Shown here piece by piece: positions 1-16,120 of a DNA stretch of 16,120 nucleotides; within the stretch, counting starts at the first letter, position 1; every line of letters starts with the position of its first letter. The stretch is taken from contig CAYNQI010000006.1 in NCBI GenBank assembly GCA_964399335.1, positions 34,005 to 50,124 of the forward strand, read 5' to 3'. The translations under genes were made by a program, and so were the position numbers. Source of the DNA: an uncultured Thermoplasmata archaeon. Lineage in GTDB: Archaea > Thermoplasmatota > Thermoplasmata > Halarchaeoplasmatales > Halarchaeoplasmataceae. The notes beneath the pieces were generated by a model. It did not search any database and had not been told where the DNA came from. It saw nothing but the letters and a program-made list of their open reading frames with translations.

Positions 1-1309
1 GTATCCCGGGCCATGTAACAATCATTAATAAACTATGTAGTGGATAAAATGGATATGATAATCCCCGAAACACATAAAAGATCAAAACGATAGTAGATAG
101 TAACGTGACTGCAGGTGGAAGGTATGTTCTAGCATTCCAAAGGTATTTTCTATATTTGGCCTTTGTATGTAGCATACCAAATATGGATAATCCTAAAGGA
201 GTTAATATCATTAAAAATCCAAGAAAACTATGATAGAAATAGTGAGAGTATGGACCGATGATAGTTAAAACGAAACTAAAAAAAATCACGGTTAAAAAAG
301 TGGATCCAAGATATTTATAGAACTTCTTCTTTGACCATCCTCTTAATTTTTCTTTTTTCTCCTTTAGAAGATAGTTAGCTTTTTTGATTTTACCGTCTTC
401 AAGGGCTATCTCTATCTCCCTTATATCGATATCTTGATCCTGTTCATTTACTCTAGATAACTCATCTTTTATTGCTTCATAAGTCCTATCTAATTCCATC
501 TCTGAATTTAAATAAAGTTTCCATCTTGTTACATTTATTTTTTTAGAAGTCGCCTCAAATCCTGGTCCGTATATAGTCCCTCTATCTCCGGACTTACCAA
601 GGTCTCCATAGATTGATTTATCGATATAAAAAACTCGGTAATTCTCTTCACCATCTATATACTCGACTTCTCCTCTAAATCCTTTTTTTGTTTCCAATTT
701 TTTTAATATCCTCTTTATATGTTTTTCTTTCAGGCCGATCCTTTCCGATAGATGGTTAAGGGGAATTGTGTTTCCCTCCCCTATCCTCAATATCTCACCT
801 AAAATTATTTCTTTTTCCTTTGTTTTACCCTTAACATAAGCTAATAAGAGTCCGATACTACTACAAAGAGATAGAAAACTAATCCCATAATAGCTCAATC
901 CTGACAACATTTCTAAACCAGCTAGTATGAATAAAAAAATAAAAGATATTACCAAAATGACCCCTATACTTGCGAGATAAGAATTCCTATTCCAGAGATG
1001 TTTTCCAAATCTTACTTCATGGTACTTAAGATATACCAATAAGTAGATGAAAAGACTATAATAGATGAGATAAAACCATATAAAAAACAATTCTGTGAAG
1101 GACGCAGTTATATAAGAAGCAAATATCACAAAGATGATCCCTATTATCGAATATTGGAATTTTTTTCTTTTAGACCAACCTTTGCCATTGCCTTTTTCCT
1201 CTAGTGGTTGAGAGTTCTCCTCTAAATTAGTTGGTGGAGGATAGTAACCTTTTAAATCATTGTCATCTTTTTCATGTTCCCATTCCTTTGAATCTTCTAT
1301 ATTATCACT
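1..1309 (-). CDS. Uncharacterised multi-pass membrane protein, 3' end outside the window; two homologous TM modules flank a winged-helix-like soluble region; start codon unresolved
   Basis: Manual translation shows no stop from 1309 to the left edge (~436 codons), which is probably why the ORF track omits it. An in-frame TGA lies at 1310-1312. Hydrophobic blocks at ~850-1150 and ~1-300. Upstream TTTATAAA at 1333-1340 and AGGTGA at 1310-1315. Confidence 0.75.
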
Positions 1310-1544
1310 TCACCTATATAATCTGATATATGTTTATAAATCTATCACCAACTATAGAAATAATCCCATATCTTTGATAATCACTTATAATATGCATTTC
1401 CTCCTGATCAATCACACTGATACGTATTTCTTTAGATTACATAATATTTATGGTAGTTAGCATTAAATGAGTAAAAAATTTTTAGAAGAAATCCCTTAAT
1501 TAAGATAAGAGGTGTAGAATCATTTTAAAACTATATCGAGAGAC

Positions 1545-1637
1545 TTACCTACAATTAGAATCCCCACATACAGGACATAACCAACAACCCTCGGTAGGTA
1601 CCATCTCATTTTCACATGCTTCACATTCCTTACTCAT
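1545..1637 (-). CDS. 30-aa Cys-rich zinc-finger microprotein MSKECEACENEMVPTEGCWLCPVCGDSNCR (alternative ATG at 1640)
   Basis: CxxC-x9-CxxCxxC-x4-C pattern. GGTGA Shine-Dalgarno at 1642-1646, TTAAAT TATA-like element at 1668-1673, upstream box at 1686-1705. Below the ORF-track size cutoff. Confidence 0.8.
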   Translation of the reverse strand: MSKECEACENEMVPTEGCWLCPVCGDSNCR

Positions 1638-1685
1638 CATCTCACCGTATTGACATCCGAAGAACAGATTTAACTATTCACAGCA

Positions 1686-1705
1686 GGGAGATCAGTGAAA
1701 GTGAA
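1686..1705 (-). promoter_or_regulatory. Putative DNA-damage-responsive upstream element (TTCACTTTCAC-N4-CTCCC) for the microprotein gene
   Basis: Plus strand GGGAG-atca-GTGAAAGTGAA, 16/20 identical to 4617-4636. Core resembles the Halobacterium UV motif TTTCACTTTCA and contains the Sulfolobus ANTTTC element. Confidence 0.65.
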
Positions 1706-1714
1706 CGATAAAGA

Positions 1715-3853
1715 TCAAGCCCGTTTCATCTCTCTTTCAACCTGCTTCTCATCATATCCAAAAGGAGACAACATCTCATCAACCACCCGGTAAAAGTATT
1801 TTGAATAAAAATCTCTATCATAATGTTCCACATCACTGCCTTCGATCTTGACTTTCTCCCGGTAATGTTTACTTTTCTGATCAGTGACTATATATCTTAC
1901 GTATTCTCCGGGATGGACAGGGATATCTTCATCTTGGTATTGAAGTAGAGCGGCTTTAGTTTCTATAAGATTGCTGTACTCCTCTGCCTTCTTGGAAACT
2001 GTCTTTGAGAAGTACAGTTCTTTAAAATCGACTTCTTCCCTTTTCAATTGTATGAAATCTTTTTTTATTAAATCCATTGCTTCTTCAACTTTTTCTTCCA
2101 ATTCATCTAGGTTCCGAGCATCTTTCATGCTTTCCAACACTTTCCTCTGGACTTTTTTAAAGAATTTCGGAGTATCTTTACGCCTAGCATGTATACCTCG
2201 CATCTCGGTTTCTCCCTCTAAAACTCCATAGTACCGGTTAGCCACTCCCAAACCATCCGATTTACTGGGAAGAAAAACGATCCATCTATAAACCCCTTCT
2301 TTTTCGAGTAAAATACTTGTTTCATTTTCCACATCTTCGATCAATACATCTAATTTCTCTCTCTCACCCTTCAACCAAAGAGAATCTACTATCCCATGGA
2401 TCAACTTGTAGCCCATCTCTTGAGCTATATCCGCGGCTGTTATCAGTATATCTCTTCCGTAAGCGGTAACACTTTCATGAACTTCTATATTACTGAATCT
2501 AGCCTTTTTATAACCCGTATAACCAAAACACGTAACTAACAACCACTTCAGCGTATCGGCCCGTTTAGAAAAGCGTTCCCCCTTCATACTTTTGTATCTC
2601 TGCCGACGCTGGATCAGTGGTGAAACTACCTTCGGTATGAGTCCACGGCGTCGATCACATACTTTATAACCCAACTCCGGAACCTTATGAAACTCCCCAC
2701 AGTCACATCCAATGGTCTCAGGTGACAAATTGTACTTATCTATTATAGATGGATACATACTGGCGAAATCTAATTTAAGGACGTTGAAATGGACCCCCAT
2801 CTCAGGTTCAAAAATATGTCCACCTCTATCAGCTTTCAACAACTGCTCGGCACTTTTAAACCTTTCAGATATATTCCTTTTCCACGGTACTAGGTAACCA
2901 TCATCCATGGCACATTCAAGTTCCATGGCATCGATGGCGGTTCCGGGGCTCCTCCTGGCGAGTTTCTGGAGAGGGATCTTAGAAAGTCTAGATATCTCTA
3001 TGAGCCCATCAAGACCTCCCTCACGATACAGGAATGAATTCTGCACATCGATATGGACCCTACCTTTCAAGTGGTGAGAAGGGGGTTTGTAGATGACTCT
3101 ACCGTAGGAAACATGGGATGATCCTTCCTTACGCGCATGAATAGACCGTTCCCGACCTAGTTTCAAATCTTCGTTATTCAACCTAGCCCGATGAAATAAA
3201 TAAGGTATCAAAAAGGGATCTCCGTTGGAAGTCAATATCACGTCCGGATCTTTGATCTCTATCTCCCTGTTGAGTTCTTTGATCATCTCTTTTTCACTCC
3301 CAACCATAACTGAGTCTCCCAACTTTATTGAAGATATCTGGTCATCCATGGCCGGGATACCTTTCGTTTCGAAATCCACTGAAAGTGATGCCTCCCGAAG
3401 AGATGGAAGAGAATAATTCACATCGGTGTCTTTCTCTAACTCTATCCATCCATCGTTCTTATCGACCAGTGAAAAAGGTCGTATGCCCTTTTCTATAAGG
3501 TACCTCTGTCCCAACGGGATATCCACATTATAGAACTCATAATTATCATATCCTTCAAAAAAATGCAGAGCATCCGCTTGTTTTCTTGGATCGAAGACAT
3601 GACCTGGAGATATCTCTAAAACTTCCTTTTCTACTTTATCATATATGGTGGTTTTTTTAGAAACGTAACTCGTTTCGAAGTCCATATCTTGATAGAATTC
3701 TTCGATCTCTCCGTAGTTTCCGTCCGAAGCTTCGACGTAAAAAAGTGGGTTATAATCTTCGAAGACCTTGTAGGTTCTATCAATAGTCTTCATCCAGAGA
3801 ACCATCTTTTTCCTTTTCAGGTCCGGATAAATATCCAATATCCATCCTTTCAT
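1715..3853 (-). CDS. polB2: Family B DNA polymerase, archaeal PolB2 (Dpo2) group
   Basis: Motif A DFASMYPSII, motif B KWLLVTCFGY, motif C HGIVDS (PolB2-type, in place of YGDTDS), degenerate exonuclease motifs, and linkage to iRadA and the small helical gene. Likely start is the ATG at 3853 (MKGWILDIY), not the track's TTG at 3871. Confidence 0.9.
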   Translation of the reverse strand: MKGWILDIYPDLKRKKMVLWMKTIDRTYKVFEDYNPLFYVEASDGNYGEIEEFYQDMDFETSYVSKKTTIYDKVEKEVLEISPGHVFDPRKQADALHFFEGYDNYEFYNVDIPLGQRYLIEKGIRPFSLVDKNDGWIELEKDTDVNYSLPSLREASLSVDFETKGIPAMDDQISSIKLGDSVMVGSEKEMIKELNREIEIKDPDVILTSNGDPFLIPYLFHRARLNNEDLKLGRERSIHARKEGSSHVSYGRVIYKPPSHHLKGRVHIDVQNSFLYREGGLDGLIEISRLSKIPLQKLARRSPGTAIDAMELECAMDDGYLVPWKRNISERFKSAEQLLKADRGGHIFEPEMGVHFNVLKLDFASMYPSIIDKYNLSPETIGCDCGEFHKVPELGYKVCDRRRGLIPKVVSPLIQRRQRYKSMKGERFSKRADTLKWLLVTCFGYTGYKKARFSNIEVHESVTAYGRDILITAADIAQEMGYKLIHGIVDSLWLKGEREKLDVLIEDVENETSILLEKEGVYRWIVFLPSKSDGLGVANRYYGVLEGETEMRGIHARRKDTPKFFKKVQRKVLESMKDARNLDELEEKVEEAMDLIKKDFIQLKREEVDFKELYFSKTVSKKAEEYSNLIETKAALLQYQDEDIPVHPGEYVRYIVTDQKSKHYREKVKIEGSDVEHYDRDFYSKYFYRVVDEMLSPFGYDEKQVEREMKRA

Positions 3854-4094
3854 CTTCCACCTTCCTTTCAAGTCTAGCTAAGGTCTTTTGATGTTCGAGT
3901 AATATCGAGATAAATAATGATTCCATAGGATCTGGATTGGCTTGATATTGGGCGGCGGAACCGTGTTTCTTTGCGTTGAGCATGAGTTCTTCGAAATACT
4001 TCCTTTCCTCTTTTCTAAGAGCCCTTTTGAACTTCGACCACTCTGAGATTATTTTATCGAGTTCCTCCCTGTAAGTTGGCACACTTTTTCCCAT
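3780..4094 (-). CDS. Small alpha-helical PolB2-associated protein (arCOG07300-like)
   Basis: MGKSVPTYREELDKIISEWSKFKRALRKEERKYFEELM pattern, position between iRadA and polB2, and GGAGGTGA SD 5 nt before the ATG at 4094. Confidence 0.8.
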   Translation of the reverse strand: MGKSVPTYREELDKIISEWSKFKRALRKEERKYFEELMLNAKKHGSAAQYQANPDPMESLFISILLEHQKTLARLERKVEDERMDIGYLSGPEKEKDGSLDEDY

Positions 4095-4572
4095 ATATCT
4101 CACCTCCTAATTTAGATTCAAAAATCTCTACATAGGGATCGGCCACTGCACAGTATATATCACGGTTCAAAACCAATTTTCTCAACTTCTTTACACACCT
4201 AGCTCGAAGCCATGTCCCTTCTTCACCGTCTAGATCTTCGAGAAATCTACTGCTTAAATCGATCAAACCCAGGAATATGATGCTATCATCATTGTTAACG
4301 ATCTCCTCTGCCTTATCCACCATATCTCTTAGTTGATAGGCTGTAAATCCTCTGCAGAGTAAGATCTTTGTCAATATCTCATCTTCTTCCAAACCCAATT
4401 TTTTACAGATCCTAACCATCCAGTATGGATCGATCTTGGCACTTCCATCTATTATAAGGGCTCTCTTATCCGAACCACTCACAACCTCTACAGCAAGTGT
4501 GCTTATGAAACGGTGGTTGCGGGTCTGGAATGTCTTGATTTCTCCCTTCTCTATAAATGGATCAAGTTTCAT
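4054..4572 (-). CDS. Inactivated RadA/RecA-like protein (iRadA) of the PolB2 operon
   Basis: RecA-core-like segments (ALIIDGSAKIDPY; ILTKILLCRGFTAYQL) with no GxxGxGKT Walker A; first gene of the polB2 cluster. Confidence 0.8.
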   Translation of the reverse strand: MKLDPFIEKGEIKTFQTRNHRFISTLAVEVVSGSDKRALIIDGSAKIDPYWMVRICKKLGLEEDEILTKILLCRGFTAYQLRDMVDKAEEIVNNDDSIIFLGLIDLSSRFLEDLDGEEGTWLRARCVKKLRKLVLNRDIYCAVADPYVEIFESKLGGEIYGKKCANLQGGTR

Positions 4573-4596
4573 GGGAGATACTATTTCTGTTTCAAA

Positions 4597-4636
4597 GTAT
4601 AAGAAGAGTCTCGTAGGGGAGGATGGTGAAAGTGAA
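4597..4636 (-). promoter_or_regulatory. Promoter of the iRadA operon: TATA-like TTATAC (4597-4602) plus upstream box TTCACTTTCAC-N4-CTCCC (4617-4636)
   Basis: TATA-like element 25-30 nt before the ATG at 4572. ATTCACTTTCA (4627-4637) is a 10/11 match to TTTCACTTTCA. Same geometry as at 1668-1705. Confidence 0.65.
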
Positions 4637-4665
4637 TCAGTAATAATAAAAATCTTCCTTTGGAT

Positions 4666-4673
4666 TTATATAT
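4666..4673 (+). promoter_or_regulatory. TATA box of the SAMP/ThiS gene (probably leaderless transcript)
   Basis: TTTATATA ending 21 nt before the ATG at 4695; no SD. Confidence 0.55.
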
Positions 4674-4694
4674 AACATCAAATTTTCAGGTACT

Positions 4695-4886
4695 ATGAAA
4701 GTAGATGTAGAAGGTGAAGGAGAAATAACGTTGGAAAATGGAAAGTTGATATCGGACCTCGTTAGTAAACTCGACCATCATCAGGATTCAGTTATAGTTT
4801 TGAGGGATGGAGAACCTTTGCCACTAGATGAGAAGCTCGAAGACGGCATGAAACTCAAGGTTGTTTCTGTTGTTTCTGGCGGGTAG
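4695..4886 (+). CDS. Ubiquitin-like small archaeal modifier / ThiS-MoaD family protein
   Basis: 63 aa, beta-grasp-like pattern (VIVLRDGEPLP; LEDGMKLKVVSVVSGG) ending in C-terminal GG. Confidence 0.9.
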   Translation: MKVDVEGEGEITLENGKLISDLVSKLDHHQDSVIVLRDGEPLPLDEKLEDGMKLKVVSVVSGG

Positions 4887-5694
4887 GTTCTCTTTTTGGA
4901 AGGGATACAACGCTAATGATGTTTTCGTAGAATTCAGGCATTATTTCGAAGACTATCAACATTAGAATGATCAAAAGTATCACTGAGCCGATTTTAGCTA
5001 TTTGGTTGTGAGCCGTATGGAATGAAGTTATATTCTCATAGGTCAGATAGATGATCATAACGTTCCTGAGAACGTTTGCGATGTATATGGTAGGGACGAC
5101 CACTAACAGACTTTTTATCTTTATTCTTCTTTCAGCATCGGTAGAATATATCAAAGCGCCTCCAGCTGCGATAGCTTGAAGACCGGTGCATGCCAGTATG
5201 ATATTGATATTGGAACCTACGATAGCAACTCGTATATTCTCGTAGCTGGTCCTGTAAAAGAGAGATGTTTCTCCGTACATTATCGGACCTACGGTGAATT
5301 CGTATCCCATCAGATCAAGCAGCATATTTGTATGATCGGAAACTATCCTGATCAGGTACCCCGAAATGATAGGTATTCTTTGTACACCAAAATAGATCAA
5401 CATCCCTATTGAGATCCCACCGGCTAAAAAACGCATCACTTCCGGGTCTTCATCCCATTCTTTCGATAAGTATTCGTTATAAGCAAAATAAAGAAAAAGC
5501 GGGAGTGTGATTATACATAAGGCGGCGTTCACATAATCAGATATCGATATAAAATAAGGTGCTTCTGTGACCCAAAAAACACTTAGAAGTGCAAAACCTA
5601 GCATCCGAAATTGATGTTTCTTATACTCTGATATAAACCCAAAGAGAAGAGTGAAGATGCCGATCCATAAAATTATCTCAGAGTACATGATCAA
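4855..5694 (-). CDS. artA: Archaeosortase (A-like; exosortase/archaeosortase family)
   Basis: Multi-TM protein with catalytic Cys in IILACTGLQAIA, Arg in ANVLRN and downstream His (HNQIAK). Subtype is less certain than family. Start is TTG 5694 or ATG 5688. Confidence 0.8.
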   Translation of the reverse strand: MIMYSEIILWIGIFTLLFGFISEYKKHQFRMLGFALLSVFWVTEAPYFISISDYVNAALCIITLPLFLYFAYNEYLSKEWDEDPEVMRFLAGGISIGMLIYFGVQRIPIISGYLIRIVSDHTNMLLDLMGYEFTVGPIMYGETSLFYRTSYENIRVAIVGSNINIILACTGLQAIAAGGALIYSTDAERRIKIKSLLVVVPTIYIANVLRNVMIIYLTYENITSFHTAHNQIAKIGSVILLIILMLIVFEIMPEFYENIISVVSLPKREPTRQKQQKQP

Positions 5695-5789
5695 TTTTTC
5701 ACACCTATTACTTTGTCTTTGTTAAAATAACTAAATAAGGTTATAGATAAATATATGGGTGTTATCTTTTTGCAATCTAAGTTCGGTTT

Positions 5790-5806
5790 GGAAAACATAT
5801 ATATAT
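5790..5806 (+). promoter_or_regulatory. BRE/TATA promoter of the stand-alone 5S rRNA gene
   Basis: Purine-rich GGAAAA followed by ATATATATAT, ending ~23 nt before G5830. Confidence 0.55.
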
Positions 5807-5829
5807 CACATCCAATTAACACTTTTAAC

Positions 5830-6062
5830 GAGCAACATGACGGCCATAGCGGTGGGGTAACACCTGGTCTCATCCCGAACCCAGAAGTTAAGCCCACCCG
5901 CGTTCTCTGTTGTACTGTGGTGCGCGAGCCCACGGGAAGCCTAGGTCCTTCGCGGACCCCTGGATCGATGGCTTAGGTTAGGAGCCTGGCTCTCTTCGGG
6001 GAGTAAGGTAAACCTAACTGTTTGAAGGCTACTTTCGACCCTTGGCCCGCTGTCAGTTGCTC
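5830..6062 (+). rRNA. rrf: 5S rRNA gene with a ~100-nt insertion (~5941-6040) and an extended helix I
   Basis: Canonical archaeal 5S elements: GACGGCCATAGCGG, CCCGAAC, GAAGTTAAGCCC, GTACTG...GCGAG...GGGAA. The helix I 3' strand GCTGTCAGTTGCTC lies at 6049-6062, about 100 nt later than normal. Exact mature ends are uncertain. Confidence 0.93.
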
Positions 6063-6070
6063 ACTTATAA

Positions 6071-6080
6071 TTCTTTTTTT
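6071..6080 (+). terminator. Oligo-T terminator after 5S rRNA
   Basis: TTCTTTTTTT 8 nt after the helix I 3' strand. Confidence 0.55.
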
Positions 6081-6168
6081 AATAAAAGTTTAAAATAGAT
6101 GCAGATTAGAATATTCAATATCGGTTAAAAAGGAATGTGAATTAACTAAAATAGTAGAAGAAGAGTTT

Positions 6169-7404
6169 TTATTCTTTGATCTCGCCAAACCCTATAAGAT
6201 GCCATTTTCCCTTGATCCTTCTACTGATAGCTATCCTCTGTCCAATTTCTGCACATACAGCTCTTTTCAAAGTAACAGCGGCTTCAGTACCTCTTGCAGA
6301 ACTAACAACTCCTACAGTCGTTGCAGTTCCAACTGTCAGCATCAGAGGTTCTCTAGTCTTTATCTTCTCGACTTCTTTGTCCTTTTCCATACCTACGACT
6401 TTATCGAGTAGATTAACTTCCATGACAAAATCTTCCTGAATAGGAGGTAATTCACCGGGATATCCTACAACGTGCCCTACTAAAGAATCCGATTTTGTAA
6501 GATTCGGATCTAATTTGGTCCCGATACCGATCAATCCACCAGGTCTAGCCTTTTCTAGGGAGATGGCACCTGAATTTAGAGATTCGACTTGTGTGACTAT
6601 CTTTTGCCATTTAGTTTCGCCATGTTCCTCGATTTTATTCCCGGGCGATATCTCTATTTCGTCACCGATTTTAAGTACTCCTCTTGATAATGATCCTCCG
6701 ATGACTCCGCCTTTAAGGTTCTTGATACTTGTACCTGGTTGATTTATATCAAATGATCTAGCAACTGTGATTCTAGGTGATGCATCAGTTTCTACTTCCG
6801 GTGTTGGTATGTATTTTTGTATGGCCTCGATCAATATGTCTATGTTAACGTCGTGATGAGCCGATACCGGAATGATCGGTGCGTCTTCAGCTACTGTACC
6901 TTTGGTAAATTCTTTGATCTGTTCATAGTTCTCTTTAGCTTTTTCTGAACTTACTAGATCTATCTTGTTTTGAACGATTATAACATTTTTTACTCCTGTG
7001 ATATCCAAGCCCATAAGGTGTTCTTGGGTCTGGGGTTGTGGGCATGGTTCGTTTGCAGCTATTATGAGTATCGCACCATCCATCATTGATGCACCCGAAA
7101 GCATTGTAGCCATCAAAGTTTCGTGACCAGGAGAGTCAACGAAAGAAACAGCTCTTAGAAATTCAGCCTCACCTTCGCATTTCGGACATTCTGGTGAAAC
7201 GGAATATGCTTCTACACCGTTACAATCTTTACACTTATAGAAGGCTGTGTCTGCATAACCCAATTTTATGCTTATACCACGTTTGGTTTCCTCTGAATGT
7301 CTATCCGTCCATTCCCCACTCAAGGCTTTTGTTAAAGTCGTTTTACCGTGATCGACGTGACCGACTAAGCCTATGTTAACCTCAGGTTGCTTTGGTACTT
7401 TCAT
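6169..7404 (-). CDS. eif2g: Translation initiation factor 2 gamma subunit
   Basis: [32 protein letters not shown] GTPase motifs and CxxC..CxxC zinc knuckle. ATG 7404 follows the S6e stop. Confidence 0.98.
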
Positions 7405-7407
7405 CAA

Positions 7408-7803
7408 TTACTCTCCTTCTTTTTCTTCTTCAAAAATGTCCTTTATGGATTTCGGACCATGTTCTATGACTTTCATGTTCAATTGGCTTATATCAGGGGA
7501 TATAGTGTTTCCTCTGACGGTCTTCTTCTTCCTGACACCGCCTTTTAAGTTCTTGAAACCTGCTCCACCTTTTCCAAGGATCTTCTTCCGTCCTGGACCA
7601 GGGATATTCTTTTTCATGGGAAAACCATCAAAATCGCTTCCTCCTGTGATCTTCAATTTATAACCGGGAAGATTGACAAATATACCATCTACCTCATCAT
7701 TGATCCTCTTTCCAATCAATGAATTTGCATGATGTCCTTCAACATTCGTTTGGTACGACTTTCCATTTTTCGGATCTGAAATAACAACTTCGAATTCTAC
7801 CAT
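7408..7803 (-). CDS. rps6e: 30S ribosomal protein S6e
   Basis: FEVVISDPK...LKITGGSDFDGFPM...RKKKTVRGNTI signature. Start at ATG 7803. Confidence 0.97.
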   Translation of the reverse strand: MVEFEVVISDPKNGKSYQTNVEGHHANSLIGKRINDEVDGIFVNLPGYKLKITGGSDFDGFPMKKNIPGPGRKKILGKGGAGFKNLKGGVRKKKTVRGNTISPDISQLNMKVIEHGPKSIKDIFEEEKEGE

Positions 7804-8012
7804 TTGTAACACCCATTATTGTATTTATTTAGTGTCTTTTGGAAGGATTATATCCTTCTATTATAAAGCTTTGGGGGATACTAAACGGGAAGTGGTGATT
7901 AAATATTTCTAATTTTTCTTCGATTTCAACTACAAAACTCAAATAGTTCTCCTCGCCTCAGGTAAGTTTTATATATGACCTACGAATAACTCCGATTAAA
8001 GAGGTGGCTGGA

Positions 8013-8180
8013 TTGGAAGAAACCCTCTGTTCCATAGAGATAGTAAAAGATGGCGAAGGTTACAAAGCTAAGGTTCAAACAAGTCTAGGTAGATATGTCG
8101 AATACCGGAATGATGATTTTGAAAACCTTCTTCAGCAGGTTTATGAAGATATCCAAGAAGAAATAGAGACAACGTTATAA
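8013..8180 (+). CDS. 55-aa acidic hypothetical protein (MEETLCSIEIVKDGEGYKAKVQTSLGRYVEYRNDDFENLLQQVYEDIQEEIETTL)
   Basis: TTG start 6 nt after GAGGTG SD (8001-8006), TTTATATA at 7968-7975, TAA at 8178-8180. Absent from the ORF track. Confidence 0.8.
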   Translation: MEETLCSIEIVKDGEGYKAKVQTSLGRYVEYRNDDFENLLQQVYEDIQEEIETTL

Positions 8181-8292
8181 TTTTCTGTTTAAGTTACATT
8201 GGATAAAACCTCTTTTGAATGTAAATTCTGTTACTTCTTTTGAAAAATATATATAACCCTTGTGTATTCGAATAATTTAAAGAGTGGTCATC

Positions 8293-8637
8293 ATGGCAAA
8301 TGGAAAAGATAATAATGAATACGAAGAAGCTATATCGAGTTATTACGAAGGGCGTGGAGTCAGTTCCATAATATCATTAAAAGTAGATACTATGGAAGCT
8401 GATACTATTGCTGAAATGCTATCAGGTTTTGACAATATTGAGGATGTTTTTTTGGTGACTGGAGATGTAGATATCATAGTCAAAGCAAGGTTCAAAGATT
8501 ATGATCATATGAAACAATTTCTTTTGAAAAAAGTTTCTCAATTAGAAGGTGTTGATAATCTGCACAGCCAGATGATAATCACCACGTATAAAGAAAGGAA
8601 TCAGGTAATAGCTGTGGAAGAATCTTTAGAAGACTAA
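8293..8637 (+). CDS. Lrp/AsnC ligand-binding-domain-only protein (no HTH)
   Basis: IEDVFLVTGDVDIIVKARFKDYDHMKQFL RAM-domain signature; no N-terminal HTH. Confidence 0.85.
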   Translation: MANGKDNNEYEEAISSYYEGRGVSSIISLKVDTMEADTIAEMLSGFDNIEDVFLVTGDVDIIVKARFKDYDHMKQFLLKKVSQLEGVDNLHSQMIITTYKERNQVIAVEESLED

Positions 8638-9608
8638 TGGATTTCATCCATTTTCCAATCTTCCCATTTTTTAATTTTTTTTGATATCAAGAATTCGATA
8701 GGTGTCAATATCTTCGTCGTATAATTACTGCTATCATCTAAAGCTATCCTTGGACATGCTGTGTTTACTGCACAATCCCATTGAAAATCATCCACTAGGT
8801 CTGGTTCAACTTCATCGAATTCAGCTATTATAAGGTCATTTTTAGCTTCTTTAAGCTCATCAAAAACTCCTTCTCTCCTTTGTCCTTGTTTTTGAGACAA
8901 GATGACTCCTACTTTCTCAGCTTCCTCAGATACGTTTATAGTGGCAAATCTTTTACGCAGTAATCTATCCATTTCGTTCTCAGTCGACGTAAATTCACCA
9001 GTGACGGGGTTGAACACAAAGACTTCTTTATTTAAAGACAATGAAAGTCCCAATGGGTGAAATCTGCCGGTTCCTATGTACAAGTGAGTATCTGCATCAG
9101 TAACTTTAGTTGAGTAATTACAACCCAATACCTGACCTGGATATTTTATTCGTTGGTCCCCCTTTCCAATTATAGTCTCAAATCCTTCTTCTTCAAGTAT
9201 TTCCTTCATCTTCTTTAGATGATCCATATGTTGAATAGATGCGTAAAGTGCAACTTTACCCTTCAATCTCTTGAATAATTTGTTAGGTGGATCAGTCCAT
9301 CTACTGCTTCTACCCTCTAGATATACCACGGGATATTCAGTGTCAAGATTTGGGATCTCAGAATGTCCGATATGAACCAAAAGATCAGCATCACCGATAT
9401 CTAATGGTAGATCACATGCACCATAACAGGTCCCTCCCCATAAAGTAACATCGACACCGTATCTTTCAAGTTCTTTTATTATCTTGTGAGATTTTCTTCT
9501 TAGACCATCTGGAAGCTGCAGTAAAACCTTTTCAGCATTTGATTCCTTGATCTTCTTTTTAACTGGTTGAATATCGATCTCGAATTCGTCCAATTTTAAT
9601 ATACTCAT
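8634..9608 (-). CDS. dph2: Diphthamide biosynthesis enzyme Dph2
   Basis: LLQLPDGL, TCYGACD, GQVLGC and TACPRIA motifs with the three Fe-S cysteines. Confidence 0.95.
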   Translation of the reverse strand: MSILKLDEFEIDIQPVKKKIKESNAEKVLLQLPDGLRRKSHKIIKELERYGVDVTLWGGTCYGACDLPLDIGDADLLVHIGHSEIPNLDTEYPVVYLEGRSSRWTDPPNKLFKRLKGKVALYASIQHMDHLKKMKEILEEEGFETIIGKGDQRIKYPGQVLGCNYSTKVTDADTHLYIGTGRFHPLGLSLSLNKEVFVFNPVTGEFTSTENEMDRLLRKRFATINVSEEAEKVGVILSQKQGQRREGVFDELKEAKNDLIIAEFDEVEPDLVDDFQWDCAVNTACPRIALDDSSNYTTKILTPIEFLISKKIKKWEDWKMDEIH

Positions 9609-10732
9609 ATATACTCTCCAAGCGGGTTTACCATCTCATCTATGCTTGTCTTACTTACATGCGGCATGATCACGAACCTTAAACCAGGTGGATTGACAGT
9701 TCTAGATATATTAAAACCTTCTTTAGCCATACCTTCAACTATCTTTTTAGGATTTTTATGATGAAACGAAGCTATATTCATAACTGGATCTATTATCGGT
9801 TCAAAACCAATATCTTCCATCTTATCGATAAGATATCTAGTATTTTCCATACATCTTGTTACTATCTCTCTATACCCTTCTTTTCCCAGATAATTCAATG
9901 TGGCCCAAAAAGCCGGTATTGATGCACTCGCTCTAGTACCCCTGATGGTCTTTTGATCTTTACCGGTGAGATACGGAGATTCGATGGATAACGGAGAGCC
10001 CTCTTTTGAAAACATCAATCCAAGGGGTATAGTAGACATGCCCATCTTGTGAGGGTCCAATACATAGGTATCTATATTTTTAAAATGAAATTCATAACAC
10101 GGTTCTTGGTATCCCAATTCTTTCAAGAATGGAATAACAAAACCTCCAAAAGCTGCATCTACGTGGAAGAATATATCATCGCATAACTCGGCGATCTCAT
10201 CGATGGGGTCGATCTGTCCTAACTCAGTGGTTCCAGCGATACCGACGACTGCCGCAGTATCATCGTCCATCTTTTCTTCTATCACGGATACATCAACCCG
10301 ATATTCTTCATCTAGTGGAATATAAACAGGGTCCATATCCAATAGATTACATGCCTTTTGGAAGGAAAAATGTGCACTCTCCGGGAGCAATACTTTTCTT
10401 TTCTCAGATACGTTTCTTGCCCTCCAAAGGGCGATTATGTTCCCTTCGGTGGCACCTCCAACAGATAGTACTTCATCATAATCACCGTCGATAAGTGAAC
10501 CAACTGTTTGGTGAACTCTCCTTTCTAAATCTTTAGTTCCCTGGTAGAGACCAGGATTTCCAAGATTGGATTCAAGGAACATCTGGTGAACCTCTTTACC
10601 TATTTGAATAGACTCGGTACACATGGACCCAAATATTTTATCAGAGGAGAATTTCAAATCTAACTTTTCAGCTTCGACTATCTCCTTTAAAATTTCTTCC
10701 TCACTTCTACCCTTTTCAGGAAAAATTGCCAT
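9605..10732 (-). CDS. mfnA: PLP-dependent group II decarboxylase, MfnA family (tyrosine / aspartate 1-decarboxylase)
   Basis: IFGSMCT, ESNLGNPGL, HFSFQKA, GTTELGQID, HVDAAFGG and DPHKMG (PLP lysine). Confidence 0.9.
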   Translation of the reverse strand: MAIFPEKGRSEEEILKEIVEAEKLDLKFSSDKIFGSMCTESIQIGKEVHQMFLESNLGNPGLYQGTKDLERRVHQTVGSLIDGDYDEVLSVGGATEGNIIALWRARNVSEKRKVLLPESAHFSFQKACNLLDMDPVYIPLDEEYRVDVSVIEEKMDDDTAAVVGIAGTTELGQIDPIDEIAELCDDIFFHVDAAFGGFVIPFLKELGYQEPCYEFHFKNIDTYVLDPHKMGMSTIPLGLMFSKEGSPLSIESPYLTGKDQKTIRGTRASASIPAFWATLNYLGKEGYREIVTRCMENTRYLIDKMEDIGFEPIIDPVMNIASFHHKNPKKIVEGMAKEGFNISRTVNPPGLRFVIMPHVSKTSIDEMVNPLGEYI

Positions 10733-10739
10733 ATATATT

Positions 10740-11504
10740 TCACCTTTTAAAAACTCTGCTCCTTTTATTCAGTTTTGTGATCTTTCCTCTTACAATTGTG
10801 ATCGATATTACCGAGAAGAAAACTGCTACTATCAATGCAAGGATAGGTATCCTGCCTCCATAGATCAAACCAGCGGATGCTAAATAGTTGAAACTACCGT
10901 GCATGATCACTGCTATAAGATAATATGGGATAAAAGAATGTTTACCCGTTAAATGTCCTTTTGAGATCCCATAACCTGCAACTGCACTTGCACTACCATG
11001 TAATAATGTACTTGCAACACTTCTTAAAATAACCACAACCACGAAGGCTTGAACACCTTCATGAAATAATGCCGTACTTTCGTACAATAGATTTTCAGTG
11101 GCTGCAAATCCAAGACCTGCAGCGGCACCTAAAACGAAACCATCTTCTAAACTGAATATTGAATTTTTAGCTGAAAACACACCAAGAACTTTGGTAAATT
11201 CCTCGACGACTGGAGCGATAACACATACTATTATTAAAGTCATTATAGTTCTGTCTTCTAGGAACTGGTATTCCCTGACAAGTCCTGAACTTTGAATAGC
11301 ACCTAAGAAAACGAGAGATAATATAACTGCCATGATGACTGCAAATATCGCACCCCAGATGAAAAGCTTGAAAAGTGTAGACCACTTCTGTTTACTGTGA
11401 AGTTCAGCATTTCGTATCCATCTTAGATAGACTAGGGAGGGTATAAATGCGGCACAGATAAGTATTGCAGCTGTTAATAAGACCTCTTGATTAAGGATAC
11501 TCAT
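10740..11504 (-). CDS. prsW: PrsW-family intramembrane glutamic/metallo-protease
   Basis: APVVEEFTK (EExxK), GLGFAATEN, HG and HGSFN motifs in a multi-TM protein. Start is ATG 11504 or TTG 11516. Confidence 0.9.
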   Translation of the reverse strand: MSILNQEVLLTAAILICAAFIPSLVYLRWIRNAELHSKQKWSTLFKLFIWGAIFAVIMAVILSLVFLGAIQSSGLVREYQFLEDRTIMTLIIVCVIAPVVEEFTKVLGVFSAKNSIFSLEDGFVLGAAAGLGFAATENLLYESTALFHEGVQAFVVVVILRSVASTLLHGSASAVAGYGISKGHLTGKHSFIPYYLIAVIMHGSFNYLASAGLIYGGRIPILALIVAVFFSVISITIVRGKITKLNKRSRVFKR

Positions 11505-11546
11505 TATCGAAATCAAAGCATATTGATATAATAACTTTTTTGGAAA

Positions 11547-12932
11547 TTATTTCAGAATCTTAATACTCTCTTCGATAGCTTCCTTTACGTCCCCATCCAC
11601 TTCAGTCTCCGCTATCTTATCAAATTCTTCAATCTCGTTGGTCGTATCTATCCTATCACCGACTTCTTCTATCTTTTCTGCCAAACCTTTGATAGCTTCA
11701 ACTTTAACCCACTTGTCATTGTCGTAGAGCGCATCTCTCAATTTCCTTATTATAGATTTAGCTCTGTTATCGCCAACTTCTTTTAGATCGATACATCTTA
11801 GAGCTTCTACAACTTTCTGGCGTATCTTCCATCTATTATCATCTACAAATTCTAGAAGTTGAGGTATTGATCTTGTATCTCCCATCTTAGCTAGGCTTAC
11901 AGACAAAACAATTTCTTTAACCCCATAAACATCATCAATCTTATCGTAAACAATATTTTTGTGTTCATCTGGTGCCTTTGATAAAGAATCTGAGATCGCC
12001 CATAGGACCCTTGGATGTTCTTCATATTCTAATCCTTCGAGTAAAACTTTTGTAGATAGTTCTGTACCTATTTCTCCTAAGGCCTTAACTGCTGATGATC
12101 TGATTTCTGGCTTTTCAGAATCTAATTTCCTTTTAATAAATTCAACTGTGTCGTCATCACCGATCCTACCTAAACTTTCCAGACTCACTTCAACCACATA
12201 CTCGTTGGAATCATCTAAAGTTTCTACTAGTTTTTGTTCAGCATCTCTATAATTCAATTCACCGAGTGCCTTTGCAGCTTCCTCTCTTATCCTCCAGCTT
12301 TCATCCTTTAGTGCCTCTATAAGTAGTTGGCAGGAATCTTCGTCTCCGATAGACGCCAATCCCTGGACTGCAGCCTCTCTAACAGTTTTTTCCCCGTCCT
12401 TTATTTTTTGTGCCAAATGTGGAAGTATCTCATCACCATCGAGTTTTATGAGAGCTTTGATGACTTCTTCCTCTACGGAGATATCATCGATATGCCCCAT
12501 CAATATCTCGTGGGCTTTTTCTCCACCTATCTCACCCAAACTTTCCACAGCTTTCTGTTTGATCTCGATATCTTCTTCTTTTTCCAAAAGCTCGTCTAGA
12601 GCTTTCACTGCTTCTTCGTTCCCGATGTGACCCAGGGCTATGGCTGCATCGTGTCTTATCACCCAGGAATCATCTTTTAAACATTCTATCAGAGGTTCTA
12701 CACCTCTTTGGGAGTCGATATGACCGACGGCCAAAATCACGTTGGACCTAACGGTCTCTTCATCTTCATCATCTAAAGATCTTAACAGGGGGCCTAATGC
12801 AAGTTTATCGCCTAATATACCCAGTGCTTTAGCACTCTCGGCCCTTTCTTTGGTATCTCCAGCTTTCAACAATTCAACGAGACCGTCGATATCCTCCTCT
12901 TCTTTCAACTCAACAATCTTTTTCATAGGCAT
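11547..12932 (-). CDS. HEAT-repeat (PBS lyase HEAT-like) solenoid protein
   Basis: About a dozen ~31-aa repeats such as LIEALKDESWRIREEAAKALGEL; strongly acidic. Confidence 0.9.
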   Translation of the reverse strand: MPMKKIVELKEEEDIDGLVELLKAGDTKERAESAKALGILGDKLALGPLLRSLDDEDEETVRSNVILAVGHIDSQRGVEPLIECLKDDSWVIRHDAAIALGHIGNEEAVKALDELLEKEEDIEIKQKAVESLGEIGGEKAHEILMGHIDDISVEEEVIKALIKLDGDEILPHLAQKIKDGEKTVREAAVQGLASIGDEDSCQLLIEALKDESWRIREEAAKALGELNYRDAEQKLVETLDDSNEYVVEVSLESLGRIGDDDTVEFIKRKLDSEKPEIRSSAVKALGEIGTELSTKVLLEGLEYEEHPRVLWAISDSLSKAPDEHKNIVYDKIDDVYGVKEIVLSVSLAKMGDTRSIPQLLEFVDDNRWKIRQKVVEALRCIDLKEVGDNRAKSIIRKLRDALYDNDKWVKVEAIKGLAEKIEEVGDRIDTTNEIEEFDKIAETEVDGDVKEAIEESIKILK

Positions 12933-12934
12933 GG

Positions 12935-14809
12935 TCAATTTATCCTCTTTTGAAGCTCTTCTTTCAATATCTTACTAACCTTTTCACCATCAGCTTTACC
13001 CCTCAATTCCTGCATGATCACGCCCATGAGAGGTCCTAAAGACGACATACCCCTTTCTTCTACGAAATCCTTACGATCATCCAAAACTTTTACAACCGCA
13101 TCTCTGACATCCTGATCATCCACTTTCTCCAAACCAGCAGATTCCATAGCTTCATCTATGTTCTTACCTGTTGTCAATTCCTTCAAGATGTCAGAAATAC
13201 CCTCTTTGGCAAATTCACCTGCTTCCAGTTTCTCGAATATCTGGAAGAGTTGGTCATCGGATATCTTTTCGAGTTCATGATCGTCCCTTTCGAGTTCTGG
13301 ATAGGTGTGGAGGAATGTGTTGGCTACCGTAGATGGGTTACCATGCTCTTTAACTAAATCTTCGAACAGGATATCGTAACCCTTTTTGAATAGCTGTTCA
13401 CTCTGCTGCCTATTGATACCATACTCCTTCTGGAATCTTTTTATCCTTTCAGATGGTTTTTCTGGAAGGTCATCCTTTAATCTTTTTAACCGTTCTTCAC
13501 TTACCGATATAGGGGGAATATCAGTCTCTGGATACATCCTTGCTTCACCTGATAACGGTCTCAAGAATGTGGAACTCCCATCTATTTCAGCCCTTCTTGT
13601 CTCTTCAGGTACACCTGCGAATGCCATCTCCGCTCGCTCAGCAACTTTTTCTAGAGCTTCATTTGCAGTTCCTTCTTTTGCAGCAACCAAAGCGAAAGCA
13701 TCTTTTTTCTTTAATTCCAACTCTTTTTCTATAGAATCAACTTCCTCCTCTGTTATACCAAATTTTGGAAGTTCATCACTGTGGAAAATACCCTTCACTC
13801 CGGCCTTCTTAGCATAATCTGCCATCTCAGGTCCCAATAGTGCTTCACCATCTTCACCTCTGAGAGTACCATGGAATCCTTCCAATCTAAGAGCATATAC
13901 TCCCTTACCACTGTTCAAACTACCTTTGATTATCCCGCTGCCGGTTTCTTCGAAAAGGTTTGTAACATCGTGGACTTCTTTATCGACTTGGGCTTTTCTG
14001 CCTTTCAACTTATCAGCTATTTCGACCAGCCTGAGCTGACGGTCGATCTCGTTTTCAACGTACTCTGGAAGCATAGATAGATCTTGGACACCTTTCATCT
14101 CAACTCTAGCTCCTTTCTTGATAGATACGTTCAGATCTTCACGTATTGTTCCTAACCCTCGCTTCACCTGTCTGGTCGCTCTTAAAAGACCACCGAGCAT
14201 CTGAGCCACTTCTTTCGCTTCTCGAGGTGTATTCATATCGGGGCCGGTAGCCATCTCTATGAGCGGGATACCCAATCGATCTAGGCGGTAAACTTTCTCT
14301 TTCCCTTCTTTACCTATGTTTCGGGCGGCATCCTCCTCCAAACATATACTCGGAATAGTGATCTTTTTACCATCTATTTCCACTTCCCCATTTAAAGCTA
14401 TCAAAGAAGTCCTTTGGAATCCAGTGGTGTTGGAACCATCGATAACGATCTTTCTCATGAACTGTATTTCATCAACGATATCACTATTCAGCATAAGTGC
14501 CATCTTCAAAGCTATATCCAAAGCTTCTTCGTCGGGACCTTCAGGCGGTTCTTCGTCCATCTCTACTAAACAGGAGGAACTTTCAGGGGCTTGGTATCTG
14601 AAACGCAGCCCTTTCTGTGCTTCAAGAAGTGCGGCGGCGTCGATCTCACCCATCTCACTTGCCGTAGGTCTCAATTCTCGAGTTATCTCCATGTCAAAAT
14701 CGTCCACCAATTCTGAAGGACAATCGCAGAACAATTTCTTCGTATCTAACTGCTGGTGGATCTCAAGTCCAACTTTTAAACCCAGCTCTTCATAGTCCCT
14801 TTGTGCCAT
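12935..14809 (-). CDS. gatE: Glutamyl-tRNA(Gln) amidotransferase subunit E
   Basis: GLKVGLEIHQQLDTKKLFC, FMRKIVIDGSNTTGFQRT, RLDRLGIPLIE, RMYPETDIPP. AGGTGA SD 5 nt before ATG 14809. Confidence 0.98.
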   Translation of the reverse strand: MAQRDYEELGLKVGLEIHQQLDTKKLFCDCPSELVDDFDMEITRELRPTASEMGEIDAAALLEAQKGLRFRYQAPESSSCLVEMDEEPPEGPDEEALDIALKMALMLNSDIVDEIQFMRKIVIDGSNTTGFQRTSLIALNGEVEIDGKKITIPSICLEEDAARNIGKEGKEKVYRLDRLGIPLIEMATGPDMNTPREAKEVAQMLGGLLRATRQVKRGLGTIREDLNVSIKKGARVEMKGVQDLSMLPEYVENEIDRQLRLVEIADKLKGRKAQVDKEVHDVTNLFEETGSGIIKGSLNSGKGVYALRLEGFHGTLRGEDGEALLGPEMADYAKKAGVKGIFHSDELPKFGITEEEVDSIEKELELKKKDAFALVAAKEGTANEALEKVAERAEMAFAGVPEETRRAEIDGSSTFLRPLSGEARMYPETDIPPISVSEERLKRLKDDLPEKPSERIKRFQKEYGINRQQSEQLFKKGYDILFEDLVKEHGNPSTVANTFLHTYPELERDDHELEKISDDQLFQIFEKLEAGEFAKEGISDILKELTTGKNIDEAMESAGLEKVDDQDVRDAVVKVLDDRKDFVEERGMSSLGPLMGVIMQELRGKADGEKVSKILKEELQKRIN

Positions 14810-14814
14810 AGATA

Positions 14815-16074
14815 TCACCTGATCCTCCTTTCTGTGATCTCACCAGCGATATCACGTTTCATGATCTCATCCACATCTTCATCTAAAGTCAACGCCCACA
14901 TCAGTTTGGTTAAGGCGGTTTCTGGAAGCATATCACCACACGGTATAACTCCAGCCTCTATCAGTTTCCTACCGCTGGAATAAATATTATCATTAACGGT
15001 ACCGTATAAACATTGACTTGTCATGGCGACTTTTGTCCCATTGTCAATTATTTCTTTGATCACTGGTATAAGTTTAGTTTTGATATGTCCCAGCCCTGTA
15101 CCGGCTATGACGATACCATTTCCCTCACCAGCTTGGATCAACTCTTTTTCTGTCAAAGATGGACTTGAATAGATCAAAGATACCTCTGGATCGATAGAAC
15201 CGTATTTACCATATTCTCCATCTACTTTGGTGATATCTTCAGTGATCTTCATATCACCATCATGTGGATCTATGGTACCTACTGGCTCCGTATTTATCGA
15301 TCGGAATGCATCTCTTCTAGTGGTGTGCATCTTCCTTACCTTTGTGCCTTTATGTATAGCACATCTATCTTCGGAAAGAGATTCATGCATAACGACATAG
15401 ACACCGCTGAGGTCCGACTTAGCCACTTCGATAGCTGCTAACAGATTCAGATGTGCATCGCTTGAAGGTCTATCGCTGGATCGCTGGGAACCTACAAGAA
15501 CAACAGGTTTTGGAATGTCTTTCAACAAGAAGGATAGAGCCGCCGATGTGTAACCCATAGTATCAGTTCCATGTGCTATAACTACACCTTCAGCACCAGA
15601 ATCGAACTCTTCCAATACTTTGTCAGCTATCAACTCCCAATCATCGGGTTCTATGTCTTCGCTCAACTTACTGAACAAGACCTCGACTTTTGGATAACAT
15701 CTTTCTCCTATCTCTGGATTAGAATAAAGCATCTCTTCAGCGGACTGGGCTGGATGGACCGCTCCGGTATCATAATCAACATAACTTGCGATGGTACCAC
15801 CAGTGCCCAGAATAGACACTGATGGTTTGCTTTCATCGAGTTTGAATTTTTCTAATCGATCTTCAGTGGATTTTCTCTTTCTCTTTATCAATTCAACATC
15901 GGTATACTCATCTATTTCAATACCTATGTTATAACCATCTTCCCTCTTCAAATTTATGATCTCATCTTTACTGAAGCGATGATGTGGCATCAAAATCCCT
16001 TTATATATTTTAATGTCTTTTGTGACTTTTATCAAATCTCCGACTTCAACACCTTCAAGGAGTTCTTCTTTCAT
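14815..16074 (-). CDS. gatD: Glutamyl-tRNA(Gln) amidotransferase subunit D
   Basis: GTGGTIAS, HGTDTMGY, GSQRSSDRPSSD, VRKMHTTRRDAF and N-terminal GILMP...DGYNIG domain. Probable start is ATG 16074. Confidence 0.97.
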   Translation of the reverse strand: MKEELLEGVEVGDLIKVTKDIKIYKGILMPHHRFSKDEIINLKREDGYNIGIEIDEYTDVELIKRKRKSTEDRLEKFKLDESKPSVSILGTGGTIASYVDYDTGAVHPAQSAEEMLYSNPEIGERCYPKVEVLFSKLSEDIEPDDWELIADKVLEEFDSGAEGVVIAHGTDTMGYTSAALSFLLKDIPKPVVLVGSQRSSDRPSSDAHLNLLAAIEVAKSDLSGVYVVMHESLSEDRCAIHKGTKVRKMHTTRRDAFRSINTEPVGTIDPHDGDMKITEDITKVDGEYGKYGSIDPEVSLIYSSPSLTEKELIQAGEGNGIVIAGTGLGHIKTKLIPVIKEIIDNGTKVAMTSQCLYGTVNDNIYSSGRKLIEAGVIPCGDMLPETALTKLMWALTLDEDVDEIMKRDIAGEITERRIR

Positions 16075-16120
16075 GATATCTAAAGAAGGAATACCGAAGT
16101 GGTAAAAAACAATTTTCATG

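Follow-up and report, generated by a model that had tools for sequence, protein, structure and literature searches.

Beginning 74 nt past the stop codon of polB2, and on the same strand, a very short Cys-rich open reading frame (orf) lies in a 16,120-nucleotide stretch of DNA from an uncultured Thermoplasmata archaeon (the window, by which we mean this whole stretch). The locus raises the question of what so small a protein does, and whether its partner is to be sought in PolB2, in ribonucleotide reductase (RNR), or elsewhere. The preliminary description of the window had recorded an orf with six Cys residues, a Shine-Dalgarno sequence, and a TATA-like element, all of which are borne out by a re-reading of the sequence; it also likened the product to the C-terminal finger of the class II RNR, NrdJ, and tied it to polB2. 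The host family consists of halophilic Thermoplasmata (Ca. Saliniplasma, Ca. Halarchaeoplasma). The positions of the features are collected in Table 1.

Table 1. Positions of the features discussed in the text, numbered from the first nucleotide of the window unless a contig is named.
Feature	Position	Strand	Details
Microprotein gene	1545..1640	minus	31 codons from the ATG at 1640 or 30 from the ATG at 1637; sense part 1548-1640; stop codon 1545-1547
GGTGAG, Shine-Dalgarno-like	1641..1646	minus	Immediately 5' of the microprotein ATGs
TATA-like element TTAAAT	1668..1673	minus	About 30 nt 5' of the microprotein start
Putative repair-regulon box of the microprotein	1686..1705	minus	11-mer TTCACTTTCAC at 1695-1705, then C-run at 1686-1691; PWM score 23.1
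iRadA-PPB2-PolB2 operon	1715..4572	minus	iRadA 4054-4572; PPB2-like 107-aa frame 3780-4103; PolB2 1715-3871
Sister box before iRadA-PPB2-PolB2	4616..4636	minus	Identical 11-mer at 4626-4636; TATA-like TTATAC at 4597-4602; PWM score 23.6
5S rRNA gene	5836..5955	plus	Complete and uninterrupted; Rfam model positions 1-120, 81 bits
Boxed repair/replication loci elsewhere in the same genome	Contigs C3, C34/C39, C45, C2, C171 (L081, L080, L079, L078, L076)		From the PWM scan

The frame is bounded by stop codons and stands alone, with a predicted product of 30-31 amino acids in which the Cys residues are spaced CxxC-x9-CxxCxxC-x4-C, the third Cys belonging to an EGC motif and the last to CG-x-S-x-C. 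Three observations place it beyond chance. A six-frame translation of the entire 1.57-Mb assembly contains the six-Cys pattern a single time; conserved homologs, on whose existence the earlier interpretation depended, are present as short frames in 57 of the 60 related genomes searched; and comparison with the two nearest orthologs gives dN/dS values of 0.06 and 0.14, with many synonymous changes. We therefore consider it confirmed, on comparative grounds, that this is a real gene under purifying selection. Homologs of 29-42 residues are found in nearly every sampled genus of the host family, and in an alignment of 21 of them the six Cys residues are invariant together with E17, G18, and G26, while the remaining positions vary.

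The spacing of the GGTGAG sequence favors the second of the two ATGs (1637) as the start, and GTGA or GGTGAT is present at the same place in several orthologs (L005, L013, L015, and L022). The TATA-like element occupies the same position in all orthologous promoters; the distance from it to the ATG is about 27 nt in most other genera, which suggests a leaderless transcript. A non-coding or structured RNA was also considered for the locus and dropped, as no Rfam family matches the microprotein region and its predicted fold is no better than those of shuffled sequences (z = -0.22).

Similar frames are not confined to the host family. When 151 Thermoplasmata genomes were searched with a profile, NrdJ tails proved to be widespread, and short stand-alone frames with the full finger turned up in many other families; several complete single-contig genomes carry the gene. 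Twenty stand-alone loci outside the training set were retrieved; two of these, both in genome G138 (L090 and L091), resemble copies of the 3' end of nrdJ, lack the promoter box described below, and were set aside, leaving 18, of which 17 are from other Thermoplasmata families. Many of the short matches from a search of 1.84 billion proteins are C-terminal fragments of NrdJ, and that list was for this reason left out of the counts of stand-alone frames.

Two further observations concern free fingers elsewhere. Metagenome-assembled genomes of Dehalococcoidia / Chloroflexota (L054 and L063-L066) contain frames of 67-161 amino acids in which a Pro/Ala-rich leader precedes a six-Cys finger, with nrdJ absent within 4 kb, and free fingers may thus exist in bacteria too. 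On a 4.7-kb contig of a JGI metagenome (3300003631, record MetavP1; L190), a gene for an acidic, finger-ended protein of 53 residues adjoins a PD-(D/E)XK nuclease gene.

The likeness to the finger of class II RNR holds up when profiles are compared. An hhalign comparison of 21 microproteins with 17 NrdJ tails gives a probability of 99.2% and an E-value of 1.7e-19. The NCBIfam model NF006417 (B12-dependent RNR) is matched by all 21 microproteins at profile positions 732-758 of 759 (best E-value 3.1e-7), and no other family, generic zinc-ribbon models included, matches as many; the HVO_2753 model, which represents the generic CPxCG families, matches four of the 21, weakly and partially, with a best E-value of 0.0035. 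The spacing of the Cys residues is identical in the microproteins and in Thermoplasmata NrdJ tails. When the peptide is searched against related genomes, its weaker matches fall at the extreme end of long frames (700-1150 residues); these are class II RNR genes, and many contain an intein. On the strength of these comparisons, we regard the microprotein as a confirmed and specific homolog of the NrdJ C-terminal six-Cys finger.

For the window microprotein, Pfam contains no family at E ≤ 0.01, with generic ribbons appearing only below threshold, and a sequence search of the PDB finds generic zinc-ribbon or C2H2 knuckle matches, a full-length relative being absent. AlphaFold2 models the microprotein as a small zinc ribbon of three short strands (pLDDT 87.5); Foldseek matches this model in the PDB to generic zinc ribbons only, such as those of TFS/Rpb9 and Csl4, with E-values above 0.2, and every score against the ESM Atlas is below 0.9.

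A purely structural zinc ribbon can be built with four Cys residues. The additional pair has an assigned role in the NrdJ of S. nassauensis, where Zn binding is attributed to Cys 1, 2, 4, and 5 and the role of a redox pair to Cys 3 and 6 (Loderer et al. 2017, PMC5704485), and re-reduction by TCEP needs all six (PMC5704485). Both members of the redox pair, by that assignment, are invariant in the microproteins. The microprotein thus shares with the NrdJ C-terminal finger (PMC5704485, PMC9669993) its spacing, the EGC / CG-x-S-x-C signature, profile homology, and a predicted ribbon fold, although S. nassauensis NrdJ has x5 before the last Cys where the microprotein has x4. It differs in being untethered to RNR and encoded by its own gene of 30-31 codons, with its own promoter, on a contig other than that of nrdJ; in having no counterpart of the IscU-like region of that domain in NrdJ, the cysteine-rich one; and in coexisting with an NrdJ that retains its own finger. 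The CPxCG zinc-finger micro-proteins (HVO_2753 and its family) are likewise very small, Cys-rich, ribbon-like archaeal proteins, but they have neither the additional pair of Cys residues nor a signature of the RNR type.

The linker adds a further distinction. At linker position 6, His is frequent in the stand-alone microproteins, and is also found in some host-family members, whereas NrdJ tails have Phe, Tyr, or Leu. A comparison of these signature residues is consistent with one old lineage of microproteins separate from the NrdJ tails.

One route to such a protein would be a split gene, in which NrdJ lost its finger and the microprotein replaces it. The preliminary description asked whether the NrdJ of this genome lacks the finger, and the answer comes from close relatives, the nrdJ of the genome itself being a fragment on a separate 1.8-kb contig. 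In two genomes of the same genus (G001 and G003) NrdJ keeps its own finger and the microprotein is encoded elsewhere, so the microprotein is not a replacement for a lost finger and a split gene is ruled out. Each of five relatives showed one RNR gene. In G001, G003, G005, G009, and G011, NrdJ has its own finger at the end and is encoded on another contig than the microprotein. The microprotein gene never adjoins nrdJ; in family f4 the distance is 21-25 kb. All microprotein-bearing genomes in which an NrdJ tail was examined also have a finger-bearing NrdJ, and in family f8, where none of ten genomes matches the NrdJ finger, the microprotein was likewise not found; this co-occurrence is confounded by shared ancestry.

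The closest known arrangement is that of split NrdJa+b (Pseudomonas type), in which NrdJb carries an IscU-like domain and the finger, in a cysteine-rich domain of 150-220 amino acids, and NrdJa is finger-less (PMC5704485). The common feature is a finger encoded apart from the catalytic chain; the microprotein is, in contrast, a bare finger of 29-42 residues, unlinked to nrdJ, in the company of a complete NrdJ, and is therefore not an NrdJb.

Many NrdJ proteins of this group are long. Those of the host genus (L003, on contig C196 of the genome itself) and of many relatives, where the frames are 1120-1150 amino acids long, contain an inserted segment of about 365 residues that bacterial NrdJ lacks, presumably an intein; an intein-free nrdJ of 750-800 residues is found in genus g2 and in several other families.

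The strongest indication of a functional context comes from the promoter. Only two copies of the 11-mer TTCACTTTCAC are present in the window, both on the minus strand, and each is followed by a C-run and then by a TATA-like element. One copy precedes the iRadA-PPB2-PolB2 operon; the other, which starts 9 nt past the polB2 stop, precedes the microprotein gene. The proposal that the microprotein has a promoter of its own is thereby upheld, with the addition that its box is common to the iRadA-PolB2 operon. The general layout of the box is a core ACTTTCA (sometimes ACTTTCG), a gap of 3-5 nt, and a run such as ACCCCTC, with the TATA element about 10 nt further on. Archaeal activators usually bind 5' of the TATA element, where the box sits.

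The box accompanies the microprotein gene. It is present 5' of the gene in all 21 family loci, regardless of the flanking genes, and in 15 of the 18 stand-alone loci outside the training set (14.6-29.5 bits), the three others having weaker variants. At the 15 boxed loci it lies 33-107 nt (most 45-75 nt) 5' of the likely start. The iRadA promoters of other genera show the same pattern in seven of nine readable cases, one of them from another family (f12), and those of L037 and L044 contain a degenerate copy that the pattern missed.

A weight matrix (PWM) built only from the sites of relatives was then run over the genome from which the window comes. It gives 33 matches above 15 bits, compared with 1-9 in shuffled genomes, where the maximum was 17-20. 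The top matches with an identifiable gene are at xseA (23.8), iRadA (23.6), the microprotein (23.1), top6B (22.8), mcm (22.4), and nurA (20.8), and further matches precede two TnpB-like small orfs, radA (18.4), and an AAA ATPase gene (17.6; contig C26). The radA box is at a fixed position, -53, in all sampled genera of the family and is recognizable in at least six other families, against a background of best scores in random 166-nt windows whose 99th percentile is 14.0; top6B has a box in some genera only. The promoters of nrdJ in five relatives were searched for the box and do not contain it, so that nrdJ is not visibly a member of the box regulon.

Three of these promoter groups deserve separate description. 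The nrdJ promoters L072-L074 (in G005, G009, and G011) share a TTCTTAA sequence, followed by a C-run in G005 and G009, about 10 nt before CTATRC; this element may be a separate, nrdJ-specific control site. The boxes at C1:31358 and C12:7635 (L082 and L083; 19.7 and 20.7 bits) precede short orfs that by eye resemble N-termini of TnpB/IS605-type genes; a Pfam search with the L082 orf found no family. The best box in the genome (29.2 bits), at C30:106-128 (L075), lies 128 nt from the contig end that it faces, and past it there is a hairpin-like inverted repeat and no long orf; the site may be the end of a repeated element, perhaps an IS end.

A related element is known from another archaeal class. 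In Halobacterium sp. NRC-1, four genes induced by UV-B (radA1, top6B, vng17, and vng280) have the motif TTTCACTTTCA 5' of their TATA box; a near match precedes a transposase gene, and nrdJ, its neighbor vng1642, and trxA2 are also induced (PMC2556686). The core is the same in both groups, as is its location 5' of the TATA element, some 50-60 nt from the start codon, and radA and top6B are members in both; the Thermoplasmata box differs in having one TTTCA unit and a conserved C-run, and no microprotein of this kind has been reported in the Halobacterium UV set (vng17 and vng280 aside). The boxes before the TnpB-like orfs echo the near match before the UV-induced transposase gene, npa. From the shared core, position, and members, and from the TnpB-like genes, we read the Thermoplasmata box as the same kind of repair-linked element as the Halobacterium UV motif. 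A boxed promoter of its own fits the idea that expression of the microprotein is linked to damage, with induction extrapolated from Halobacterium.

What the function may be is thus constrained on four sides: by descent from an RNR finger with all six Cys residues, by co-occurrence with an intact NrdJ, by a box shared with repair and replication genes, and by a lack of any conserved neighbor. We propose, with a probability of roughly 0.4, that the microprotein is a free NrdJ finger, linked to damage, that acts in trans and raises the supply of dNTPs. It would be an independently transcribed, free-standing paralog of the NrdJ terminal six-Cys zinc finger in which, by analogy with NrdJ, Cys 1, 2, 4, and 5 hold one Zn and Cys 3 and 6 form a redox-active pair. 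Through the common box, it would be made together with radA, iRadA-PPB2-PolB2, xseA, top6B, mcm, and nurA, probably after DNA damage. As a diffusible copy of the tail that NrdJ itself carries, it would act on NrdJ in trans, either bringing reducing equivalents to the active-site disulfide or relaying them from a reductant to the tethered tail, and the outcome would be more dNTP when repair synthesis requires it. That the microprotein binds zinc, is redox-active, is induced by damage, and targets NrdJ are inferences.

This proposal draws support from the homology to NrdJ tails, the retention of all six Cys residues, the shared box and the genome scan, and the co-occurrence with NrdJ, and, by analogy, from the Halobacterium precedent, where the motif at radA1 and top6B is accompanied by induction of nrdJ and trxA2. 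In addition, no thioredoxin or glutaredoxin tested by Loderer et al. reduces the NrdJ domain, and electron transfer between subunits is possible (PMC5704485), which leaves room for a new partner of NrdJ. Several observations stand against it. The nrdJ promoters of five relatives are without the box; the tethered finger is kept in all relatives checked, so that a free copy is not obviously needed; the microprotein never adjoins nrdJ, and its co-occurrence with NrdJ is confounded by ancestry; and the expectation of induction by damage is carried over from another archaeal class. When the complete C-terminal domain was expressed separately it failed to restore a truncated NrdJ, although that protein was poorly soluble (PMC5704485). 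Co-folding of the NrdJ of G024, with the finger removed (residues 1-715), and its own microprotein gave a median score of 0.28, the mark being 0.32, a result that we count neither for nor against the proposal.

Of the alternatives, the one that survives best is that the microprotein is a zinc-ribbon factor of the repair regulon directed at something other than NrdJ (RadA, NurA/HerA, MCM, Topo VI, or, as a transcription cofactor, the boxed promoters), with the likeness to the NrdJ tail a matter of descent only. The cofactor variant would be comparable in spirit to TFB3 of Sulfolobus, which is damage-induced and bears a Zn ribbon. Membership of the regulon is the best-supported functional fact about the microprotein, and nrdJ stands outside that regulon in five relatives; moreover, in its predicted fold the microprotein resembles ordinary zinc ribbons (TFS/Rpb9, Csl4), and its own signature, often with His at linker position 6, points to a lineage distinct from the NrdJ tails. 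Against this, the six Cys residues and the EGC / CG-x-S-x-C signature have been kept over class-level divergence, no genome examined has the gene without also having a finger-bearing NrdJ, and no neighbor or fusion indicates another partner. We consider a target other than NrdJ unlikely, if far from negligible.

The second alternative retains NrdJ as the target and supposes a dominant-negative action: the free finger would compete with the NrdJ tail for the active-site cleft or for reductant, and so damp dNTP synthesis, as a checkpoint-like brake, or adjust it while repair is under way. As the main variant of the NrdJ-directed reading, it shares the homology and co-occurrence evidence with the proposed supply of reducing equivalents. 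Competition is a frequent mode of action of small single-domain paralogs of larger proteins, and the yeast protein Sml1 indeed competes with the RNR C-terminal tail; the precedent runs the opposite way, however, since Sml1 is removed rather than induced upon damage. A plain blocker would not require both Cys residues of the redox pair, yet both are kept, and the box is held in common with repair genes that need dNTPs. The failure of the separately expressed domain to activate truncated NrdJ in vitro (PMC5704485) does speak for competition, but on balance we judge this action to be quite improbable.

There remains PolB2 itself. It is the last gene of an iRadA / PPB2-like / PolB2 operon of the kind described previously (PMC11791011), with Pfam recognizing DNA_pol_B in the 718-residue PolB2 and Rad51 in iRadA. 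The 107-aa PPB2-like frame (minus strand) probably starts at an internal MGKS, giving 104 residues, as this resembles the conserved MGRT N-terminus of PPB2 (PMC11791011). Searches with tblastn place PolB2 beside the microprotein in the genus of the window only (the window and G001, G002, and G003), while PolB2 orthologs are present in 34 of 35 other family genomes searched. At 12 PolB2 loci from other genera and families, iRadA, PPB2, and PolB2 are together with no Cys-rich orf alongside. In G016, the only retrieved locus with both, the microprotein and PolB2 are 11 kb apart, and elsewhere the microprotein is on other contigs; in other genera it lies between DUF4147/MOFRL and EamA transporter genes, or beside a gene for a polysaccharide-synthesis membrane protein. 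In G047, of another family, the microprotein and its box are present and the PolB2 query finds no match.

The tie to polB2 that had been drawn at the outset therefore stands as far as adjacency within the window genus and the shared box are concerned, and falls as a conserved co-location. A role as a zinc/redox cofactor subunit of the PolB2 mutasome, for which the same-strand position 74 nt 3' of polB2 in the window and three same-genus genomes and the common box might be cited, is unlikely in the extreme, being largely refuted by the 12 loci without a Cys-rich orf, the 11-kb separation in G016, and the absence of a PolB2 match in G047, and being superfluous to the published mutasome model (PolB2, iRadA, PPB2 trimer), in the account of which a zinc protein is unmentioned (PMC11791011). 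On the distribution of the genes, the link to PolB2 appears to be regulatory and genus-local, not structural, and the microprotein is probably a member of a DNA-repair regulon and not of the polB2 cluster.

In the literature that we searched, we found no description of an NrdJ finger that is bare and free-standing and has a box of the radA type in its promoter. To our knowledge the finger domain has so far been described only at the end of NrdJ, as a tethered tail, or within the larger NrdJb, and we know of no cellular reductant of the NrdJ tail found so far. The microprotein could be the missing electron carrier or amplifier for NrdJ re-reduction, a diffusible 30-residue finger, switched on with radA and repair genes, that couples the damage response to dNTP synthesis; we put this forward as a doubtful but specific possibility. 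The analysis corrects the idea of the microprotein as a PolB2 subunit, extends the Halobacterium UV promoter motif to the Thermoplasmata, and defines a small putative repair regulon of radA, the PolB2 mutasome, xseA, nurA, mcm, top6B, and the microprotein. A bare free finger found across a whole archaeal class is a concrete candidate for control of ribonucleotide reduction in trans.

Follow-up and report, generated by a model that had tools for sequence, protein, structure and literature searches.

A two-part upstream element likely forms a dedicated promoter for a zinc-finger microprotein gene behind polB2 in a halophilic Thermoplasmata archaeon

The 16,120-nt stretch of DNA analyzed here (hereafter the window) stems from the metagenome-assembled genome of an uncultured archaeon in a halophilic Thermoplasmata lineage near Ca. 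Saliniplasma and holds two copies of a promoter-like box, one heading an operon that ends in a gene for a family B DNA polymerase and the other beginning 9 nt beyond the stop codon of that polymerase gene (TGA, 1717-1715 on the minus strand), in front of a reading frame of only 31 codons. The question raised by this locus is whether the second copy (box 2) serves the short reading frame as a promoter of its own, and to which signal such a promoter would respond. We consider it likely that positions 1705-1686 of the minus strand are a working copy of a two-part upstream element which, together with 1679-1668, makes up a dedicated promoter of the microprotein gene, and that a factor acting there would raise transcription upon DNA damage or replication stress.

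In this part of the window, the minus strand encodes every gene (Table 1), and the order of the iRadA, PPB2 and PolB2 genes agrees with the “mutasome” gene order described previously (PMC11791011). The PPB2-like ORF overlaps the likely PolB2 start by ~74 nt in another frame (window 3780-3853), and the TTG start at 3871 is probably an over-extension of PolB2. A search of the window against Rfam revealed a 5S rRNA (5836-5955, plus strand) in a region where the protein genes all lie on the minus strand, and matched no other family.

Table 1 Features around the two box copies, in window coordinates.
Feature	Position	Strand	Remark
Box 1, TTCACTTTCAC-CATC-CTCCC	4636-4617	-	Promoter box of the iRadA-PPB2-PolB2 operon
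TATA-like TTATAC of box 1	4602-4597	-	24 nt past the core
iRadA	4572-4054	-	Short RadA/Rad51-like protein, 172 aa; weak Rad51 Pfam match
PPB2-like	4094-3780	-	Small helical protein (MGKSVPTYREEL...), ~104 aa; middle operon gene
PolB2	3853-1715	-	Family B DNA polymerase; likely ATG 3853 (MKGWILDIYP), ORF list runs to TTG 3871
Box 2 core, TTCACTTTCAC	1705-1695	-	Contains ACTTTCAC; kept in congeners
Box 2 C-rich half, CTCCC	1690-1686	-	After TGAT, 4 nt beyond the core
BRE-like purine-rich GAATAG, then TATA-like TTAAAT	1679-1668 (TTAAAT 1673-1668)	-	
Predicted transcription start region	1648-1641	-	Inferred from the usual archaeal TATA-start spacing
Shine-Dalgarno-like GGTGA	1646-1642	-	Overlaps the predicted start region
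Zinc-finger microprotein, MMSKECEACENEMVPTEGCWLCPVCGDSNCR (MMSKECEAC...CPVCGDSNCR)	1640-1545	-	31 aa; free-standing homolog of the NrdJ C-terminal zinc finger
T4 run	1530-1527	-	Downstream of the microprotein gene; candidate terminator
T6 run	1478-1473	-	With T4, first oligo-T terminator candidates after polB2, beyond the microprotein gene

The interval 1668-1705 comprises box 2 plus its TATA-like element. The two boxes are identical in 16 of 20 positions, with all four mismatches located in the spacer, and their placement is similar: the core of box 1 is found 54 nt from the iRadA ATG (4572), while in box 2 TTAAAT lies 22 nt past the A of TTTCA and the candidate start codons at 1640 and 1637 follow at 55 and 58 nt, respectively. 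This degree of identity and the distances, including the 9 nt to the polB2 stop and the 22 vs. 24 nt to the TATA-like elements, had been given in an initial annotation of the locus and were all reproduced when the minus strand was read. The GAATAG and TTAAAT sequences are present and conserved, with a spacing fitting that of at least 60 sister promoters, and the start site at this locus is a prediction. Archaeal transcription usually starts ~25-30 nt from the TATA element, which would place the start ~25-30 nt past TTAAAT, at about 1641-1648, and give a very short leader.

The box is rare in this genome. The 20-mer pattern TTCACTTTCAC-N4-CTCCC was matched twice in the window, compared to 0.01 matches expected from shuffles, and the whole 1.57-Mb assembly of 212 contigs holds no further copy. 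The 11-mer core TTCACTTTCAC occurs four times genome-wide, three of them before radA, the PolB2 operon and the microprotein gene, where the copy before the canonical radA (TTCACTTTCAC-CCAC-CTCCG) is positioned ~60 nt from the ATG (C3:24209 of this genome, G000). A scan by fixed rules, which required ACTTTCA[CT] with a C-rich tetramer no more than 10 nt away and a hexamer resembling TATA at +24 to +33, returned nine sites where 30 shuffles averaged 0.87: those of radA, the PolB2 operon, the microprotein gene, MCM, xseA (two sites, on duplicate contigs), an 86-aa ORF, an RNA-like contig end, and contig C115, the last probably arising by chance. The box is also present, though less strictly spaced, before an RPA-like gene with an OB fold and before a DUF763 gene. 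According to the initial annotation, the motif was expected to be enriched before repair genes, radA and nrdJ, as opposed to being frequent and randomly placed; occurring twice as the 20-mer and four times as the core in 1.57 Mb, it was indeed found concentrated before DNA repair and replication genes including radA. The expectation did not hold for nrdJ, as the box was looked for in the 200 nt before NrdJ in 17 relatives and was absent, and nrdJ was on these grounds rejected as a target; the nrdJ of this genome is located on a truncated 1.8-kb contig. NrdJ is UV-induced in Halobacterium. What the NrdJ promoters of the 17 relatives do have in common is another conserved sequence, ATCGGAATATTCTTAAC or AATAGGAAATTTCTTAACCCCC; it is located ~45 nt upstream of the ATG and may constitute a separate ribonucleotide reductase regulatory site.

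Further copies of the box were encountered in other surroundings. At a contig end (G000:C30:1-125), a GC-rich non-coding sequence that looks structured (GTGCTTGACGG...GAAAGTCAAGTCC...) is headed by a perfect box with TATA. An Rfam search with this sequence gave no match; the non-coding sequence is kept in the congener G003 (C92) but its box is not, and the site (C30:125) was dropped as a regulon member since it is absent from G003. A repeat of ~60 nt with a hairpin (CTTCCTAAATCTCTGATTTAGGTGGG) is found directly upstream of a box copy (TCAATCACACTTTCAC) at C1:31230-31361 and at the end of C12 (28000-28156), with a third, similar hairpin near C25:14931, and may be a small mobile element carrying the box. 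A near-match to the Halobacterium motif has been noted to precede a transposase gene in that organism (PMC2556686). The RPA promoter of this genome (G000:C23:4301-4345) contains a double box, ACTTTCAC-TTTTTTCAC, and its proximal part, TCCCTGCTAGAAATAGTTAAAT, is identical in 21 of 22 positions to the microprotein promoter of G003 and in 20 of 22 to that of the window (1690-1668), a likeness that could reflect either a shared BRE/TATA constraint or promoter copying.

The composition of the gene set bears on the signal to which the promoter would respond. With MCM and RPA, the set holds two core genes of replication, and its signal could come from replication or the cell cycle and not from damage. 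The same promoter would then bear a replication-linked, cell-cycle or growth element, and the microprotein would be expressed alongside replication; the induction of the Halobacterium motif genes other than radA, just a modest ~1.5-fold (PMC2556686), would be in line with this. We nonetheless hold such a signal to be unlikely, given that, of all targets, radA and the PolB2 translesion operon are conserved best, that PolB2 operons are reported to be damage-induced (PMC11791011), and that the Halobacterium motif genes respond to UV-B. A response to DNA damage or replication stress is hence the reading followed below.

Comparison with relatives defined the element as a core, (T)TCACTTTCAC, followed by a spacer of 3-4 nt and a C-rich block, CYCCC, and situated 26-31 nt upstream of TATA. 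Across the operon, radA, RPA and microprotein sets, the distance from the start of ACTTTCAC to TATA is 26-31 nt (29 nt for box 2), and the C-rich block is found ~11 nt after the start of ACTTTCAC in nearly all of these promoters within the family. Among PolB2 loci from 40 related genomes, ~20 orthologous operons from several families have the box in the same position, as (C)ACTTTCAC, a C-rich block and TTATAC. The PolB2 cluster of a genome from another family (G037) has two boxes, one before iRadA (~231) and one before the PPB2-PolB2 part (~1149), so that extra boxes in or beside the operon are not unique to the genus of the window. For RPA, the box was present in 21 of 21 family loci inspected, often as the double form described above, and for radA in each of the 19 close loci whose upstream sequence was long enough; these belong to halophilic Thermoplasmata (Ca. 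Saliniplasma, Ca. Natronoplasma and Ca. Haladaptatiplasma among them) and have the C-rich block at +11/12 and TATA at +25 to +27. In a broader set of 78 radA loci (Thermoplasmatota, Methanomassiliicoccales, Methanosarcina, Methanoperedens and Methanocella), ACWTTC[AG][CG] was found at most 150 nt upstream in 50, compared to 4 of 75 and 10 of 80 control windows, and in Methanomassiliicoccales and Methanomethylophilaceae the box before radA takes the form of tandem ACTTTCGG units.

This fixed placement also bears on the sign of the regulation. The box could in principle be the operator of a LexA-like repressor that is removed on damage, which would parallel the bacterial SOS control of imuA-imuB-dnaE2 and umuDC, and the C-rich block ends just ~10 nt upstream of the BRE-like stretch. 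Archaeal activators usually bind upstream of BRE and TATA, whereas the sites of repressors mostly overlap with BRE, TATA or the transcription start. In the present case the whole box is upstream of BRE and TATA, starting 26-31 nt before the latter, unlike the usual archaeal repressor sites, and it is asymmetric and not a palindromic operator; repression from the box thus appears improbable, and activation remains the preferred reading.

The short ORF behind box 2 is conserved as a protein. Its sole match in NCBIfam was PRK08665 (B12-dependent ribonucleotide reductase), covering positions 732-758 of 759, i.e. the last 27 residues (E 0.0045), and its cysteine pattern, CxxC-N9-10-C-xxC-xxC-N3-C at the extreme C-terminus, is as found in NrdJ tails. 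Between this genome and G003, dS is ~2 and dN/dS 0.06, and dN/dS is 0.04-0.14 for close pairs overall; the microprotein is under purifying selection. In an alignment of the polB2-microprotein spacer from four congeners, TTCACTTTCAC...CTCCC...TAGTTAAAT..TTCTT is kept, unlike the polB2 end and the leader; between these genomes dS is at least 1. Box 2 is identical in 20 of 20 positions in this genome and G003, its TATA is kept in G003 and in the congener G002, and a third congener (G001) has a degenerate copy, TTTACTTTCAT-ATAT-CCCC. As both the box and the ORF are conserved even though synonymous sites are saturated, both are concluded to be under selection, and the microprotein can be regarded as a real gene, as the initial annotation had proposed.

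The microprotein follows polB2 in the genus of the window only, and a profile built from the four copies of this genus was used to search 43 genomes of the family. The matches were of two kinds, free-standing ORFs of 29-51 aa in most genera, and the C-terminal ends of ORFs of ~1120-1150 aa with NrdJ-like N-termini. All 17 free-standing microproteins inspected, from eight genera, were preceded by the box, the C-rich block and TATA. Their settings, described for all but two of the eight genera, differ: behind PolB2 in the genus of the window, in four genera directly behind the stop of a glycerate-kinase-like gene (MOFRL, 442 aa), and in one genus at a site that has no co-oriented gene in the first 190 nt upstream or more and is followed by unrelated membrane-protein genes. 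At the glycerate-kinase ortholog of this genome the next gene is that of the RFC small subunit, and neither microprotein nor box is present there. The presence of the box whatever gene lies upstream, together with its absence at this locus, indicates that gene and box have moved together. It is thus strongly supported that the box belongs to the microprotein and not to polB2, and the dedicated promoter that the initial annotation had assigned to the microprotein is backed by the like arrangement at radA, the PolB2 operon, RPA, MCM and xseA, by the box at 17 of 17 homologs, and by a footprint fully conserved over 20 positions in the window and G003. In the copies behind the glycerate-kinase-like gene TATA is ~28 nt from the ATG, implying a leaderless mRNA, and those of another genus are preceded by a ~45-nt leader in which GAGGTGAT forms the Shine-Dalgarno sequence, so that one regulon member appears to be translated by different modes of initiation.

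Runs of at least four T were sought between the polB2 stop and the microprotein ATG and none was found, from which it follows that operon read-through probably adds to microprotein expression. Box 2 as a non-functional passenger copied along with a microprotein expressed only as fourth gene of the PolB2 operon, to which this lack of a T-run terminator, the GGTGA before the ATG and the confinement of the polB2-microprotein arrangement to one genus would lend themselves, is highly improbable, since the box is unchanged in G003 and its TATA kept, with synonymous sites being saturated, and copies in other genera retain it where the preceding gene is an unrelated metabolic one or where there is none.

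With box 2 taken as part of a dedicated, activated promoter, a mechanism can be proposed. The fixed spacing of 26-31 nt to TATA corresponds to a location of the box at about -60 to -38, upstream of BRE, where a sequence-specific factor would bind; given that known archaeal activator sites are located likewise, we infer that this factor may recruit or stabilise TBP and TFB. It would raise transcription after DNA damage or replication stress, a response suggested by analogy, as genes induced by UV-B in Halobacterium carry this core motif too (PMC2556686), and by the make-up of the regulon. The latter would include radA, iRadA-PPB2-PolB2, RPA, MCM, xseA and DUF763 in addition to the microprotein gene. 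Read-through from the operon would contribute further microprotein transcripts, with the GGTGA Shine-Dalgarno sequence presumably serving their translation. For the 31-codon ORF, which automatic annotation would miss, the box provides independent evidence of a real, separately controlled gene, and it offers a precise probe for pulling down the regulator.

A wider proposal, which we put forward tentatively and with some doubt, is that the box, ACTTTCAC-N3-CYCCC, is the element of an ancient damage regulon shared by Thermoplasmatota and Halobacteriota (Halobacteria, Methanosarcinales, Methanocellales, Methanomicrobiales and Methanomassiliicoccales), possibly with an Orc1/Cdc6 paralog as regulator, and that this regulon recruited a free ribonucleotide-reductase zinc finger in halophilic Thermoplasmata. 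If true, damage signalling would be tied to dNTP supply via a 31-aa protein and not via nrdJ transcription. The neighborhoods of polB2 are enriched in orc1/cdc6 genes (PMC11791011). Neither of the two Orc1/Cdc6 genes of this genome has the box upstream, and an autoregulated Orc1/Cdc6 was for this reason set aside as regulator, remaining a weak lead. The ORB-like repeats before cdc6-1 share with the box just a CTTTCAC or TTCCAC core and have a G-string, not a C-string. Upstream of cdc6-1 (C2:34683-34774), inverted ORB-like sequences, CCCCCCTACTTGGTGAAAGCAAGTGCG and GTTCCACATGAAATATAGGGGG, flank ~30 nt of A/T-rich DNA in what is probably a replication origin, and the box-bearing MCM gene is found on the same contig, ~8 kb from these elements.

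The closest known counterpart is TTTCACTTTCA, found before the UV-B-induced radA1, top6B, vng17 and vng280 of Halobacterium NRC-1, upstream of TATA and ~50 nt before the start codon (Boubriak et al. 2008, PMC2556686). The motif was also noted before radA of other haloarchaea and of Methanospirillum, and no regulator was identified (PMC2556686). GTTCACTTTCA from box 2 and ATTCACTTTCA from box 1 each match TTTCACTTTCA in 10 of 11 positions, and in both systems the core is located upstream of TATA, ~50-60 nt before the start codon, and heads radA as well as small ORFs of unknown function. In contrast to the Halobacterium motif as described (PMC2556686), a conserved C-rich block follows 3-4 nt past the core, the host belongs to another phylum (Thermoplasmatota), and the targets are the PolB2 mutasome operon, RPA, MCM, xseA and the free zinc-finger microprotein. 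We therefore view the locus as a new, well-supported instance of a known orphan euryarchaeal repair-promoter motif in an extended, two-part form. It adds that the motif of 2008 is part of a longer, two-part element of fixed position, that this element is kept before radA across at least two archaeal phyla, and that it heads a compact regulon in one lineage, comprising RadA, the PolB2 mutasome, RPA, MCM, ExoVII, DUF763 and the microprotein. In a full-text literature search the 2008 paper was the only one among archaeal papers to mention the motif, and searching with the literal sequence returned mostly primers and eukaryotic IRF/ISRE matches. A keyword search of the literature for a euryarchaeal damage-response regulator found none. 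To our knowledge, no regulator of this motif has been described in any organism, nor one of the archaeal DNA-damage response outside Sulfolobales.

For Sulfolobales, a DNA-damage-responsive ANTTTC element connected with Orc1-2 was reportedly described by Le et al. in 2017. The element, 5'-ANTTTC-3', is bound by Orc1-2 (Sun et al. 2018, PMC6061795) and lies 23-55 nt before the ATG in a damage regulon, the PolB2 (Dpo2) operon being among its members (PMC6061795). The ACTTTC within the core of the box fits ANTTTC; however, the 20-bp consensus of the Sulfolobales element, AATAGTTTCRGWDTACTCWS, is not matched, the sequence here being CACTTTCAC-N3-CYCCC, and the hexamer is positioned ~56-61 nt before the ATG, upstream of TATA.

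Two further comparisons concern the logic of the regulon and the origin of its smallest member. In bacteria, LexA SOS boxes head error-prone polymerase cassettes such as imuA-imuB-dnaE2 and umuDC, and as in the SOS system, one cis element joins a recombinase gene, a translesion polymerase operon and small accessory genes. The archaeal box differs in being unrelated in sequence, not palindromic and read by the archaeal transcription machinery, and, unlike an SOS operator, in lying upstream of the core promoter, which suggests activation. For NrdJ of the same family, the final 25-27 residues (CPxCG...EGCxxCPxCGxSxC) align with the microprotein, but in contrast to the NrdJ genes, which have no box, the microprotein is encoded by a free-standing gene of 29-51 aa with a repair-type promoter of its own.

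What the first reader, a model, noticed from the sequence alone, without database searches (positions are those of the whole stretch)
5941..6040. 5S rRNA with a ~100-nt structured expansion segment
Canonical 5S runs to GGGAAGC (5940) and resumes at ~6041. The insert folds by eye into (i) hairpin CUA-GGUCC/GGACC-UGG (5941-5963) and (ii) a long arm: UCGA/UCGA, UGGCU/GGCUA, GUUAGG/CCUAAC (5977-5982/6013-6018), CCU/AGG and GCUCUC-UUCG-GGGAGU with a cUUCGg tetraloop (5994-5999). Such extensive pairing argues for selection. The site is within 1-2 nt of the 108-nt Halococcus morrhuae insertion (104/105), but this genome appears to be a different lineage, suggesting an independent expansion at the same permissive site. 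I am not aware of a report for this group. Standard 5S models would probably truncate the gene.
Basis: partly seen in the sequence, partly recalled or inferred. Interest (0 to 1): 0.85.

Follow-up and report, generated by a model that had tools for sequence, protein, structure and literature searches.

The report
Oversized 5S rRNA with conserved arm
The only 5S ribosomal RNA gene of this salt-lake Thermoplasmata archaeon is about 229 nt long. It carries a conserved, folded 100-nt extra module at the site of the classic Halococcus insertion, and the same module is present in many uncultured families of its phylum but appears in no paper I could find.

Summary
The 5S core runs 5832-5940. A 100-nt insert (5941-6040) follows loop E, and the core resumes at 6041 (helix V 3' strand), closing helix I at 6049-6060. 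Rfam aligns only 5836-5955 and mispairs the 3' end.

The insert folds into a short hairpin plus a long arm. Covariation supports it: 98% of cells pair in 21 family members, and 25 of 28 pairs show compensatory changes across families.

Every archaeal 5S found in the order (36 of 43 genomes) is expanded. The one normal copy lies on a bacterial contaminant contig.

A covariance model built without this family finds the window's insert (44 bits, E 8e-9). It finds one copy per genome in 65 of 151 genomes of the class, all-or-none by family, including three single-contig genomes. It also finds copies in other classes of the phylum.

The site matches the Halococcus insert, but models in both directions show no significant homology, so common origin is unproven.

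No paper on a Thermoplasmata 5S expansion was found. This scan has already noted the same module on other genomes. Verdict: a real new variant of a known kind, of moderate to high interest.

The parts
5790..5806 (+). Putative archaeal promoter of the stand-alone 5S gene: BRE-like GGAAAAC followed by a TATA-like ATATATATAT, about 26-42 nt upstream of the helix I start.
   Evidence: The motif GGAAAA(N)2-3TATAAATA/TATATATA stands at the same distance upstream in all family loci printed. Its promoter function is inferred, not tested.
5832..6060 (+). Complete 5S rRNA gene, about 229 nt, including the extended helix I (5832-5844 with 6049-6060).
   Evidence: Fold. Helix I pairs are 100% kept in 21 sequences, with two compensatory changes in the outer part (C-G to U-A). 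It is the only RF00001 hit in the genome.
5832..5940 (+). 5S core, 5' part: helix I 5' strand, helices II-IV, loop E, ending in GGGAAGC.
   Evidence: Rfam RF00001 scores 81 bits over 5836-5955, but the alignment is reliable only up to about 5940.
5941..6040 (+). 100-nt expansion module inserted between loop E and the 3' strand of helix V. The boundary is ambiguous by 1 nt because C5940 and C6041 are interchangeable.
   Evidence: Normal 5S genes of sister families have 9 nt here (GCNNGGAUC). This gene has 110 nt. CM R2, built without this family, matches 5940-6038 at 44.3 bits, E 8e-9.
5941..5963 (+). P1: short hairpin, CUA-GGUCC / GGACC-(CC)-UGG, with loop UUCGC.
   Evidence: Pair 5945-5957 changes G-C to A-U in one genus. 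Across families all 5 pairs show compensatory changes.
5965..6038 (+). Long arm made of P2 (5965-5973 / 6027-6038), P3 (5976-5982 / 6013-6019) and P4 (5984-5994 / 5999-6009), with a UUCG tetraloop at 5995-5998.
   Evidence: Within the family P3 and P4 are 100% paired, with 4 and 2 compensatory pairs. Across families 20 of the 23 pairs of P2-P4 have compensatory changes.
5974..5975 (+). 5' side (UA) of the conserved asymmetric internal loop IL1. Its 3' side is 6019/6020-6026 (UGUUUGAA).
   Evidence: The nearly invariant positions of the 55-sequence multi-family alignment cluster here: A5975, G5976, G6020, U6022, A6025, A6026.
6019..6026 (+). 3' side of IL1, YGYUUKAA. This is the most conserved sequence element of the module and a candidate docking site.
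   Evidence: It is not a canonical K-turn, because the would-be 1b G is U in about half of the families.
6041..6060 (+). 5S core, 3' part: helix V 3' strand CUUGG(CCC), then helix I 3' strand GCUGUCAGUUGC.
   Evidence: It aligns with CNNGGAUC-GCYGUCAG of normal 5S genes in the same class. Pairs 5909-6041, 5906-6044 and 5905-6045 are kept in 21 of 21 sequences.
6074..6080 (+). Run of 7 T, the likely archaeal transcription terminator.
   Evidence: Read directly. T-rich tracts follow the gene in most family loci. The function is inferred.

Best explanation
Window 5832-6060 is the genome's single, functional, independently transcribed 5S rRNA gene. A 100-nt expansion segment (5941-6040) is inserted on the 3' strand between loop E and helix V.

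The segment folds on its own into a short hairpin (P1) and a long three-helix arm (P2-P3-P4, UUCG-capped). With the two halves of helix V this should make a four-way junction that leaves the canonical 5S core intact, as was seen by cryo-EM for the Halococcus insert at the same site.

The module is inherited and under purifying selection. It is one homologous family present in many uncultured Thermoplasmatota lineages.

Inferred, not shown: it stays in the mature 5S and projects from the central protuberance. Its conserved asymmetric internal loop (UA / YGYUUKAA) would then serve as a docking site for a protein or for 23S rRNA.
For: Shown:
1. The core and closing helix I are recovered only if the insert is spanned.
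2. Covariation within the family: 98.3% of cells paired, 18 compensatory pairs, 0 of 500 shuffles as high. Across families, 25 of 28 pairs of the module have compensatory changes, with a covariation score of 0.577 against 0.233 shuffled and at most 0.175 slid (that alignment is fitted to the model).
3. It is the only archaeal 5S available. There is one RF00001 hit in this genome. Thirty-six of 43 genomes of the order have a 5S. Every copy whose 3' part is on the contig carries the insert, and those cut by a contig end match the expanded 5S up to the cut. The single normal copy lies next to a bacterial 23S on a 2.7-kb contaminant contig.
4. Three single-contig genomes of a sister family (G078, G161, G166) have one 5S each, and it is expanded.
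5. Held-out test of homology: CM R2, built only from other families, finds the window's insert at 44.3 bits, E 8e-9. It finds exactly one hit per genome in 65 of 151 genomes of the class, all-or-none by family, and hits in families of other classes (f44 12 of 13, plus f64 and f65).
6. The insert is single-copy in its own genome, so it is not a repeated mobile element.
7. A conserved BRE/TATA motif lies upstream and a T-run downstream.

From the literature: the Halococcus insert at the same site is retained in mature 5S and is visible on the ribosome as a four-way junction (PMC7812874, PMC7530397).
Against: This genome is an 80%-complete MAG in 212 contigs, so a second 5S cannot be strictly excluded for this organism.

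The junction topology is ambiguous within the family, and helix V is weak: 3 pairs around two pyrimidine-pyrimidine mismatches.

The function of the module is unknown. The conserved loop matches no motif that I could confirm.
Confidence: 0.8

Rival explanations
1. The 100 nt are an intervening sequence. They are transcribed but removed, either by splicing at a bulge-helix-bulge motif or by excision that leaves a fragmented 5S, so the mature ribosome carries a normal-sized or two-piece 5S.
For: The insert is flanked by near-identical pentamers (CUAGG 5941-5945, CUUGG 6041-6045). In this family these can pair with each other, and CGGG 5933-5936 can pair with CCCG 6046-6049. That gives a loose bulge-helix-bulge-like alternative (my inspection). 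Stepanov and Fox raise excision as a general caveat for unverified expansions (PMC7812874). No RNA data were obtained here.
Against: The loose alternative pairing is not conserved in other families (f4, f25 and f15 sequences). The interior of the module, including loop sequences, is conserved and covaries across families and classes. That is not expected for an ORF-less intron, where only the splice motif is constrained. The Halococcus insert at this site is retained (PMC7530397).
Confidence: 0.1
2. The expanded copy is a decaying or silent 5S pseudogene, and the working 5S is simply missing from the assemblies.
For: MAGs often lack rRNA genes, and this one is 80% complete. Stepanov and Fox describe 5S pseudogenes with insertions in some bacteria (PMC7812874).
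Against: The core is intact and scores 81 bits even when truncated. Compensatory changes occur in both the core and the insert. A conserved promoter motif is present. No normal archaeal 5S was found in 36 genomes of the order, and three single-contig genomes of a sister family carry only the expanded gene.
Confidence: 0.03
3. On the origin of the module: the Thermoplasmatota module and the Halococcus-type insert share one origin, by common ancestry or by lateral transfer between archaea of saline habitats, rather than being two independent insertions at a permissive site.
For: Both begin immediately 3' of loop E, after GGGAAA plus one nucleotide or GGGAAG plus one nucleotide. The sizes are similar (100-113 nt against 108-112 nt). 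The order of parts is the same: a short tetraloop hairpin, then a long arm. Short motifs resemble each other (GGCCUAGGUGCG / ..UUAAC against GGCYAAGUGCG / ..GUAAC). With the haloarchaeal model R3 the best non-self hits fall exactly on the inserts of L100 (19.2 bits, E 0.047) and L030 (10.1 bits). Stepanov and Fox already infer lateral transfer of the insert among haloarchaeal genera (PMC7812874).
Against: A profile HMM of the Thermoplasmata inserts gives no hit on 10 haloarchaeal inserts. CM R2 detects inserts from other classes of the phylum at 33-46 bits but scores haloarchaeal inserts at 9.1 bits or less, E 3 or more, which is in the noise. R3 gives nothing for the window. The arms differ in build: the haloarchaeal type lacks P2 and has extra distal helices.
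Confidence: 0.3

Closest known systems
Halococcus-type expanded 5S rRNA: the 108-nt insert between core positions 104.1 and 105 in Halococcus, Halalkalicoccus, Halomarina and Halodesulfurarchaeum (Luehrsen 1981; Stepanov and Fox 2021, PMC7812874; Tirumalai 2020, PMC7530397)
   Same: It is archaeal. The insertion point is the same, immediately 3' of loop E and before the helix V 3' strand. The size is similar and nearly doubles the 5S (about 229 nt against 231 nt). It has a two-arm layout compatible with a four-way junction. It is the only 5S type in the genomes that carry it.
   Different: The phylum differs (Thermoplasmatota against Halobacteriota). No significant sequence or structure match was found in either direction. 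This module has a long basal helix P2 and the conserved loop UA / YGYUUKAA. The haloarchaeal arm has other helices. This module spans many families and more than one class, whereas the haloarchaeal type is known from four genera. Retention in the ribosome has been shown only for Halococcus.
Bacterial 5S expansion segments: 14 further structural types in Clostridiales, Thermoanaerobacterales, Halanaerobiales and Alteromonadales (PMC7812874)
   Same: They are self-folding helical insertions that leave the 5S core pairing intact, and they are often missed or truncated by annotation.
   Different: They sit at other insertion sites and are mostly shorter (from 13 nt). They are scattered in single strains or small clusters and often coexist with normal 5S copies or pseudogenes. 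Here every copy in whole families is expanded.
rRNA expansion segments of eukaryotes and Asgard archaea (ES9 and ES39 of the large-subunit rRNA; Penev 2020, PMC7594248)
   Same: They are lineage-wide, vertically inherited helical additions on the ribosome surface, attached through junctions that do not disturb the common core.
   Different: Those are in 23S/28S rRNA, not in 5S.

Membership tests
5S rRNA (Rfam RF00001) | The covariance-model score reaches the gathering threshold of 38 bits. | tested here: met
   81 bits, E 3e-16, over 5836-5955. It is the only hit in the genome.
5S rRNA (Rfam RF00001) | Helix I closes the molecule, and three arms (helices II-III and IV-V) carry loops C, D and E. 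| tested here: met
   Helix I forms between 5832-5844 and 6049-6060 only when the insert is spanned. Helices II-IV pair in 97-100% of cells across 21 sequences.
Prokaryotic 5S expansion segment (sensu Stepanov and Fox 2021) | Extra residues (13 nt or more) lie inside an otherwise conserved 5S core, judged against close relatives without them. | tested here: met
   There are 110 nt between GGGAAG and the helix I 3' strand, against 9 nt in normal 5S genes of sister families.
Prokaryotic 5S expansion segment (sensu Stepanov and Fox 2021) | The insert folds as an independent module without disturbing the core pairing. | tested here: met
Prokaryotic 5S expansion segment (sensu Stepanov and Fox 2021) | The expanded gene is functional: it is the only 5S type in the cell, or it sits in a normal expression context. 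| tested here: met
   No normal archaeal 5S was found in the 36 genomes of the order that have a 5S. Single-contig genomes of a sister family carry only the expanded gene. A conserved promoter motif is present. This window's own genome is incomplete.
Prokaryotic 5S expansion segment (sensu Stepanov and Fox 2021) | The insert is present in the mature 5S rRNA of the ribosome. | not tested
Notes from other agents of this scan report reads for relatives, but I did not check them.
Halococcus-type insert (structural type at 104.1/105) | The insertion lies immediately 3' of loop E, before the helix V 3' strand. | tested here: met
   Haloarchaeal expanded 5S from metagenomes reads GGGAAA-A-[insert]-..GGUUC-GCCGCC. 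The window reads GGGAAG-C-[insert]-CUUGGCCC-GCUGUC.
Halococcus-type insert (structural type at 104.1/105) | The insert is homologous to the haloarchaeal insert in sequence and secondary structure. | tested here: not met
   nhmmer gave no hit. R2 scored haloarchaeal inserts at 9.1 bits or less, E 3 or more. R3 gave no hit on the window, and its best hit in the phylum was 19.2 bits, E 0.047. R2 does reach inserts of other classes at 33-46 bits. A weak or absent match does not prove an independent origin.
Archaeal bulge-helix-bulge intron | A conserved motif of a 3-nt bulge, a 4-bp helix and a 3-nt bulge places both boundaries in the bulges. | tested here: not met
   This was checked by inspection only. 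A loose version (4-nt bulge, 5-bp helix with wobble pairs) can be drawn for this family. It cannot be drawn for the f4, f15 or f25 sequences.
Kink-turn (L7Ae-binding) motif, considered for internal loop IL1 | A 3-nt bulge is followed by tandem sheared G.A and A.G pairs, with G at position 1b and A at 1n. | tested here: not met
   A at the 1n position (5975) is nearly invariant. However, the loop has 4-5 nt, 2n is U, and the would-be 1b G (6024) is U in about half of the families.

The most novel reading that the evidence does not exclude
The module is an ancient, phylum-level ribosomal expansion of Thermoplasmatota that was lost in several cultured lineages. Its invariant asymmetric loop would dock a lineage-specific protein or the A-site-finger region of 23S rRNA. 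The 'unique' Halococcus insert would be a diverged, laterally acquired copy of it. On this reading the best-known oddity of archaeal 5S rRNA is an offshoot of a widespread, overlooked ribosome feature.
Probability: 0.2. Interest if true: 0.75.

Novelty: new variant of a known kind. Interest (0 to 1): 0.62.

Why it matters
Large 5S rRNA expansions in archaea are described only for four haloarchaeal genera. The 2021 survey covered cultured RefSeq genomes and found none outside Halobacteriales. Here the same site carries a different, strongly conserved 100-nt module in whole families of uncultured Thermoplasmatota: 65 of 151 sampled genomes of the class, plus other classes.

This matters in four ways:
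- It makes an expanded 5S a common archaeal ribosome feature rather than a curiosity.
- It gives a deep comparative data set (compensatory changes, an invariant internal loop) for asking what such a module does on the central protuberance.
- It poses a testable question about recurrent use of one permissive site versus lateral spread.
- It flags a systematic annotation error, because Rfam-based pipelines call a truncated 120-nt gene.

Tried and rejected
- Reference sequence: I looked for the published H. morrhuae sequence in supplements and in old 5S compilations. None were held. I used haloarchaeal expanded 5S genes recovered from metagenome contigs instead. Their taxon is inferred from the core sequence and the 108-112-nt insert, not from a name.
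- Plasmid search: this gave only normal haloarchaeal 5S cores with no insert match.
- First covariance model: R1, built on the RNAalifold consensus of a MAFFT alignment, had only 13 pairs and was uninformative. I replaced it with the hand-structured R2.
- Regex extraction of 3' ends failed twice before I anchored it on complementarity to helix I.
- Rejected: a repeated mobile element, because the insert is single-copy in the genome.
- Rejected: an assembly chimera, because the same structure occurs in more than 60 independent assemblies.
- Rejected: a normal second 5S in relative G014, because it is a bacterial 23S-5S contaminant.
- Rejected: a K-turn reading of the conserved loop.
- Rejected: a conserved bulge-helix-bulge intron.
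- Rejected: a halophile-specific adaptation as the sole explanation. Most carrier families lie outside the halophilic order. Their habitats were not available to me.

Full report
**What is in the window.** Rfam finds a single RNA gene in the 16-kb window: a 5S rRNA at 5836-5955 (81 bits). Its last 15 model positions are forced onto CCUAGGUCCUUCGCGG with several non-pairs. Reading the sequence shows why.
- The canonical core runs to GGGAAG-C (5934-5940).
- The true helix V 3' strand (CUUGG, 6041-6045) and helix I 3' strand (GCUGUCAGUUGC, 6049-6060) lie 100 nt further on.
- Folding 5832-6062 gives the standard three-armed 5S plus two extra hairpins (-94.8 kcal/mol, z -2.9).

The surrounding genes are archaeal: aIF2-gamma, GatE, Dph2 and family B DNA polymerase. 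There is no 16S or 23S in the window, so the 5S is a stand-alone gene. A BRE/TATA-like motif (GGAAAAC-ATATATATAT, 5790-5806) lies upstream and a T7 run (6074-6080) downstream. The upstream motif is conserved in position in all relatives I printed.

**Anatomy of the insert (5941-6040).**
- P1 is a short hairpin (5941-5963).
- A long arm follows:
  - P2: 5965-5973 with 6027-6038.
  - Internal loop IL1: UA 5974-5975 opposite UGUUUGAA 6019-6026.
  - P3: 5976-5982 with 6013-6019.
  - A small loop: A5983 opposite AAA 6010-6012.
  - P4: 5984-5994 with 5999-6009, capped by UUCG.

**Is it selected?** The full 231-nt stretch is found in 20 of 23 sampled genomes of the same family, across ten genera, at 84-99% identity.
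None of 500 column shuffles reached the observed covariation, and slid controls paired 29-48%.
- Within this family one detail is ambiguous. The latter has one G-C to A-U double change in one genus.
- In other families the sequence just before helix I (CNNGGAAC) is clearly the partner of the helix V 5' strand, and the residues right after GGGAAGC are used in P1.

**Is it the working 5S?**
- The genome has one 5S hit. It is an 80%-complete MAG.
- In its order (one family, 43 genomes) 36 genomes have a 5S. Every copy whose 3' part lies on the contig carries the insert, and those cut by a contig end match the expanded 5S up to the cut.
- The single normal copy, in G014, sits 48 nt after a bacterial 23S on a 2.7-kb contig and is contamination.
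- Three single-contig genomes of a sister family have exactly one 5S each, and it is expanded.
- The insert occurs once in the window's genome, so it is not a dispersed repeat.

**Who is it?** A motif from the insert hits 34 GTDB species records. Nearly all are titled Thermoplasmata or Thermoplasmatota MAGs from soda-lake and hypersaline samples, including Candidatus Halarchaeoplasma, Haladaptatiplasma, Natronoplasma and Saliniplasma.

**How far does it reach?** Other families of the class carry an insert of 95-113 nt at the same place with the same layout and shared motifs (GGCYUAGGUNCG, GGUGAACC, CGYUUKAA), while others have an ordinary 5S. I built a covariance model (R2) from the inserts of the other families only, with a hand-set structure P1-P4.
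- It finds the held-out inserts of the window's family at 39-49 bits, and the window's at 5940-6038 with 44.3 bits, E 8e-9. This is an independent demonstration that all these inserts are one homologous module.
- In 151 genomes of the class it gives exactly one hit in each of 65 genomes, all-or-none by family. Carriers are f1, f4, f8, f15, f16, f20, f22, f24, f25, f27 and f29. No hit was found in 16 other families, including those with many closed genomes and two or three normal 5S copies.
- In a phylum-wide sample it also finds the module in families of other classes: f44 12 of 13, plus f64 and f65 (pattern search).
- On an alignment of 51 inserts fitted to the model, 25 of 28 pairs show compensatory changes. 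That alignment leans towards the structure by construction.
- The positions that hardly ever change lie in IL1.

**Comparison with what is known.** Stepanov and Fox (2021, PMC7812874) catalogued 89 expanded 5S rRNAs of 15 types. In archaea they found only the 108-nt Halococcus-type insert between core positions 104.1 and 105, "immediately adjacent to loop E", in four haloarchaeal genera. They searched RefSeq genomes of cultured strains, and the text mentions neither Thermoplasmata nor metagenomes. [quoted passage not shown]

To compare sequences I recovered 14 haloarchaeal-type expanded 5S genes from metagenome contigs. They have an insert of 108-112 nt right after GGGAAA and a total length of 227-231 nt. 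The site is the same as in the window. Both types begin with a tetraloop hairpin followed by a long arm.

Homology, however, is not demonstrable:
- A profile HMM of the Thermoplasmata inserts gives no hit on the haloarchaeal inserts.
- R2 scores them at 9.1 bits or less, E 3 or more.
- The reciprocal model R3 finds held-out haloarchaeal inserts at 89-124 bits. In the phylum it reaches at best 19.2 bits (E 0.047, rough) on one insert, and nothing on the window.

I therefore do not file the module as a member of the Halococcus structural type. It works like it (same site, same kind of junction), but it is a distinct type. Common origin remains possible; I put it at about 0.3.

**Rivals.**
- An excised intervening sequence is the main alternative, at about 0.1. 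A loose bulge-helix-bulge-like pairing can be drawn for this family but is not conserved in others. The interior of the module is far more conserved than an ORF-less intron needs to be.
- A pseudogene or an assembly artefact is very unlikely, given the covariation, the promoter and the closed genomes.

**Novelty and earlier notes.** Full-text searches found no paper on an expanded 5S in Thermoplasmata.

This scan has already flagged the same module on other genomes. Those notes agree on the site and on the phylum-wide spread, both of which I re-derived independently. Some call it a relative of the Halococcus insert, which my two-way model tests do not support. Some report it in RNA samples, which I could not check.

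No claim in this report rests on the unpublished genome G125. It has a normal 5S and no match to the module.

**Verdict.** This is a real, selected 100-nt expansion of the only 5S rRNA gene. It is a new structural variant of a known kind of feature, widespread in an uncultured archaeal phylum and missed by standard annotation.

Noticed in passing
window 5826-5836 with 6056-6066: Leader and trailer extend helix I: GAGCAAC pairs with GUUGCUC. The outer pairs show compensatory C-G to U-A changes in one relative (G017). Either the mature 5S has an unusually long helix I or this is a processing stem.
   Followed up: partly
window 5941-5945 and 6041-6045; L131, L140 and other haloarchaeal loci: The insert begins with a pentamer (CUAGG) nearly identical to the one that follows its end (CUUGG). 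The haloarchaeal-type inserts are flanked by an exact AACUG...AACUG. This may be a duplication scar, or a requirement of the junction.
   Followed up: partly
L066 (G014 contig C155, 1-446): A relative's MAG contains a 2.7-kb contig with the end of a bacterial 23S and a bacterial 5S. This is bin contamination that would otherwise pass as a 'normal' second 5S.
   Followed up: yes
L054 (GenBank JBKHKA010000002.1, 176 kb): The record is titled Candidatus Aenigmatarchaeota but carries the family-type expanded 5S of these Thermoplasmata. The taxonomic label of that MAG is probably wrong.
   Followed up: no
window 5691-5933 (-): An 80-aa ORF on the opposite strand overlaps the 5S gene. It is almost certainly spurious but could be called by gene finders when the 5S is truncated or missed.
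   Followed up: no
window 6169-7407 (-), 8634-9608 (-), 12935-14818 (-), 1715-3871 (-): Ordinary archaeal housekeeping genes flank the 5S: aIF2-gamma, diphthamide synthase Dph2, GatE and family B DNA polymerase. A 463-aa HEAT-repeat protein lies at 11547-12938 (-).
   Followed up: partly
G287 contig C128, 5912-6009 and 8448-8545: One genome of another class (family f65) has two copies of the module 2.5 kb apart. This suggests two expanded 5S genes, or a tandem arrangement.
   Followed up: no
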